From Thermoproteota archaeon (GTDB lineage Archaea > Thermoproteota > Nitrososphaeria_A > Caldarchaeales > Calditenuaceae): DNA of 64,000 bases. The stretch is from the NCBI GenBank assembly GCA_030550235.1, contig JAUQPU010000003.1, forward strand, positions 79,897-143,896, read 5' to 3'. The notes under the pieces were generated by a model. It worked only from the letters and a program-made list of their open reading frames with translations, was not told where the DNA came from and made no database searches. Both the position numbers and the translations under genes were made by a program. Shown here piece by piece: positions 1 to 64,000 of this stretch. Every line of letters begins with the position of its first letter. Position 1 is the stretch's first letter.

Positions 1-8
1 GGAAGAGT

Positions 9-398
9 CTAACTCTTCTTAGTCTTCGTGGCCTTCTTCTTGGCCTTTTTCGGAGCGGCCGCGACCTCCTCCTCTGACGGCTGGGCTGCTGTCTGAGGCT
101 TATGTGGGGCAACCGCAACTTCCTTGGTGGGCACGTAGAGTTTTAGACCCGTGACGCCTTCAAACGGCTTTACTAGTCCCTTCTCAGCCAGCCCCCTCAA
201 AACCTTCTTGGCCACAGAAAGCCTGACACCGAACCTCTCCGCTATGAGGTAGGGTGTTAGACAGGGCTGTGACTGGGCGAATGACTCAACCTCTGCCATG
301 TTGCTGATAGTTAAGCTTAGCACCCGCTTCTCCGCCGTCTTGGCCTTCTCAGCCGATTTAGCCTGCTGCTTCTGAGACAACCTCCAACCCCATCGCAA
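9..398 (-). CDS. rps25e: 30S ribosomal protein eS25 (S25e) with an Ala/Pro/Lys-rich C-terminal tail of about 40 aa
   Basis: A Lys-rich N-terminus is followed by the winged-helix core LTPYLIAERFGVRLSVAKKVLRGLAEKGLV, typical of archaeal S25e. The start (TTG at 398) is uncertain. Confidence 0.8.
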   Translation of the reverse strand: MRWGWRLSQKQQAKSAEKAKTAEKRVLSLTISNMAEVESFAQSQPCLTPYLIAERFGVRLSVAKKVLRGLAEKGLVKPFEGVTGLKLYVPTKEVAVAPHKPQTAAQPSEEEVAAAPKKAKKKATKTKKS

Positions 399-419
399 GC
401 CCCCTATATAGGTGTTAGT

Positions 420-893
420 CTACGTCGGCGCCGATATCTCGCCAACCAGACCTCCGGTAAGCCTCTGAATATCAGCAGGCGAGATCTCAACTAAGGCGTT
501 GCTGCTCCCTCCGCCTCCATAGACTCTTTCGAGGGACATAACCTCCGAGTCGATCACCACCTGGACGTCAGGTCTCAAGCCCACGGGAGGCACAGCGCCT
601 ACCTCATAGCCGGTGTGAATCTTTGTCTCCTCTGGTGTGGCAATCCTGACGCTTCTAGCCCCAATCAGTCTTGCGAGCCTATACTCACTCACCCTCCTGT
701 CTCCGCGAACAATGGCGAGGACAGCCCCACCCTTATCATCTATAAACAAAACGCTCTTGATTATCCGCTCAGGCCCGACGCCCAGCCTCTTCGCCGCAGC
801 GGCCACGGTCTTGACATGACCTTCAAAAAACACTAAGCGAGCATTAACCCCCCTCTCTCTCAAATAGCTCTCAAGCGCGGCCGTGTCGCCCAA
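420..893 (-). CDS. YbaK/ProX-type aminoacyl-tRNA trans-editing deacylase
   Basis: 157 aa. The pattern KSVLFIDDKGGAVLAIVRGDRRVS...TGYEVGAVPPVG...GGGS matches the YbaK/EbsC/ProRS-INS editing-domain family. Confidence 0.75.
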   Translation of the reverse strand: MGDTAALESYLRERGVNARLVFFEGHVKTVAAAAKRLGVGPERIIKSVLFIDDKGGAVLAIVRGDRRVSEYRLARLIGARSVRIATPEETKIHTGYEVGAVPPVGLRPDVQVVIDSEVMSLERVYGGGGSSNALVEISPADIQRLTGGLVGEISAPT

Positions 894-966
894 GGACTAT
901 CAGTGATTTTGTCTACCGGCTTAAAATTATCCCTTACCCCCCGGGTTAACGGTTTTATCTACTGGA

Positions 967-1749
967 TTGGCTAGGGGAGGGGTTGGAGTGGTTAAGCTTT
1001 ACGGCCGTGTGGCGCTGGTTAGGCCTGAAGAGTCGAGAGATGTCGAAGAGACTGTGAGGAGGATTCTTAAGAGGCACCCCACTGTCGAGGCTATACTGAG
1101 ATACTGGGGTGTGGAGGGCGAGTATAGGAGGCCGAGGGTGGAGGTCCTCTGGGGAGTCGCGCCCCAATCTATAGTCTATCGCGAGTATGGTGTGGAGTTT
1201 GAGCTCGACCCGAGGAGCCTCATGTTCAGCCTCGGAAACAAGTTTGAGAGGCTGCGGATTGCGGCCATGGCTAGGAGCTGGGAGGTGATTGTCGACATGT
1301 TTGCAGGCGTGGGACAGTTCAGCATTCCCATTGCATACCACGCTGCGCCCAAGAAAATACACGCCATCGAGAAGAACCCCGAGGCATACAGGTTCCTCCT
1401 CAGGAATATTGAGCGGAACAGGGTCTCAGAGATAGTTGATCCCCACCTCGGCGACTGTAGAGAAGTAGCGGGGGCGATCGGCCCGGTTGCCGATAGAGTA
1501 TTGATGGGATACCTCCACAATACGATCAGCTTCCTCCCACACGCCCTAGGCATGCTCTCCAGTGCGGGGGGAGTTGTCCACATCCATAGCCTAGTGGTGA
1601 GGGGGAAGGAAGGTGAGCTGGCAGCAGAGGCAACATCCACAGCCGAGGAGCTGGGATACAGGGCTAAGCTCCTAGGCCAGAGAGTGATTAAAAGCTACTC
1701 TCCATCAAAGCTCCACATAGCTCTAGATATCTTCGCCCTTAAACACTGA
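967..1749 (+). CDS. Trm5/Taw2-family class I SAM-dependent tRNA modification enzyme, probably Taw2 (wyosine pathway aminocarboxypropyltransferase)
   Basis: SAM-binding motif VDMFAGVGQFSIPIA. It has DRVLMGY in place of the Trm5 NLP motif. The short length (260 aa) fits Taw2/TYW2 homologues. Confidence 0.7.
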   Translation: MARGGVGVVKLYGRVALVRPEESRDVEETVRRILKRHPTVEAILRYWGVEGEYRRPRVEVLWGVAPQSIVYREYGVEFELDPRSLMFSLGNKFERLRIAAMARSWEVIVDMFAGVGQFSIPIAYHAAPKKIHAIEKNPEAYRFLLRNIERNRVSEIVDPHLGDCREVAGAIGPVADRVLMGYLHNTISFLPHALGMLSSAGGVVHIHSLVVRGKEGELAAEATSTAEELGYRAKLLGQRVIKSYSPSKLHIALDIFALKH

Positions 1750-2704
1750 GTGTCATCTTAATGAGCATGAGCTCCTTAATACTCTCGGTAGCTTTCGATA
1801 ATGTAGTGAAAAGCTCGTAGGCTCTGCAGTCTTCCAAAATCCTACCTGCTACAACCCCTCTCAGCTTATCTTCCACCCTCTCCAACGACTCATGGTCACC
1901 ACCAACAGCGTCTGTAAGCTCAGAGACAAGCTCGGCGAAAGTGCCGACCACGCTAGAAACATCTCCACCCCTAGTCGCGAATTCTTCAAAGGCGTCGCAG
2001 AGGTCGAGCATCCGGGCGGAGACTACGCCTGCGAGTGGAAGGGCCTGGATTACCAGGTCTCTTGAAGGCCTAGCTATCATTCCAGAGACGTGTCTAAAAA
2101 GGGCGAGGGCGTAAAGGCGGCAGTCAGCCAGCTCATCCTGTAGTGTTGAGGTCTCGCCCGAGCCAGTCTGCTTTGCCGCTGATTGGGCAGCAGAGGCCAG
2201 GGTCATCAAGAATACCCTGATGCCCTGCTCTAAACTTGCGAAGACCTCGTCAGAGAAGGATGCTAGAGACTCATGCTCGCTTGGCGCTGTCACTATGAGG
2301 CCGTGAATCTCCCTCCTCAGCCTTCTAAGCCTGCTCATCACCTGCTGGATAGGCTCTCGCGTCCTAAACCTTATCTGGTTCACACCAATTTTATACAGGA
2401 CCTTGGCCAAGTATTCCAGCCTCCTCTCGCCCACCACATCAAGCTCAACATCCACGGCAGTACCGCCGGCCCTCTCACTTGGGACAACTATCAGGAGTCC
2501 CGGGTCTGTGAGCAGGAGAACGCTTGCGCCCTTACCAAGCCCCTGCCCCTCAACCCAATCCTTCGGGAGAGTCAAGACATAGGAGCTCCCCCGAAGCTGC
2601 TGAAGTCTCCTCTCCTCAACCCTAGGCATGTATAACAATTCCTGCGCCAGCGTTATAACGCTTATCCCGATGAGAGCTGGAGTCCAAAGAAGGTCAAATA
2701 TCAT
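1739..2704 (-). CDS. AbrB/SpoVT-domain plus PhoU-domain regulator (archaeal phosphate-uptake-regulator-like), paralogue 1
   Basis: N-terminal swapped-hairpin motif GSSYVLTLPKDWVEGQGLGKGASVLL, followed by helical PhoU-like repeats. Same architecture as 10472..11521. Confidence 0.7.
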   Translation of the reverse strand: MIFDLLWTPALIGISVITLAQELLYMPRVEERRLQQLRGSSYVLTLPKDWVEGQGLGKGASVLLLTDPGLLIVVPSERAGGTAVDVELDVVGERRLEYLAKVLYKIGVNQIRFRTREPIQQVMSRLRRLRREIHGLIVTAPSEHESLASFSDEVFASLEQGIRVFLMTLASAAQSAAKQTGSGETSTLQDELADCRLYALALFRHVSGMIARPSRDLVIQALPLAGVVSARMLDLCDAFEEFATRGGDVSSVVGTFAELVSELTDAVGGDHESLERVEDKLRGVVAGRILEDCRAYELFTTLSKATESIKELMLIKMTLSV

Positions 2705-2800
2705 TTAACTGTGAAGAGAGCCCAATAGCCTCAGCTAGGCAGATATTAAGTTAGCTATCAGATCTAACAAACAATAAATCGAGTTACGGGTGGCCTGGGG

Positions 2801-2926
2801 CTATACCTCCTCTTCCTCTTCCCACTCCTCCTCTTCCTCTTCCCATTCCTCTTCTTCTTCCTCCCACTCTTCCTCCTCCTCGAAGTCTTCTTCCCACTCC
2901 TCTTCGGAGAACCTAATGTGGCTCAT
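2801..2926 (-). CDS. Candidate small hyper-acidic protein (41 aa), MSHIRFSEEEWEEDFEEEEEWEEEEEEWEEEEEEWEEEEEV
   Basis: Hand translation of the minus strand runs from ATG 2926 to TAG 2801. It is below the ORF-track cut-off. A TATA-like element lies 33-44 nt upstream. Confidence 0.4.
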   Translation of the reverse strand: MSHIRFSEEEWEEDFEEEEEWEEEEEEWEEEEEEWEEEEEV

Positions 2927-2958
2927 AGATCATCGTGCCATATGCTCGCTAATTCCCT

Positions 2959-2970
2959 GAATATAAAAGT
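2959..2970 (-). promoter_or_regulatory. TATA-like box (minus-strand ACTTTTATATTC) upstream of the small acidic ORF
   Basis: An A/T-rich octamer-like element at the distance expected for an archaeal promoter with a short leader. Confidence 0.35.
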
Positions 2971-3063
2971 ATTGTGAGCCAGTGGAACGACTTCTGTCCC
3001 AGAATTAAAGTTTTAACCCGTTTAATCGGTCCTATGAGCATTCCTCAGCGCCGTGAGCTGCGG

Positions 3064-3933
3064 TTAGTGCCACTCCCTCGGATATCTCCAGTCCGAGCCA
3101 TGTGACCTCGCGCTGAGCCTGAATATCTCGGGTAGCTGTCTCTTGTGCTGTGTCTGTTTTACCAGCCTCATCACCTTCTCTACAACCTCTATGTCGACTC
3201 CTAGGCGGGATGAGACCTCCTCCTCACTAAGCCAAGCGTCAAACCTTAGATAGAGTATGCTGTCTAGGAGTTCGTATGAGATTCCAAGCTCGGACTCGGC
3301 TGTCTGGCCTGGCCAGAGTGCGGGTGAGGGAGGCTTCACAACTATCTCCTCCGGGACCCCCAAGTATCTAGCGAGCTGTCTGACCTGGGTCTTGTAAAGG
3401 TCTGCGATTGGCATGACATCCACACCCGCGTCCCCATACTTTGTGAAGTATCCTATGGTCAGCTCAGACTTATCGCTTGTGCCTATGACTAGGCAGTCGC
3501 GCTTAGCCGCCTGTGCATGGAGGGTTATCATCCTAACCCGCGCCGCTATGTTACCAATTATAACCGGGCTGTCAACACCCAGCCTGTCTGCAAACATTCT
3601 GACTATGTCGTCGATGTTTATTATTTCATAGTTGCCCTCAGGTATATGAAGCATCTTAATTATGGACTGGGCATGCAGCATGTCACGCTGGGGCGTGGCC
3701 GATGTTGGGAGGATATAGCAAAAGAGTTTCTCTGGGCCCAATGCGCGGGCCGTGAGGTAGGCCGTTGTGGCCGAGTCTATCCCGCCGCTCAGGCCTATAA
3801 CCCCTCCCCGCTTACCTGCATACTCGAAGACATACCGTCTAAGCCTCTCACAAAGATAGCTGGCAACCCTCTCGGCATTGATCTCAAGCTCCTTGATCGG
3901 TAGGCCTATAGGGGTGGTTGTCTTTCCAGCCAT
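3064..3933 (-). CDS. nadE: NAD+ synthetase, synthetase (ATP-pyrophosphatase) subunit
   Basis: PP-loop GLSGGIDSA, and later SDKSELTIGYFTKYGD, typical of NadE. Confidence 0.9.
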   Translation of the reverse strand: MAGKTTTPIGLPIKELEINAERVASYLCERLRRYVFEYAGKRGGVIGLSGGIDSATTAYLTARALGPEKLFCYILPTSATPQRDMLHAQSIIKMLHIPEGNYEIINIDDIVRMFADRLGVDSPVIIGNIAARVRMITLHAQAAKRDCLVIGTSDKSELTIGYFTKYGDAGVDVMPIADLYKTQVRQLARYLGVPEEIVVKPPSPALWPGQTAESELGISYELLDSILYLRFDAWLSEEEVSSRLGVDIEVVEKVMRLVKQTQHKRQLPEIFRLSARSHGSDWRYPREWH

Positions 3934-3984
3934 CCAAGTCGTCTCTGTGGCGGCTTGTTTAAAAATCTGCCTGGTGAGAATGTC

Positions 3985-4848
3985 TTAGAGCTTTGAAAGT
4001 ATGCTGTGGAATTCCCGGAGATGCACTCTGAAGGAGCTGAATCTCCTTGCCCTAGCGTTTTCTGAGAGGTTTACCTCACAAGTCTTAAAGTCCTCCTCCA
4101 TTGTCCTGCATCTTTCCAGCTCGACGCCGTCAGGCCCAATTACTCTCGAGCCTCCCCAGAAGAACTCCTCATCCTCAGGCCCCGCCCTATTCACGAAGAC
4201 CACATGGACCGTATGCGTCAGTGCAGTCGCATTAAGTATTGAGCCCCAGGCGTGGTCTATCCAGGTTCTGCCCTCCACAAGGTTGTTTAGCCCCCTAAGG
4301 GGTGATGAGGCTATGCAGACAAGCAGCTCGGCGCCAAGCCTCACAAGCGCCTCAGCAGGCTCAGGGTGCCAGAGGTCTTCACAGATCAGGGTTCCAAAGG
4401 CTCCGAGTCCACTCCCGACTATCCTCAGGTCTCTCTGGGGGTCGCCTGGCATGAAGTAGCGCGCCTCCTCGAAGAGGCCATAGGTCGGCAGATAATATTT
4501 CGGGATTACACACTTTATCTCCCCCTCACCTAGAATCGCGGCTGCGTTCTGGATGATCCCCGGCCTCGGCTCCCAGACCACGCCTACGACCGCGTATATC
4601 TCGCGGCAGAACTGTTTTATCTCCTCCAGCGCATTCCTACATGCCTGTGGGACCTCGTAGGCCACGTCTCTCAAGAGGTATCCGGTTAGTGAAAGCTCGG
4701 GGAAAACAACTAGGTCAGCCCCTTCACTCCGCGCCCTCTCAATATATTCTATGTGCTTTTCCTTATTCGATTTGATGTCGCCTATACGTGTCGAGACTTG
4801 TGCGAGGGCAACCCTCAGCCTGCCACTCCTCAGACCAGCATGCAACAC
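3985..4848 (-). CDS. Carbon-nitrogen hydrolase (nitrilase superfamily), probable glutaminase partner of NadE
   Basis: Glu-Lys-Cys signature segments VVFPELSLTGY and GTLICEDLWHPE. It lies directly upstream of nadE on the same strand. Confidence 0.85.
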   Translation of the reverse strand: MLHAGLRSGRLRVALAQVSTRIGDIKSNKEKHIEYIERARSEGADLVVFPELSLTGYLLRDVAYEVPQACRNALEEIKQFCREIYAVVGVVWEPRPGIIQNAAAILGEGEIKCVIPKYYLPTYGLFEEARYFMPGDPQRDLRIVGSGLGAFGTLICEDLWHPEPAEALVRLGAELLVCIASSPLRGLNNLVEGRTWIDHAWGSILNATALTHTVHVVFVNRAGPEDEEFFWGGSRVIGPDGVELERCRTMEEDFKTCEVNLSENARARRFSSFRVHLREFHSILSKL

Positions 4849-4949
4849 AGTCTAGCAGAGCCTCCCCAATAATAAATCATCACATCCGCCTGTGAAAGCT
4901 GTACCGGCAACCCACCCTTCCCAACTCTGACGAAGAGGCGTCAGGGTTT

Positions 4950-5795
4950 ATGAATTGGGTTGATGTTGAATCTCTAAAGTCCTTGGTCAAGAGCGTCATA
5001 CTGATATCGCGTGCGGATAAATCCTCTATGCTGGTCAGGAAACATTTAGTAGAGGTTTTGGGGTTTGAGCCTGTCGCTGGAGAGGGGCGGGAGGTGCTGA
5101 TTGGGCGCGGCGTCTCAGCAGTGGTGGTCGACTCGCATCACCTCTACCTCACGGAGGAGGAGATACTCGGGCTCAACTCAGACCTCATCGTCGTAGCCTC
5201 CGCTCACCGCTCGGAGAGTGGGACAAAGGCTCTGACCACACACGCTACAGGAAACTGGACCTGCGACACAAACATGGGCGGAAGGCCACGTAAACTATCA
5301 CATACACTAGCCGGCGCCATCAGAGCTGCATACAACTCTCTCAAGACGCGTGTCGAGGAGGATAAGGGCCTGAGCGGCTGGTGGGTGGGGCTTGAGGTGA
5401 CTCACCACGGTCCCTACTCACCTATACCGCTGTTGTATGTCGAGTTCGGGGGCCCCTTAGAGGCTAGGACCGATGAGAGGGCGGCTGGGGCTGTGGCAGA
5501 GGCTTGTATAGAGGCCTGCCTAGCAGGGCCGTCTAAAATCGCCGCGATAGGTGTTGGCGGCGGCCACTATGCACCCACATTCACCAGACTAATGGAGAGG
5601 GATGAGTACGACTTCGGGCACATTCTCCCGAAATACTCCATCCCCGAGGGCGTCGAGCTCCTGGGGGAGGCGATAGATAAGACCGCCGACGGATGTAGTG
5701 TAGCTGTTATCGACTGGAAGGGAGTCCAGGGGCAGTATAGAGGCCTCGTCCTCGATAGACTCCATCAGCTAGGAGTTGAGATATTTAGAGAATAA
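4950..5795 (+). CDS. dtdA: Archaeal-type D-aminoacyl-tRNA deacylase (DtdA family)
   Basis: The segments SAHRSESG...LTTHATGNW...EVTHHGPY...VEFGG...GGGHYAP match the archaeal D-Tyr-tRNA(Tyr) deacylase family. Confidence 0.8.
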   Translation: MNWVDVESLKSLVKSVILISRADKSSMLVRKHLVEVLGFEPVAGEGREVLIGRGVSAVVVDSHHLYLTEEEILGLNSDLIVVASAHRSESGTKALTTHATGNWTCDTNMGGRPRKLSHTLAGAIRAAYNSLKTRVEEDKGLSGWWVGLEVTHHGPYSPIPLLYVEFGGPLEARTDERAAGAVAEACIEACLAGPSKIAAIGVGGGHYAPTFTRLMERDEYDFGHILPKYSIPEGVELLGEAIDKTADGCSVAVIDWKGVQGQYRGLVLDRLHQLGVEIFRE

Positions 5796-5877
5796 GACGC
5801 GTCTATTAGTGATCCTATCTCACGTCCCATTTTGATCCATAAAAGAAGAGTTTGAGTGTGGGCTAGGTTTAGCTGGC

Positions 5878-7059
5878 TTAGTCTGCTTCCTCTTGGGCTT
5901 CCTTCTTCTTTGGTGCTACGGCTTTTGCGGTTGGCTTCTCTTCGTAAGGCCTGAACCTTGGCTTCAGTGTCTCTAGGATTGAGGGCAGAGTGGTGTATTC
6001 CATCTCCTCGTGGCCGAGGCGTGCAGGCTCGAACTCTCCCATAGTCCTCAGATACACAGCTATCTCGGCGGCCTTCTGCCTGACATAGTCCCAGAATGGA
6101 TCTGCGAAGAGGTCTGCAGGCTCCTCGCCGTCAATCCCCACCAACTTGCCGTTGCTTATCTGCCAGCCCATCGCAATAACCCTCGGCGGCCCGTCGAAGA
6201 ACGAGACAACGTTCTGCCCATTCTTGAAAGATACAGGCATCAGTGGCCCCCTATGGGAGCCCCTCATCCAGCCACTAACGATCGGCGGCACTGCGAAGGC
6301 GGCTAAGACCTCGCCAACAGCGGGGAAGCCGGCCTGAGCCCTCACTACGAGTACAGGGTCATCCTTGCCAACATAGCGTCCAGCTATCAAGCTGAGCCTC
6401 GTAGTGCTCGCTGCAGCGGCAGGCTCATTGTCTGCCGCCCTCCTCACACGAGCCACGGCATAGCGGCCAGGTGTCCCCAGAAGTCCAAGCAGCATGTAAA
6501 GCTCCTCAGGCGTCTTCAGCTCCACCACCTTGTTCTCATATAGGTCGAGGACCTCGAAGATGAAGCCCTTCTGCAGCTGCGGATCGATGACTAGGCCGGC
6601 TGTATTGTCGGGTGAGGCGAATATCCTATAAAGGGGTAGGTTCCAGGCCCCTGGCTCGGTCTTATCGGCTGCGAATACTATGACAGGGTCTGATCTCCTC
6701 TCCTCAAACTCTATCTCAGCAACACCGGGGCCAAGGCCTCTCACATTACCGCTGAAGGCATCGCTAAGCAGGTCCTGCCCAGCACCATAGAGCTTAAGGG
6801 GCTTCGCCACATTCTCTGTAATCTCCTTAAAGACTCTCCAGGCGAGCCCATGTATCTCGGCGTCGTTCTCACCCCTATTATGTGTCATGATGAGTATGAT
6901 GTCGTCCCCCGCGTGTGTCACGTATCCGCTGTTGATGAGACCTGTCGTCCTAGCCTCGGCCAGCTTCTTCTGTGCGTAGCGCAGCATCTCGTTGTGTGGC
7001 TTGTAGTGTCCTGAGACGCTTCCAACATCCGCCTTGATGACGGATAACGTGGTCTTCAA
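5878..7059 (-). CDS. fbp: Bifunctional fructose-1,6-bisphosphate aldolase/phosphatase (class V FBPase)
   Basis: The N-terminus MKTTLSVIKADVGSVSGH and the overall length are characteristic of the archaeal FBP aldolase/phosphatase. Confidence 0.95.
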   Translation of the reverse strand: MKTTLSVIKADVGSVSGHYKPHNEMLRYAQKKLAEARTTGLINSGYVTHAGDDIILIMTHNRGENDAEIHGLAWRVFKEITENVAKPLKLYGAGQDLLSDAFSGNVRGLGPGVAEIEFEERRSDPVIVFAADKTEPGAWNLPLYRIFASPDNTAGLVIDPQLQKGFIFEVLDLYENKVVELKTPEELYMLLGLLGTPGRYAVARVRRAADNEPAAAASTTRLSLIAGRYVGKDDPVLVVRAQAGFPAVGEVLAAFAVPPIVSGWMRGSHRGPLMPVSFKNGQNVVSFFDGPPRVIAMGWQISNGKLVGIDGEEPADLFADPFWDYVRQKAAEIAVYLRTMGEFEPARLGHEEMEYTTLPSILETLKPRFRPYEEKPTAKAVAPKKKEAQEEAD

Positions 7060-7193
7060 CTTGTTTTTCTACCTCTTTTTCAGCTCTCTAACGAGAGCGG
7101 CTCAATTTTAGGATTCACCCAAGCAACGGCGCCTAATAGCCAAGAATAGGGGGCGATACACTCATTTACCAACCATTTAGCTCTAAATAGGTT

Positions 7194-8210
7194 GTGAAGG
7201 CGGTAGTCCTAGAGCGTTATGGCCCTCCTGAGGCCCTCGAGTACAGTGATATAGCCGATCCTGTTCCAGCGGAGGGGGAGCTGCTGGTTAAAGTGGCCGC
7301 ATCAGGTGTCAACAGGGTGGACGTGTGGATTAGAACGGGGAAGTATCAGGTCAAGCTTCCCCACATATTGGGCGTCGACATTGCGGGTGAGGTCATCTCG
7401 TCGACGGTGCCTCAGGTCAAGAAGGGTGAGCGGGTGGTGCTTTTCCCCGACATGCCCTGCGGCAGATGCAGATACTGCCTCACCGGTCGCTTCCAGCTCT
7501 GCAAGAACAGCTCAAGGCTCGGCTCCTCCCGCTGGGGAGGATATGCGGAGCTGGTAACCGCTCCTGCACAGACGGCCATACCTATCCCCAGCGGCATGAG
7601 CCTTGAGGAGGCTGCCGCGCTCCCAGTCAACTACTCCACTGCGTGGAGGGCCTTGGTCACCGATGCTGGAGTCCGGCCAGGGATGCGTGTCCTTGTGGTA
7701 GGTGGGAGTAGTGGTGTGGGTGTTGCGGCGACGCAAATTGCAAGGCTCGCGGGTGCAGAGGTGATATCTGTGGTGGGGAGCGACTGGAAGGAGGAGAAGG
7801 CCTACAAAGCTGGTGCGAGCTTTGTAGTAAACCGGGCCAAGAAGGATGTTGTCGAGGAGGTTTCGAAGCTGACGAGCGGCGATGGCGTGGATATCGTCTT
7901 AGAGATGGCTGGAACCGCCTTTTGGGAAAAGGCACTACAATGCCTCGCACCAGGCGGCGTACTGGTTACTGTGGGCGCCACCACGGGAGACCAGGTCTCA
8001 TTCAACGTGAGACCATTCTATAGAAAGTATCAGAGAGTAATTGGAAGCGGCATGGGCACCCAGGGCGAGTTCTTTAGGATAGTCGAGCTGGCGGCTCAGG
8101 GAAAGCTCCGCCCAATAATCGATAAGGTCTTCAGCCTCAAGGAAGCGTCTGAGGCGCATAGGAGGCTGGAGGCCGGAGAGCACTTTGGGAAGATATTGTT
8201 GAAGCCGTGA
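7194..8210 (+). CDS. Zinc-type alcohol dehydrogenase / quinone oxidoreductase (MDR superfamily)
   Basis: GroES-like N-terminal domain containing CGRCRYC, and Rossmann motif VVGGSSGVGVAATQIA. Confidence 0.85.
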   Translation: MKAVVLERYGPPEALEYSDIADPVPAEGELLVKVAASGVNRVDVWIRTGKYQVKLPHILGVDIAGEVISSTVPQVKKGERVVLFPDMPCGRCRYCLTGRFQLCKNSSRLGSSRWGGYAELVTAPAQTAIPIPSGMSLEEAAALPVNYSTAWRALVTDAGVRPGMRVLVVGGSSGVGVAATQIARLAGAEVISVVGSDWKEEKAYKAGASFVVNRAKKDVVEEVSKLTSGDGVDIVLEMAGTAFWEKALQCLAPGGVLVTVGATTGDQVSFNVRPFYRKYQRVIGSGMGTQGEFFRIVELAAQGKLRPIIDKVFSLKEASEAHRRLEAGEHFGKILLKP

Positions 8211-9079
8211 AAACTCTGGAGAAGCTTTCGGAGATAGTATTTGACAGGCAGAGCGGCTCATCACAGATAGCAGCGCGACTCCTAAACCACCTCGAGGCTG
8301 CCACGCTGGAGATAGAGGCGGGCCAAGTCGGAAATTTTTTAGAGGAGGCCTACGCCGCCGTTCTCAGGCGGAGAAGCCTCATCTCTCCCATAAACTTGGT
8401 CGATGCGTTGCGGAGGGCCTACAGCCTCTTACTGGAAGAGAAAGGGGCCCAGCCAGACTTGCGGATGATGATAAGACGCCTGCGAGGGATGTATCTGACG
8501 TCTCTCGAAGTAGCTTTAAAGATAGCAGGAGGAAGGCTTGCTGGATGCGAGAGGATACTTACATTGAGTAAGAGCTCGCAGGTGGTCTCTGCCTTGAAGC
8601 GGGTTGTGGGGGTGGAGGCCAGGGTCCTGGCGGGCTGGCCACTGATGGATGGACTTGCAGCCTACAGAGATCTCAGGGCCTCAGGCGTTAGAGCCATCCT
8701 CTTCCCCGATCTCTCGGTCTTTGAAGCGGTACGAGAAGTTGACGCGTTATTGATAGGATGTGACGCGGTGCTTCCAGATGGCTCAGCCGTAAATAGGTCT
8801 GGCTCAAGGGCTGCGGCGCTAGCCGCCCAAGAAATGGGAGTCCCTACACTCGTAATCTGTGACTCGTCTAAGCTCGACATAAACAACCTCTGGGCCCCTG
8901 AGGAGTGGGGCCTGGAATTGGAGGGGGCGGCAATAAGGTTCCAGGTCTTCGAGAAGGTCGACAGAGGCCTGGTCACGGAGTATGTCTCGGAGCATGGCTG
9001 TCTATCACCCTCCTCCTTCGTCGATGTGGCCGGTGGCGAGATACTCTCTTGGCCGAGGAGACTTCTCCAACAGGAGTGA
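8207..9079 (+). CDS. eIF-2B alpha/beta/delta-family protein (sugar-phosphate isomerase family: aIF2B / MtnA / ribose-1,5-bisphosphate isomerase-like)
   Basis: The C-terminal core GCDAVLPDGSAVNRSGSRAAALAAQEMGVPTLVICDSSKL is typical of the family. It overlaps the upstream gene by 4 nt. Confidence 0.7.
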   Translation: MKTLEKLSEIVFDRQSGSSQIAARLLNHLEAATLEIEAGQVGNFLEEAYAAVLRRRSLISPINLVDALRRAYSLLLEEKGAQPDLRMMIRRLRGMYLTSLEVALKIAGGRLAGCERILTLSKSSQVVSALKRVVGVEARVLAGWPLMDGLAAYRDLRASGVRAILFPDLSVFEAVREVDALLIGCDAVLPDGSAVNRSGSRAAALAAQEMGVPTLVICDSSKLDINNLWAPEEWGLELEGAAIRFQVFEKVDRGLVTEYVSEHGCLSPSSFVDVAGGEILSWPRRLLQQE

Positions 9080-9109
9080 TAGGTTTAGCTACAGGCTCTG
9101 AGCATATAT

Positions 9110-9745
9110 GTGGGGTTAGGCTTGGAGAGGATCTACTATGTTACTGTAGGGCCTCTGAGGAGCAACTCCTACCTCTTGGTTGACGGTGGGAGCAGCGAGG
9201 GCGTCATCATAGACGCTGGTGACGAGCCCAGCAAGATACTTGGAATGCTCAAGACAGGAGTCAGGGTCAGGAGGATAATAGCGACACATGGGCATTTCGA
9301 CCATGTCCTCGCCGTCGACGATATTAGGGAGGTGCTTGGTGTGGAATTCCTGATACACCGCGCGGACCAGGCTGTGCTGGACATTCTGCCTCAGAGCACC
9401 CTCCGCATACTCGGCGTAAGCATGAAGCCTCCTAAGCCAGACGGCTACTTGGAGGATGGGGATGTAATACCTCTTGGAGGGTCCTCTCTGAGGGTCATCC
9501 ACACACCTGGTCATTCACCTGGAAGCTCATGCCTCCTAACAGGCAAGACACTCTTCAGCGGAGACACGCTCTTCGCAGGCTCAATAGGTAGGACAGACAT
9601 ACCTTTAGCAGACTCGGAGAAGATAATTGAGTCGATAAAATCGAAATTATACACTCTACCAGACGACACCATGGTTTATCCTGGACATGGCCAATGGACA
9701 ACAATTGGCTCTGAGAAGAGGACCAACCCCTTCGTCAGGGTATGA
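9110..9745 (+). CDS. MBL-fold metallo-hydrolase (glyoxalase II-like)
   Basis: Metal-binding motif ATHGHFDHV, and later HTPGHSPGS and DTLF. Confidence 0.85.
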   Translation: MGLGLERIYYVTVGPLRSNSYLLVDGGSSEGVIIDAGDEPSKILGMLKTGVRVRRIIATHGHFDHVLAVDDIREVLGVEFLIHRADQAVLDILPQSTLRILGVSMKPPKPDGYLEDGDVIPLGGSSLRVIHTPGHSPGSSCLLTGKTLFSGDTLFAGSIGRTDIPLADSEKIIESIKSKLYTLPDDTMVYPGHGQWTTIGSEKRTNPFVRV

Positions 9746-10461
9746 GACCCCAGCGCAGGCCTGAGGAGAAGCTGGCCGATGTTAATGAAAGGATAATCTC
9801 ATGCACCAGGTGCCCGAGGCTTGTAGAGTATAGGCAGGCCGTAGCACGCAACCCACCCAAAAGACACATTTCTGAGACTTACTGGGCTAGGCCACTTCCA
9901 GGGTTCGGAGACCCTGAGGCCTTGATCCTCGTCATAGGCCTTGCACCAGCCGCACATGGAGGCAACAGGACGGGCCGCATGTTCACAGGAGACAGCTCGG
10001 GCAACACTCTCGTCAAGGCACTCTACGCGAACAACCTAGCAAACATCCCATACTCGATAAGCCGCGATGATGGGCTAAGACTTAAGGGATGCTTCCTGAC
10101 AGCCGCAATCCGATGCGTTCCACCACACAACACGCCACTTAAAGAGGAGCTAGAAAACTGCTACGAATATCTAAGCGAGGAGTTTGACTTCCTTAAGAGG
10201 GTGAGGGTTATAGTTGCACTGGGAGGGTTGGCTTTTAGGGCCTCACTGAAGCTTCTCAGGGATAAGGGCTTCTCGCTTTTGGGTAGCAAGCCAGAATTCA
10301 GGCATGGGAAAATCTACAAGTTCACCCAGGAGACGACGGGTAAGACTATCTGGCTATTAGCAACCTACCACCCGAGCAGGAGGAACACCCAGACCCGACT
10401 GCTAACCCAGAGAATGTTAAATAATATATTCAGACGCGCAACTAGGCTTGCAGAAATCTAA
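9742..10461 (+). CDS. Uracil-DNA glycosylase, family 5 (UDGb-like) with N-terminal Fe-S Cys motif
   Basis: CTRCPRL at the N-terminus. Motif A is GLAPAAHGGNRTGRMFTGD (family-5 GLAPA type rather than family-4 GEAPG). ATGA overlap with the MBL gene. Confidence 0.85.
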   Translation: MRPQRRPEEKLADVNERIISCTRCPRLVEYRQAVARNPPKRHISETYWARPLPGFGDPEALILVIGLAPAAHGGNRTGRMFTGDSSGNTLVKALYANNLANIPYSISRDDGLRLKGCFLTAAIRCVPPHNTPLKEELENCYEYLSEEFDFLKRVRVIVALGGLAFRASLKLLRDKGFSLLGSKPEFRHGKIYKFTQETTGKTIWLLATYHPSRRNTQTRLLTQRMLNNIFRRATRLAEI

Positions 10462-10471
10462 ACAGAGCCCC

Positions 10472-11521
10472 TCAAGTTGGAGGAGCCACCTCAACCACGC
10501 TGGTATCCATCCTGACAAACTTGTTCAACGCAACTTCTGCAATAATCCTCACCGATTCCAATATTGCTGAAAAATGCATCAACGAAACCCTCAATGAGAG
10601 TGAGAGCTCCGCGTCACTTATCTCCTCAATCAACTCACGCTCAGTAGTCTCAATATTATCTAGCATACCCTGCAGTGAATCGAGAATAGTATTGATCATC
10701 TTGAGGTCTAGTGTCAGGAATGCATTAACACTATTTGTGAGGATGCTCTGGACATCATCGGCTAGAGAGACAAGCCTGTCCACGATCTCCTTCTTAGTGG
10801 GTGCTCCCTTATGCCTAATGTGCAGGCTCTCCTTTGCAAGCGAGATAGCGTGGCGCCCTGCCTCTTCAAGGGCCTTGGCTACAAGCCTGTAGCCCAGAAC
10901 GGCGATAGGCATGTCAATCCCAATCGCATGCGCTAATGAGGGGTTTCTGAGTGCGAGGATGAGCTGTCTCACAGCTAATGAGTATAGCTCTTCAAGCTTC
11001 TTTCCAGTGTTTATAACGTCTCCAGCCTTCTCGGAGACTCCGCGGACTAGCGAGTCTATGGCAACGCCCAGCATAGATGTAACCAACACGTTGAGCCGCC
11101 TGATCACTGCCTCTATCTTAAACTTCGTAGGATCGATTATCGCCTGGAGAACTATCTGTCTTGCGGTCTGTTCAACAACCTCGAATCCTGGGAGGGACTC
11201 GACGGTCGCCAGTATCTCCTGGATCTGGGTTCCCGTGAACCCCGAGTTAGAGACGACCCTAACTATGTCGTATCCTTGTAGGAAGCAGGAGGCCACTATC
11301 CTGGCTAAGACCTCAGGCTTCTCAACCTCGTCGGCGTTTATGGTCACCGATGTGGGCTCCTGTACCACCTCCCTGCTATGTATCTGTAGGCTGTCGCCGT
11401 TAACCTCGATATAGACGATGTCGCCGGGTCTTAGCCGCCTCTCGGCTACCCATTGTTTGGGCAGGGATACTACGAGGGTAGTTGTGCCTAGCCTTTGGAG
11501 CCTTCTCGGATAAAGGACCAT
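10472..11521 (-). CDS. AbrB/SpoVT-domain plus PhoU-domain regulator, paralogue 2
   Basis: RLGTTTLVVSLPKQWVAERRLRPGDIVYIEV (AbrB-like) followed by PhoU-like helical repeats. Confidence 0.75.
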   Translation of the reverse strand: MVLYPRRLQRLGTTTLVVSLPKQWVAERRLRPGDIVYIEVNGDSLQIHSREVVQEPTSVTINADEVEKPEVLARIVASCFLQGYDIVRVVSNSGFTGTQIQEILATVESLPGFEVVEQTARQIVLQAIIDPTKFKIEAVIRRLNVLVTSMLGVAIDSLVRGVSEKAGDVINTGKKLEELYSLAVRQLILALRNPSLAHAIGIDMPIAVLGYRLVAKALEEAGRHAISLAKESLHIRHKGAPTKKEIVDRLVSLADDVQSILTNSVNAFLTLDLKMINTILDSLQGMLDNIETTERELIEEISDAELSLSLRVSLMHFSAILESVRIIAEVALNKFVRMDTSVVEVAPPT

Positions 11522-11605
11522 TTGTCTGTATATGTAATGTATATACTATTTAAGCATAACGCTTATCAGACCAAAAGGGTAGGATATTTATCGAAGGTGA
11601 GGGAC

Positions 11606-11812
11606 ATGGCATCCCTACAGCAAACAGAGGTATTAAGAATCCCAGCCCGGAGAAGCTACGCCGCCGGCTACAAATACTGCAGCCGATGCAGGACATACCA
11701 TCTAACAGACAGCGTTAGATGCCCCTACTGCGGAATACTCTTGAGGAACTCCCCCAGGAAGAAGAAGCCAGTCGACTCGTCCAAGTATATCCAGCCAACA
11801 ATCGCCGAGTAG
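11606..11812 (+). CDS. Small zinc-ribbon protein (68 aa)
   Basis: CSRC-x14-CPYC arrangement. The internal ATG at 11606 is preceded by GGTGAGG. The upstream part of the 105-aa track ORF overlaps the divergent promoter region. Confidence 0.5.
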   Translation: MASLQQTEVLRIPARRSYAAGYKYCSRCRTYHLTDSVRCPYCGILLRNSPRKKKPVDSSKYIQPTIAE

Positions 11813-11921
11813 GGCTCTAGGGGATTCTCTTAGGAGAAGCTTTTGGTATTAACTGAGGGCATATTCTATCCTCTTGGGGCTTAATGGCTTAATATACGGC
11901 GGCTCTAACCCGTAGCCATAG

Positions 11922-12485
11922 ATGCTGAAGGCAATAGCCGCGTCAGTCTCTCTGGTCCTGCTATTGGGAGTCTATTACACTTCGGGTATACAGCTCCCTG
12001 TCTATGACCCCCAACGAGCTGTAGTGGGAGAACTTCTCAAGGCGGTCTTCTCCCACTTAACCCCCGTTTCAAGCCTCTTGGGAGACGGTGTTAAGATTGT
12101 GGGTGAGAATTTTACGGTAAGCTCGAGCTATGGGCTCCTCCCGCTGGGCTCGCTTATCTTGGCTGGCCTCCTGATAGGATTTATGAGCCGCTCCTTGCCG
12201 CAAGCAATAATAGCCGCCCTGGCGTCCTCTATGCTCCTTATAATAATGGCTATTATGCTGTTGGTTGGCTTTCTCCCCACCCTCCCGGTGCAGAACGCCA
12301 ACCTAAGGGTACAGGTGGACGCTGTATTCTCAACGCTATTTATAGAGAGGCCACTGGAGCTCCCAATGATATTGGCCATCCCCGCGATCACCTCGATTCC
12401 TACTGGAGTTATCATGGAGAAGATCTGGTCCCAAAAGCCGCGTAAGGAAAGGGAGCTATTTAGCTGGAGACAGTCGTATGTATGA
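11922..12485 (+). CDS. Hypothetical polytopic membrane protein
   Basis: Several long hydrophobic segments. No recognisable motif. Confidence 0.45.
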   Translation: MLKAIAASVSLVLLLGVYYTSGIQLPVYDPQRAVVGELLKAVFSHLTPVSSLLGDGVKIVGENFTVSSSYGLLPLGSLILAGLLIGFMSRSLPQAIIAALASSMLLIIMAIMLLVGFLPTLPVQNANLRVQVDAVFSTLFIERPLELPMILAIPAITSIPTGVIMEKIWSQKPRKERELFSWRQSYV

Positions 12486-12527
12486 GGGAAGCGGCCTAAC
12501 AGGCGTGGGGAGGTTTACCTGCCCTGC

Positions 12528-13220
12528 TCAGTATCCTGGACATATGGGGCAGTTTTGGGTTGACTGGCTGGTCTCAGCCTCTTTCAGGGCGGCCTCAAGA
12601 ATTGACCTCGTGACAGGTCCATCGCTCCTGAAGACGATTCTTCCATTGAGGCTTATGACGATGAGTGTGTCCAGACGTGTCACTTTGTATATCCCGCTGA
12701 GCTCGGAGTCCTCGTCAAGCACTAGTAGCCAATCCCTGCCTCCCAATTTTTGAGCAAATTGCCTAAGCTCACCCTCCCCTTCCGGGTCTGGAACTAGAGG
12801 ATTTCCATCGACCCCTAGCCTTGCGATAAACTTTCCTGTCCAGACATCAATCACCACTACCACAGCCCTATTACTCGCTACATCCCTAACAGCCTCACCG
12901 ACGACCGCGCAGCTAGGACACCAAGTAGCCATGAACCAGAGAACGACCGGCCTACCCTGCAGATTTGAAAGCTTAATCACAGAGCCATCTAACGTCGAAG
13001 CCTCAATCTCAGGCGCCTGCCCTCCTATGTATGGTGAAAACCTATCCATATCTGGCCAAGACCTCTTTAATTCCTCATCACCATCACTGGTAACTCCTTC
13101 CCTTGGCAAGGCCATGAAGTAGCTGAAAAATACAGAAATCACCACAACCGCAACCGCCAGAATCAAAACAAGTAGATACTTGCTAGCCTGTCTTTGCGGG
13201 AGAAACTTAAGCTTATGCAA
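12528..13220 (-). CDS. Membrane-anchored thioredoxin-fold thiol:disulfide oxidoreductase (TlpA/redoxin-like)
   Basis: N-terminal signal anchor YLLVLILAVAVVVISVFF and redox motif WFMATWCPSC. Confidence 0.75.
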   Translation of the reverse strand: MHKLKFLPQRQASKYLLVLILAVAVVVISVFFSYFMALPREGVTSDGDEELKRSWPDMDRFSPYIGGQAPEIEASTLDGSVIKLSNLQGRPVVLWFMATWCPSCAVVGEAVRDVASNRAVVVVIDVWTGKFIARLGVDGNPLVPDPEGEGELRQFAQKLGGRDWLLVLDEDSELSGIYKVTRLDTLIVISLNGRIVFRSDGPVTRSILEAALKEAETSQSTQNCPICPGY

Positions 13221-13221
13221 C

Positions 13222-13860
13222 TCACCTCACCCGCCTAATTGTGAAAAAAATATTTGCCGATAGTAGAAACGCTGAGACAGTTACTGCTAGGTAGGTGAAG
13301 GGTCTCAATAGAGCCAGCAGGCCTATCCCTGATCCCACACCTCCCAAAATTAGAGGAATGAATCCCGCTGCGCAGCAACTATATGATGCGAAGATTGATG
13401 GAAGAATGGAGAGGATAGAAAAGTACTCTCTAGCTTCGCACCTCCGGCCCAAGACCTTTAAACGGTATGTGAGCATGGCTAGGTTAAGAGAGAATAAGAG
13501 CGAGAGGATGGAAGTAACTAACACTGGCTCGACGCTGAGATAGATTACCCAGCTCCTATTAAGATAAAGTATTACCCCCGATCCAAGTATTGTGGGGGAG
13601 GCCACCAAGTCTGCGGCCGGTGTCTCGATATATTCTGGCAAAGGTGTGGGAGACTGGTATGCCATACCCACTGCAAAGGCATAGAAGATCGCGAAAAACA
13701 GGCCTCCAAGAAAAGAAGCGAGCCTTACAGCCTTGCTAGAGAAAACACTCCGGAGATAGGACTGTGAAGCCACTGAGGCTATGCTGCTCGTCCCGGTAAT
13801 AAGCTTTGAGCTGATACAGAAGCCCTGGTAGTGGCTAAGGCAGCATGCCAGGGCATACAA
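13222..13860 (-). CDS. Uncharacterised polytopic membrane protein with an intramembrane vicinal Cys pair
   Basis: About 5-6 hydrophobic helices, with SYSCCAAGFIPLILGG inside one of them. Its stop abuts the thioredoxin-like gene with a 1-nt gap. The start is uncertain. Confidence 0.5.
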   Translation of the reverse strand: MYALACCLSHYQGFCISSKLITGTSSIASVASQSYLRSVFSSKAVRLASFLGGLFFAIFYAFAVGMAYQSPTPLPEYIETPAADLVASPTILGSGVILYLNRSWVIYLSVEPVLVTSILSLLFSLNLAMLTYRLKVLGRRCEAREYFSILSILPSIFASYSCCAAGFIPLILGGVGSGIGLLALLRPFTYLAVTVSAFLLSANIFFTIRRVR

Positions 13861-13893
13861 ATATAGTCGTCAGTTTAGGATATATGGGAAGAT

Positions 13894-14229
13894 TTGAGTC
13901 AGCCAGAGATTGATATTACTGAGTTCAAGCGGGTTGAGATGCGTGTTGGGAAGGTGGTGAAGGCTGAGCGTGTGCCGGCGACTGACAGGCTCCTTAGGCT
14001 GGAGGTGGACTTCGGCGGCCAGAAGAAACAAGCTATCACCGGTCTGGGACACCTCTATGGCCCCGAACACTTTGAGGGAAAACTCTACGTGTTCGTCACG
14101 AATCTAAAGCCGAGGAAGGTTCGAGGCCTGGTCTCAGAGTGCATGATACTCGCCGCTATGACGAGTGAAGAGAAGATCATCCCGATTGCTCCAGAGGCGG
14201 AGATAGAACCCGGGGCAGGTGTGCAATAA
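13894..14229 (+). CDS. tRNA-binding domain protein (Trbp111/CsaA/EMAP-like OB fold)
   Basis: FKRVEMRVGKVVKAERVPATDRLLRLEVDFGG matches the MetRS C-terminal/Trbp111 tRNA-binding domain. TTG start. Confidence 0.85.
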   Translation: MSQPEIDITEFKRVEMRVGKVVKAERVPATDRLLRLEVDFGGQKKQAITGLGHLYGPEHFEGKLYVFVTNLKPRKVRGLVSECMILAAMTSEEKIIPIAPEAEIEPGAGVQ

Positions 14230-14298
14230 ACCAAAGCAGGGTCGGAGCCTATTCTAATTTATCAATAACCCCTACTCGTGAAATTGGTAGAATAGGTC

Positions 14299-15423
14299 AT
14301 GCCGGGGGCCAAGAAGGACTACTACGAGATCCTCGGCGTCCCGCGAAACGCGACTAAGGAAGAGATTAAGAGGGCGTATAGGAGGCTGGTCCTCCAGTAC
14401 CACCCGGACAGGAATAAGTCGCCGGAGGCTGAGGAGAAGTTCAAAGAGATTAGCGAGGCATATGCCGTGTTGATGGATGATGAAAAGAGAAGAATCTACG
14501 ACATGTATGGTCATGAAGGTTTGTCTGGGGCATACACGAGGGAGGATGTCTTCAGGTCTAGAATGGGGGACTTCGAGGACATTTTCAGAGACCTCGGCCT
14601 AGGAAGTTTCAGCTCGATCTTTGAGCGACTATTCAGAGACTTTGGCTTCGGCCTCTATGAGGAGCGGGAGGCCCGTGAGGTAGTTGTCGATGTTGAGCTC
14701 TCACCTAAGGAAGTGTTTAATGGGGCGAGGAAGACTGTGCAGTACTCTGTCTTAGAGGTTTGTCATAGTTGTGGGGGTAGTGGAGCTGAGCCCGGCGGGT
14801 TGAGGACCTGCACAGCCTGTAGGGGGATGGGACAGGTGGTCAGAACCAGTGTTCTTGGTCACATGACTTATAGCGTGGCGAGGACATGTGATGTCTGTGG
14901 GGGGACTGGAAGGATAATTGAGAAGCCCTGCAAGACATGTAAGGGCTCTGGGCGTGTTCAGAGTTTCAGGAGCTATGAGGTTGAAATTCCGCGGGGCGTC
15001 CTAGACGGCTCCCTTCTTCGTTTCGTGGTGCGTGATGACTCGGGGCACGGGGGAAGTGAGACGTACCTTGTCGCAAGGATTAGGGTGAAGAAGACTCCAT
15101 ATTTCTATGTGAGAGGTGGCGACATAGTTGTTAGGGCTCCCATATCTCCCAGTGAGGCCGTCCTAGGCGTAACTGTAAGGATACACGGCGTTGACGGGCC
15201 TATAGATGTGAAGATACCTCCTAGGACGCGCCCAGGCAGGTCAGTTGTTGTGAAGGGGCGTGGGCTCTGGAGGGAGAGGGGCCTGCGTGGGGATTTGATA
15301 GTGAAGCCGGTGGTCGTGGCTCCTAGGGGAGGCCAAGAGGTCAAGAGGCTGTATGAGCAGATACAGAGGAGCGAGAGGGAGTTTATGGAGAGGTGGAGGG
15401 GTCGGGCGCTTAGGCTCGAGTGA
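14299..15423 (+). CDS. dnaJ: Type I DnaJ/Hsp40 co-chaperone
   Basis: J domain DYYEILGV...YHPD, and four CxxCxGxG zinc-finger repeats ([32 protein letters not shown]). Confidence 0.9.
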
Positions 15424-15470
15424 CTCTAGCCTTATTTAGTGCCTCGAGAAGACTGTCAGCGGAATAGGGG

Positions 15471-16565
15471 TTGAGGTATAGAGATAGAATTGATAAGTTT
15501 GCAGCCAGGCTGGAACTCTCGGGATTCAACGCATACATATGCACCAGCGAGTCGAACATCTTCTACTTCACAGGATTGCCAAGCCCAGCAACCCTCCTCA
15601 TACGCCAAGACGGCTCAGCCACAATCTATGTCTCGCCATTAAACTATGGACTCGCTGAGAACGAGGCCCCTCAAGAGGTTGAAGTGGTGCAGCTGAAGAT
15701 GGGTACTGCGCCAGAGGCGCTTCTAGCAGAGATTCTCAGCCAGTTAGGCGGAATGGTGGGGATAGATATTCTAGACTTTGAGATATATAGGAAGATTAGC
15801 GGCTTGATCAGCAGTGTAGACCTTCGTCCGCAGTCTAAGCTCGTATGGGACATGAGGGTCTCGAAGGACTCCCAAGAGGTGGAGGTGATTAAAGAGGCCT
15901 CTGCGCTCGCCGATAGGGTCATGAGAGCAGCAGCAGATCTTTTGGTTCCAGGAATCAAGGAGAGCGAGGTCAAAGCTGAGCTGACTGCTGAGGTCTATAG
16001 AAGGGTTGGGCAGGAGCCGGCCTTCACGCCGATAGTTGCCTTTGGCGAGCGCTCGGCATTCCCTCACGGGCCCATTCATAGAGGTACAGCTAGAGACAGG
16101 GTTCTGAAGAGGAGAGACGTCGTGGTGATTGATTTGGGAGTGAAAGTAGAAGGGTACTGCTCCGACCTCACAAGAACCTTCTACATCGGAAGCGATATAG
16201 AGGAAAAGCTCCGGAGTGTCTTTGAAGCTGTTTTAAACGCAAAGTCTCTGGCCCAAAGCATAATGAGACCTGGGGTCTCATGTAGCTACGTCGACGACAT
16301 AGCCCGCGACTCGCTGAGCAATAAAGGCTTGGATTCCTACTTTATCCACAGTCTAGGCCACGGTGTGGGGATTGATATTCATGAGCCTCCGAGAATAGGG
16401 CCAGGTAGCCAAGACCAGTTCGCGGAGAATAGCGTCGTGACATGCGAACCTGGAGTCTATTTAGTAAACGAGTGGGGGGTTAGAATGGAGGACACTCTGC
16501 TTGTGACAGAGGAGTCCGCGGTACCGCTTACTTCCTATCCTCTAGACGAGTATCTGGTCTATTAA
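15471..16565 (+). CDS. Xaa-Pro aminopeptidase/dipeptidase (peptidase M24B)
   Basis: Creatinase-like N-terminal domain plus pita-bread metal ligands (DLG...D, HSLGHGVGIDIHE, E..E). Confidence 0.9.
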   Translation: MRYRDRIDKFAARLELSGFNAYICTSESNIFYFTGLPSPATLLIRQDGSATIYVSPLNYGLAENEAPQEVEVVQLKMGTAPEALLAEILSQLGGMVGIDILDFEIYRKISGLISSVDLRPQSKLVWDMRVSKDSQEVEVIKEASALADRVMRAAADLLVPGIKESEVKAELTAEVYRRVGQEPAFTPIVAFGERSAFPHGPIHRGTARDRVLKRRDVVVIDLGVKVEGYCSDLTRTFYIGSDIEEKLRSVFEAVLNAKSLAQSIMRPGVSCSYVDDIARDSLSNKGLDSYFIHSLGHGVGIDIHEPPRIGPGSQDQFAENSVVTCEPGVYLVNEWGVRMEDTLLVTEESAVPLTSYPLDEYLVY

Positions 16566-17347
16566 CCGCCGAACCGGCGTGTCCTCTGCTGATAGGTCCT
16601 GACCGCGCGTAAGAGGTCTATTTTCCTGAAGGATGGCCAGTAGACATCTAGGAAGACAAGCTCGCTATAGGCTATCTGCCAGAGGAGAAAGTTGCTTATC
16701 CTCTCCTCACCCGAGGTCCTGATTACTAGGTCGGGGTCAGGCTTTGGAAGCCCATTCGTGTAAAGGTTACGCTCGATAACCTCTTCATTTACCCATTCCG
16801 GGCTAATCTCTCCAGTAGCAATCCTTTCACATATCTTCCTAACAGCATCAACTATCTCCGCTCTCCCCCCGTATGCGACCGCGATATTCAAGTGCATCCT
16901 ATCGTGATGCATAGTCTCTCTTTCAAGCCTTCTGAGACTATCAGCAACCTCTCTTGGAAGAAGATCCAGCCTACCTATAACCCTAAACCTAACCCTCTCC
17001 CTCCATACAGTCTCATCCTTCAAGAACCTCTCCGCCCTCTCCACCAGAAGCCTGTAAATCTCTTCAAGCTCCTCCCTCGGCCGCCTCATAATATTCTCGA
17101 CAGACAATACATAGAGAGTTACGATCTTTATCCCAATCTTCAGACTCCATCTTAGAAGCTCCTCAACCTTGTCGGCGCCATACCTATATGCCTGGCTTGG
17201 TGGAATACCTGCGATCCTAGCCCAGCGTCTATTACCATCTAAGATTACAGCCAGGTGCTGCGGTATATCACCATTGCTCACAGTCTTCTCCAGCCACCTC
17301 TCATAGACCGAATATACCCCCAAGAACCTCAGTATCTTCTCAATCAC
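16562..17347 (-). CDS. uppS: cis-prenyltransferase (undecaprenyl/di-trans,poly-cis-polyprenyl diphosphate synthase)
   Basis: HLAVILDGNRRWA and RTSGEERISNFLLWQ signatures. Confidence 0.9.
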   Translation of the reverse strand: MIEKILRFLGVYSVYERWLEKTVSNGDIPQHLAVILDGNRRWARIAGIPPSQAYRYGADKVEELLRWSLKIGIKIVTLYVLSVENIMRRPREELEEIYRLLVERAERFLKDETVWRERVRFRVIGRLDLLPREVADSLRRLERETMHHDRMHLNIAVAYGGRAEIVDAVRKICERIATGEISPEWVNEEVIERNLYTNGLPKPDPDLVIRTSGEERISNFLLWQIAYSELVFLDVYWPSFRKIDLLRAVRTYQQRTRRFGG

Positions 17348-18494
17348 TCTTCGACACCCTCGAGCCTCTGGCCGTCCTAATAATCGTAATAGATGTCAGA
17401 AGCGAGGCAAAACCTATCAGGACAACCAGTACAAGCTGAATCAGGTAGACGATGCTCTGGGAGGTCAGGTAGATGCCAAGCAGCCTCATAATTATCCATA
17501 GGAAGAAGAATATCAGCAGGGCCTGGACATGCCTCCAGAACCGCGGGTTCTTCAACATATAGTAGTAGAATATATTATAGGCTGTGTTGAGGAAGGCAGC
17601 GATCGCCACCAAGTCTATACTACTAACTATCAAAACGCCAATAAACGGCCCCATGTATGGAAGAACCTGTTCAAAAGTTAGCGGCCCCCCACTCAGAGCG
17701 GATTGGAGATAGTTTAAAGCGGCTTGAAAACCAGTTGTTAAAGCGACTATTATTAGGATCAGGCTAACAAGTGCTGTGAATATACGTAGTTGTATTAGGC
17801 CGGGTCTATTAGATATCTCAGTTATTCTCCGTATGAGGTTTACAAAGGCTGTGTCGACTCCGAAGCCCCGTACTAGGAGTGCAACCCCTATGAAGACGAG
17901 GAGAAGCGGTAGGCTGAGGAGGTTGAAAAAATAGAGCGTCCCTATCAGCATTAGTAGTATGCCGGGGACGCCGAGGATTATTCTGGAATAGGCTGCATCA
18001 TAGATCAGCATTCTGAGATATCTGAGGAGTAGTATCCAGCTTGTTTCTATCGTCTGGCTCTGCTTTACGATCACGCTCCTGAACGAGACCACTTTAAGGC
18101 GTGAGGTGATGATTGATGTAAGTGAGGGGGAGAGGGGGCCGTCCGAGACTACAATACACTCCTTAACTCCCAGTTTCTTGATAACATTCTCTATCTCTCT
18201 CGTAATCTTCAGGTCTGACTCAAGTCCATCATCATGTTTTCCCGTCACAGTAGCTATCTCGACACCGTTAGGCCACTTCTTCAACTCGTCATCAAGTATT
18301 TTGATGGCTGCGAACATTGCGTTGGCATCAGCGTCCTCAGGGTCGGACATGAGAAGCTTCATCGCCGCCTCCAAGTTGTTTTCCCGCCCTATGATGGGGG
18401 ACTGAACCCCGGCCTTAACTCCCACGTCGTCATCCTCGTCCACCACCAGTATCAGGAGCGGCCCCTCGGACTCCTCAGCCATACAACCCAACAA
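17340..18494 (-). CDS. DUF373-family archaeal membrane protein
   Basis: Soluble acidic N-terminal domain LLILVVDEDDDVGVK followed by about 7 TM helices. This architecture is typical of DUF373. Confidence 0.6.
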   Translation of the reverse strand: MLGCMAEESEGPLLILVVDEDDDVGVKAGVQSPIIGRENNLEAAMKLLMSDPEDADANAMFAAIKILDDELKKWPNGVEIATVTGKHDDGLESDLKITREIENVIKKLGVKECIVVSDGPLSPSLTSIITSRLKVVSFRSVIVKQSQTIETSWILLLRYLRMLIYDAAYSRIILGVPGILLMLIGTLYFFNLLSLPLLLVFIGVALLVRGFGVDTAFVNLIRRITEISNRPGLIQLRIFTALVSLILIIVALTTGFQAALNYLQSALSGGPLTFEQVLPYMGPFIGVLIVSSIDLVAIAAFLNTAYNIFYYYMLKNPRFWRHVQALLIFFFLWIIMRLLGIYLTSQSIVYLIQLVLVVLIGFASLLTSITIIRTARGSRVSKSD

Positions 18495-18741
18495 ATACTA
18501 TATACTATCTAAATTTAAGAATGGTTATGCCCGCGGGAGACATATTTAAACTTCAGAAGAGTCCTCTCATCCACGTCGCCCAAAACAACACGATATTGGC
18601 CATCCCCTACCGCCTCCTCTCGAAAAAGGCTTCCCATAGGTAGGAAAGTGACTGGAATGCGCGGCAAGGCTTAAGGAGGATGGGCTTTAGATCGATGGAC
18701 CTAGATTAAATATATATCCGGGCTGTCGGGCTGTCGGTCGC

Positions 18742-19083
18742 GTGACACGTCTATTCCGGATTGACGAGGATGTCTGGTCGAGTTCTTTAGGGAAGGTTTC
18801 AGTGCTGGTCAACGAGTCTATGAGTAGGCTTATGATGGCTGGAATAGTCGTCTTAAATCCTGGGCAGCGTCTCCCAGCTGAGGGCTACAGCCTCCATGAA
18901 TTAAGCGATGAGCTATCTTATGTCGTCGATGGGGAGGTTGTCTTCGGGACAGAATCTGGCGAAAGACTGTTAAGGGCTGGCGACCTCTTCTTCAATCCGA
19001 AAGGGACGCGACACTATGTGAGAAACGATGCCGATAAGCCCTGCAGGGTCATCTGGGTATTATCACCTCCTATCAAACTATAA
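18742..19083 (+). CDS. Cupin-domain protein
   Basis: 113 aa. Cupin motifs around HELSDELSYVVDGE and GTRHYVRN. Confidence 0.65.
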   Translation: MTRLFRIDEDVWSSSLGKVSVLVNESMSRLMMAGIVVLNPGQRLPAEGYSLHELSDELSYVVDGEVVFGTESGERLLRAGDLFFNPKGTRHYVRNDADKPCRVIWVLSPPIKL

Positions 19084-19156
19084 CGGCCCAGAGGGGCTGC
19101 CCCCTAAAAGATCATCAAGGGGCCACAGCGCCTTTAGAGCTCGAGCTCCCGCTCTT

Positions 19157-20053
19157 TTATTGGCTTGCTCCACCACTTGCCTGCCAGAGGGTCTCATCCT
19201 CTAGCAATATCTTCATCTCCTCGAACTCCAGCTTCTCTCCCCTCTCTAGCTTCGCAATAGCCTCCTTCTTCTTCTTGGCCTTGACCTCGCTGATTCTCCT
19301 CTTTAGAAGCTCCTCCCTCTTGCCCCTGAGTAGCTTGTAGAGGTCGTATATTCTCGATGTCGCTAATATCCGCTCGGCCTCAAGCCTATCTCTCTCCTCC
19401 CTAGCCTCGAGGTACTTGGAGTGGTTCCTATCCGCCTCCTCCTTTAAGCTGTCATAAACATTGTTGAGGGCTTCCATCTCCATCGATATCTGGCTCAGCC
19501 TGGACGAGACCTCCTCAAGCCTCTTCCTTTTCTCTTCAAGCTCCCTCTTAACCTCCTCCATCTGTGGTGAAAGCTCGTTCAGCGATAGATGTATCTTCAA
19601 GGCTTTTTCATAGTCTAGGAGCATCGCCTCTAGCTTGGAGGCCTCTTCGAAGAGTTTCTTCTCCTCCTCTCTACTGACTCTATGTGATGCGAGATAGAGG
19701 TCTATCTCGTCGAGCCTCCTTTTTATCCTGTTCACATCCATCGAGAGTTTCAGATTCTTCAGCTCACCCCTCAGCTGTCTCTTTTCTATAACGTAGTTCA
19801 GTAGTTTCTGTCTCAAGTCTCTTACCTCGCGCCTTAGGATCCTGTTCTCATCAACAAGCGTAGTCTTCTCCTCCTTAAGCGTCTTTACCTTCTCCTTTAT
19901 CTCCCTCATCCTCGCATGGACCTTGTCCCTCTCTGAGATGCTCTTCTCAATTCTGGCGTTTATCTCCTCAAGCTTTCTATCCAGCTCGTTAATCTTATCC
20001 TTCAGTTCTCCAATCTCCCTTGAGATTTCATCCTCTACACTCATGGACACCAC
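19157..20053 (-). CDS. Archaeal coiled-coil protein (COG1340-like)
   Basis: Nearly continuous heptad-rich E/K/R/L sequence. It directly abuts the GPN-loop GTPase gene with no spacer. Confidence 0.65.
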   Translation of the reverse strand: MVSMSVEDEISREIGELKDKINELDRKLEEINARIEKSISERDKVHARMREIKEKVKTLKEEKTTLVDENRILRREVRDLRQKLLNYVIEKRQLRGELKNLKLSMDVNRIKRRLDEIDLYLASHRVSREEEKKLFEEASKLEAMLLDYEKALKIHLSLNELSPQMEEVKRELEEKRKRLEEVSSRLSQISMEMEALNNVYDSLKEEADRNHSKYLEAREERDRLEAERILATSRIYDLYKLLRGKREELLKRRISEVKAKKKKEAIAKLERGEKLEFEEMKILLEDETLWQASGGASQ

Positions 20054-20815
20054 CTATCTGAGCTCATATTCTCCCTCACTGACAACTCTGGTGACAGCTG
20101 CATGGAGCTCCCCCATCCCTTCCAGTGTTTTAGAAGACACCGCGATGACTGGAAATGTTCTGCCAATGTCGTGCAAAATATGGACAATATCCCTTGTTAT
20201 AAGCATTTGCATGCCCTGGCTCCTAGACTCAATATCTACCTCAAGCGCCTCCTGCGAGGAGATCCATCTACGGATTCGTTTAAGTATTCTCTTCGGGGCT
20301 ATGTCGATTTTTGATATAGCGATGATTGACTGGAGGTTGAGGGAGAGATAGACTGAGGTGGCGAGGAATAGTGAGGAGGCGAATAGCCTTGTCGTGTGGC
20401 TTGCCACGGGGTCCATCAGGTATAGGAGGATGCTTGGAATACTTTTAAGCGCCTTAACAATAGCCCTTCCCTCCTTCCTGAAGGCGAACAGTTCTAGTTG
20501 CCCGGGAGTGTCAATAAGCACATAATCAACTGAGAGATCTGTGATCTCGGAGCAGAGCGTGTCAATCTCTCTAACCACCTCTCTCACCGAAGCTATAAGT
20601 GCGGCGTTGGGGCCCAAGTTATATGTAAACATCATGCGCTCGTAGTCGACGTATTCTCTGATATCTACTTCCGGCTCATATGGTAGAACTGCAGCGGCCG
20701 GGTCAAGATTCACTGTCGCGACGCTCTGCTCATTCTGTTTCAGCCACTCTGAGTATGCGGCGGTCAGCGAAGATTTACCAGACCCGGCTGTCCCGACGAG
20801 ATAGATTATCCGCAA
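20054..20815 (-). CDS. GPN-loop GTPase
   Basis: P-loop GTAGSGKSS, the GPN motif (YNLGPNAAL) and DTPGQLE. Confidence 0.85.
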   Translation of the reverse strand: MRIIYLVGTAGSGKSSLTAAYSEWLKQNEQSVATVNLDPAAAVLPYEPEVDIREYVDYERMMFTYNLGPNAALIASVREVVREIDTLCSEITDLSVDYVLIDTPGQLELFAFRKEGRAIVKALKSIPSILLYLMDPVASHTTRLFASSLFLATSVYLSLNLQSIIAISKIDIAPKRILKRIRRWISSQEALEVDIESRSQGMQMLITRDIVHILHDIGRTFPVIAVSSKTLEGMGELHAAVTRVVSEGEYELR

Positions 20816-20870
20816 ATTCTAATCAGGCTAGCACAGAGTATAATTTAACTCTGATTGAGGTCTTGCCTCG

Positions 20871-22433
20871 TCAGTAGGGCTCTATTGTGGCAGGGGGCTT
20901 CGAGGTTATTGCATAGGCCACCATCACAACACCCTCAACCTCATTTGTTATGCGCCTGGATATTCTGTCCATTAGCTCGGCCGGTATCGGGTACCAGTCT
21001 GCCGTCATCCCGTCCTCGCTTGTCACGGCCCTGATGACGACTATGTGGCCAACACTTCTAGCGTCACCCTTAACACCCACCCACCTAGAGTCGAGGACAA
21101 CCGCGAAGGCCTGCCAAACCGACCCGTAGAGCCCGGCTCTGCGGAACTCCTCTTCAACTATCGCATTTGCCTCCTGGCAGATTCTCAGCTTCTCTGCCGT
21201 CACTTCTCCCTCAATCCTGACCGCTAATCCTGGGCCCGGGAATGGATGCCTGTCTATGACGGAGGATGGTAGGCCCAATGCTCTCGCGATCTCCCTCACT
21301 TCGTCCTTGTAGAGGTCTTTGAGGGGCTCTATCAGCTTGAGGCCTAGCCTCTCAGGTAGGCCGGCAACGTTATGGTGGCTCTTGATCAGGCTTGTCAGGG
21401 CGCCTGTGGCCCCGCTCTCAACCCTATCCGGGTATATTGTCCCCTGTGCCAGATACTTCACACCGTCTATGTCTGCCGCTGTCCTCTCGAAGACTTCCAC
21501 GAATAGCCTCCCAATTATTCTCCTCTTCTCCTCAGAGTCTCTAACTCCTTTAAGGGCCGTCAGAAACTCTCTACTGGCGTCGACGAAGTGTATATTCTCT
21601 ATCTGGAGACGCCTCAGACTCTCTAGGACGAGCTCCCTCTCCCCTTTCCTGAGAAGTCCATGGTCTATGAATATTACATGAAGCCTGTCACCTATTGCCC
21701 TCTGAATTATCGCAGCGGTGGTCATAGAGTCCACGCCCCCACTCACTCCGCAGATAACCTTCTCATACTCCGCGACGGTCTCAGCGACGTTCCTCACCAT
21801 CTCGCCCAAAGTATCAAGTGGCCTCCAGTCGAATTTGCATCCGGCTACATTCTTGAGGAAGTTTCTGAGAATCTCTCGCCCCAGTGGCGTGTGCTTTACC
21901 TCGACATGGAATTGCACCGAGTATAGCCTCTTCTCCGGGTTCTCCATGGCGGCTATGAGGTTATCCTCAGAGACTGCTGTAACCTTGAACCCCTCCGGCG
22001 GCTCCAGCACCGCGTCGCCATGGCTCATCCAGGCCTCGATGCGTTTGGGAAGTGTTGAAAATAGTTTAGAGTCTCCAACAAGATTGACTGTCGTCCTTCC
22101 ATACTCTGCCTTAGAGCCCCGGACTACCCTGCCCCCACACTTCTCAGCGAGCAGCTGATGGCCATAGCATATGCCGAGTACTGGTATGTTGAGTTCGAGC
22201 AGCTCCCTGTTGGGATGTGGGGCACCATCTTCGTAGACGCTCCTAGGCCCGCCTGAAAATATCAGAGCCTTCACATTTCCATAGCGGCCTACCTCCTCGG
22301 GAGAAATATTGAAGGGGACTATCTCAGAATAGACTCCGGCCTCCCTGCACCTCCTGGCTATCAGGTGTGTGTATTGGCCTCCGAAGTCGAGTATAAGCAC
22401 CTTCTCCCGAGTTGTCCCGTCTCTGGTTGTCAA
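20871..22433 (-). CDS. guaA: GMP synthase (glutamine-hydrolysing), fused GATase + ATP-pyrophosphatase
   Basis: GATase ICYGHQ, PP-loop SGGVDS, and the C-terminal dimerisation domain ending PPATIEPY-type. Confidence 0.95.
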   Translation of the reverse strand: MTTRDGTTREKVLILDFGGQYTHLIARRCREAGVYSEIVPFNISPEEVGRYGNVKALIFSGGPRSVYEDGAPHPNRELLELNIPVLGICYGHQLLAEKCGGRVVRGSKAEYGRTTVNLVGDSKLFSTLPKRIEAWMSHGDAVLEPPEGFKVTAVSEDNLIAAMENPEKRLYSVQFHVEVKHTPLGREILRNFLKNVAGCKFDWRPLDTLGEMVRNVAETVAEYEKVICGVSGGVDSMTTAAIIQRAIGDRLHVIFIDHGLLRKGERELVLESLRRLQIENIHFVDASREFLTALKGVRDSEEKRRIIGRLFVEVFERTAADIDGVKYLAQGTIYPDRVESGATGALTSLIKSHHNVAGLPERLGLKLIEPLKDLYKDEVREIARALGLPSSVIDRHPFPGPGLAVRIEGEVTAEKLRICQEANAIVEEEFRRAGLYGSVWQAFAVVLDSRWVGVKGDARSVGHIVVIRAVTSEDGMTADWYPIPAELMDRISRRITNEVEGVVMVAYAITSKPPATIEPY

Positions 22434-22554
22434 TCCGCCACAATAATACCATCACCCTTCCTTAATAAAAATCATGAGAAGGAGAGAGTATGCCGGTGTG
22501 GCTGCCGCCTCACTGGGGTAGAAGGTGTAGGGAGCTTTTTTAATACTGGTTCAA

Positions 22555-23433
22555 GTGTCATGTGTTGAGAGCTCGTTGGGTGTGGAGGGGCTTAAGGCTG
22601 TTCTCCCCATAGCTGGCTTAGGGCTTAGGATGCTCCCGGCCACGAAGGAGCAGCCTAAGGAGATGCTCCCAGTCTTCGCCAAAAGTAGGAGTGGCGGCCT
22701 CTGTGTAAAGCCGATCGTTCAGCTTATCTTTGAGCAGCTCTTCGATGTGGGCATCCGCGAGTTCATACTGGTGGTGGGCAGGGAGAAGAGAGCTGTTGAG
22801 GACCACTTCACACCCGATCAGAGCTACCTCGAGCTGATTCGGAAGAGTAAAAACTCACTGCTCAGCGACTTCGAGGAATTCTATAGGAGAATTAGCGACT
22901 CCATCCTCGTCTGGGTTAACCAACCACAGCCGCTGGGTTTCGGCCACGCTGTTCTCATCTGCGAGAAGACCGTCGGAGACTCGCCCTTCCTCGTCCACGC
23001 AGGCGACACCTACATATTCAATGGGGGCCAAGCCATCGAGAAGATGTATAGGCACTTTGTGGAGACTGGGGCCGAGGCTGTCCTCCTGCTGCAGGAGGTT
23101 GAGGACCCGAGACAGTATGGTGTTGCAGAGGTCTCTGAAGTGGGTGGGGTTTTGAGGGTTAAGAGGGTTGATGAGAAGCCTGAGAAGCCCCGCTCAAACC
23201 TGATGATCGTCCCACTCTATATCTTTAGGAGGTCGATTTTTGAGACGCTTAAATCTGTGAGGTCTGGTGTTGGGGGTGAGCTCCAGCTGACCGACGGAAT
23301 ACAGAGGCTCATCGAATGGGGGCATAGGGTTGACGCGATCATGCTTGAGGATGGGTTGAAGATTGATGTGGGCACGCCCCAGCTATACTGGGAGGCCCTA
23401 CAGCTCTCATATAGACTCTCAACATCAAGCTGA
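22555..23433 (+). CDS. Sugar-1-phosphate nucleotidyltransferase (UTP-glucose-1-phosphate uridylyltransferase-like)
   Basis: KAVLPIAGLGLRMLPATKEQPKEMLPV signature. A TATA-like TTTTAATA at about 22537-22544 favours the internal GTG at 22582 as the true start. Confidence 0.85.
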   Translation: MSCVESSLGVEGLKAVLPIAGLGLRMLPATKEQPKEMLPVFAKSRSGGLCVKPIVQLIFEQLFDVGIREFILVVGREKRAVEDHFTPDQSYLELIRKSKNSLLSDFEEFYRRISDSILVWVNQPQPLGFGHAVLICEKTVGDSPFLVHAGDTYIFNGGQAIEKMYRHFVETGAEAVLLLQEVEDPRQYGVAEVSEVGGVLRVKRVDEKPEKPRSNLMIVPLYIFRRSIFETLKSVRSGVGGELQLTDGIQRLIEWGHRVDAIMLEDGLKIDVGTPQLYWEALQLSYRLSTSS

Positions 23434-23500
23434 GCCTCCGATTCTCCAAGCAAACCCTAAAACCAACTGGTGGTGAGGCGTATTGAGGGTGTGTCCATGC

Positions 23501-24856
23501 ATGTCTGGTGGCGGCTGGGTTAGGGGCGTAGGCATCATAGGCGCCGGATATGTCGGCCTAACACTGGGGGTATTCCTAGCCTCGAAGTATGTGAGGACAA
23601 TATGCGTCGAGAAGGATGAGGAGAAGGTTGGGAGAATAATGAAAGGGTTATCCCCGATACACGAGCAGGGCCTCCCAGAGCTTCTGCGACAAGTTGTCGA
23701 GGACGGAGTGCTGGAGGCTAGGACAGAGATTGGCGACATGTTTGAGGAGGTTGACGTTATCTTCATTACTGTTGGAACACCTACGGGGAGCGACGGCTCG
23801 CCAGACCTCTCCCAAGTAGAGGAGGCCTCGCGCCAGATAGGCAACGCCTTGGCCGCTAGCAAGACCGGCGCCCCCCTCATAGTTGTTAAGAGCACAGTCC
23901 CGCCGGGCACGACCTGGGGAATTGTGAGACCAATAATTGAGAAGACCTCTGATAGGGTTTGTGGTAAGGATTTCCATCTCTGCGTTAACCCCGAGTTCCT
24001 GCGGGAGGGTTCAGCACTCCAAGACACAATGAACCCCGACAGAATCGTCATAGGCACCAAGCATAGCTGGGCGGCTGAAAGTCTGAAAAAATTCTATGAA
24101 ACACTATACAACCCCAAGAAGATACCAATGCTGATAACATCCCCAACCAATGCTGAGCTCATAAAACTCGCAACCAACGCCTACCTAGCCCTGAAGATCA
24201 GCTTCATCAACCTAATCTCACAGATCTGCGAGGCCGTAGAGGATGGAGACGTAGGAGTGGTCGCGGAGGGTCTGGGGCTTGACCCTAGGATTGGCCCGCT
24301 CTTCCTGAGAGCGGGGCTGGGGTTTGGGGGGAGTTGCCTTCCAAAGGATCTCCGCGCTTTGAAATGGTTTGCGGCTGGTCTCGGAGTAGACGCCTCCCTC
24401 TTAGACTCTGTTCTCGCCATCAATGGAGCCCAGAGGATTCGGGTAGTTAAGAAGTCTGAGTCGCTGCTGGGCGGGTTGCGGGGGAGGAAGGTCGCAGTGC
24501 TGGGCTTGGCGTTTAAGCCAGGCACGGATGATGTGAGGGAGGCCGCAGCCATCGAGATTATCCGCGAGCTTCTAGCACGTGGGGCTGAGGTGAGGGTCCA
24601 CGACCCAGCCGCACTAGACAACGCGATGCGCGTCTTAGGCGGTGGCGTCACCTACTGCCAGAGAATACAGGACTGCCTAGATGGTGCAGACTTAGCCATA
24701 ATCTCCACCGAATGGCCGGAATACGCCCTGCTCGACCCATCCACAGTAATGTCCCTAATGCATAACCCAATAATCATTGACGGCAGAAGGATTCTTGACA
24801 ATAAGAGGTTTAGAGAGGCTGGTGTAAAGACCTACACCATCGGCCTATACCAGTAA
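23501..24856 (+). CDS. ugd: UDP-glucose 6-dehydrogenase
   Basis: GIIGAGYVGL Rossmann motif, catalytic GFGGSCLPKD, and a UDP-binding C-terminal domain. ATG 23501 was chosen within the longer track ORF. Confidence 0.9.
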   Translation: MSGGGWVRGVGIIGAGYVGLTLGVFLASKYVRTICVEKDEEKVGRIMKGLSPIHEQGLPELLRQVVEDGVLEARTEIGDMFEEVDVIFITVGTPTGSDGSPDLSQVEEASRQIGNALAASKTGAPLIVVKSTVPPGTTWGIVRPIIEKTSDRVCGKDFHLCVNPEFLREGSALQDTMNPDRIVIGTKHSWAAESLKKFYETLYNPKKIPMLITSPTNAELIKLATNAYLALKISFINLISQICEAVEDGDVGVVAEGLGLDPRIGPLFLRAGLGFGGSCLPKDLRALKWFAAGLGVDASLLDSVLAINGAQRIRVVKKSESLLGGLRGRKVAVLGLAFKPGTDDVREAAAIEIIRELLARGAEVRVHDPAALDNAMRVLGGGVTYCQRIQDCLDGADLAIISTEWPEYALLDPSTVMSLMHNPIIIDGRRILDNKRFREAGVKTYTIGLYQ

Positions 24857-24921
24857 TCGGCTTAGTGGCTTGGCCTAGGGTAATGGTTATTTGCAGCAAC
24901 ATAATATGCGAGACTGAGGCC

Positions 24922-24994
24922 GGGGCCGTGGTCTAGCGGCTATGACGCCGCCCTCACACGGCGGAGGTCGTGGGTTCGAATCCCACCGGCCCCA
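24922..24994 (+). tRNA. tRNA-Val (anticodon CAC), no intron, CCA not encoded
   Basis: Hand-folded cloverleaf. The acceptor is GGGGCCG/CGGCCCC, the anticodon arm is CCGCC-CTCACAC-GGCGG and the T-arm is GTGGGTTCGAATCCCAC. Confidence 0.9.
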
Positions 24995-25052
24995 CACCCA
25001 TGGTCTCTCTTGAAAACGCTTAAGAACCTGTAGTGTGTTATAGTAATCGAAA

Positions 25053-25823
25053 ATGACTTCTCCTGAGATTGATTCTGTGAGAGCTTTGATAGGCTTAAAG
25101 CCTGAGGAGGCCTTTGAGGGATGTAAAACGTTATTATCGATACAGCCCCATCCAGACGATACTGATATAGGTGCGGGTGGCCTGGTCGCTAGGCTATCTT
25201 CACAGGGCTGCAGGGTCATATACGTGACTACTACTGATGGCGGCGGGGGGACCACCGACCCCTCGATATCCTGGGAGGAGCTTTCACGTATCCGTAAAGG
25301 TGAGCAGCAAGCGGCGGCTAAGATCTTAGGGGTCTCTGAGCTCATCTGGCTGGAATATAGGGACTCGGAGCTTAGACCTTCGCTGGAGCTGAGGAACAGG
25401 CTGATAACCTTGATAAGACGCTACAGGCCCGACGTCGTTCTGACCGTCGACCCTTGGCTGCCCTACGAGGCCCACCCAGACCACATAGCTACGGGCCTAG
25501 CAGCTAGCGAGGCTTTCTTCTTCAGCAACCTCACAAACATAAACCGCGAGGACCTAGAAAAGGGCCTCCAGCCCTACACGCCTAAATACATCGCCTACTA
25601 CTGGAGCAAGAATCCCAATCTATACATAGACATCTCAGACCTGATAGATGTTAAAAAGAGGGCAATGTCGGCCCACAAGTCCCAATTCACACCAGAGGCA
25701 ATTGAGCTCCTCGTCAAGTATGACGAGATGCTTGGCAGCAGGGCTGGCTACAGATATGCTGAGGCCTTCAAAATACTCAACCAACTGGCCCTCCACATCA
25801 ACGTCGCAGCAGAGATGCTCTGA
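25053..25823 (+). CDS. PIG-L/LmbE-family N-acetylglucosaminyl deacetylase
   Basis: Metal-binding motif QPHPDDTDIGAGG, and downstream HPDH. Confidence 0.85.
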   Translation: MTSPEIDSVRALIGLKPEEAFEGCKTLLSIQPHPDDTDIGAGGLVARLSSQGCRVIYVTTTDGGGGTTDPSISWEELSRIRKGEQQAAAKILGVSELIWLEYRDSELRPSLELRNRLITLIRRYRPDVVLTVDPWLPYEAHPDHIATGLAASEAFFFSNLTNINREDLEKGLQPYTPKYIAYYWSKNPNLYIDISDLIDVKKRAMSAHKSQFTPEAIELLVKYDEMLGSRAGYRYAEAFKILNQLALHINVAAEML

Positions 25824-25854
25824 AGCCACGAGCTAGCCCTCAGCCATAATGAAG

Positions 25855-25868
25855 GTTTTTATTTAAGT
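25855..25868 (+). promoter_or_regulatory. TATA-like box (GTTTTTATTTAAGT) for the Alba gene
   Basis: Its position implies a transcription start downstream of ATG 25875. This supports ATG 25911 as the Alba start. Confidence 0.4.
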
Positions 25869-25910
25869 AAGTGGATGAGTCATCTGCAAAAACCAGAGGG
25901 AGTGAGAAGA

Positions 25911-26183
25911 ATGTCCGCGAATGAGGTAACAGTACTGATTGGCAAGAAGCCGGCGATGAGCTATGTCTTGGCTTGTCTGATATCGCTGCAGCAGGGACAG
26001 AATGTGACGCTGAAGGCTAGGGGCCGGTCTATAAGCAGGGCCGTCGATGTCGTCCAGATACTGAAGAACAGGTTCTACAAGGACCTGAAGGTTCAGGAGA
26101 TAAAGCTGGGTACGGAGATGCTGAAGGGGCAGGACAACAGGGACGTGAACGTAAGCACAATCGAGATAAAGATAGGCTCCTAA
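25911..26183 (+). CDS. albA: Alba chromatin/RNA-binding protein
   Basis: NEVTVLIGKKPAMSYVLACL...ARGRSISRAVDVVQILKNRF is the canonical Alba core. Confidence 0.9.
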   Translation: MSANEVTVLIGKKPAMSYVLACLISLQQGQNVTLKARGRSISRAVDVVQILKNRFYKDLKVQEIKLGTEMLKGQDNRDVNVSTIEIKIGS

Positions 26184-26246
26184 AAGCCCGGCCAGCATTA
26201 GAGAAGGTTAAAACGAATGAGGCTGAGGATAGACTTGGAGGCGGTG

Positions 26247-26748
26247 ATGGCTGAAGATACCCGTATGCGAGTTCGACCTACGGAGCGGAGCTCTTTGTCC
26301 GAGTTGTCAGAGGAAATTAGAGAGAGGAGAGGTTACGCGGCTGGACATCGAGGTTTTAACAGCGCTTATCGACCTGAATTACCCATTCCTAGCTAAGGCC
26401 GAGTACGCCGGCTCGATACGTCAAAAGAACAAGATTTTTGTGTTCCTCCGGAACGTAGAGGCAACCATCCAGGATTTCATGGAGCTTTCACTGCAGCTTT
26501 CGCGGAGGTTGAGGACGCTTGTCAGAGTGTTGAGGGATTACCGCTCATTCAACAGCTTCCTAGCTGAGCTATTGGCCCCTGCGAAAATCCTCTCGATTAG
26601 CGTTGTCTGGCTTCCGGATGGGACTGAGGAGACTCTAGTCACTGTGGATGATACCTCTAGGCTCCAGCTCCAAGTGGATGAGATTGTAGAGCTGGTCAGG
26701 GATTTCAAGGGGAAGAATATACGGGTCGAGAAAGCGTCACGGCGCTAG
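26247..26748 (+). CDS. NusA-like KH-domain protein with N-terminal Zn-ribbon; reading frame displaced by 1 nt right after the ATG
   Basis: The frame open from 26248 reads (W)LKIPVCEFDLRSGALCPSCQRKLERGEVTRLDIEVLTALIDL..., continuous with the track ORF 26440..26748. The only SD-preceded ATG (26247) is in the adjacent frame. Confidence 0.55.
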
Positions 26749-26831
26749 CCCACAACACCTTGATTTCTTTATGATCCACTGGGTTATCACTTAAATATCT
26801 GGGGGCTAGCTTTTCCCCGGTATCAGGTAAT

Positions 26832-28154
26832 ATGGCTGGAGTAAGGCAACTGGGGCCAGATTTTGAAGAGATACGGCCGGGGTTTGTGAGGCCTGAGCTT
26901 GATGGGCGGCGAGTAGTAATTAGAGGGTGGGTCCACGAGATACGAGACCTCGGCTCCCTTGTCTTCATAATTTTGAGAGATAGGTCGGGTCTCTGTCAGG
27001 CTGTGTTCAGCCGAGTGGGTGCGGACAGTGGTCTACTAGATGTTCTGGATGGTTTGACCCGTGAGTCTGCTGTGAGGGTTTGGGGGACTGTTAAGGTGGC
27101 CCCCCAGTCGAGGATGGGTGTGGAGGTGAAGTGTGAAGGGATTGAGGTGCTTGGCAGGGCTGTGGAGAAGCTGCCATACGACGTGACTGGTAAGGTTCCG
27201 GCTTCGATGACGACTAGGCTAGACCATAGGATTCTCGACCTGAGAAAGCCCGAGAACACAGCAATTTTCCTGATAGGCGACACGGTCTTTGCCGCCATTC
27301 GCGAGTATTTTCGTGAGCAAGGATTTGTGGAGGTTAGGACACCCAAGATCATAGCCACAGCAACCGAAGGCGGAGCAGCTCTCTTCAAGGTTGACTACTT
27401 CGGGAAGACAGCCTATCTGGCCCAAAGCCCTCAGCTCTATAAGGAGGAGCTTGTATCGGTCTTTGAACGCGTCTTCGAGATAGGGCCATTCTTCAGGGCC
27501 GAGGCCTCCCACACAAGAAGGCATGTAAGCGAGTTCACTTCTGTCGACATTGAGGCGGCTTTCATGAACTATGAGGATGTGATGCGGATATTGGAGGGTA
27601 TGGTTGTCCACGTTGTTAAGAAGGTCTTGGATGAGAGGCGGCGGGAGCTCGAGCTCCTCGGCGTCTCTCTTAAGCCGCCTAGAACGCCCTTCAAGCGGAT
27701 AACCTATGATGAGGCCCTGAAAGAGCTTCGGGAGCTTGGCTATGAGAAGGAGTGGGGTGGAGACCTGGAGACCGCTGATTTAAGGCATCTGGCCAAAAAG
27801 CATACAGGATTCTACTTCATAACGCACTTCCCCACAGCCATTAAGCCCTTCTACATACAGCCCGACCCTACTAACCCGCAGGTCTCAGAGTCCTTCGACC
27901 TGATGTATCAGTGGCTAGAACTGGCCTCGGGTGGGACTAGGATATCCGACTCTGCGCTCCTCAAGCAGAGGCTGCAGGAGCAGGGGCTCAACCCCGATAG
28001 CTTCAAGCACCACCTAGCGGTCTACGACTATGGCATGCCGGTCCACGCAGGCTGGGGTCTCGGCTTCGAGAGGCTATTAATGGTCCTGACAAGGCGCACA
28101 AACATAAGAGATGTCATGCTCTTCCCCAGGGATAGGTTCAGGCTGACACCATGA
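26832..28154 (+). CDS. aspS: Aspartyl-tRNA synthetase (archaeal/eukaryotic type)
   Basis: OB-fold N-terminal domain and class II motifs (FFRAE..., GLGFERL). 440 aa. Confidence 0.95.
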   Translation: MAGVRQLGPDFEEIRPGFVRPELDGRRVVIRGWVHEIRDLGSLVFIILRDRSGLCQAVFSRVGADSGLLDVLDGLTRESAVRVWGTVKVAPQSRMGVEVKCEGIEVLGRAVEKLPYDVTGKVPASMTTRLDHRILDLRKPENTAIFLIGDTVFAAIREYFREQGFVEVRTPKIIATATEGGAALFKVDYFGKTAYLAQSPQLYKEELVSVFERVFEIGPFFRAEASHTRRHVSEFTSVDIEAAFMNYEDVMRILEGMVVHVVKKVLDERRRELELLGVSLKPPRTPFKRITYDEALKELRELGYEKEWGGDLETADLRHLAKKHTGFYFITHFPTAIKPFYIQPDPTNPQVSESFDLMYQWLELASGGTRISDSALLKQRLQEQGLNPDSFKHHLAVYDYGMPVHAGWGLGFERLLMVLTRRTNIRDVMLFPRDRFRLTP

Positions 28155-28381
28155 GCGACCCCGTAGAGGAGTTTAGGGAGATCTCTAAGAGGATGCTGAA
28201 GAGAGATCTTTCGGAAGAGGAGATCGAGGAGCTTGCGTTCAGGTGGGCTAGCTTGAAGGCGAGGATTGCATCGGGGCTGGAGGCTCGCGAGCCCAGCCGG
28301 GAGGAGGTTGACTATCTGAAGAGACGGATTATCGAGCTCAGAGCCCTAGTTGGCGTCGATTCTCTCGGACAAGAGGGGTAA
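28151..28381 (+). CDS. Small helical acidic protein (76 aa) translationally coupled to aspS
   Basis: ATGA start/stop overlap with aspS. The sequence has no firm family assignment. Confidence 0.45.
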   Translation: MSDPVEEFREISKRMLKRDLSEEEIEELAFRWASLKARIASGLEAREPSREEVDYLKRRIIELRALVGVDSLGQEG

Positions 28382-28448
28382 CCAGGTTTTCCCCCTCTTA
28401 GATGGTGGCGTCGGATGAGCCGCTGACTAGTGTATAAATCTTGGTCTA

Positions 28449-28856
28449 TTGCTGTTTGTCGTGTTGAGTCCAGAAGGGCTTGACGCTGCGCTTTGGACAC
28501 TGCTGCTTTACCTTCTCCTAACAATAGTTGCTCCGCCTATATTCTATCTTGTCTCTGTCCTAATCGCTCCCAAGAAGCCATCCCGTGTCAAGAGGATGCT
28601 CTTCGAGTCAGGCCAGACACCAATACCTGTCAGGACAACCCCATTCCCCATAGAATACTTCCCCTACGTCATCATCTACATTGCGTACGCAGTCTTTGCA
28701 GTCATCGCCTTCATAGTCGTCTTAGACATGTTGAGGGCTGGTGAGAGCCTGGTCCGTGGGCTGATAATTCTCGCAGCAATCACTGCGGGGTCAATCTATG
28801 CGTCAACCCAGCTTCCCACTTTGAAGCAAAGGCTAGAGAAGGGTGCTGCAAGTTGA
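28449..28856 (+). CDS. nuoA: NADH-quinone oxidoreductase (complex I) subunit A
   Basis: Three TM helices with the loop motif FESGQ (YECG-type). It overlaps nuoH by 4 nt. The TATA-like TATAAAT at about 28433 suggests a leaderless start at GTG 28461. Confidence 0.75.
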   Translation: MLFVVLSPEGLDAALWTLLLYLLLTIVAPPIFYLVSVLIAPKKPSRVKRMLFESGQTPIPVRTTPFPIEYFPYVIIYIAYAVFAVIAFIVVLDMLRAGESLVRGLIILAAITAGSIYASTQLPTLKQRLEKGAAS

Positions 28857-29923
28857 TAGACCCAATCCAGCCCTTCGTCCAGATGTATAACTCCCTCCCC
28901 CCCATGTTGCAGGAGCTGGTTCGCTTCCTCTATAGCGAGCCATTCATCAAGGCTGCCATCTTCCCCGGCGCGCTCTTCAGCACACTGCTAGGCATGTTTG
29001 CAGTCTGGTTTGAGAGGAAGCTCTTCGCCCGCATCTCACTCAGGATAGGACCACTACACGTTGGAAAGGTTGCCGGAATTCTGCAGCTGATAGCCGACGC
29101 AATCAAGTTCCTCTCTAAGGAGAGGATAATACCCGAGGGAGTCAATAGGCCGTTATTCGTCCTCATGCCCTGCTTGGCGCTTGTCCTATCGCTTCTCCTC
29201 TATGCCTTCCTCCCATTCGGGGCTGGCTGGATAATTTATCCCTCAGAGATTGGCCTCCTTCTATTCTTCCTTGTGGCAGCATTATCACCAGTGCCGATAG
29301 TCCTAGCAGGCTACGCATCGAGGAGCAAATACCCATTTATAGGGATGTCGAGAATCGCTCTCCAGCTCTTCGGATACGAGGTGCCCCTCTTCCTAGCCTT
29401 GACAGGTGTCGTCCTATCTACGAGGACGTTGAATCTGGAGAAGATAGTCGAGGCGCAGGTGAGAGTCCCGCTCGCCGTAGCACAGGTAATAGGTTTCGTA
29501 GTTTTCATGATTACATTGTTGGCTGAGACTGAAAGGCTTCCCTTCGATATACCGACTGCTGAGGGTGAGATCGTTTTCGGCTGGCAGACTGAGTATTCAG
29601 GAGTCTACTTCCTCATGATTCAGCTAGCGATGTTTGAGAAGGTCCTGGCCTTCTGTTTCCTAGGCGCAGTACTCTATCTCGGTGGCTGGCTAGGCCCCCC
29701 AATACCCGGGCTCCCCGAGACACTCTCCGCGCCCTTCTGGATAATACTCAAGGCCCTCATACTATTCACACTTGTAGCCCTTCTACGCGGGGTCTATCCG
29801 AGGCTGACGATTGAAAAAGTCCTCGACCTAGGTTGGAAATATCTCATCCCGCTCGCTTTCGTGAATCTAATCATAACGGCGGGGACATCACTCGTCGCAG
29901 GGGCCCTGACAATTACGTTCTAA
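28853..29923 (+). CDS. nuoH: NADH-quinone oxidoreductase subunit H
   Basis: ERKLFARISLRIGPLHVGKVAGILQLIADAIKF is the canonical NuoH/ND1 signature. Confidence 0.9.
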   Translation: MIDPIQPFVQMYNSLPPMLQELVRFLYSEPFIKAAIFPGALFSTLLGMFAVWFERKLFARISLRIGPLHVGKVAGILQLIADAIKFLSKERIIPEGVNRPLFVLMPCLALVLSLLLYAFLPFGAGWIIYPSEIGLLLFFLVAALSPVPIVLAGYASRSKYPFIGMSRIALQLFGYEVPLFLALTGVVLSTRTLNLEKIVEAQVRVPLAVAQVIGFVVFMITLLAETERLPFDIPTAEGEIVFGWQTEYSGVYFLMIQLAMFEKVLAFCFLGAVLYLGGWLGPPIPGLPETLSAPFWIILKALILFTLVALLRGVYPRLTIEKVLDLGWKYLIPLAFVNLIITAGTSLVAGALTITF

Positions 29924-29969
29924 AGACCCGCTGAATGGTTTATCAAAAACTCCTATACTCGAGAATCTA

Positions 29970-30479
29970 TTGGATTTGGAGGTCCCTGAGGAGCGTATCC
30001 GGGTCTTCTTCGAGATGGAGGAGCGGTATAGGGAGCATGACGCCGAGTTTTTTAGGAGACTTCTTAAGCATCCGGACCTCACCATCAGGGCTCGGGCCAC
30101 ATGTATCCTCGCTGAGATAGGTGGGCGCGAATACATAAGAGAGCTGGCTGAGGTCCTTCTGCACGACGAGAATCCGATAGTGCGGCATGAGGCAGCCTAC
30201 TCTCTTGGGCAGCTGGGCTACCGAGATGCCATTCCATACCTTCTACAGTCCTTAAAGACAGACCCCCATCCAATAGTCCGCCACGAGTCGGCGATAGCTT
30301 TGGGCGTAATCGGGAGCGATGAGGCCCTACCCGGCCTGCTGGAAGCTCTGAATGACGAGTCGCAGGAAGTTATAGACTCGGCGGTCATAGCCATAAGCAA
30401 CATAGTGTTCTGTAGGCGGCTATTCGGTGTTTCGAGGGACGAGGTGGCCTCCGAGTTTGCGCGTAAGACCGGGGGCTGA
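29970..30479 (+). CDS. HEAT-repeat protein resembling one half of deoxyhypusine hydroxylase (two His-Glu motifs)
   Basis: NPIVRHEAAYSLGQLGYRDAIPYL and HPIVRHESAIALGVIGSDEALPGL repeats. The track start is TTG 29970 and an alternative ATG lies at 30015. Confidence 0.7.
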   Translation: MDLEVPEERIRVFFEMEERYREHDAEFFRRLLKHPDLTIRARATCILAEIGGREYIRELAEVLLHDENPIVRHEAAYSLGQLGYRDAIPYLLQSLKTDPHPIVRHESAIALGVIGSDEALPGLLEALNDESQEVIDSAVIAISNIVFCRRLFGVSRDEVASEFARKTGG

Positions 30480-30484
30480 GAGGC

Positions 30485-30832
30485 CTAGCCTCCCCTAGCC
30501 CTCTTGAACCTGAACTCTAGGCCCGTGGCCAGAATGTTTGACCGGGAGATTACATAGACCGCCTGCTGCGCCAAGAGGCCGTGTTCTATCGTGGAGAGCC
30601 TGTAGCCACTTCCCTCAACCTTCTTCCTCATCATCCTGAGATTCTCCAACAGGTCTCTCACACCACTCAGCTCCGAGGCCTCACTATTTGAGGCCAGGGA
30701 CTGGGCCCTCTCGTGGGCCGCAACCACGTATCTATAGTCGTCAGTCTCGAGAAAGCCCCTAAGGTCAGCTATAATCTCTCTTAAAGCTTTCCAAGCCTCC
30801 CGCAAACCGGCTGATCTCTGGCCGACTGACAA
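30485..30832 (-). CDS. Hypothetical protein (115 aa)
   Basis: An ORF downstream of the LLM oxidoreductase on the same strand. No motif recognised. Confidence 0.4.
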   Translation of the reverse strand: MSVGQRSAGLREAWKALREIIADLRGFLETDDYRYVVAAHERAQSLASNSEASELSGVRDLLENLRMMRKKVEGSGYRLSTIEHGLLAQQAVYVISRSNILATGLEFRFKRARGG

Positions 30833-30879
30833 CGCGAATCAAAGGAGCTGGCAGCATTTAGATATTCCCTAGGCTGGGG

Positions 30880-31971
30880 CTAAAGCTCCAGCTTTATTCC
30901 ACGCAGCTCCATGTACTTCTGGAGGTGCTCCCTTGTGTAGCCTCCCTGATAAGGCGCTTGTACCTCACCATACACCTCCCTCAGCCAAGGCGCGACCTTC
31001 TTTCCTAACGTCTTGATGAATCCCACAGGGTCTCCGCTGACTGAGAAGGCTATGTGCCTAAACCCAAGCTTAAGATATCTCTCGAGATACCTGATGACCT
31101 CCTCAGACCCTGTGGCAACTAGAAAGACGTCCTCGACAATCTTCTCAGAGACCCTGTTACCATGCATCTCGATGTATCTCGGGTCGTAGACGTTTAGGTC
31201 GAAGAAGATAGGGAGGAGTGTTCCGCGCCAGGGTAGAAGGGATTTGAGAGCCTTCTCATAGTCCTGCTCGTCGAACCCCACATGTATTAGGAGTGACTTC
31301 TCGATGTCTTCGCCGCTTCTACCCACTTCCCTAGCCCCTCTGTCTATGGCTGGGAAGAGCCTCTGTGTATATATCGTGTGGTCGTCGACCGGTAGAGTCA
31401 TAAACGCATCGGCGAGCATCCCTGCAAGCCTAGCCCCTCTCGCGCCGCTTGAGGCTATGTGTACTGGTATGTTGATTGGCGGGGGGTCGTAGAGTTTAGC
31501 CTTATTAAGGCTGTAGTATTTGCCATGGTATGTGACCTGTTTACCATGCCAGAGGAGCCTTATGATGAAAACGGCCTCCTCAAGCCTCTCCAGCCTCTCG
31601 CGGTAGGGTGGCCAAGAGAATCCGCATGGGACCTCGTTTAAGGCCTCGCCAGTCCCCACGCCTAGGAACATCCTGCCTGGAAAGAGGTTCTGCATCGTCG
31701 AAAAGGCCTGAGCAACAACGGGTGGTGGGTATCTGAAGAGCGGGCAGGTGACGCTGGTCCCCATCACTATCTTCTTTGTGAGGGTGCCGAGGGATGAGAG
31801 GATGGACCAGATGAAGACGCCGTGGGCCGCGGTGTCAAACCATGGGTGGAAATGGTCTGATCCCCATGCCACATCCAGCCCGTTCCTCTCCGCCTCAACC
31901 CCCTGTCTAACCAGCTCGTTGGGCGAATACTCCTCCGACGCCAAAACGATACCAACTCTAACACCACTCAA
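30880..31971 (-). CDS. LLM-class (luciferase-like) F420-dependent oxidoreductase, G6PDH/Fgd-like subfamily
   Basis: SDHFHPWF...GTSVTCPLFRYPPPVVAQAFSTMQNLFPGRMFLGVGTGEALNE closely follows the Fgd-family pattern as I recall it. Confidence 0.75.
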   Translation of the reverse strand: MSGVRVGIVLASEEYSPNELVRQGVEAERNGLDVAWGSDHFHPWFDTAAHGVFIWSILSSLGTLTKKIVMGTSVTCPLFRYPPPVVAQAFSTMQNLFPGRMFLGVGTGEALNEVPCGFSWPPYRERLERLEEAVFIIRLLWHGKQVTYHGKYYSLNKAKLYDPPPINIPVHIASSGARGARLAGMLADAFMTLPVDDHTIYTQRLFPAIDRGAREVGRSGEDIEKSLLIHVGFDEQDYEKALKSLLPWRGTLLPIFFDLNVYDPRYIEMHGNRVSEKIVEDVFLVATGSEEVIRYLERYLKLGFRHIAFSVSGDPVGFIKTLGKKVAPWLREVYGEVQAPYQGGYTREHLQKYMELRGIKLEL

Positions 31972-32040
31972 GCAGGAGCCACCGCTCGGAGAATCACTTT
32001 CTAACGGTGGCTAAAAAGAATAATCTCGCAGGATTGGGGG

Positions 32041-32973
32041 TTACTGGCCAAGCTTGGCCCTGAGCCAGCCGTATAATGCGTCTATGGGGTTTGTCGAGGG
32101 TGGGTTTGTGGAGATCTTCGGGCCTGCCAGCATGGAGGGGTTGTAGACTAGGCCTTGGCGGGAGATTGATGAGAGCTCCACGTCGGGTGTCATCTCGAGG
32201 GCGTAGAATGGGCAGGCGTCGACGCAGAAGCCGCAGAAGACGCATCTACCATAGTCAACTTGTGGGAAGTAGGACTTCTTGTTCTGTGGATATTTGAGGT
32301 CGCGCTTCTGTATAGTTATCCTCACACTACAGCCATCCTTACTTGCTCCATACACCACAGCGTCTGGAAACTTGTCTTCCAGCATGGTGAAGCTCCATCC
32401 CCTCTCTCCTAGCCTGCCGAATGGCTCGTCGAGATAGTTACTATAGAGTGTGGCGGAGTTGTGCTCCCATATCGCGTCAACGTTCAGTCTTATCGATACC
32501 TTGCCATCGGCCTTGGCCGCCCTCTTCAAATCAACGACGTGCCCTAGGAGGGGGTGTGACCCACCTACCCCGTATCCAGGCTCGACAAGGGGCTTGACGA
32601 ACCCTTCTACAACCTGGCTGAGAAGCTCTGACAAGACGCCTCTCCCCGAGGCGAGCTCGTTATAGTCCTTCTCCTCCACCTCTACAGTCACGTCAAACGC
32701 ATAAACCATTGTTATGGCCTCAGATATGTTCTGGCAGGCTATGTCGCAGAGGCTGCAGCCTGTGCATTTCTCAAGTATGAGGAGGTGCCTGCCCTTAAAG
32801 CCCGGGTAGGCGAACCCCTGCTTAGGGTCAAACCTGTAGTTTTCACTGGGGAGGTTAGGTATCTCCTCATATGGATACTTGTAGGTGTAGGGCTTGAAGA
32901 ATACATGCCTAGCGGCTACCCATATCGGTCTTAGAATCTCTCTAAGCAGAGTGGCTGCGGACATCTGTGCCAC
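32041..32973 (-). CDS. nuoI: NuoI-like 2x[4Fe-4S] ferredoxin subunit with a large insertion between the two cluster motifs
   Basis: CTGCSLCDIAC (residues 70-80) and CVFCGFCVDACP (residues 244-255) with NuoI-like flanks (GRH...LEKC; YALEMT). Confidence 0.7.
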   Translation of the reverse strand: MAQMSAATLLREILRPIWVAARHVFFKPYTYKYPYEEIPNLPSENYRFDPKQGFAYPGFKGRHLLILEKCTGCSLCDIACQNISEAITMVYAFDVTVEVEEKDYNELASGRGVLSELLSQVVEGFVKPLVEPGYGVGGSHPLLGHVVDLKRAAKADGKVSIRLNVDAIWEHNSATLYSNYLDEPFGRLGERGWSFTMLEDKFPDAVVYGASKDGCSVRITIQKRDLKYPQNKKSYFPQVDYGRCVFCGFCVDACPFYALEMTPDVELSSISRQGLVYNPSMLAGPKISTNPPSTNPIDALYGWLRAKLGQ

Positions 32974-33060
32974 TAGTCTGCCCCCGGTAGCCGAATTTAA
33001 AGGCTACACAGGCCCCCAGATGGGAATTGTTATCTCACACCTGAACACTTTCTGTGCCGA

Positions 33061-33744
33061 TTGACGGTCGGCGACGAGGTTCTCCGAAGGCTGAGGATGC
33101 AGTACCGGATACAGGCGGAGGAGTATGTCTCACTCTACACTCATCTCCAGAGTAGAGACCCCTTCCGAGTCCTAGTAGCGACAATATTATCGCAGAACAC
33201 GACGGATAAGGCGGCCCTCAACGCGCTCAAGACGCTTGAGAGAGATGTGGGGCTTTCTCCTCCAGCGATTTTAGGGGCGGGAAGGAGGAGGGTTGAGAAG
33301 GCTATACGAATGGCTGGCATGTACCGGTCTAAATCCCAGTGCCTCTTAGAGGCCTCCCGTATTATCGTTGAGAGGTATGGCGGCGATATGTGGAATCTGC
33401 TTAAGGGTGACGCTGAGGAGGTGAGGGAGCGGCTCATGGAGCTGCCTGGTGTGGGTGGGAAGACGGCCGACGTCCTTCTAACCACGATGGGGATAATACA
33501 TACTGTCCCGGTGGATACTCATGTCCGGAGAATCTCAACTCGCCTCGGTCTAGTAGATGAGGGTGCAAGCTATGAGATGGTCCGTAAACGGCTAGAAGAT
33601 GTCTTTAGCGCCAACTCGAGACACTTGGCGCACCTTCTCTTAATAGCCCACGGGCGTAGAGTCTGCAGGGCCAGAAGGCCCCTGTGTGGAGACTGTGTCC
33701 TAAATGATCTCTGCAAGTATTACAAGGAAATCCGGAAAAACTAG
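33061..33744 (+). CDS. nth: Endonuclease III (DNA glycosylase/AP lyase)
   Basis: HhH-GPD region LPGVGGKTADVLL, and the C-terminal Fe-S loop CRARRPLCGDCVLNDLC. Confidence 0.9.
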   Translation: MTVGDEVLRRLRMQYRIQAEEYVSLYTHLQSRDPFRVLVATILSQNTTDKAALNALKTLERDVGLSPPAILGAGRRRVEKAIRMAGMYRSKSQCLLEASRIIVERYGGDMWNLLKGDAEEVRERLMELPGVGGKTADVLLTTMGIIHTVPVDTHVRRISTRLGLVDEGASYEMVRKRLEDVFSANSRHLAHLLLIAHGRRVCRARRPLCGDCVLNDLCKYYKEIRKN

Positions 33745-33812
33745 CTCTAACCCGAGTGATGCAGGACCTGTAGAAGTAGCGCCGGTAAAACCGTGAGTGC
33801 TTGAATACAAAA

Positions 33813-33832
33813 GCATACATTTGCATACATTT
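33813..33832. repeat. Perfect tandem 10-mer GCATACATTT x2 upstream of the molybdoenzyme operon
   Basis: Read directly from the sequence. It sits immediately 5' of the TATA-like box. Confidence 0.6.
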
Positions 33833-33837
33833 TTAGA

Positions 33838-33850
33838 CTTTATATTAAAT
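33838..33850 (+). promoter_or_regulatory. TATA-like box (CTTTATATTAAAT) of the psrABC-like operon
   Basis: An A/T-rich element 37-49 nt upstream of ATG 33887. Confidence 0.4.
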
Positions 33851-33886
33851 TTTCCGAAAATGTAGTCAATAGCGTAATGATGTGGC

Positions 33887-36322
33887 ATGTCAGGAGTTAG
33901 CAGAAGGGACTTTATGAGGGTGGTATCAGCCACCGCTGCTGCCAGTGCTATAGGCTCACTCATCGCAGCGCCGAGAGATGCTCTTCTCAGCCTACAGACA
34001 GACGTACTGCAAGCTAGGTCTGACTATAGGTTCGTTGAAGATAGCTGGGTGACGAGCACGTGTCTGCAGTGCCCAGCCGGATGCGGGATAGCTGTGCGGG
34101 TAACAGGGGGAAGGGCTGTCAAGATAGAGGGTAATCCTCTCCACCCAATTAACAGGGGCTCAATATGCCCCAAGGCACACTATGGTCTCCAAATACTATA
34201 CGACCCTGATAGAATCACGGGGCCTCTCGTCAGAGTGGGCGAGAGAGGTAAAATTGAATTTAGAGAGGTTAGCTGGAGGGAGGCCATCGACCTAGTTGCT
34301 TCAAGACTCTCTGAGTTGCGTCGTGCCGGAACACCTGAACGTTTTGTCTGGCTTGAAGGCAGGGTTCGAGGCAACATGGGCGACTTCATCTCGAGGTTTA
34401 CGACTGCCTTTGGAACACCAAACCGTATAGGTCATAGTAGTATTTGTTCTGATGGTGCGGTAATTGCGCATTACCTTATGCAGGGTGTCAAACATTATCT
34501 AGGCTATGACTGGCAAAACACCAACTATCTGCTTCTCTTCGGGGCAGGCTTCATAGAAGCATGGAGGCCGACAGTGAGACTTCTTAGAAGCTATGGCCAC
34601 ATTAGGGGTGAGAGGCCTGTGAGGGCCAAGATAGTTGTAGCAGATGTAAGATATTCAACTACTGCCAAGAAGGCGGACGAGTGGATTAGGATAAGGCCTG
34701 GTACTGACGGAGCCTTAGCGCTCGGAATAGCACATGTGATAATCAGAGACGAACTATATGACAGGGAGTTCGTCGAGAACCACACATACGGTTTTGAAGA
34801 ATTTGCAGAGACGGTCCTCTCCAAATATGGAGTGGAATGGACTGAGAAGGTTACCGGCGTTTCTACCGAAACTATTGAAAGAGTAGCCCATGAATTCGCG
34901 ACGACTAAGCCCGCTATCGCCGCCGGTCAGCGCGGTGCTATGATGCAGCCCAACGGCGTCTATAGCTACATGGCTATCCACGCCCTGAACGCGCTAGTCG
35001 GAAGCATAGGTAAAAGAGGTGGTGTGATCGCGCAGAAGTCGCCACCTTTCAAAAAATGGCCGGAATTTAAGCCTGACGAGGTCGCTGGGGAGGGGCTGGC
35101 TAATATGCGCATAGACTACGCTGGGACAGAGAGGTATCCATTTGCGAAAAACGTGTATCAGCAGGTGGCCGAGTCGGTCGTTGAGGGAAGACCCTACCCA
35201 GTAGAGGTTTTGATGATCTACTACACTAACCCGGCATTCTCATCCCCCAACGTGGCCTTGTGGGAGAAAGCTTTAGAGAAGATACCGTTCATAGTTAGCA
35301 CCTCTCCATTCATGGACGAGACAACAGCCTACTATGCGGATGTGGTCCTACCTGACCACACATATCTCGAACGCTGGATGGATGACGTAATCTACCCAAG
35401 CCTCGGCTACCCCGTTGCCTCAATACGCCAGCCCGTCGTTAAGCCTCTCTACAATACCGCGAATACAGGGGACGTGATAATAGAGTTGGCGAAGAGGGTT
35501 GGTGGCGCCGTAGCTGATGCTCTTCCGTGGAATAGTTTTGAGGAGGTTATCAAGTTTAGATGGAGCGGGATATGGGAGAGCGGGCGTGGAAAGGTTGGCC
35601 CCGTTCCTGTATCCCGAATGAGTAGTTTTGAAGAATTCTGGGCTAATGTGTTGAAGTATGGTTTCTGGGCAGATCCGCCTTACATCTTTGAAGACTACAA
35701 ACATGAGTTACAGACAAAGACGGGAAAGTTCGAGTTTCACTCTAAAACCCTCGAGGAGAAGCTGAATAGTCTCGCCCAGAAAATCGCAAAAGAGAAGGGG
35801 GTAGAGTTTGACCAGGCATATGAGACGTTGCTGGATAATCTAAACATCAAGGCAAGAGGGGCAGAGGTTTTCATACCACATTATGAGGAGCCAGAATTCG
35901 CCGGGGACGCATCCCAATACCCCTTCATCCTAATTACATACAAGTCGATAATGCATGCAGAGGGGAGAGGGACAAACTCTCCTTGGGCTTTAGCCAGTTT
36001 TGGGCCACACGTCAGGATGGGCTGGCGTAACTGGGTGGAGATTCATCCAGAGACTGCCAAGCAGCTCGGTATAAGGGATGGTGAGTTGGTCATGGTCGAG
36101 TCGCCTGCGGGAAGTTTGATTACCGTGGCGAAGATACATCCGACTTCAGTGCCTGAGGTCGTGGTCATGCCTTTTGGAATAGGTCGGAAGGCCTATGGTA
36201 GGTGGGCATCGAAGACGGGAACGAATGTCAACAACATCCTCATCGAGAGGCGGGAAAGGTTGTCTGGCTCGGCTGGTTTCTCATCGACACGTGTCAGGAT
36301 TACAAAGTGGGGTGGTGCCTGA
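33887..36322 (+). CDS. Tat-exported molybdopterin oxidoreductase catalytic subunit A (polysulfide/thiosulfate/tetrathionate-reductase-like)
   Basis: Twin-arginine signal SRRDFMRVVSATAAASA, FS0 motif CLQCPAGCG...C, and MopB-family length (811 aa). Confidence 0.9.
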   Translation: MSGVSRRDFMRVVSATAAASAIGSLIAAPRDALLSLQTDVLQARSDYRFVEDSWVTSTCLQCPAGCGIAVRVTGGRAVKIEGNPLHPINRGSICPKAHYGLQILYDPDRITGPLVRVGERGKIEFREVSWREAIDLVASRLSELRRAGTPERFVWLEGRVRGNMGDFISRFTTAFGTPNRIGHSSICSDGAVIAHYLMQGVKHYLGYDWQNTNYLLLFGAGFIEAWRPTVRLLRSYGHIRGERPVRAKIVVADVRYSTTAKKADEWIRIRPGTDGALALGIAHVIIRDELYDREFVENHTYGFEEFAETVLSKYGVEWTEKVTGVSTETIERVAHEFATTKPAIAAGQRGAMMQPNGVYSYMAIHALNALVGSIGKRGGVIAQKSPPFKKWPEFKPDEVAGEGLANMRIDYAGTERYPFAKNVYQQVAESVVEGRPYPVEVLMIYYTNPAFSSPNVALWEKALEKIPFIVSTSPFMDETTAYYADVVLPDHTYLERWMDDVIYPSLGYPVASIRQPVVKPLYNTANTGDVIIELAKRVGGAVADALPWNSFEEVIKFRWSGIWESGRGKVGPVPVSRMSSFEEFWANVLKYGFWADPPYIFEDYKHELQTKTGKFEFHSKTLEEKLNSLAQKIAKEKGVEFDQAYETLLDNLNIKARGAEVFIPHYEEPEFAGDASQYPFILITYKSIMHAEGRGTNSPWALASFGPHVRMGWRNWVEIHPETAKQLGIRDGELVMVESPAGSLITVAKIHPTSVPEVVVMPFGIGRKAYGRWASKTGTNVNNILIERRERLSGSAGFSSTRVRITKWGGA

Positions 36323-37137
36323 TGGTCCGGTGGGGTATGGTTATAGACTTGGATAAATGCACAGCCTGTCAAGCGTGCGTCGTAGCATGTAAAGCCGAGA
36401 ATAATATACCGATAGGTAGTGAAGCTGAGCAAGCGGCTGGCCGTCAAATCTCTTGGATGGACTTAATAGTTAAAAATTCTGAGGGGAGGGTCGCTATGCT
36501 CCCAAGGCCCTGCATGCACTGTGACAACCCTCCATGCGTCCAAGTTTGCCCAGTAGGCGCAACATTCAGGCGCGAAGATGGGATAGTGGATCAAGACTAT
36601 AACAGATGCATCGGATGCAGGCTCTGCATGGTCGCCTGCCCCTATGGTGTCAGATACTTCAACTGGCGTGAACCATCATGGCCGGACACCTATCTGGAGT
36701 ATCTCAATCCGACCGTGCCAGTAAGGCCTGCGGGGGTTGTAGAGAAATGTACTTTCTGTGTCCACAGAATTACACGTTTAAAGAGAGACATAAGTACTGG
36801 AAATGTCCCAACGGCCATAGCCAAGGTCACCAAGAACAATATGAGCCTAGAGGAGAAAACCAGTAAAGCCGTGGATACCCTAATGCGGAGACTTATCATG
36901 AAAAGTGACGAGGTTGAGAGAGCGGATCCAGAGGATTTGTGGATCGACTTCGACTTCAGAGAACTCAACTACCTGCCGTCATGTGTCAGAAGCTGCACCG
37001 GTAGAGCACTAATATTCGGAGACCTTGACGATCCAGAGAGTTTGGTTTCGCAGATGGCTAAAAGTAAGAGGGCTTTTAGACTGTTTGAGGAGCTGGGCAC
37101 AAATCCGAAGGTGATATATCTCCAGGAGGGGAGGTAG
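36322..37137 (+). CDS. 4x[4Fe-4S] electron-transfer subunit B (PsrB/NrfC/DmsB family) with an internal insertion of about 60 aa
   Basis: CTACQACVVAC, CMHCDNPPCVQVCP, CIGCRLCMVACP, and CTFC...CVRSC. ATG 36322 overlaps the subunit A stop by 1 nt. Confidence 0.9.
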   Translation: MVRWGMVIDLDKCTACQACVVACKAENNIPIGSEAEQAAGRQISWMDLIVKNSEGRVAMLPRPCMHCDNPPCVQVCPVGATFRREDGIVDQDYNRCIGCRLCMVACPYGVRYFNWREPSWPDTYLEYLNPTVPVRPAGVVEKCTFCVHRITRLKRDISTGNVPTAIAKVTKNNMSLEEKTSKAVDTLMRRLIMKSDEVERADPEDLWIDFDFRELNYLPSCVRSCTGRALIFGDLDDPESLVSQMAKSKRAFRLFEELGTNPKVIYLQEGR

Positions 37138-38682
37138 ATGGAGGTAGGTTATAACAAATACTATAACCCCGGCGGCTTCAGCAGAATAGCATACGCCACT
37201 CTGGGAATATTGATAATCGTGATTGCTCTGGCTTTGCATGCGTGGCTTCAGCAGTTGACACAGGGGCTGGCTGTCACAGGTCTTAACAGGCCTGTCGTCT
37301 GGGGGATTTACATGGCTAATTTCGTCTTCTTCATAAGCATAAGCATGTCGGGGACTTTCATCTCATCTGTTATGAGGCTGCTCAGCCTAGAATGGGGCAA
37401 ACCGATAACTAGGATAGCTGAAGTCATAACTGTTGGAAGCCTCCTGATGGCCGCCCTTAACATATTGTTCGATGTGGGAGGGCTCTTCCGCGCCCTCATC
37501 TACATACCCCTCTTTGGCAGGATACAGTCGCCCGTCGGATGGGACGTAATCGTCCTTCTCTTCTATCTTCTCACAGGCCTAGGCTATCTACACGTAGCGC
37601 TTATACCCGATATAGCGGTCATGGCGGGGAAGGAGAGCCGTTTTTCATGGCTCTATAGTCTGCTACGTTATGACTGGCGGGGAGATAAAGACCAGCTCCA
37701 CCTACTTGAGTCAGGGCTTAAAATCCTCGCAATAGTGACAGTGCCAGTTGCGGTGATGATGCACACTGTTACCGGCTGGATATTTGGCGGGATGAAGGCT
37801 GTCTCAACATGGAATGACGCAATCATGGGCCCATACTTCATAATAGGCGCGCTTCTGTCAGGGTTGTCTCTCGTCATAATAACCTCGGCCATTATCAGAT
37901 GGAGATTCGCTCTCCACGAAGTAATCCCCGACAGAACATTCATTAACTTGGGAAAGATGCTCTTGGTCTTCTTGCTTGGCTATCTCTACTTTATGCTAGC
38001 AGAGACATTCACCGTCAGGTACGCGGCTGTATCTGAAGACATTAGAGTCTCAGAGTTTTCATGGACTGGGCCGTATAGCCCTCTAACATGGTATGTGTTA
38101 GCCTCTCTTGTAATAGCTAGTGTTGTTTTGCTTATACCGAGGCTAAGAACCTATAAAGCGGTTATTGCCATGTCTGCGGCGGTCCTCCCAGCCATGTGGG
38201 TTAAGAGAGTGTTAATAGTTTTGCCGGGGCTGATTCACCATGACAGTCTCCCGACAGTTCAATCAGCCCTCCCCCAATATACGCCTACATACGTGGAGTT
38301 TTTGCTCACTGCAGGCTCTTTCGCAGGTCTCGCACTGATTCTATTGTTGTTTGTAAAGCTATTCCCAGTCCTTCCAGTCTGGGAGGTTTTCGGGGTGCAG
38401 AAAACCAAAACCGAGCCAACTACAAACATCTCGCTTCGCGCTGTCCTAACCGGGTGGATGTCAGGAATATTAATCACCACAGCTTACGTAGCTGTATGGG
38501 CTGCATCAACTATTATATTCGCAGGAGAAAACTCGGCGGTAACTTACTCTGTCAAGCTCGCCCCAACAGCTATTCAGGTTCTATCCATACCAGAACTCGC
38601 CACGACAGCTATGTTCAACCTCCTAATCATAGTTGCACTGGCAGGCGTTTTAGCCATATTGTTTGTTAGAAGAAGAGGCTGA
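37138..38682 (+). CDS. NrfD/PsrC-family integral membrane quinol-interacting subunit C
   Basis: Starts 1 nt after the subunit B stop. Many TM helices and an NrfD-like N-terminal region. Confidence 0.8.
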   Translation: MEVGYNKYYNPGGFSRIAYATLGILIIVIALALHAWLQQLTQGLAVTGLNRPVVWGIYMANFVFFISISMSGTFISSVMRLLSLEWGKPITRIAEVITVGSLLMAALNILFDVGGLFRALIYIPLFGRIQSPVGWDVIVLLFYLLTGLGYLHVALIPDIAVMAGKESRFSWLYSLLRYDWRGDKDQLHLLESGLKILAIVTVPVAVMMHTVTGWIFGGMKAVSTWNDAIMGPYFIIGALLSGLSLVIITSAIIRWRFALHEVIPDRTFINLGKMLLVFLLGYLYFMLAETFTVRYAAVSEDIRVSEFSWTGPYSPLTWYVLASLVIASVVLLIPRLRTYKAVIAMSAAVLPAMWVKRVLIVLPGLIHHDSLPTVQSALPQYTPTYVEFLLTAGSFAGLALILLLFVKLFPVLPVWEVFGVQKTKTEPTTNISLRAVLTGWMSGILITTAYVAVWAASTIIFAGENSAVTYSVKLAPTAIQVLSIPELATTAMFNLLIIVALAGVLAILFVRRRG

Positions 38683-38703
38683 ATAACTCCAGCATCTCGC
38701 CTA

Positions 38704-38715
38704 TTTTCATTTTTT
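38704..38715 (+). terminator. Oligo-T tract (TTTTCATTTTTT) after the psrABC-like operon
   Basis: A T-rich run 22 nt past the stop codon. This is the usual archaeal termination signal. Confidence 0.4.
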
Positions 38716-38815
38716 AAGTGTAGCGCCAAGACTATTAGGAAAGCTACCTGTATCTGTGTCGTCCTGTCCTATGGGAAGATTTTAGAGTAGGACTAAGGTA
38801 GATGGTGGTGTCGTC

Positions 38816-39667
38816 GTGAAGGGTGTTAGAGAGTTTGTTGACCCATCGGCTCTGGCAGCGGCCATGTCTGAGAGTTCAAGGTTTAGGAGAGGGGTCATTG
38901 TCTTATTGGCTGCCTTCATCTCTCACGTGGCCTCATCGGTCTACTACTTCTTAGAGAAGCTGCGGGTCAGATATGCTTCACCGGGAATTGAGCTGCCTCT
39001 CCCCCCTATAACTGAGGCTCCCGAGGCCGTCTTTTTGGCGACGCTGTATCTGAGCATGGGATTTCTAGCAGTTATCGGAGTATTCTCGATTACCGTTTAT
39101 CTGAAGGGGAGGGAGAGGAGGAGTCTGATACCCGTCTTTAGCTCAGCCATGCACGGCTTCCTAGCCTTCACAGTGGCAACACTACTCCTACTCCCCATCC
39201 TACTTCCAGCACCCCCCACCGATGTGGCTATAACCTATGCGGAGGTTAGCGAAGTCAAGCTTGAGAACGCGAGGATAGATGGAATGCTGAGGTCTAATGG
39301 ATCGGAATTGACGATTACTGCCCAAGTCTTGCGGTCACCACGGCTAGTATACAACGTCTCAAGCCACAGCCACCCCCTCCTCATAGAGTCTGCGACCGCT
39401 AGGGTCTCTGATCAGATTATAAGTCTGGGGGATATACTGGTTGAGAGGCTTTCGTGGGATCGGGTAGAATTCAGTGGCTACAGCTTTGCGACTGAGCCGG
39501 CTATGAGCCGCGAGCCGTGGAGTGCCCTTGCCACGGTGCTGTCTTGGCTATGGCTGGTCCTATACGTTGGACTGGCTTGTAAAAAATTTTACAAGCTTAG
39601 CTCTCAGACCATTACACTCTCTATCATCATCACGATTATTGTCCTGCTTGTTTTCGGCATGCTATGA
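38816..39667 (+). CDS. Hypothetical membrane protein
   Basis: Four or more hydrophobic helices flank a central soluble segment. No motif recognised. Confidence 0.45.
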   Translation: MKGVREFVDPSALAAAMSESSRFRRGVIVLLAAFISHVASSVYYFLEKLRVRYASPGIELPLPPITEAPEAVFLATLYLSMGFLAVIGVFSITVYLKGRERRSLIPVFSSAMHGFLAFTVATLLLLPILLPAPPTDVAITYAEVSEVKLENARIDGMLRSNGSELTITAQVLRSPRLVYNVSSHSHPLLIESATARVSDQIISLGDILVERLSWDRVEFSGYSFATEPAMSREPWSALATVLSWLWLVLYVGLACKKFYKLSSQTITLSIIITIIVLLVFGML

Positions 39668-40370
39668 GTCTTCCAGCCCTATCAACCTCGCCTAGCCTAA
39701 CCCTCGTACTGCTGATGGGCCTACCATCCTCTGCGAGCACGAGGGGGGAGAGCTCCAGAGCAACGGGCGGCAATCCCCTAGATACTCTAAGGTTAACCGC
39801 CTCCTCAGCCCTGCCCAGCGTGATTGGGCCAGTTACCAGCATGTCGATCCTCTCATCGGATAATAAGGGGCCATAGGGGTCGTTTAGCTGGGTTATCTCA
39901 GCCCTCGATAACCATCCATACTTATCCAGTGTCCTTCTAAGCTCCTCAATCCTCTCCCTCATGGGGGATATCTTCCCCTCCTTCATCAGCTTCGAGGCAA
40001 ACTCGTCGCTTGTTACGCCTATTATTACCTTCTTCGAGAGTCTAAAGGCGGTGTTGAGTAGGGCGAGATGTCCTACGTGTAGTTCGTCAAAGGTGCCGCC
40101 AAGAGCGCCCATATTGTAGATGGGTCTGAAGCTCCGTGATAGCTCCAGCTCCTCCTCCACCTCATAGTACCAGAGCCTGTGGCTCCGCAGAAGGATTAGG
40201 GCCTCACCCTTCATAACCCCAAGCTGCAGCGTAAGCTCGTCCAGAGTAATCTTCGGATACTTGACAAGAATCTCTTTAACGAGTAGGTCACGCTTGCTAT
40301 TGTAGCTCCCCATCCCCCTAACGACCTCCCACAGCATAGGATACAGCTCGGTCACTGCAACCCTGTTCAA
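39636..40370 (-). CDS. coaD: Archaeal phosphopantetheine adenylyltransferase with an N-terminal extension of about 85 aa
   Basis: GALGGTFDELHVGHLALL (nucleotidyltransferase HxGH motif) ... LNDPYGP ... AEDGRPISSTRVRLGEVDRAG matches archaeal PPAT. Confidence 0.8.
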   Translation of the reverse strand: MNRVAVTELYPMLWEVVRGMGSYNSKRDLLVKEILVKYPKITLDELTLQLGVMKGEALILLRSHRLWYYEVEEELELSRSFRPIYNMGALGGTFDELHVGHLALLNTAFRLSKKVIIGVTSDEFASKLMKEGKISPMRERIEELRRTLDKYGWLSRAEITQLNDPYGPLLSDERIDMLVTGPITLGRAEEAVNLRVSRGLPPVALELSPLVLAEDGRPISSTRVRLGEVDRAGRLIACRKQAGQ

Positions 40371-40396
40371 CTCCGCTTCTCAGTGTAGATTGCTAT

Positions 40397-40780
40397 ATGC
40401 TATTAAACCATTATGCTGTTCTGGGAAAGACTTATAGCTTGAGCCCAACTTTTTCTGGATGCATGACGACGCTGAAGCAGATACACAGAATCTACGAAGA
40501 GCTCAAGGACACGGTAGACTTCTTCGAGGAGCAGGTCAATAGTGGCTCTCGGCTCGAGATGGTTGCGAACAATATAGCCGAGGTCATAGAGACTATTGAG
40601 AGCCTACTCCTTGACCCTCGCCTCTCCTCCTCCACCCTCAGCCTCTTCGAGGAGCTCAGGATGCGAGCCCTCGAGATTCAGAGGAGAGTTAACAACGCAC
40701 TAAGCAAGATGGAAGAAAATATTAGTAACGAGGGTGGTGGATTGGAAGGAAGGAGATGGCGGCGGTGGAGGACCTATTAG
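40397..40780 (+). CDS. Hypothetical helical protein
   Basis: ORF only. The likely start is the internal ATG (MTTLKQIH...). It overlaps the tldD start by 25 nt. Confidence 0.35.
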   Translation: MLLNHYAVLGKTYSLSPTFSGCMTTLKQIHRIYEELKDTVDFFEEQVNSGSRLEMVANNIAEVIETIESLLLDPRLSSSTLSLFEELRMRALEIQRRVNNALSKMEENISNEGGGLEGRRWRRWRTY

Positions 40781-42204
40781 TATATGCGTTAAAGACTGCC
40801 TCACGGTTGGGAGCTTCTTATGCAGAGGCTAGGTTTGAAAGCCACTTAGGGGAGGCTCTTATCCTGAGGAACGGCGTCGTCGATGTATCTGCGCGAACCG
40901 TGTCGCGCGGTGTTGGTGTGCGTGTCCTCTATAATAGGGCCCTCGGATTCAGCTCCACCGGCAATTTGACCAGGAGGGGTGTGTCTGCGGCTGTTAAGAG
41001 GGCTGTAGAACTTGCAAAAGCCTCGTCTAGGCTACTCTCCAAGGGGGTTTCCATGAGTGATGAGACTATGGAGAAGGCTCGAGTAACGGTTAGGCCTAGG
41101 GTTAGGCATGAGAATGTCTCTACAGAGGATAAGGTTGAGCTTCTAAAGATTGCGGACGGCGCGATCACCAAGGCTGCAGAGGAGAGGGGTGTTAAGGCAG
41201 TCGCTAGAATGTTTGAGCTGAGTCTGGGCCATGTTGAGAAACACGTTATGAACACGGACGGCGCTGATGTATACTTGGACAAGCCCCTATCGGCTCTGAA
41301 CTGTATATTCACAGTATTCGGCGAGGGTAGATATCTCCAAAGATTCGTCAACCTAGGCGAGTCTCGAGGATGGGAGGCTGTTGAGAGGTGGCGGCTTGAT
41401 GAGGCAATGGGTGAGGAGGCTGCGGCCGTCTCAGAGGCGGTTAAAAAAGCCGTTGAACCTCCTCGGGGTAAGATGGACGTGGTGCTGGGCTCCGAGATCA
41501 TAGGCCTAGTCTGTCATGAGTCTGCTGGTCATCCTGGAGAGGCTGACAGAATGCTAGGGAGGGAGGCGGCGCAAGCAGGTGAGACATACATTACAAGGGG
41601 GCATCTGGGCTCGAGGATTGGCTCCGAGGTAGTTACAATCGTCGATGACCCCACACTCCCAGGCTCATTCGGCTACTACCTCTACGACGATGAGGGCGTT
41701 AAGGCCTCAGAGAGAGTATTGATTGAGCGCGGCATAATTAAGGAGCTGCTTCATAACCGTGAGACTGCCCCAGAGTTCGGTGTTAAGAGCAACGCATCCT
41801 CACGGGCCAACAACTACAACAGGGAGCCCATCGTCCGTATGGCCAATACTTACATGAAGCCTGGAGACCACTCGCTGGAGGAGCTTATCGAGGGCGTCAA
41901 GGAAGGAGTGTATGTGAAGAGCTTCATGGAGTGGAATATAGACGATAAGAGGTGGAATCAGAGGTATGTCGGAGTTGAGGCATATCTCATCAGGGATGGA
42001 GAGCTCGGCCCCATGGTCTTCCAGCCAGTCATAGAGCTGACCACTCAGGCCCTCTACTCGGCCATAGACGCGCTTGGTAAAGACCTGAGATTCTACGCTG
42101 GATACTGTGGCAAGGGTGACCCGATGCAGGGCATACCTGTCTGGCTAGGAGGACCATCAGCCCGTCTAAGAAACATAACTCTCGGAAGAGTCACAGCACA
42201 GTAG
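40756..42204 (+). CDS. tldD: TldD-family metalloprotease
   Basis: HExxxH motif in VCHESAGHPGEADR. Overall TldD/PmbA fold length. Confidence 0.9.
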   Translation: MAAVEDLLVYALKTASRLGASYAEARFESHLGEALILRNGVVDVSARTVSRGVGVRVLYNRALGFSSTGNLTRRGVSAAVKRAVELAKASSRLLSKGVSMSDETMEKARVTVRPRVRHENVSTEDKVELLKIADGAITKAAEERGVKAVARMFELSLGHVEKHVMNTDGADVYLDKPLSALNCIFTVFGEGRYLQRFVNLGESRGWEAVERWRLDEAMGEEAAAVSEAVKKAVEPPRGKMDVVLGSEIIGLVCHESAGHPGEADRMLGREAAQAGETYITRGHLGSRIGSEVVTIVDDPTLPGSFGYYLYDDEGVKASERVLIERGIIKELLHNRETAPEFGVKSNASSRANNYNREPIVRMANTYMKPGDHSLEELIEGVKEGVYVKSFMEWNIDDKRWNQRYVGVEAYLIRDGELGPMVFQPVIELTTQALYSAIDALGKDLRFYAGYCGKGDPMQGIPVWLGGPSARLRNITLGRVTAQ

Positions 42205-42228
42205 ATACTCACAAGTCAGGGAAGCAGG

Positions 42229-43926
42229 CTAACTCGAGGATATGCTCGCCAGGGCTTCACTAAGCCTATCCGCCCCTATATCGAACAAGTACGGCCCAAG
42301 CCTAGGGCCGCTCGGCCTACCTAGAAGGAGGAGGTAGATCTTCGAGAATAGCTGCGGCGGGTTGATGCCTCTCCGTCTCGCCTCCTCGAATATCGCGGCC
42401 TGAACCTCTTCGCCGTCTGCGGCCCTCCCAACCCTCTCTATGATCGCCTGGATAGCCTCTCTCTCGCTGTCTTCAAGCTCAATCTTCACTTTAGCCCTTG
42501 GGACCTCCCCAAAATCCATGGCGTAGAGCCGCGCCTTCTCAGCCTTCTCGAGGAGATACTCGTCAACCTTGTAACCGTATCTCTGAAGCCTCTTCTCTAG
42601 GAATTCGCGTAGGTTCTCGGCCGGGGCCACCGACCCCATCTCTGCAAGAAGCTTGAAGGGGGCGTGAGCTCTTGGGCGCTGAGGCGGCCTCAGGAGGTAG
42701 ATATATTCGTAGAGCCCGCGCAGTTTAGACCTAGTCCGCTCATCGACTATCTTGACCCTCCCGAAGTATACGTCCTCAAGCTCCTCAGCCTCGTCCCAGA
42801 GCCGCGGTATCAACTCAGGTGTCACAACCCGCGCACCGACGCTCCTCTTAAACATCAGTAGGAGAAGGGTCTCAGGCGGGGCGTATTTAAGCCACATCTG
42901 GGGTGTGAAGACATTTCCAACGGACTTGGAGAACTTCCTTCGACTCGCGTCTATGAAGTGTTCATACTTGACGTGCATGGGCGGCTCGAAATTAAGTATT
43001 TTTCTGGAGACCCAGTCATTGACTTTTACGCTGTCTATGAGGTCTTTCCCATAGGCCTCGAATCTGATGTCGAGTAGCTTCCAGCGCGCTGCGAACTCGA
43101 CCTTCCAAGGGAGTTTTCCGTTCCCTCTCTCCAAATCCGACCAGCCCTCAAATCCGCATCCTCTGTGAAGCCTCTTTTTTATCTCGATGTCGCTGCAGAC
43201 ATATCTCACCCTCCTCTTCTCTCTGTCGTATTCGACTGCCTTTGCTGTGTATATTCTGCTGCATGAGTCGCAGACGGGGTAGTAGGGAAGTTGCTCTGTG
43301 AACTTCTCCTGGCCGACAAGGGTCTTTATAGCCTCGCCGACCCTCTCCGAATTACTCAATATCTCCGCCGCTATCCCGGCAAGCCTCCCAGAACCGTAGA
43401 CCTCGTGGGCGTTATACAGCTTATACTCGATTCCGATGCGGTCGAGCGGCTCCGTCATCATCGAGACCATGTGATCGGCGTAGCTTGTGTGGCAGCCGTA
43501 GGGGTCGGGAATCCTAGAGACAGGCTTTAGGAGGTACTCTTCCAGCTCCTTTGGGAGGCCCTGGGGGACGCTCCTGAGCCCATCCATATCATCTGCGAAT
43601 AGTATCATCTCAGAGTTGTAGCCTAGGCCACGGATGGCGAGTGTTACTCCGTAGGCCCGAGCTGGGTCTGAGAGGTTTCCGATGTGGGGGATTCCACTAG
43701 CCGCTATCCCGCTCTCAGTCAACAATAGGTCGAGGCTTCTTCCAAGCCTCTTCTCCCTCTCGATAAGCCTATGCGCTACCCTATCCAGCCACGTCCCACG
43801 ACCAATTATCGGCCTAGACAAAGACCTCGGCCCTCCTCTCTCCACCAACAATAAGACCCCACAATCCAGCAATATAGCAGTAACCATCAGCCAAGATGCG
43901 CTGGAATAATATCTTAAAGAAGCCAC
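42229..43926 (-). CDS. lysK: Class I lysyl-tRNA synthetase
   Basis: HIGH-type GIPHIGN and KMSKS-type KFSKS. The true start is probably internal (TTG 43821 preceded by GGAGG, or GTG 43845). Confidence 0.9.
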   Translation of the reverse strand: MASLRYYSSASWLMVTAILLDCGVLLLVERGGPRSLSRPIIGRGTWLDRVAHRLIEREKRLGRSLDLLLTESGIAASGIPHIGNLSDPARAYGVTLAIRGLGYNSEMILFADDMDGLRSVPQGLPKELEEYLLKPVSRIPDPYGCHTSYADHMVSMMTEPLDRIGIEYKLYNAHEVYGSGRLAGIAAEILSNSERVGEAIKTLVGQEKFTEQLPYYPVCDSCSRIYTAKAVEYDREKRRVRYVCSDIEIKKRLHRGCGFEGWSDLERGNGKLPWKVEFAARWKLLDIRFEAYGKDLIDSVKVNDWVSRKILNFEPPMHVKYEHFIDASRRKFSKSVGNVFTPQMWLKYAPPETLLLLMFKRSVGARVVTPELIPRLWDEAEELEDVYFGRVKIVDERTRSKLRGLYEYIYLLRPPQRPRAHAPFKLLAEMGSVAPAENLREFLEKRLQRYGYKVDEYLLEKAEKARLYAMDFGEVPRAKVKIELEDSEREAIQAIIERVGRAADGEEVQAAIFEEARRRGINPPQLFSKIYLLLLGRPSGPRLGPYLFDIGADRLSEALASISSS

Positions 43927-43992
43927 GAACCATAGACGCCCTATCTCATGGGCAAGCCACTCTTGAACAGGCTATATGGTCCCCTAACCCCA

Positions 43993-46710
43993 CTAGGGTT
44001 TCCCTATCTTGAACTGCTTCGTTGTCTCCATGCTCACGAAGGTCACTAAGGCCCCAAGCAGTATCCATGCGGCGTCACCCAGCGTTGGAGGGATTATGTG
44101 TAGGGCCTCCCGCGTGGCCGGGATGGATGTCAGGATGGTAATCAGTGCTATCTCCCAGAGTATCGCCAGGATGAGTAGCTTGTGTGGGCGGACCTTGAAG
44201 ATTGACCGTGTGAGCGAGACGGTGTTTAGGGCTATGGCCAGCTCGATGAAGACAAACATGAGGAAAAGCCTGCTGCGAGCATACTCGATGCCTAATGGGA
44301 GGGCGTCGATGAATCCGAGGAGGAGGACAGGCGACTGCGCTATCAAGGCCATTATTATGAAACTGATTATGTCGCGGGTGAAGACCTTCTCACCCCTAGG
44401 TCGGGGTGCCCTCTTCATGATGTCCGGCTCAGGGGGAGTGAAACCTAGGGCTATTGCAGGCAGCCCATCAGTTGCGAGGTTGATATAAAGTATCTGGACT
44501 GGTAGGAGTGGTAGGAGCTCTTCACCCTCAAGCCCAACAAAGGGCAGGATTAGGAGCGCGGAGATCGCTATTACCGCTATCTCGACGACATTCGCTTGCA
44601 GGAGATACGCTAGATACTTCCTGATATTGTCGTAAATCCATCTTCCGAGTTCGACTGCCTTGACGATGGTTGAGAAGTTGTCATCAAGTAGAATTAGGTC
44701 GGAGGCCTCCTTGGTCACTTCCGTCCCTGTAATCCCCATAGCTACGCCGATGTCTGCGCGCTTCAGGGCTGGTGCGTCATTGACGCCGTCCCCAGTCATG
44801 GCCACAGTCCTGCCACGCTTCTTCCAAGCCTCTACTATGCGCAGCTTGTCGCTAGGGGTTACGCGGGCGTAGACGGTTATCTTCTCCACCTTCTCCTCAA
44901 GCTCCTTATCGCTCATCTCCGCTAGCTCTGCGCCTGTTACTGCGAGGTCTCCTTCACGGTGGATGCCGACCTCCCGGGCTATGGCTAGGGCTGTTAGGCG
45001 GTGATCTCCAGTTATCATTATAGGCTTTATCTTGGCTGTCTGGCACTTCTCCACAGCCTCCTTAACTTCGGGCCTAGGTGGGTCTATAATGCCTACAAGG
45101 CCGAGCAGTGTGAATCCATGTTCCACAGTCTCCTCAGAATACTCGGTAAGAGGCTCGCTCATCACTTTCTCAGCAACGGCCAAGACCCTCAGCCCCCGGA
45201 GGGCCATCTCCTCGTTAGCCTTAAGCAGCCTATCCCTAATCTCCCTAGTCATCGCCACAACAGAGCCATCTACGAGGAACTTGTCGCAGATGTTTACAAC
45301 AACCTCCGGAGCCCCCTTCATATAGGCGGTAATCCCGGCCCCGGATGACGTGATTGTCGTCATGCGCTTACGCTCAGAGCTGAAAGGTATCTCGGCAACC
45401 CTCTTATTCCTCGAACGTGCCTCGATATGGTTCACTCCCAGGCTCTCAGCCATCAATACGAGGGCGCCCTCTGTAGGGTCGCCGTAGAGTTCGTATCCCC
45501 TCTCAGTTTTTTTAACTACCGCGTCTGAGGAGAGAGCAGCAGCCAGGGCTATTCTCTGAAGCCCGGCTAATTTTTTCTCGCTTGGCACTTCTGCTAGGGC
45601 CTGAGCGGTGTATGGATTCGGCAGCTCGTAGAACTTCTCGCCCAGAAAGACTTCCCTAGCCAACATCTCGCCTTTAGTTATCGTCCCTGTCTTGTCCGCG
45701 CATATCACCTCAGTAGAGCCGAGTGTCTCAACAGCCGCCATACTTCGTGCCACCGAATTCCTTTTAGCAAGCATCCACATGCCCACCGCGAGAGTGCTAG
45801 TCACTATGGCGGGCAAGGCTTCAGGAACTGCAGCTACAGCAAGGGAGACAGCGAACATGAATATCTTAATTATAATATCGTATGATAACTCCTGGCCCAG
45901 CAAGATGATCTCGGCCAGCTCAACAACTGCTATAACAGCTATCAACAAGATGACGATCTTCCCTAGGCTCCTGGCCACCTCCTCCATCCTTCTCTCGAGG
46001 GGCGTCTTCTCCTCTTTTATCTCCATAACCTCCTTTGCTATCTTTCCAAACTCCATCCGCATCCCTGTCGCCGTGACAACCGCCTTGCCCTTTCCACTCG
46101 TTATCGTAGTCCCTCCATATACCATGTTCACCCTGTCCGGCATGGGTGTGTCCTCGGGAAGAACGGAGGCTGTCTTCGCAACGGGTATCGACTCGCCTGT
46201 CAAGACCGCCTCATAAGCCTGCAGACCATGTGACTCCACAACCCTAGCGTCGGCCGCCACCCTATCACCGGCCTCGAGAATTAGAATATCACCCGGGACG
46301 ACGTTCTCCGCCCTCACCTTCACCATAACTCCGTCCCTCAAGACACTGCAGGTCGGCGCCATCATCCTCTTCAGGGCCTCAACAATCCTCTCAGAGCGGA
46401 ACTCCTGCCAGAACCCTAGAATCGCAGCCAAGAAAACAATCACGAGAATGACTACCGAGTCGATGATCTCGCCGAGTGCCGCCGCTATAGCAGTGGCCAC
46501 TATAAGAATTATGATCATCAGGTTGAGGAATTGTCTAAGAAGAATCCTGAGGGGGGATATCTTCTTGCCCTCTTCAATAACATTTGGGCCAAAGACTTTC
46601 AGTCGCTTCTCAGCTTCTCCCCCGCTTAGGCCGGTCTCAGGGGTCGAGCCAAGCAGCCTCAAACACTCAGAAGAATCGAGGGCGTGCCAGGCGTACTGCT
46701 TCTCAGCCAA
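43993..46710 (-). CDS. P-type cation-transporting ATPase (P2-type, Ca2+/cation pump-like)
   Basis: TGES, DKTGTIT, MITGD and TGDGVNDAPAL motifs. 905 aa with 10 predicted TM helices. Confidence 0.95.
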   Translation of the reverse strand: MAEKQYAWHALDSSECLRLLGSTPETGLSGGEAEKRLKVFGPNVIEEGKKISPLRILLRQFLNLMIIILIVATAIAAALGEIIDSVVILVIVFLAAILGFWQEFRSERIVEALKRMMAPTCSVLRDGVMVKVRAENVVPGDILILEAGDRVAADARVVESHGLQAYEAVLTGESIPVAKTASVLPEDTPMPDRVNMVYGGTTITSGKGKAVVTATGMRMEFGKIAKEVMEIKEEKTPLERRMEEVARSLGKIVILLIAVIAVVELAEIILLGQELSYDIIIKIFMFAVSLAVAAVPEALPAIVTSTLAVGMWMLAKRNSVARSMAAVETLGSTEVICADKTGTITKGEMLAREVFLGEKFYELPNPYTAQALAEVPSEKKLAGLQRIALAAALSSDAVVKKTERGYELYGDPTEGALVLMAESLGVNHIEARSRNKRVAEIPFSSERKRMTTITSSGAGITAYMKGAPEVVVNICDKFLVDGSVVAMTREIRDRLLKANEEMALRGLRVLAVAEKVMSEPLTEYSEETVEHGFTLLGLVGIIDPPRPEVKEAVEKCQTAKIKPIMITGDHRLTALAIAREVGIHREGDLAVTGAELAEMSDKELEEKVEKITVYARVTPSDKLRIVEAWKKRGRTVAMTGDGVNDAPALKRADIGVAMGITGTEVTKEASDLILLDDNFSTIVKAVELGRWIYDNIRKYLAYLLQANVVEIAVIAISALLILPFVGLEGEELLPLLPVQILYINLATDGLPAIALGFTPPEPDIMKRAPRPRGEKVFTRDIISFIIMALIAQSPVLLLGFIDALPLGIEYARSRLFLMFVFIELAIALNTVSLTRSIFKVRPHKLLILAILWEIALITILTSIPATREALHIIPPTLGDAAWILLGALVTFVSMETTKQFKIGKP

Positions 46711-46812
46711 TCTTCACATACAACTTCCGCTGCTCTCGTATATTTGGATAATTGATTAAAACATGGTTGGATGATATTGATTAATAGGCTGGCTTGTAGC
46801 TGAATATTTCGA

Positions 46813-47382
46813 TTGCCGGTCAGGATAGCTCTCGACCTTGATGGAGTACTTACAGACTCGATGGGTCGCTGGGTTGAGATATGGAACTCGAAATATGGCC
46901 GCGCCCGTCTATCAGTCGAGGACATTCGCGAGTGGGATTTTTGGCGCGGCCTAGGAATTACGCAGGAGACTTTTAACGAGGTTTTCGACGAGGTTTGGAG
47001 GACATGGCCCCTTCTAAGGCCGATGGAGGAAGATATCGGAGAGAAAGTCTCCCGCCTAGCCAGTCTTGGCAGGGTGGATATCGTCAGCGGCAGGTCAAGC
47101 AGGCATCTACCCTATGTGAAGAGCTGGCTGAAGCAGCATGGCGTGAGATATAACTCAATTTTCCTAGCCGTCTCTCCGAAGAGCAGGCTAAGCCACGATG
47201 TATTCATCGACGATTCTCCAGTGGAGGCAGTCCAGATAGCAGGCACCGCTAGATATGTTCTACTTAGAGACCAGCCTTGGAACAGGGGCATTCCCAACAG
47301 CAAATATATCTTAAGGGTTAAAAGCCTCGACGAGGCCTTCGAGAAACTTGCCGGTGAGGTCTTCCCAGGAACCCTCCCCTAA
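46813..47382 (+). CDS. HAD-superfamily hydrolase, 5'(3')-deoxyribonucleotidase-like
   Basis: Motif I ALDLDGVLTD. Size and spacing resemble NT5C-family nucleotidases. Confidence 0.6.
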   Translation: MPVRIALDLDGVLTDSMGRWVEIWNSKYGRARLSVEDIREWDFWRGLGITQETFNEVFDEVWRTWPLLRPMEEDIGEKVSRLASLGRVDIVSGRSSRHLPYVKSWLKQHGVRYNSIFLAVSPKSRLSHDVFIDDSPVEAVQIAGTARYVLLRDQPWNRGIPNSKYILRVKSLDEAFEKLAGEVFPGTLP

Positions 47383-47453
47383 CACTAATGTAAATGCGTG
47401 GATATGGATCAAATCAGCTATTTATTATGGTTGGCAGGTGGCTCGAGGTGAAC

Positions 47454-48905
47454 ATGGAGATACAGACGCTGAGCCCGCTTATACTTTCTATCGCCCTCCC
47501 GCTAGGTTTCTCACCCATAGTAGCCCTCTTCGGCAGACTATTACACCCACGCAGCGCGGGTGTATTCGCTACGAGTATACTCTTCTTCCCCATGCTTTTC
47601 GGCTTCCTGCTGTATCCAGCCATAAACAGCGGCGCGGTCGTGGAGGAGAGGCTAAGCTGGATTCCGGAGCTCGGCCTCACATTCACTCTTAGGCTGGACC
47701 AGCTTAGCTATCCCTTCTACCTGCTGATTACTTTGGTGGGCTTTCTATCTACCTTCTATTCTCTGAGGTATATGGAGCATGAGAAGGGGCTCGGCTCCTA
47801 CTACTCACTGACCATGATGTTTATCACGGGGATGATCGGTGTCGTCCTTTCCACAAACCTTTTCCTATTCTACATTTTCTGGGAGCTGATGCTCATCCCA
47901 AGCTACTTTCTGATAGCCTACTGGGGGACTGGGAACGCTCGGATAATAGGCTTCAAGTACTTCGCCATGACGCATGTCGGGGCCATATCTCTCCTAGCCG
48001 GGATCGTCTGGCTCAACTCTCTCTATGGGAGTGTGGAGCTTGATGTCCTTCGCCTAATCCTTGAAGGAGGATCGCCGGCAATGCTTGGCATAGCCACCCT
48101 CATATTCATAGGCGCGGCGGTTAAGATGGCGCTCTTTCCACTCCATACCTGGCTTCCCGACGCCCACGCAGAGGCCCCCACACCTATAAGCGTCTTACTT
48201 AGCGGCGTGATGATCAAGACCGGAGTGTACGCCTATGCTAGGATAATTGGTGGGCTTATGCCTGCTGCTTTTCAGCAGGCCTTACCTGTTGTCTTGCCGC
48301 TCTCGGTTGTGACTGTTTTTTGGGGTGGGATGATGGCGCTGGTTCAGACGGATATTAAGAGGATACTTGCCTACAGTTCTATCAGTCAGATTGGCTACAT
48401 GGTCTTCGGCCTCTCCGTCCAGTCCAGCATCGGCTTGACAGGTGGCCTCCTACATGTCGTGACGCACGGCCTTGCCAAGTCTCTCCTCTTCATGGCTGCG
48501 GGCTCAATAATGCACTCGGCTGGGGAGAGAGACATAACTAAGCTGGGAGGGCTCATGAGGCCCATGTGGTTTACCGCCTCTGTCTTCCTCATCGGCGGGC
48601 TATCCATAGCCGGGACACCACCCCTCGCAGGCTTCTTCAGCGAGTGGATGATCTTCGCAGGCGGCTTCCAGGCTAACATCATGTCCTACACCATACTGGC
48701 CATACTCGGCACGGCGCTGACACTAGGATACTATCTCAAGGCCTTCATGTACATCTTCACCAGGGGTGAGCCCCGCGCCGCTATCAAAGAGTCACCAATC
48801 AGTATGGCGGCACCGATGGCCATACTCGCTGTAGTCATAATCCTGGCAGGGATCACCACGCCTCCTATAACAGGCATCATCAACATGGCCGTTGCCAAAC
48901 AGTAA
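47454..48905 (+). CDS. nuoM: NADH-quinone oxidoreductase antiporter-like subunit M (NuoM/ND4 family)
   Basis: LFYIFWELMLIPSYFLIAYWG and downstream conserved Lys/His-containing helices. ATG 47454 is preceded by GAGGTG. Confidence 0.85.
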   Translation: MEIQTLSPLILSIALPLGFSPIVALFGRLLHPRSAGVFATSILFFPMLFGFLLYPAINSGAVVEERLSWIPELGLTFTLRLDQLSYPFYLLITLVGFLSTFYSLRYMEHEKGLGSYYSLTMMFITGMIGVVLSTNLFLFYIFWELMLIPSYFLIAYWGTGNARIIGFKYFAMTHVGAISLLAGIVWLNSLYGSVELDVLRLILEGGSPAMLGIATLIFIGAAVKMALFPLHTWLPDAHAEAPTPISVLLSGVMIKTGVYAYARIIGGLMPAAFQQALPVVLPLSVVTVFWGGMMALVQTDIKRILAYSSISQIGYMVFGLSVQSSIGLTGGLLHVVTHGLAKSLLFMAAGSIMHSAGERDITKLGGLMRPMWFTASVFLIGGLSIAGTPPLAGFFSEWMIFAGGFQANIMSYTILAILGTALTLGYYLKAFMYIFTRGEPRAAIKESPISMAAPMAILAVVIILAGITTPPITGIINMAVAKQ

Positions 48906-48958
48906 GATGAGCTACACCACAAACAAGCTTTTATACGGCTAAAACGTAGGGCCTAAGC

Positions 48959-49846
48959 GTGCAGGAGCCACTCATCTATATCGACGGAGAATTCTACGCC
49001 AAATCCTCTGCAAAAATCTCAGTATTCGACCATGGCTTCCTCTACGGTGACGGGGTCTTTGAGGGGATAAGGGTCTACGGCGGCGTGGTCTTCAAGCTGA
49101 GGGAGCATGTGGAGAGGCTCTACAGGTCTGCGAAGGCAATTAGGCTTGAGATACCCATGACTGTGGACGAGATGGTTGACGCGGTTATTAAGACGGTAAG
49201 GGTAAATGGTTTTCGAGACGCATATATCAGGCTTGTTGTTACGAGGGGTGTAGGGGACCTGGGCCTTGACCCGCGAAAATGTGGGAAACCCTCAGTCATA
49301 GTGATTGTAGAGCAGCTTGAGCCAATCTTAGGAGCGCAGTCCCGCGAGACCGGAGTCAAGCTAATAATCAGCTCTACCAGGAGGGACCCGGTCTACGCCA
49401 CCTCCCATGAAGTTAAAAGCCTCAACTATCTCAACAGCATCCTAGCTAAGCTGGAGGCGATAGCGGCCGGCGCGGATGACGCTGTAATGCTTGACTCGCG
49501 TGGATTCGTCTCGGAGGCCACCGGAGCCAACATATTCGTCGTCAGAAGTGGTGTCCTAGTCACACCGCCCGTGACCGCCGGAATCCTGCCGGGAATAACA
49601 CGGGCCTTTGTTATGGAGCTCGCACGGAGGCTAGGCATACCGGTGGAGGAGCGCGACATAACCCCCACAGAGCTCCTAACAAGCGATGAGGTCTTCTTAA
49701 CTGGGACCGGCGCCGAGATAGTTCCAGTAGCTATGATAAGCGGAGTTAAGATAGGAAAAATAGTCCCAGGCCCTATCACAAGTAAGATTATCGGGGAGTT
49801 TGACAGAATTAAGTCTGATCCCTCTAACGGAGTGAAGGCTCTTTAA
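48959..49846 (+). CDS. ilvE: Branched-chain amino-acid aminotransferase (PLP fold type IV)
   Basis: FDHGFLYGDGVFEGIRVY, KSLNYLN and EATGANIF motifs. Confidence 0.9.
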   Translation: MQEPLIYIDGEFYAKSSAKISVFDHGFLYGDGVFEGIRVYGGVVFKLREHVERLYRSAKAIRLEIPMTVDEMVDAVIKTVRVNGFRDAYIRLVVTRGVGDLGLDPRKCGKPSVIVIVEQLEPILGAQSRETGVKLIISSTRRDPVYATSHEVKSLNYLNSILAKLEAIAAGADDAVMLDSRGFVSEATGANIFVVRSGVLVTPPVTAGILPGITRAFVMELARRLGIPVEERDITPTELLTSDEVFLTGTGAEIVPVAMISGVKIGKIVPGPITSKIIGEFDRIKSDPSNGVKAL

Positions 49847-49943
49847 AAGTCTCAAGTGAGAGTTGGAAAACACTGGAATGAATTGACTAGAGCGAGGGTC
49901 GGGGGCTCGCCAGCCTTATGGCGGGCAACAGTAAGGACAACAA

Positions 49944-50258
49944 TCAGGGCAGCAGTGATCCATCTCTCTCACCTCCTCCCAGTAACTCTCTATATCCACT
50001 GTCTTTTATTGACTGGTCACAGCATAGACAGCTTTGCGGATCTCTACACAGGCATAAGTGGTATCCGCTTGGGGACTTACATATCCTGCAAACAGCGACC
50101 AGGCGTTTAAGGACACGAGACAAAATCTCTTGGTGAAGACCTGTTACCCGCCTAAGCTCATTAAACCTGAATCTGCTGTAGGGGTGTCTCAGGAAGATGC
50201 TGAGAACCTCATTCTCTCTACGTCCCAAAGAGTCCTCGGAGAGGCATTCGGGAGCCAT
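49944..50258 (-). CDS. Possible small winged-helix transcription regulator with Cys-rich tail
   Basis: EVLSIFLRHPYSRFRFNELRRVTGLHQEILSRVLKRLV looks like helix-turn-helix plus a wing. This is the only plausible ORF in a 420-nt gap. Confidence 0.4.
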   Translation of the reverse strand: MAPECLSEDSLGRRENEVLSIFLRHPYSRFRFNELRRVTGLHQEILSRVLKRLVAVCRICKSPSGYHLCLCRDPQSCLCCDQSIKDSGYRELLGGGERDGSLLP

Positions 50259-50269
50259 GAGACAACATA

Positions 50270-50785
50270 TTGACCCGGCGATATTTATTGACTGACCGTC
50301 TAGAAGTAAGTGAGAGTAAGGCTTTAAGTCATGGAGCAGGGGTAATAAATCCTATGGCTGCTGTCTCTACAAGGCTAGATTTGATGCTCGCCCTGGTTGC
50401 TTTTCTTTGTCTAGGCCTGACAGACTTCATAAGGCGGAAGGGGATGATTGAAGGAGGCTCGCCCATCAGCTACTTGATCATTGAAAACAGTATTCTGCTA
50501 GCAATTCTTCCAGTAGCGTCCCTGCTGATTGAGGGGCGTTTATTGGAAATAAAGGGTGGGCTCATACCTTATGCTCTAATCTCCGGAGTAACAATCTCGG
50601 TTGCGCTGATAGCGCTTATGACGGGCCTCCAGATTGGTGAGGGAAGCGTCGTCATACCCATCTCTAGGCTGGGCCTAGCTTTGGCCGCCTTTCTCAGCCT
50701 ATTATTCCTGGGTGAGACAGTAACCTGGACAAAGGCTCTCGGGATAGCTATGGCGATAGGCGCTGTTATACTCCTGTCTCGCTGA
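50270..50785 (+). CDS. Single-EamA-domain (DMT superfamily) small membrane transporter
   Basis: Four to five TM helices ending with an EamA-like GETVTWTKALGIAMAIGAVILL. The start is probably the internal ATG near 50345. Confidence 0.55.
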   Translation: MTRRYLLTDRLEVSESKALSHGAGVINPMAAVSTRLDLMLALVAFLCLGLTDFIRRKGMIEGGSPISYLIIENSILLAILPVASLLIEGRLLEIKGGLIPYALISGVTISVALIALMTGLQIGEGSVVIPISRLGLALAAFLSLLFLGETVTWTKALGIAMAIGAVILLSR

Positions 50786-50814
50786 CCCTTCTAGCCGAAT
50801 AATTTATTTTAGAA

Positions 50815-51327
50815 ATGTGGAGTGCTTCTAGCTTTGTGAGCAGTGTCAGGTTTGAGGTTGTGAGGGTTGAGATTCCGGAGGGATGCAACGCTGTTCTTGG
50901 AACAACCCACTTCATAAAGAGTGTCGAGGATATCTACGAGGCAATCGTCAACACAGTGCCTGGGGCGAGATTTGGGCTGGCCTTCAGCGAGGCGAGCGGT
51001 CCATGTCTTATTAGACATGAGGGGACAGATGAGGAATTGAGGAGGCTGGCGGCCGAGAATCTCCTTCGCATAGGATGTGGCCACACCTTCCTAGTTCTGA
51101 TGCGAAATATGTATCCAATCAACATACTGGGAAGGCTCAAAGAGGTCCCGGAAGTGTGCACCATATTATGTGCAACGGCAAACCCTCTCCAGGTCATAGT
51201 GGCTGAGACAGACCAAGGACGCGGAGTCGTGGGCGTCGTTGATGGGTATAAGCCTAAAGGCATCGAGAATGAGCAGAACATACGGGAGAGGAGGGAGTTC
51301 CTTCGAAAGATAGGCTACAAGTTTTAA
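50815..51327 (+). CDS. Adenosine-specific kinase family protein (Pfam Adenosine_kin/COG1839-like)
   Basis: [25 protein letters not shown]...[17 protein letters not shown]...[13 protein letters not shown] pattern as I recall for this archaeal family. Confidence 0.65.
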
Positions 51328-51386
51328 TCAGACATTCCTAATAAAAGCTCAGCTAAGCCAATTCCCGCAGTATCTCTTCTCTACTC

Positions 51387-52721
51387 TTAGACAGTGGATT
51401 TTGTAAAGTTCACGCCTCTTATAAGGGCATAGGGTGCCTTAACCGGGACCTCGACCTCCCACCACTTTATCCAATATTTATCGGCGGTCATATCCTCCAA
51501 GTTATTCATCATCCGCAGGATATTGTCGCTAAGTCTGAGGTCTTTTAGCGCTGCCTCGATGCTCCCATTCTTTATGAGGAAGAGGCCGTCTCGCGGTATT
51601 GTCGAGAAGTCTCCTGTCCTGAAGTTTCTATACCTGAGGTACCAATCGTTTGTGACGAATATCCCCCTCTCGACTCTGCCGAGGAGCTGGTTTAGCGTGG
51701 CATTACCACCCTCTACGATGAGGTTGAACGGCTCCGGAGATATCCATCCAGCGTTGGCCGTACTCTCTGTCTCAAACTTCTTCGCAGTCGCGCTGTTGTG
51801 TAGATAAGTCTTCAGAACACCAGACTCTATTATTGCCTTACGTCTCGTCGGGAGGCCCTCGTCATCGAAGGCCTCCGAGCCGTAGGCCGTGCTCAGGGTT
51901 GGATCGTCAACGAGTGTGAGGATTTTAGACGCCACAGTCTCGCCGATCTTCTTCTCGAGGCATGAGAGCCCTATGAGGACGCTATAGGCTGAGGAAGCCC
52001 TGCCAACCTCCTCTATTAGGTTAGCGAATGTCATGGGGCCTATTATAGCGTCGTACACACCGGGCTCCCCGCTTACAGGATTCTTAGCCATCCGCGCGAT
52101 CTCGCCAGCCATCTCGCCAGTCCTGTAGGGGTTGAACTCCTCCCTGCTCGCTGTGGCTGTTGCGAACTGTCCGCTTGAGGCCCCGTTCAGGAATGCCCTA
52201 ACCGATAACTCAATCCTTTCAGCACTAGATTCAGCCTTCACACCACCGGAGGTGTAGAGAGTTCTACGAACCTCACTTACTATGAGGGAGCCAGCAACCC
52301 TCGCGGCACCGCTATTCCTCGCACCTGAGACAGCCTCCTCAACCCAGCCCACAATATCTTCAGGAGGGGGCGCCCTCCTCCCTCTGGAGAGCAGCTCTCT
52401 ATCGTATTGGAATGGCCCGCGTGGTAGTGGTGCATAAATGTCACTCGGTCCGGCTAGTCTAGTGTTCTCCGCGAGGCCTGCTAATAGCCTCTTAATATCG
52501 GAGACGCTGCGGGTGGAAGTTGAGGCCACCCCACGCCTCTCGCCTATAGCGAGATAAACAGCCACGTCATACTCATCAAAAACTTTCGAGACGGTTATCT
52601 CATTATTTGAGAAGCGGACCATGTAGGTTGTCGTGGCCTCCAAGTTGACTGCCGCGTCAGTCGCTTTCAGCCTTTTAGCTGCTCTCAAGGCCTCCAAAGC
52701 CACCCGCCTAGCTCCAACCAT
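51387..52721 (-). CDS. pmbA: PmbA/TldE-family protein (TldD partner, no HExxxH)
   Basis: TldD/PmbA-fold length and C-terminal conserved block. It lacks the zinc motif present in 40756..42204. Confidence 0.8.
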   Translation of the reverse strand: MVGARRVALEALRAAKRLKATDAAVNLEATTTYMVRFSNNEITVSKVFDEYDVAVYLAIGERRGVASTSTRSVSDIKRLLAGLAENTRLAGPSDIYAPLPRGPFQYDRELLSRGRRAPPPEDIVGWVEEAVSGARNSGAARVAGSLIVSEVRRTLYTSGGVKAESSAERIELSVRAFLNGASSGQFATATASREEFNPYRTGEMAGEIARMAKNPVSGEPGVYDAIIGPMTFANLIEEVGRASSAYSVLIGLSCLEKKIGETVASKILTLVDDPTLSTAYGSEAFDDEGLPTRRKAIIESGVLKTYLHNSATAKKFETESTANAGWISPEPFNLIVEGGNATLNQLLGRVERGIFVTNDWYLRYRNFRTGDFSTIPRDGLFLIKNGSIEAALKDLRLSDNILRMMNNLEDMTADKYWIKWWEVEVPVKAPYALIRGVNFTKSTV

Positions 52722-52852
52722 ACAGCATATAGACTGAGAGGCCCAGATTAAAAAGAATCGCTCCTAAAAAGCCGCTGCTCAGTCACTCTTTATTTAGGGA
52801 TGCTTGACATCTTATTGATGGATACTGTTGGGCGCTGGGGCGGGCGGCTGAT

Positions 52853-54445
52853 ATGGCAGTCGAGTCAGGGGGCGTAACTGTTGAAGACGTGGTTGCTATA
52901 ATAGAGTATCCTGTGAAGAGTGGTGAAGAGCTATTCGCTGAGCGTCTAGTTTTGAGCGAGACGCAGCGAGGAGGACTCGAGGTCTCTATCGGCGATGGTT
53001 TCAAAGAGATATCGGCCCCCCTCAGCTATATGAGGCGCGACATCTCATCCTCGATACTCGGCGACAGCCTCTCAATCCGGCTTCTAACACCATTCAAGAC
53101 AATTCGAGGGGAAGAAGCTGTCAGACAACTACAATCTCAGTACCTGAGGAGGGTCGTCAAACTGGTTACGGGCTCTATCATAGAAAACTATGAGCTGGCA
53201 GCTATACATGTCAGGCTACACCCGCTATATTTCCTGCTTAGATGGCTTAAACCCAAGCTGGTGCTGATGCCGAGCCTATCCCGGTTGTTCTGGTGGCTCG
53301 GCGCTGAGGATAGGGCGGAGAAAGAGCTTCTATCCCGTGTGTTGGCGCGTGTAAGGGAGGCCTTGGATGAGGCTGCAGGGGAGGAGGCGCTCCTACAGAA
53401 GGCCGGCGAGCTATACGCCCTCAACCCTTCAAAGATACTGCAGAGCCAAGTAGGAGAACGCAGGCCCAGACTCAAACTTCCATTCAATCCACAGATCGTT
53501 AGGGTCATAAGTGATCCGAGACTGGCTGTCGGGGCTCTAAGACTGATTCTCTCGGAGGTTCAGCCTAAGCAGCCCATAACCCTAGCCGAATTAGACCCAG
53601 ACGACTGGGTCTTCATACAAACTTCCCGCGGCCTCCAACCAATCTCCCATGATGAGCCGTTAATAGAGGCGATAAAGAAGCATCTCTCGCTGGAAGATGT
53701 AGATGTCAGGGTTGATAGGAGAGGCTCCATATTGAACTCAACCTATCTCCTAAAGATTTATGCAGGCGGCGGCCTAAGGGAGAGCCTCTTCGTGAAGAGG
53801 TATTTCTCTTGGACGGACGTCAAGTGGGTTGCCGCTAAGCTCTGGGCCATGCCTCTAAGAAACTTTTACCTCTCCCCTGGGACGAGAATGAGTAACGAGG
53901 TCTTCTTCCTAAACTACCTCGCCGAGAGAGGGTTCAGTGTCCCGCACATCGTATATCTCTCCTGGGGTGATAAGGTGCTTGTTGAGAACGCGATTAATGG
54001 CTTTAATCTCACGGAGCTCTGGACTAGGGAGCGTGGGAGAATTAGTGAGAGCGCACTCGAGGATATAACGATGAGTGTGGGTCGGATGCTGGCTGAGGTT
54101 CATGGCCAGGGCGTCGTGTTGGGAGACTGTAAACCCGATAACGTCATGGTCTCTCAGCCTCCACAGAAGCCTGAGATTTGGCTGGTTGATTTAGAGCAGG
54201 CCTCTCTTAGAGGTGTCATGTCCTGGGATCTCTCCGAGCTAATACTCTACATGGGGCGCTACCTCGACCCAGAAGAGGCTGAGAGATACGCCTCACTAAT
54301 AACTAGGGGATATCTCTCGAGGGGTAGGCCCGAGGTCGTGGAGGGGGCTTTAGACAGTAAGTTCCAGCTTGCCATGCTCCCCTGGACACCAATATGGACT
54401 CAGGTCTGGATGCTCAAATCAGTGGAGAGGGAGTTGAGGAAGTAA
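52853..54445 (+). CDS. Atypical protein kinase (Bud32/RIO/Kdo-kinase-like C-terminal domain) with an uncharacterised N-terminal region of about 300 aa
   Basis: LFVKRY (Lys), catalytic loop VVLGDCKPDNVMV and metal loop WLVDLEQAS in the C-terminal 230 aa. Confidence 0.6.
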   Translation: MAVESGGVTVEDVVAIIEYPVKSGEELFAERLVLSETQRGGLEVSIGDGFKEISAPLSYMRRDISSSILGDSLSIRLLTPFKTIRGEEAVRQLQSQYLRRVVKLVTGSIIENYELAAIHVRLHPLYFLLRWLKPKLVLMPSLSRLFWWLGAEDRAEKELLSRVLARVREALDEAAGEEALLQKAGELYALNPSKILQSQVGERRPRLKLPFNPQIVRVISDPRLAVGALRLILSEVQPKQPITLAELDPDDWVFIQTSRGLQPISHDEPLIEAIKKHLSLEDVDVRVDRRGSILNSTYLLKIYAGGGLRESLFVKRYFSWTDVKWVAAKLWAMPLRNFYLSPGTRMSNEVFFLNYLAERGFSVPHIVYLSWGDKVLVENAINGFNLTELWTRERGRISESALEDITMSVGRMLAEVHGQGVVLGDCKPDNVMVSQPPQKPEIWLVDLEQASLRGVMSWDLSELILYMGRYLDPEEAERYASLITRGYLSRGRPEVVEGALDSKFQLAMLPWTPIWTQVWMLKSVERELRK

Positions 54446-54453
54446 GAGTGACT

Positions 54454-55503
54454 TTAGAGAATCTTGATATATTCTTTACCAGCGCCTTCGTACGAGCCTA
54501 TGAGTATCTGCCTCCAGGCCTCCTCACCGTTTGACCACGCCGCCTCAAGCTTTCCATAAACCTCGACAAGGTCACCCTCCCTCAAAACACCAGCCAGCAT
54601 CATATCATAACATACAATTCTATCAATACTGCCTGACTCATCCTCAACAAAATATACCGCAGGCGTAAAGAGAGATTCCCGCACATCAATAACCCTCAAC
54701 TTAACCCTAGCCATCCCAAGAGAGGAGTAGAAGACTTCTCCGTGCCTGTGCATCGGCTTCTCACGGACACCATGCAGCGAGAAGGCCACCCCATTATACA
54801 CCCCCTTGTTGGTGACGTTTGATGCAAGCCTGAGTAGATTGTTCAGCGGGATTGGATATCTCCTGGCAGCCCTCGCAGCCCATCCCCATGGGTCTTTATC
54901 CCCGAGCAGCGCGACCATACCCTCGCGCTGCAGCCTCTTAAGGGCCTCGAGAACCTTCCAGATATTCTCTACACCATAGACAACCAGGTCTATGTCGGAG
55001 TTTTGATGATGAATGCCAGGCAGGATTGAGCCTGTGACGCCAAAATATTCTGTTGAGACGCCGGATAACTCGGATAGAGACTCGACGAGGGAGATGAGGC
55101 TCTTTTCAAGCTGGTTGTTGGATGGTCTACTCAAGAGCTCGGCGAGCCTTTTCCTAGAGTTGTATATTCTGATTATTCTGTCGGTTGGTGGGGCTATGAC
55201 TTTGGCTTGAACCGTAGGGTCATAGTAGACGTAGCTTGGCTGGTTTTCGTCTAGGAATCTGATGACCTTGAGAAGCTCCTCGACTGTGTATTGCTGGATG
55301 ACCCTAACGAATTTCCTCCCATCACTTCCCCAGGCCCCATCTCCCGGAATGTATTTGAGGATGCTCCAAACCCTCCCCGCAGGATGGACATCCCCTACGA
55401 CAATGAAAACCCAGTGCTCCATCGTCTCGAAGCAGTCGTGGTCCCTGAGCTGTGCAACGTGGCCACTGGCTTCAGCCATCCACTTGAGAAGCCTCATCAA
55501 CAA
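54454..55503 (-). CDS. Pol-beta-superfamily nucleotidyltransferase (archaeal COG1665-like), paralogue A
   Basis: GVTGSILPGIHHQNSDIDLVVYG signature. Homologous along its length to the adjacent gene. Confidence 0.6.
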   Translation of the reverse strand: MLMRLLKWMAEASGHVAQLRDHDCFETMEHWVFIVVGDVHPAGRVWSILKYIPGDGAWGSDGRKFVRVIQQYTVEELLKVIRFLDENQPSYVYYDPTVQAKVIAPPTDRIIRIYNSRKRLAELLSRPSNNQLEKSLISLVESLSELSGVSTEYFGVTGSILPGIHHQNSDIDLVVYGVENIWKVLEALKRLQREGMVALLGDKDPWGWAARAARRYPIPLNNLLRLASNVTNKGVYNGVAFSLHGVREKPMHRHGEVFYSSLGMARVKLRVIDVRESLFTPAVYFVEDESGSIDRIVCYDMMLAGVLREGDLVEVYGKLEAAWSNGEEAWRQILIGSYEGAGKEYIKIL

Positions 55504-55511
55504 AATTATAA

Positions 55512-56480
55512 CTATATTCTACCAATATTTTCCTCGGAGACAATGTAGTCGCTAGGCGCGTTTCCGACGAATAGCCTATATCTGCGAGTTTTTAGGTCTA
55601 TTTCAAGCCTCCCACATGCCTTGAAATATTCTCCGGCAAACACTTGTTCTGCGAACCTCGACCTATAGGACACAACCTCCACGCATCTGTAAGCTTCTTC
55701 ACCTCCTTCCAAAACCTCCTCGACAGTGACCTTCAACTTCATGGGCGTATAATAACCGAGGGACTCGTCTTCCACCCTCCCCCTGACGGTGATATAGCCT
55801 AGCTCCCTCCACCTAGCTGTCCCCCAGGGCTCCCAGAAGTCCTCAGGCCTCTGGACAATTTTTGCGGAATAGACCACCCCCTTGAAGACACCGTACGTCG
55901 ACTTTCTACCTTCATGTTTAATCCATGTCTCGAGGCTGAGTCTGGAGTCTCTACGCTTAGAGGCCAGGTCGTGGGCATACTCCGGCGTTACTGGAGAAGT
56001 CATCCCACGCCTCCTAAGCTCCCTAAAGGCCTCAACTCCACTAAACCCCCTAGGCTCCACTAAAACCAAATCGATGTCGGAGTCCTTCCTATAGGCTCCC
56101 AGTAGTATGGAGCCTGAAATGCCTATTGACTCCTCGGTGGCGCCCCCTTCCTTGGAGAGGGCTCTACCTAGCTCGATGGCGAGTCCTGTGAGGCTGTCGC
56201 GAGGCTGTAGGCGCCGATACCCTTCTAGGGATGAGAGGTGTCTCTCAACCTTCTCAACCGGAATCTGAGGTAGAACCTGTCCCGAGTGGTCGTCGAAGAC
56301 TAGGCAGCCACGCATCCTTTCCTCGATAAAAGCATACACTTCATCCAGCCGGGCCACGCGACCGAGACGTGGAAAAGCGACTACACTCCCCGGAGGATGC
56401 GAAACACCCTTAACAGCCATAAACCCCAACTCACTAACGTATACATAGTCGCCCTCAATCAACCCATCAAGCCCAAACAC
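55512..56480 (-). CDS. Pol-beta-superfamily nucleotidyltransferase (archaeal COG1665-like), paralogue B
   Basis: GISGSILLGAYRKDSDIDLVLVE signature. Tandem with paralogue A across an 8-nt spacer. Confidence 0.6.
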   Translation of the reverse strand: MFGLDGLIEGDYVYVSELGFMAVKGVSHPPGSVVAFPRLGRVARLDEVYAFIEERMRGCLVFDDHSGQVLPQIPVEKVERHLSSLEGYRRLQPRDSLTGLAIELGRALSKEGGATEESIGISGSILLGAYRKDSDIDLVLVEPRGFSGVEAFRELRRRGMTSPVTPEYAHDLASKRRDSRLSLETWIKHEGRKSTYGVFKGVVYSAKIVQRPEDFWEPWGTARWRELGYITVRGRVEDESLGYYTPMKLKVTVEEVLEGGEEAYRCVEVVSYRSRFAEQVFAGEYFKACGRLEIDLKTRRYRLFVGNAPSDYIVSEENIGRI

Positions 56481-57009
56481 TACACAGCAAATAAATCTGA
56501 TTGATTAACGTCCAGCGGTCTGGACTCAAGTTGAGGTAAACTTCTCCCTCTCTTCTTCCAAATTCCATGAATTGTCTAAATATACGTCTCCAAGAATGGC
56601 CGAAGGGCTAAATCGCGACGTCTTTTCCATCTCACTGATTTTCTTAAAGGTATTGGGAAAGATCCGTATAGGCCTTGCTGAGGATGATGCTCAACCAGTG
56701 CCTCATTTGGTGGAGGTAGGGTCTCCAAGCAACAGGATGTCGATCAAGTTATATAGATCTCCAGTCTTATTGCATGAAGATCTTGACGGAAAGGCAGCTA
56801 TTCAACCTGGATTATCTGACTGGCCTCTTGTGGGTGATAGGCCTATGGGAAACTTGTAGTAAGTACAAGCTACTACCAAGATAGCTTTATAGATAATTGT
56901 ATGCTTCCATCTTCTAATGTAGATGGGGAGGAGTTCCAAGAGTTGTTCTCACCTCCATGTAGCCGATTGAGAGGTGGAGCAAGTATCATTCTTTAAGGGG
57001 TGAGGAGGC

Positions 57010-57981
57010 TTGAATGAGATTAGGGAGATTTTAGAGTTTCTGGTTGGTGATGAGGATCCTGTCCTAAGTCCGCTGGGTGGTGGTGTCTCGTGCCTAGTCG
57101 TTCTTGCTACCACATCAAAGGGGAAATGGGTAGTGAAACAGGCCTTACCCAGGCTCATGGTGAAGGATGAGTGGCTGGCTGACCGAGATAGGATCTTCCG
57201 CGAGGCTGGATGCCTCAAGGCGTTGCGAGAGTTAGTGGGCAATGATGTAGCGCCCAGGATCATTCATGTAGATAGGATAAGGTATGCGTTTGTGATGGAG
57301 TATGGTGAAGAGGGAGTAACTTGGAAAGAGATGTTGATGAAAAGGGTTATAGACTCATCGGTGACCGACAGGGTGGCAACTATATTGGCAGAGCTACATA
57401 GAAAATCCCATGGATTGGAAAATATCGTGGCCGAGTTCAGCGATGATACTAATTTTGTCCAGCTGAGGGTTGACCCATATATTATGCATGTGGCTAAGAA
57501 GCATCAGGATATTGCCCAGAAGCTTTTGGGGGTCGCAGATCTTCTTCGCAGGAGAAGGCTCTGTCTTGTCCATGGTGATTACAGCCCCAAGAACATCCTA
57601 ATCCTACCAGATAGGAGAATATGGGCATTAGATTGTGAGCCAGCCCATTACGGTAACCCAGTCTTCGACATAGCTTTTTGCGTTAACCATCTGATACTGA
57701 AGTCCATACACCTGAGCTCGGCCGCGCATTTAGAAGAGGGGAGAAGGCTGTGGAGAAACTACTGGCATAATGCTGGATGGGAGTCCACTGAGATACTTGA
57801 AGAGGAGGCGGTGAAAGTTCTCGCCACATTGATGCTGGCACGTGTTGACGGCAAGTCTCCCGTTGAATACCTGTCGGAGGAGAACAGGGATAAGGTGAGG
57901 CGGCTCTCGAGAGAGCTAATCGCAGAAGGTGTTGGAGAGTTGGGGGAGTTAACCGACCGTGTCTTGGAGGTGATAGGATGA
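57010..57981 (+). CDS. Methylthioribose-kinase-like (MtnK/APH-fold) small-molecule kinase
   Basis: LGGGVSCLVV...WVVKQALPRLMVKDEWLADRDRIFREAGCL and LVHGDYSPKNILI...DCEPAHYGNPVFD parallel the Bacillus MtnK blocks as I recall them. TTG start preceded by GAGGAGG. Confidence 0.65.
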   Translation: MNEIREILEFLVGDEDPVLSPLGGGVSCLVVLATTSKGKWVVKQALPRLMVKDEWLADRDRIFREAGCLKALRELVGNDVAPRIIHVDRIRYAFVMEYGEEGVTWKEMLMKRVIDSSVTDRVATILAELHRKSHGLENIVAEFSDDTNFVQLRVDPYIMHVAKKHQDIAQKLLGVADLLRRRRLCLVHGDYSPKNILILPDRRIWALDCEPAHYGNPVFDIAFCVNHLILKSIHLSSAAHLEEGRRLWRNYWHNAGWESTEILEEEAVKVLATLMLARVDGKSPVEYLSEENRDKVRRLSRELIAEGVGELGELTDRVLEVIG

Positions 57982-59276
57982 TGCATGTGACGGAAGTGCG
58001 GGCGTGGGAGGTTTTAGATTCTAGGGGATTCCCCACCGTTGAAGCGGAAGTCTGTTTGGATGGGGGGTATACTGGATCGGCTCTTGTGCCGGCCGGGGCC
58101 TCAAAAGGCAGTCATGAGGCTGTAGAGTTGAGGGACGGTGACCGAAGATGGTTGGGAAAAGGTGTAAGAAAGGCAGTGGAAAACATCAGATACATCATCG
58201 CACCGGCCCTTAAGGGATTGAATGCGGATATACGTGAAATAGATGAAGTTCTTCTGGAGATGGATGGGTCTCCAGATAAGTCAAGGCTTGGAGCTAACGC
58301 TATCCTAGCTGTGTCCATAGCCTCATGTAAGGCCATATCACATGCAAGACGCATGCCGTTGTACAGATATATTATGGAGGTGGCAGGGGCCTCAGCATTA
58401 ACAATACCCACCCCCATGGTAAACATGATAAGCGGTGGACTACATGCATCATGGAACCTTGACATCCAAGATTTACTCATAATACCATTAGGGGCTAGAT
58501 CATTCAGGCAGGCGCTGGATGATGTGGGTGCAGTATACCACACGCTGAGGAATCTCTTATCGGGGAAGGGATTCTCGACACTTCTGGCGGATGAAGGAGG
58601 GTTCAGCCCAAGATGTGGAGGCTGTGAAGAGGCGATTGAACTTCTCCTTGCGGCGGTGGAGGAGTGTGGGCTAGCCCTGGGTAGAGATGTAGCGCTGGCC
58701 ATGGACATCGCTGCTACACACCTCCTGAGGGGTGGTAGGTATATGCTGCGAAATGAGGGGCTGTATCTCTCTTCAGAGGAGATGGTGGACTACCTCTCCG
58801 AGTTATGTGAGAGATATGGGATTATTTCTCTTGAGGATGGATGTGCAGAAGACGATCTGGATGGATGGAGAATCCTAACGGATAGGCTTGGAGACAAGAT
58901 GCAACTGGTGGGTGACGACTTATTTGCAACAAGTTTGACACGTCTGAAAATGGGTGCCGAGCGTCATATAGCCAACTCAGCTCTAATCAAGCCCAACCAG
59001 GCGGGAACCGTGACCGAGACCATCGACGCCATAAAACTGTGTAAAGAATTGGGATACACGCCAATCGTCTCGGCCAGGTCTGGAGATACTGAGGACAGCT
59101 TCATAGCAGATCTAGCAGTGGGTGCTAGCGTCACACAGATAAAGATAGGATCCATATCTAGGTCGGAGAGGACATCCAAATACAATAGGCTTCTGAGGAT
59201 AGAAGATGAGCTAGTCGGGGTGGCCAGTTACCATGGAGGGGCCGCGCTAAGACTGGGCCACAGCCCTACAAGATAA
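57978..59276 (+). CDS. eno: Enolase-family protein (divergent at two catalytic-site positions)
   Basis: DSRGFPTVE, AGASKGSHEAVELRDGD, DEGGFSP, VGDDLF, IKPNQAGT and QIKIGS..RSER..KYNRLLRIEDEL. ATGA overlap with the kinase gene. Confidence 0.85.
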   Translation: MMHVTEVRAWEVLDSRGFPTVEAEVCLDGGYTGSALVPAGASKGSHEAVELRDGDRRWLGKGVRKAVENIRYIIAPALKGLNADIREIDEVLLEMDGSPDKSRLGANAILAVSIASCKAISHARRMPLYRYIMEVAGASALTIPTPMVNMISGGLHASWNLDIQDLLIIPLGARSFRQALDDVGAVYHTLRNLLSGKGFSTLLADEGGFSPRCGGCEEAIELLLAAVEECGLALGRDVALAMDIAATHLLRGGRYMLRNEGLYLSSEEMVDYLSELCERYGIISLEDGCAEDDLDGWRILTDRLGDKMQLVGDDLFATSLTRLKMGAERHIANSALIKPNQAGTVTETIDAIKLCKELGYTPIVSARSGDTEDSFIADLAVGASVTQIKIGSISRSERTSKYNRLLRIEDELVGVASYHGGAALRLGHSPTR

Positions 59277-59524
59277 AATACTTTTCAATATATTTACATT
59301 GTCATGGTGTATTGAGGTGTCATTTGACTGATCTCCATCAAAGTGGAGATAAGGCCGCGTAGCAAGCCTGACACTCACCTCACTTTTGAAGGTTGTTTGC
59401 CTAGATGCTTACCACTGGAATTAAGAATACTAATCTTAGCATAAATGTAAAAATATATCGATTTATGTTATTTTGTATAAAATGTTAAATAAATAAGTCC
59501 AAAAATTTTTCAGTAGCGAGCTAT
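59277..59524 (+). promoter_or_regulatory. AT-rich 248-nt intergenic/promoter region upstream of the bd-oxidase operon
   Basis: Visibly A/T-rich with several TATA-like runs (for example AAATAAATAAG about 30 nt before the ATG), plus a 7-bp stem hairpin at 59331..59350. Confidence 0.4.
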
Positions 59525-61099
59525 ATGTTGGCGAGCCAAAATGTTTCGCTTCTGATGCCTATTAGCGCCCTAGGGATATATCTTCACGCATTCTTTGTCA
59601 GCGTGACGTTGGGCTTTCCTATCATGATCTCGGCTCTACTCTACGCTTGGTGGCGTACAAGGGATGAAGACTATTACAGGGCTGCGAGAATTGCGACGGG
59701 TGTTTTGGCGGTCAACTTCGCCCTTGGAGCAATTACGGGGACGCTCGTCGAATTTGGTCTTGTCCAGGCTTGGCCTGGCTCAATATACGCTGTCGCCACA
59801 GTTGCCTTCGTTCCACTAGCCTCAGAGCTTATCGCATTCGTAGGAGAAATCGTTTTCCTAGTAGCCTTCATAGTCACGCTGCGTTGGGTGAAGCCTTGGG
59901 TCAGCATTGCTTTAATGGCTGGATATTTTGCTTTCGCAGCCTTTTCAGGAGTCTTGATTACGATGGTTAACAGCTGGCTCAACGTTCCATGGGGCACAGG
60001 CTCTCTAGCATCAGTTCTTAATCCATACTTGCCCGAATATGGGCCGGCGGCTTTCGACACGCGGGTTCTAATAGCGGTTAAACTAGCCCTAGTCGACAGC
60101 CTCCTAACATCCGGCACTGCCTCGCAGATTCTACAAAGCCCCGAAACAGCCCGGGCTGTCGGTATAAGCTTGAACGACCCCTTCATAGCATTAAACTCAC
60201 CCTACGGTTTGGCGAGCGCCGTCCACAACTTAACGGCTGCGGTAATCATAGGCATGGCGATGGCTGCTGTGGCTTTCGCCTATAAACATCTCAGAACAGG
60301 AGACCCCAAATACGTAAAACTGCTCAGATCATTCCTTCCAATTCTACTGATACTACTTATTCTTCAGCCTATTGTTTTCGGCGATATCATGGGCAAGGCC
60401 GTTGCAGCTTTCATGCCGACAAAGTTCGCAATGATGGAAGGTGCTTATATTACAAAACAAAACCCACTGGTCTCTTTCCTCGCATATGGAGACCCTTCTA
60501 TACCTATCTCAGGCTTTGACGAATTTAGGAAAAAATGTGAGATGCTAGGCGACACCACGGTGGGAGCAGTTGCTGCACAAGTATTACCGAACTATACGCC
60601 AAGCCCGTCCAGCAACATCAAGCTGAAAGACCTATGTATGCAGGGTTTAACCGATGCCGAGAATCGGTTGGCGGTGATAAACGCGGCATATTACGTGAAG
60701 ATAGGTGCAGGTGTGGTTGCTTTAGCTGCCGTGGTTGGGCTCGCCTCCGCAGTGTTTAACGTTGGATTGCTAACCCGTGTAGTCTTGACTCTCTCAAACA
60801 GGCTCGGTAAAAGACAACTGGTATTCCTTCTCGCTCTGCTTGTGGTGGTTGGCTCGGTTTTGCCGGCGGCTTTGGGTTGGTATGTAAGGGAGGCAGGCAG
60901 GAAGCCTTGGACTGTTTATGGCCTGCTAACTCCAACGGAGCTGGTCACACCTGTTCCAGCTTCACCCCTGATAATGGCCGCCTTCACTGCGGTATTCGTC
61001 ACAATGGCCTTAGGAGGTGTCTATGGGATGTATCTGGTGGCGAGCAAGCCTCTTCTATTCGTCAAACTTCTAAGACGGGGGGCGGGTGAAGAAGAATGA
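59525..61099 (+). CDS. cydA: Cytochrome bd-family quinol oxidase subunit I
   Basis: Helix-1 His (YLHAFF), GAITGTLVEFGLVQAWPG, PTKFAMMEGA and REAGRKPWTVYG signatures. Confidence 0.9.
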   Translation: MLASQNVSLLMPISALGIYLHAFFVSVTLGFPIMISALLYAWWRTRDEDYYRAARIATGVLAVNFALGAITGTLVEFGLVQAWPGSIYAVATVAFVPLASELIAFVGEIVFLVAFIVTLRWVKPWVSIALMAGYFAFAAFSGVLITMVNSWLNVPWGTGSLASVLNPYLPEYGPAAFDTRVLIAVKLALVDSLLTSGTASQILQSPETARAVGISLNDPFIALNSPYGLASAVHNLTAAVIIGMAMAAVAFAYKHLRTGDPKYVKLLRSFLPILLILLILQPIVFGDIMGKAVAAFMPTKFAMMEGAYITKQNPLVSFLAYGDPSIPISGFDEFRKKCEMLGDTTVGAVAAQVLPNYTPSPSSNIKLKDLCMQGLTDAENRLAVINAAYYVKIGAGVVALAAVVGLASAVFNVGLLTRVVLTLSNRLGKRQLVFLLALLVVVGSVLPAALGWYVREAGRKPWTVYGLLTPTELVTPVPASPLIMAAFTAVFVTMALGGVYGMYLVASKPLLFVKLLRRGAGEEE

Positions 61100-62229
61100 A
61101 CGGCTCGGAGCTTTTTAGCTTTAACCTCCTCGGGATAGCTGTGCTAATACATATCGCTTTCGTGAACATCACAATGGGGACTGGATTTATCTCGGCCATG
61201 GCCCGTTTCCTAGCATGGCGTCGAAGCGACCCGGGCCTTGAAATTATGTCGCGGCGCGTCTTCAAGATACTGATAGTTCATGAATTGTTCAGCGGGGTCT
61301 GGGGGACCGTCATCACCGTTGTTCTAGCCGCATTTTTCCCCACACTTCTAGCCATAGCAGTCGATGTCATGTTCTTCCCATTACTCATCGCATTGTCAGC
61401 TATCATAATAAGAATTCCGACCATAGCGCTTTTCTGGTATACGTGGGGTAAAGTGGAACCGCGCATCCACTCCGTCATAGGCTTTGTAATGGCCTTGTCA
61501 GGCTTCGCCGTGCCTATGGGCTTCAGATACATCTTCGCAGAGATAACCTATCCGCATGGGGTAAGCCTCGCGCTACAAAACCTGAAAGATGCTGCAAGGC
61601 TAGAGGTGTTCACCAACCCACTTTACCCACCGTTGATTCTCCATACATGGGCTGGCGCGCTCTCAATCGGCGGATTCATAACCGCGTCCTTCTTCACAAT
61701 CAAAGGCAACCTCTCGCCGAAATTTCTGTGGATAGGACTGTGGCATGGGGTCATCTTCCTTGCCGTACAACCGTTCATAGGCCTCTGGTATCTGACATCC
61801 CTAGGAACCTACGCGCGCGTCATATACAATAACGTTCTAGGCACAGTACATGCGACATTCAATCTTCTGCCTATGTTTGGTTTGAAGATCGCGGCTTTCG
61901 CCGGCCTCGCGGTCTTTTCGGCGCTGGTTTGGAGAAGGGTTAAGCGAGGGGAAGGCAGTGCCCCGCGTTACGCTCTCGTCCTCGGGCCCCTGGCGATGCT
62001 GATAGTGCTGGTCGGAGAGCTAATTAACGACGCCGGAAGATACCCCTTCCTCGTCTTACTCGGAGACACTGGTTTGCCGCCTTCTGTTTTCTCAAACCTT
62101 TACATCCAAATCCCATATCCACTGGTCCTAGCTATCCTCAGCGGTCTCGTTGTCTTCCTCTTCGGGTTTATGCTGACAGTTTACTACGCCCTCAACAAAC
62201 GGTTCCTGGTAGACCTGCCTGAGGTTTAA
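61096..62229 (+). CDS. Cytochrome bd-family oxidase subunit II, apparently a CydA paralogue (CydA'-type) rather than canonical CydB
   Basis: 4-nt overlap with cydA. Its N-terminus LGIAVLIHIAFVNITMGTGFISAMARFLAW parallels subunit I LGIYLHAFFVSVTLGFPIMISALLYAWW. Confidence 0.7.
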   Translation: MNGSELFSFNLLGIAVLIHIAFVNITMGTGFISAMARFLAWRRSDPGLEIMSRRVFKILIVHELFSGVWGTVITVVLAAFFPTLLAIAVDVMFFPLLIALSAIIIRIPTIALFWYTWGKVEPRIHSVIGFVMALSGFAVPMGFRYIFAEITYPHGVSLALQNLKDAARLEVFTNPLYPPLILHTWAGALSIGGFITASFFTIKGNLSPKFLWIGLWHGVIFLAVQPFIGLWYLTSLGTYARVIYNNVLGTVHATFNLLPMFGLKIAAFAGLAVFSALVWRRVKRGEGSAPRYALVLGPLAMLIVLVGELINDAGRYPFLVLLGDTGLPPSVFSNLYIQIPYPLVLAILSGLVVFLFGFMLTVYYALNKRFLVDLPEV

Positions 62230-62453
62230 CCCCAAAATTTATCTAGCCCAAACTCTTTAGAGTTTATTGAGTCGCTAGTAAATGAGGAGTATCCAGGGTT
62301 TAGGGGCTCTTAGAAAAAGAGGCACAGGCCGCTGGCAAGGATCTTGTGCTGAACAGCTAAATAGTCGGACGCCTGCGCATCTTCTGGGATCGAGCCCTCT
62401 CGCCCCCACTCCACTCATCACGACATAAACAACCCGGCGAGAGCTACAGGGAT

Positions 62454-62528
62454 GGGCCCGTAGCTCAGCCTGGCTGGAGCGTCCGGCTGATAACCGGAAG
62501 GTCGTGGGTTCGAATCCCACCGGGCCCA
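62454..62528 (+). tRNA. tRNA-Ile (anticodon GAT), no intron, CCA not encoded
   Basis: Hand-folded cloverleaf. The acceptor is GGGCCCG/CGGGCCC, the anticodon arm is TCCGG-CTGATAA-CCGGA and the T-arm is GTGGGTTCGAATCCCAC. Confidence 0.9.
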
Positions 62529-62641
62529 AGGGAATACAAAGTATTCATCTTCATTCTTTATTATTCACAGTTATAGTATAGTATGTGTTTTTCAATGATG
62601 GTTAAAATATTGACCGGGGTCTCCCTCGTCTGGAGATTTTT

Positions 62642-63874
62642 ATGGTGAGCAGGTGGGTCTATGTCTTTGCGGGACTCCTGGCTAATATCCTCCTCGGTAC
62701 AATCTATAGCTGGAGTGTCTTCAGGAAGCCTCTCGAATTGTTTGTCGGCTGGACGAGTTTAGAGTCAAGCATCCCCTTCTCAGTCTTTCTCCTGTTCTTT
62801 GCGGTTGGTATGCCGGTGAGTGGTCTATTGCTTAAAAGATACGGCGCGAGGAGGATTTCACCGTTAGGTGGGCTTCTTGTGGGTATTGGGTGGGCTCTAT
62901 CCGGTCTCTCATTGACGACAGAGAGCCCGCTACTTTATGTAACATTGTTTTATGGGGTTGTGGCGGGCTCTGGTGTTGCGATGGTTTACAACTCCACGAT
63001 AACTGTCTCAAGCCGGTGGATCCCGGAGAGGAGGGGGCTCGCGGTTGGCCTGACGGTTCTCGGCTTCGGCATCTCCCCCCTCGTGACAGCCCCTCTCGCA
63101 AACTATTTGATAACCTATCACGGGGTTGTGAATACATTCCTGGAGCTGGGAACGGCCTATGGGGCTGCTCTAATGGCTATCTCGGTGTTGATGGTGCTCC
63201 CGCCGGTTGAGCCTCGAGGCAGTAGCTCGGAGAAGAGTCTTTGGCAGGCAGTCCAGTCGAGCGAGTTTACACCCAGCATGATGGTTAGATCGAGATATTT
63301 TGTAGGCCTCTGGCTTGCTTATGCACTCGGGACCTTGGGAGGATTCATAGCTATCAGCCAGGCGGCTAAGTTTGGGCAGGAGGTTGTCAAGCTGAGCCCG
63401 GAGCTGGCGGCCGCGGCCACAGGGGTTTTCGCGATATTCAACGGGCTCGGTAGACCCTTGTTCGGACATCTAGGCGATAGAATGCAGATACACATAGTAT
63501 CTAGCCTCTCGTTCCTACTGGTCATCTTGGCTGCGTTACTGGCTACACAGAGTGAGACGTTCATCATCTACATGGCCTCCTACTCGATTCTCTGGCTTGT
63601 CTTCGGCGGCTGGCTTGCACTAGCACCCAAGGCCACATCAGTCTTTTTCGGCATACAAAACCTGTCTATCAACTATGGAATCGTATTCACAGCCTACGGA
63701 GCCTCCGCCATCGCAGGTCCAACACTAGCCGCAGCACTCTGGCAGCTTCTCGGGCACTACTCGCCAGTCTTTATGACGGTGGCAGCACTCAGCGGCCTCG
63801 GCCTAGTCATCTCGAACCTATTGCTTAGGCCGCCGGTAATTCCGAGAAGAATGGTTCTGTTAAAGACACGCTAG
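62642..63874 (+). CDS. MFS transporter, oxalate/formate antiporter (OFA)-like
   Basis: The N-terminus RWVYVFAGLLANILLGTIYSWSVF is typical of the OFA family. 12 TM helices. Confidence 0.8.
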   Translation: MVSRWVYVFAGLLANILLGTIYSWSVFRKPLELFVGWTSLESSIPFSVFLLFFAVGMPVSGLLLKRYGARRISPLGGLLVGIGWALSGLSLTTESPLLYVTLFYGVVAGSGVAMVYNSTITVSSRWIPERRGLAVGLTVLGFGISPLVTAPLANYLITYHGVVNTFLELGTAYGAALMAISVLMVLPPVEPRGSSSEKSLWQAVQSSEFTPSMMVRSRYFVGLWLAYALGTLGGFIAISQAAKFGQEVVKLSPELAAAATGVFAIFNGLGRPLFGHLGDRMQIHIVSSLSFLLVILAALLATQSETFIIYMASYSILWLVFGGWLALAPKATSVFFGIQNLSINYGIVFTAYGASAIAGPTLAAALWQLLGHYSPVFMTVAALSGLGLVISNLLLRPPVIPRRMVLLKTR

Positions 63875-64000
63875 TGGTTTTTTCAGGAGGGCTCAGATAC
63901 CCCAGGAGAATTCATCAGCTTTATCCTCCTTGAGTCCTACATCATCGCCTAACTCTCCAACCCATCCTCTTAGAGATAAATCTACATCCTGGTGGAGTGG

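Follow-up and report, generated by a model that had tools for sequence, protein, structure and literature searches.

A half-size homologue of deoxyhypusine hydroxylase with two invariant His-Glu motifs in Aigarchaeota and Nitrososphaeria

Translation factor 5A carries hypusine, a modification that is both unique and essential. According to reviews published up to 2021, archaea lack deoxyhypusine hydroxylase (DOHH), and how they would perform the hydroxylation is still to be solved (PMC5178350, PMC6105217, PMC8153317, PMC3306375). The locus described here lies in a window of 64,000 nucleotides (the whole stretch of DNA that was analysed) from a Thermoproteota archaeon and encodes a short HEAT-repeat protein. 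The original prediction took it for one half of a DOHH and for a candidate for the missing archaeal hydroxylase. Is this protein related to DOHH, and what reaction could it carry out?

The gene starts 46 nt downstream of nuoH (28853..29923; PF00146, 304 bits). The reading frame and the nuoH neighbourhood, as first described, matched the ORF list and the sequence exactly. Likewise, the three peptides quoted with them (TIRARATCILAEIGG, LLHDENPIVRHEAAYSLGQLGYRDAIPYLLQSL and KTDPHPIVRHESAIALGVIGSDEALPGLLEAL) were all found in the translation, and the two His-Glu (HE) pairs fell where they had been placed, at cat-gag (H73-E74) and cac-gag (H105-E106). The product of 169 aa is composed of four HEAT repeats and carries His-Glu twice, at residues 73-74 and again at 105-106 (Table 1). 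Pfam assigned it to HEAT_2 (86.8 bits, cutoff 27.7) and HEAT_PBS (61.9 bits, cutoff 20.9), memberships that describe the type of repeat and imply no function. Its AF2 model displayed paired helices (pLDDT 93.1, pTM 0.88), with pLDDT values of 68-74 for the tail across the last two 10-residue blocks. The putative TATA-like element upstream would speak for transcription from an own promoter, with an mRNA that has no leader. Orthologues listed were 160-172 aa long, covered 96-100% of the protein and likewise displayed one arm with two HE motifs.

Table 1. Features of the half-size gene and of its product, with positions in the window
Feature	Position	Strand	Basis
Putative archaeal TATA-like element, tttatcaaaaa	29939..29949	+	Read from sequence; centre ~26 nt upstream of TTG
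Half-size DOHH-like HEAT protein gene, TTG start, 169 aa	29970..30479	+	ORF list and sequence
N-terminal capping helices, residues 7-31	29988..30062	+	AF2 helices H7-21, H25-31; alignment A1
HEAT repeat 1, residues 36-65, TIRARATCILAEIGG	30075..30164	+	BLASTP against human DOHH; A1
HEAT repeat 2, residues 66-97	30165..30260	+	BLASTP against human DOHH; A1
First His-Glu, H73-E74	30186..30191	+	cat gag; equivalent to human H56/E57
HEAT repeat 3, residues 98-127	30261..30350	+	Alignment to human DOHH; A1
Second His-Glu, H105-E106	30282..30287	+	cac gag; equivalent to human H89/E90, H240/E241
HEAT repeat 4, residues 128-154, NDESQEVIDSAVIAISNI	30351..30431	+	Pairs with human SSDPVIEVAETCQLAVRRL; AF2 model
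C-terminal tail, residues 155-169	30432..30476	+	Invariant F163...T167-G168-G169; absent from DOHH
Stop codon of the half-size gene	30477-30479	+	

Alignment A1 (26 members, 46-78% identity) showed that H73, E74, G80, H105 and E106 were invariant, together with their contexts VRHEA..SLGQ and VRHE.A..LGVIG. The capping helices contained an invariant and family-specific Met16-Glu17 ('EME') and Phe28, which have no counterpart in DOHH. Further invariant residues were Asp36, Arg40, Arg42 and Cys45 in repeat 1, V71-R72-H73-E74-A75 and S78-L79-G80-Q81 in repeat 2 (26/26 aligned members), V103-R104-H105-E106 and L111-G112-V113-I114-G115 in repeat 3, and D129, V134, S137, A141 and N144 in repeat 4. 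Among 120 relatives listed, 117 retained two VRHE motifs, down to 46% identity, so that the HE residues are indeed conserved among orthologues; a TGG C-terminus also occurred in 117 of 120 family members listed.

A clear relationship to DOHH was observed at the sequence level. BLASTP aligned residues 33-153 with residues 18-137 of human DOHH (34% identity, E 6e-15) and residues 40-142 with residues 175-277 (38% identity, E 6e-14), which places both HE pairs on H56E57/H89E90 and on H207E208/H240E241. The human sequence used was 100% identical to PDB 4d4z over residues 1-289, and the human contexts given in the original prediction, LLKHELAYCLGQ and MVRHEAGEALGAIG, proved right against it. Repeat 1 paired with human repeats 1 and 5 (QARFRALFTLRGLGG and ERYRAMFALRNAGG; BLASTP) and repeat 3 with MVRHEAGEALGAIG (H89/E90) and MVRHECAEALGAIA (H240/E241). 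In repeat 2, H73/E74 corresponded to human H56/E57 and H207/E208, and G80 to G63/G214. Mutagenesis by the Park laboratory has reportedly implicated Glu57/Glu208 and Gly63/Gly214 in deoxyhypusine binding by human DOHH; E74 and G80, found at these positions, were invariant in the family. The iron ligands of the human enzyme are H56/H89/E90 and H207/H240/E241 (PMC3306375). From these equivalences, H73 is a predicted Fe ligand and E74 the predicted anchor of the substrate amino group, and both H105 and E106 are predicted to bind Fe.

Most of the profile and structure comparisons pointed the same way. Among natural PDB entries, human DOHH was the best sequence match (92 bits, E 3.7e-25), ahead of Rpn2 (41 bits), YibA (32) and CpcE (25); the best natural match was therefore DOHH rather than a PBS-lyase. 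With Foldseek, the AF2 model obtained its highest TMq, 0.71, against 4d4z_A (rmsd 2.5 Å, 137 columns). The Pfam and NCBIfam copies used held no DOHH-specific model, and an HMM was built from 42 eukaryotic DOHH half-domains. It gave 75.5-91.3 bits to all 118 full-length family members (83.1 for the window protein) and at most 60.8 to the best segment of 146 giant generic HEAT proteins. The reverse profile did not separate them, the family HMM giving 57-75 bits to DOHH halves and up to 89 to generic segments. All four HE and both glycines were common to the full-length forms of human, red alga, yeast, DPANN and Heimdallarchaeota. The eight-repeat single-chain dyad with four His-Glu was absent from the window protein and its orthologues. 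Judged by its sequence, this protein is a half-size variant and not a canonical DOHH, since it has one arm and two HE motifs. The resemblance to one DOHH half that had been proposed thus holds: the protein aligns to either human half, and the ligand and substrate residues of one arm are invariant.

We consider it rather probable that the window protein is a single-domain DOHH homologue that acts as a homodimer and converts deoxyhypusine to hypusine on aIF5A. DOHH binds a di-iron centre (about 2 Fe per active unit) and passes through a peroxo-diiron(III) intermediate. As the chain has only one arm, two identical subunits would have to pair to make such a site. Each subunit would give one iron site, made of His73, His105 and Glu106 (human His56/His89/Glu90), and Glu74 and Gly80 (human Glu57/Gly63) would hold the aminobutyl-lysine side chain. 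The two concave faces would meet to form an O2-activating di-iron centre, which would turn deoxyhypusine into hypusine on aIF5A.

A natural fusion of two half-size domains was found on metagenome contig SRR21363124_14 (L081), whose source is probably a DPANN archaeon. This protein, P0125 (363 aa), contains two complete copies of the domain and four VRHE motifs, with the eight-repeat dyad in its model; the ...IGG ending was kept at its true C-terminus only. Both halves nested in the half-size clade with 99% bootstrap (NJ domain tree). Its AF2 model (pTM 0.84) displayed a TM of 0.79 on whole human DOHH (4d4z) against 0.5 or less for other HEAT/ARM structures, a DOHH-like dyad that is non-independent evidence since real DOHHs were included in the MSA of the model. 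The idea that two half-size copies rebuild the 4xHE site is indirectly favoured by this fusion and by the adjacency to deoxyhypusine synthase (DHS) in archaeon HR01 (see below). In the same tree, the half-size family grouped with eukaryotic DOHH domains and was split from full-length DPANN/Heimdall forms with 93% bootstrap. The latter loci had NOG1 GTPase and PCNA genes as neighbours, with no DHS or aIF5A nearby. No published report of an archaeal half-size DOHH homologue was found. The initial premise that archaea have no DOHH homologue was outdated at the database level: some members, including some full-length archaeal forms, already bore the JGI label 'deoxyhypusine monooxygenase', and full-length 4xHE forms occur in DPANN and Heimdallarchaeota.

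Gene neighbourhoods connected several members of the family with DHS. On L081, P0125 followed, on the same strand, genes for DHS, a PLP decarboxylase, N-carbamoylputrescine amidase and agmatine deiminase, so that the cluster includes genes of putrescine synthesis from agmatine; it was flanked by two IF5A-like genes with loops KAGKHG and KTGKQG. In archaeon HR01, a DHS-like paralogue lay just 75 bp away from the half-size gene and a bona fide DHS (NF002294, 384 bits, cutoff 350) at a distance of 1.1 kb, and in five Caldarchaeum species DHS was 5-7 kb away. The linkage is patchy: no DHS occurred near the half-size gene in the 64-kb window or in L001, the locus of the closest relative, nor in 71 Nitrososphaerales/Nitrosopumilales loci and three other aigarchaeal lineages. 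Neither aIF5A (GKHG loop) nor DHS was found when the window was searched for them. Among 80 metagenome loci that carry the nearest relatives of the L081 DHS, none contained an HE-HEAT gene within 8 kb. By chance, about one DHS within 8 kb would be expected among the ~85 species inspected. The only operon-level associations found for the family were with deoxyhypusine synthase.

These neighbourhoods also bear on a different reading, in which the protein would be a DOHH-related metallo-oxygenase (di-iron dimer or mononuclear monomer) with a substrate other than deoxyhypusine-aIF5A. This could be another side chain that derives from lysine or bears a polyamine modification, but also a small molecule or a ribosomal protein. 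The EME helix, Cys45 and F..TGG are invariant in the family and absent from DOHH, from which its function may hence differ. Most lineages are without DHS or aIF5A linkage; in two aigarchaeal lineages the neighbours concern iron or redox functions (Dps/ferritin, NifU_N) and not translation, a redoxin-like gene was present in Nitrosopumilales, and the IF5A-like genes flanking the L081 cluster are N-domain-only paralogues, not canonical aIF5A. However, besides the metal ligands, the equivalents of E57/E208 and G63/G214, reportedly implicated in deoxyhypusine binding, are invariant, and the sole operon-level links are those with DHS. Moreover, for DOHH itself no second substrate is known (PMC3306375, PMC8153317), and we regard such a change of substrate as unlikely.

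Even less likely, in our opinion, is a non-catalytic HEAT scaffold or adaptor of the PBS-lyase/alphaRep type, in which His-Glu would serve binding or structure. This would agree with the exclusively generic HEAT families assigned by Pfam, with the more than 100,000 HEAT proteins matched by the family profile, with NblB as top NCBIfam match and with consensus-designed alphaRep proteins as strongest PDB and Foldseek E-values. Yet, alphaReps are idealised consensus sequences and superposed with an rmsd of ~7.5 Å, compared to 2.5 Å for DOHH, and the NCBIfam scores were far below cutoffs (NblB 38.9 bits for 300, CpcE 23.5 for 330, CpcF 16.1 for 220 and CpeY 21.7 for 600). Archaea are not known to have phycobiliproteins. 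The DOHH half-domain HMM, by our figure, set the family apart from generic HEAT by at least 15 bits. The HE pair itself was far above chance. In the 146 giant HEAT_PBS proteins that served as generic set, only 6 of 1485 repeats (0.4%) displayed HE at this position, where RA, RS, SS, EA and AA dominated, confirming that HE is unusual for PBS-type HEAT. Generic repeats vary at these positions more than at most others, yet the half-size family is invariant there. A profile search of 1.84 billion representatives yielded 103,676 matches, the best 150 almost all above 900 aa. Multi-repeat giants hid the phyletic distribution in this search, and P0125 did emerge there.

A role in respiratory complex I, as an accessory or assembly factor expressed together with nuoA-nuoH, is highly improbable. 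In its favour, nuoA and nuoH precede the gene on the same strand, a gene for a NuoI-like ferredoxin is found 1.6 kb downstream of it on the opposite strand and the closest relative (L001) keeps the nuoA-nuoH-HEAT order. However, neighbours are entirely different in Caldarchaeum, HR01, three other aigarchaeal lineages and 71 Nitrososphaeria loci, and the putative TATA-like element suggests an own promoter. The nuoH adjacency was dropped as a clue to function, its order being conserved only in the window and L001.

The distribution of the family was examined by a scan of genome contigs. The best 80 of at least 541 matches all belonged to Nitrososphaeria or Aigarchaeota; within this set, the family fills Aigarchaeota and is present in essentially all ammonia-oxidising archaea. 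No Sulfolobales or Thermoproteales names appeared among the matches listed (best 80 of at least 541 contigs; best 120 proteins). An O2-dependent di-iron enzyme could not serve strict anaerobes such as Thermoproteus and Pyrodictium. Hypusine was chemically shown in the Crenarchaeota Sulfolobus, Acidianus, Thermoproteus and Pyrodictium (PMC5178350). Candidacy for the missing archaeal hydroxylase thus stands in part: alignment and the DOHH half-domain HMM support a half-size DOHH homologue, but the matches come from Aigarchaeota and Nitrososphaeria and none of the hypusine-proven Crenarchaeota is listed. The half-size family alone would not explain hypusine in anaerobic Crenarchaeota. No chemical report of hypusine on aIF5A of Nitrososphaeria or Aigarchaeota was found in the literature, and we infer that it may occur there. 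Ammonia oxidisers are obligate aerobes. Use of O2 is plausible given the cytochrome bd oxidase encoded in the window and the ubiquity of the family in these aerobic archaea; PMC6053391 describes Aigarchaeota as strict or facultative anaerobes.

A wider reading is more tentative than the homodimeric DOHH proposed above. Ammonia-oxidising and aigarchaeal Nitrososphaeria might make hypusine with a homodimeric one-arm DOHH that represents the ancestral state. Tandem duplication and fusion would then have produced the two-arm enzyme on several occasions, once each among eukaryotes and DPANN/Heimdall-type archaea and, as a recent event, in the L081 lineage. The TACK-type half-size gene would be a specific relative of the DOHH domains of eukaryotes. 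If true, the last step of hypusination would be of archaeal origin, overturning its view as a 'eukaryotic invention'.

At the level of homology, the half-size and full-length archaeal proteins appear to contradict the statement that no such enzyme exists in archaea. The one-arm homologue of ammonia-oxidising archaea and Aigarchaeota opens the question of archaeal hydroxylation to tests in cultured organisms, and the full-length DPANN and Heimdallarchaeota homologues strengthen the case for revisiting it. If active as a homodimer, the window protein would provide a minimal thermostable model of a HEAT-repeat di-iron oxygenase and a record of how a symmetric two-arm enzyme arises from a homodimer.

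Among known systems, eukaryotic DOHH (human PDB 4d4z/4d50; yeast Lia1; EC 1.14.99.29) shares the HEAT-repeat fold, two His-Glu in each arm of four repeats, with xxKHExAYxLGQ and xVRHExxxALGxIG as their contexts, and the conserved equivalent of Gly63/Gly214. Yet, the window protein is a single arm of 169 aa, compared to ~300 aa, without inter-arm linker, and its family has features that DOHH lacks, namely the pair of EME helices at the N-terminus, the invariant Cys45 and the equally invariant TGG at the C-terminus. CpcE/CpcF, NblB, E. coli YibA and the alphaReps, which derive from archaeal HEAT-like repeats, display the same HEAT_2/HEAT_PBS type, 31-residue repeat and ...VR..AA.ALG.IG... consensus; PBS-lyase-type HEAT proteins and alphaReps, in contrast, are devoid of His-Glu pairs, and NCBIfam lyase models stayed 8-13 times below cutoffs. 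The full-length 4xHE HEAT proteins of DPANN (~265-300 aa, e.g. P0280 and P0296, 'Nanoarchaeota archaeon') and of Heimdallarchaeota (P0458, 244 aa) have the same invariant HE/LG/G signature. Like eukaryotic DOHH, they carry two arms on a single chain. Their identity to the window protein is 23-34%, and in the tree they make up a clade of their own. Finally, each half of P0125, which ends in ...FARLIGG, is 50-60% identical to half-size members, from which this fusion further differs by a hydrophobic N-terminal extension of ~42 residues.

The HEAT-repeat gene of the window follows nuoA and nuoH on the same strand after a gap of 46 nt, and all peptides quoted for it in the original prediction were found in its translation. 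Its two His-Glu pairs are located, as described there, at H73-E74 (cat-gag, 30186-30191) and H105-E106 (cac-gag, 30282-30287). When 26 aigarchaeal and Nitrososphaeria relatives sharing 46-78% identity with the window protein were aligned, V71-R72-H73-E74-A75 and S78-L79-G80-Q81 were invariant, and likewise V103-R104-H105-E106 and L111-G112-V113-I114-G115. Two VRHE motifs occurred in 117 of the 120 best database relatives. The background was a set of 1485 repeats matching ...[VILM][RK]xx....[AS]LG in 146 giant generic HEAT proteins; HE followed V-R in only six of them (0.4%), the commonest pairs being SS, RA, RS, EA and AA. The claim that generic PBS-type repeats lack HE at this position is therefore borne out.

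Pfam recognised only generic repeat families in the window protein (HEAT_2, 86.8 bits; HEAT_PBS, 61.9), and no NCBIfam model came near its cutoff (NblB, 38.9 against 300; CpcE, 23.5 against 330). Consensus-designed alphaRep proteins topped the PDB sequence search, and the best natural match was human deoxyhypusine hydroxylase (DOHH, 4d4z; 92 bits, E 3.7e-25, in two stretches), far ahead of Rpn2 (41 bits), YibA (32) and CpcE (25). The human sequence used was identical to PDB 4d4z over residues 1-289 (100%), and the motif contexts given for it in the original prediction were correct. By BLASTP, residues 33-153 aligned with human DOHH 18-137 (34% identity, E 6e-15) and residues 40-142 with 175-277 (38% identity, E 6e-14). 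H73/E74 matched H56/E57 and H207/E208, H105/E106 matched H89/E90 and H240/E241, and G80 matched G63 and G214; the reported iron-coordination sites of the human enzyme are His56, His89, Glu90, His207, His240 and Glu241 (PMC3306375). The confident AF2 model of the window protein (pLDDT 93.1, pTM 0.88) gave its highest Foldseek query TM-score against the PDB with 4d4z_A (0.71; rmsd 2.5 Å over 137 columns), whereas alphaReps aligned at about 7.5 Å. The identity of the protein as a half-size DOHH homologue, as originally proposed, is well supported.

Specificity of this signal had to be considered separately. A profile of the half-size family (the window protein and its one-arm relatives) matched 103,676 representative proteins, with giants as long as 7,989 aa heading the list; the HEAT_PBS-type class is enormous, and whole-protein E-values are therefore no evidence of specific kinship. 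An HMM of eukaryotic DOHH half-domains (42, taken from 21 proteins) scored all 118 full-length half-size members at 75.5-91.3 bits (window protein, 83.1) and full-length DPANN forms at 77-83, against at most 60.8 (median 40.8) for the best segments of the 146 giant generic proteins. The reverse test gave no separation: with the family HMM, DOHH halves reached 57-75 bits and generic segments up to 89, so that at the sequence level DOHH specificity appears in one direction only. Giant proteins consisting almost entirely of HEAT_PBS repeats (P0121-P0269 in public data, up to 7,989 aa and up to 34 separate 163-position profile matches) dominate any profile search using this repeat type.

An exhaustive search uncovered a natural tandem fusion of the half-size family, P0125, which was used as a stand-in for the homodimer. 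It is a single ORF of 363 aa with two complete half-size domains and four VRHE motifs. The two halves share 57% identity, each resembles Nitrosopumilus proteins at 57-60%, and both nest within the half-size clade (99% bootstrap), so P0125 is a recent duplication-fusion of a half-size gene, which is what a protein working as a homodimer would be expected to yield. Its AF2 model (pLDDT 85.4, pTM 0.84) superposed on whole human DOHH with a TM-score of 0.79 (normalised to DOHH length, 306 columns), against 0.5 or less for eight-repeat alphaReps, YibA, importins and Rpn2. This dyad agrees with the dimer idea but is not independent of it, because the underlying alignment contained true DOHHs.

The C-terminus of the half-size family displays an invariant Thr-Gly-Gly (window 30468-30476, residues 167-169) after F-[AST]-[KR]-x, present in 117 of 120 members, in a tail modelled with lower confidence. 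P0125 ends in FARLIGG and kept IGG at its true C-terminus only. Speculatively, the tail could dock a partner or reach into the active site, or, KxTGG being loosely like the KTGKHG hypusine loop, act as a pseudo-substrate. This free C-terminal diglycine, the N-terminal EME helix and Cys45 are specific to the half-size family and may point to a functional twist.

Features of the window and of related loci (HR01, archaeon at locus L008; L081, metagenome contig carrying P0125).
Feature	Position	Strand	Remarks
nuoA	window 28449..28856	+	PF00507
nuoH	window 28853..29923	+	PF00146, 304 bits
Half-size HEAT gene	window 29970..30479	+	ORF, TTG start, 169 aa
NuoI-like 2x[4Fe-4S] ferredoxin	window 32041-32973	-	310 aa; strand opposite nuoA-nuoH
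Psr/Ttr/Nrf-like complex iron-sulfur molybdoenzyme operon	window 33887-38682	+	three subunits
NuoL/M/N-type antiporter subunit gene	window 47394-48905
Cytochrome bd-type oxidase pair	window 59525-62229	+	second ORF 377 aa
Half-size HEAT gene, HR01	L008 7998-8498		75 bp from divergent DHS-like paralogue
Two DHS-family genes, tail to tail, HR01	L008 5982-7922		canonical and PRK00805-type paralogue
Deoxyhypusine synthase (DHS)	L081, upstream of P0125	same strand	PF01916; NF002294, 323 bits
PLP decarboxylase	L081, upstream of P0125	same strand
N-carbamoylputrescine amidase	L081, upstream of P0125	same strand	246 bits
Agmatine deiminase	L081, upstream of P0125	same strand	312 bits
IF5A-like genes flanking the cluster	L081 3857-4522 and 10222-10902	both -	loops KAGKHGGPKV, KTGKQGHIKI
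Fe(II)/2OG oxygenase, gamma-butyrobetaine/trimethyllysine-dioxygenase-like	L081 2480-3727	-	TIGR02409, 278 bits
Full-length DPANN-type forms	loci L086, L167-L170		P0280, P0296, P0301, P0303, P0336, P0447, P0451, P0456
Heimdallarchaeota-group full-length forms	locus L177		P0458, P0457, P0460

Links to DHS were patchy. On the 18-kb contig L081, P0125 is preceded by four same-strand genes, and the nearest named relative of the DHS among them is from a Nanoarchaeota/DPANN archaeon. In HR01, a bona fide DHS (NF002294, 384 bits against a cutoff of 350; GGGISKHH) lies 1.1 kb from the half-size gene; five Caldarchaeum species have DHS 5-7 kb away on the gene's other side. Against the link, DHS was not near the half-size gene in the window, at the locus of its closest relative (L001), in three more lineages of Aigarchaeota or at any of 71 loci from Nitrososphaeria. 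An HE-HEAT gene was likewise missing from all 80 loci that bear the nearest homologues of the DHS on L081, and chance predicts about one DHS within 8 kb across the roughly 85 species inspected. What is informative is that the gene directly adjoins the DHS family in HR01 and that the sole fused member sits in an operon-like cluster.

Both loci displayed further particularities. The PRK00805-type paralogue of HR01 (401 bits, below cutoff) carries GGGVPKD, and the DHS pair lies directly beside the half-size gene, after which come a LOG/TIGR00725 gene and one for a Dps-like ferritin. On L081, the IF5A-like gene with loop KAGKHGGPKV has just an IF5A N-domain (TIGR00037, 30.7 bits, residues 123-184) preceded by an acidic low-complexity extension of about 120 residues, while the other has Gln for His in its loop; neither is a canonical aIF5A, and the products could be dedicated substrates or decoys. 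The Fe(II)/2OG oxygenase gene adjoins an IF5A-like gene and is followed by cNMP-binding proteins, a set that is unusual for a presumed DPANN archaeon.

The nearest relatives occurred in Caldarchaeum and other Aigarchaeota (65-99% identity), followed at about 50% by Nitrosopumilus, Nitrosotenuis, Nitrososphaera, Nitrosocaldus and Nitrosomirales, all of 160-172 aa among the matches listed. Scanning one genome per GTDB species yielded at least 541 relatives, the best 80 all from the groups just named. JGI names 8 of 120 listed members "deoxyhypusine monooxygenase"; the NCBI name is "HEAT repeat domain-containing protein". Since the window has a bd-type oxidase, O2 exposure is plausible; like the first, the second ORF of the pair resembles subunit I (PF01654, 62.9 bits), not a subunit II model. 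In addition to this oxidase, the molybdoenzyme operon (an 811-aa molybdopterin oxidoreductase whose N-terminus looks by eye like a Tat signal, a 4Fe-4S subunit and an NrfD-type membrane subunit) points to a capacity for anaerobic respiration.

Papers from 2012-2021 considered DOHH absent from archaea or without identified orthologue (PMC3306375, PMC5178350, PMC6105217, PMC8153317). The archaeal homologues described here were unreported in the literature searched, which has few subscription journals, and an earlier report is possible. The best explanation, moderately probable and based on homology, one natural fusion and patchy linkage, is a half-size protein that would hydroxylate deoxyhypusine-aIF5A as a di-iron homodimer. 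Of the proposed candidate for the missing archaeal hydroxylase, the DOHH homology stands; the crenarchaeal taxa with demonstrated hypusine (Sulfolobus, Acidianus, Thermoproteus and Pyrodictium; PMC5178350) lie outside this finding. Some of those taxa are strict anaerobes, in which an enzyme that depends on O2 could not work.

Genomic neighbourhoods were diverse. Adjacency to nuoH was common only to the window and L001; the nuo genes of the window appear scattered, and the cluster motifs of its NuoI-like ferredoxin (about residues 64-88 and 236-259) are split by an insertion of about 150 residues. Nitrosopumilales (L010-L080) displayed a highly conserved order of L15e, small membrane protein, divergent AhpC/redoxin-like gene (at 53 loci) and HEAT, then an optional gene without Pfam match and Rad50-Mre11-HerA-NurA. 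Caldarchaeum had Sua5, Cgi121, a ThiS/Urm1-like gene, HEAT and a CODH/XDH cluster, and three further aigarchaeal lineages NifU_N-HEAT-LOG-ferritin or HAD-HEAT-beta-CASP-PolB. Iron-related neighbours in two aigarchaeal lineages (L171/L172, the P0020 lineage, and L008), with NifU_N directly upstream and ferritin/Dps two genes downstream, may argue, weakly and circumstantially, for a metalloprotein.

Searches with P0125 and the DPANN-type P0280 revealed two groups of full-length archaeal homologues, ranking beside or above eukaryotic DOHHs: about 70 clusters of 265-300 aa from DPANN-type archaea, and a small group including the Heimdallarchaeota MAG protein P0458 (244 aa). At four DPANN loci, the homologue and a NOG1-type GTPase gene are transcribed towards each other. 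A neighbour-joining tree calculated on half-domains (106 columns, 300 bootstraps) united the half-size family with the P0125 halves (99%) and eukaryotic N- with C-halves (86%), and split half-size plus eukaryotic from DPANN plus Heimdall sequences (93%); grouping all N-halves, or all C-halves, received 0%. This simple distance tree, which comes from a short alignment made to a eukaryote-derived HMM and needs confirmation, suggests that a single-arm ancestor was duplicated separately in individual lineages. In human, yeast and red-algal DOHH, the four HE motifs and both glycines are invariant with the two-arm archaeal proteins.
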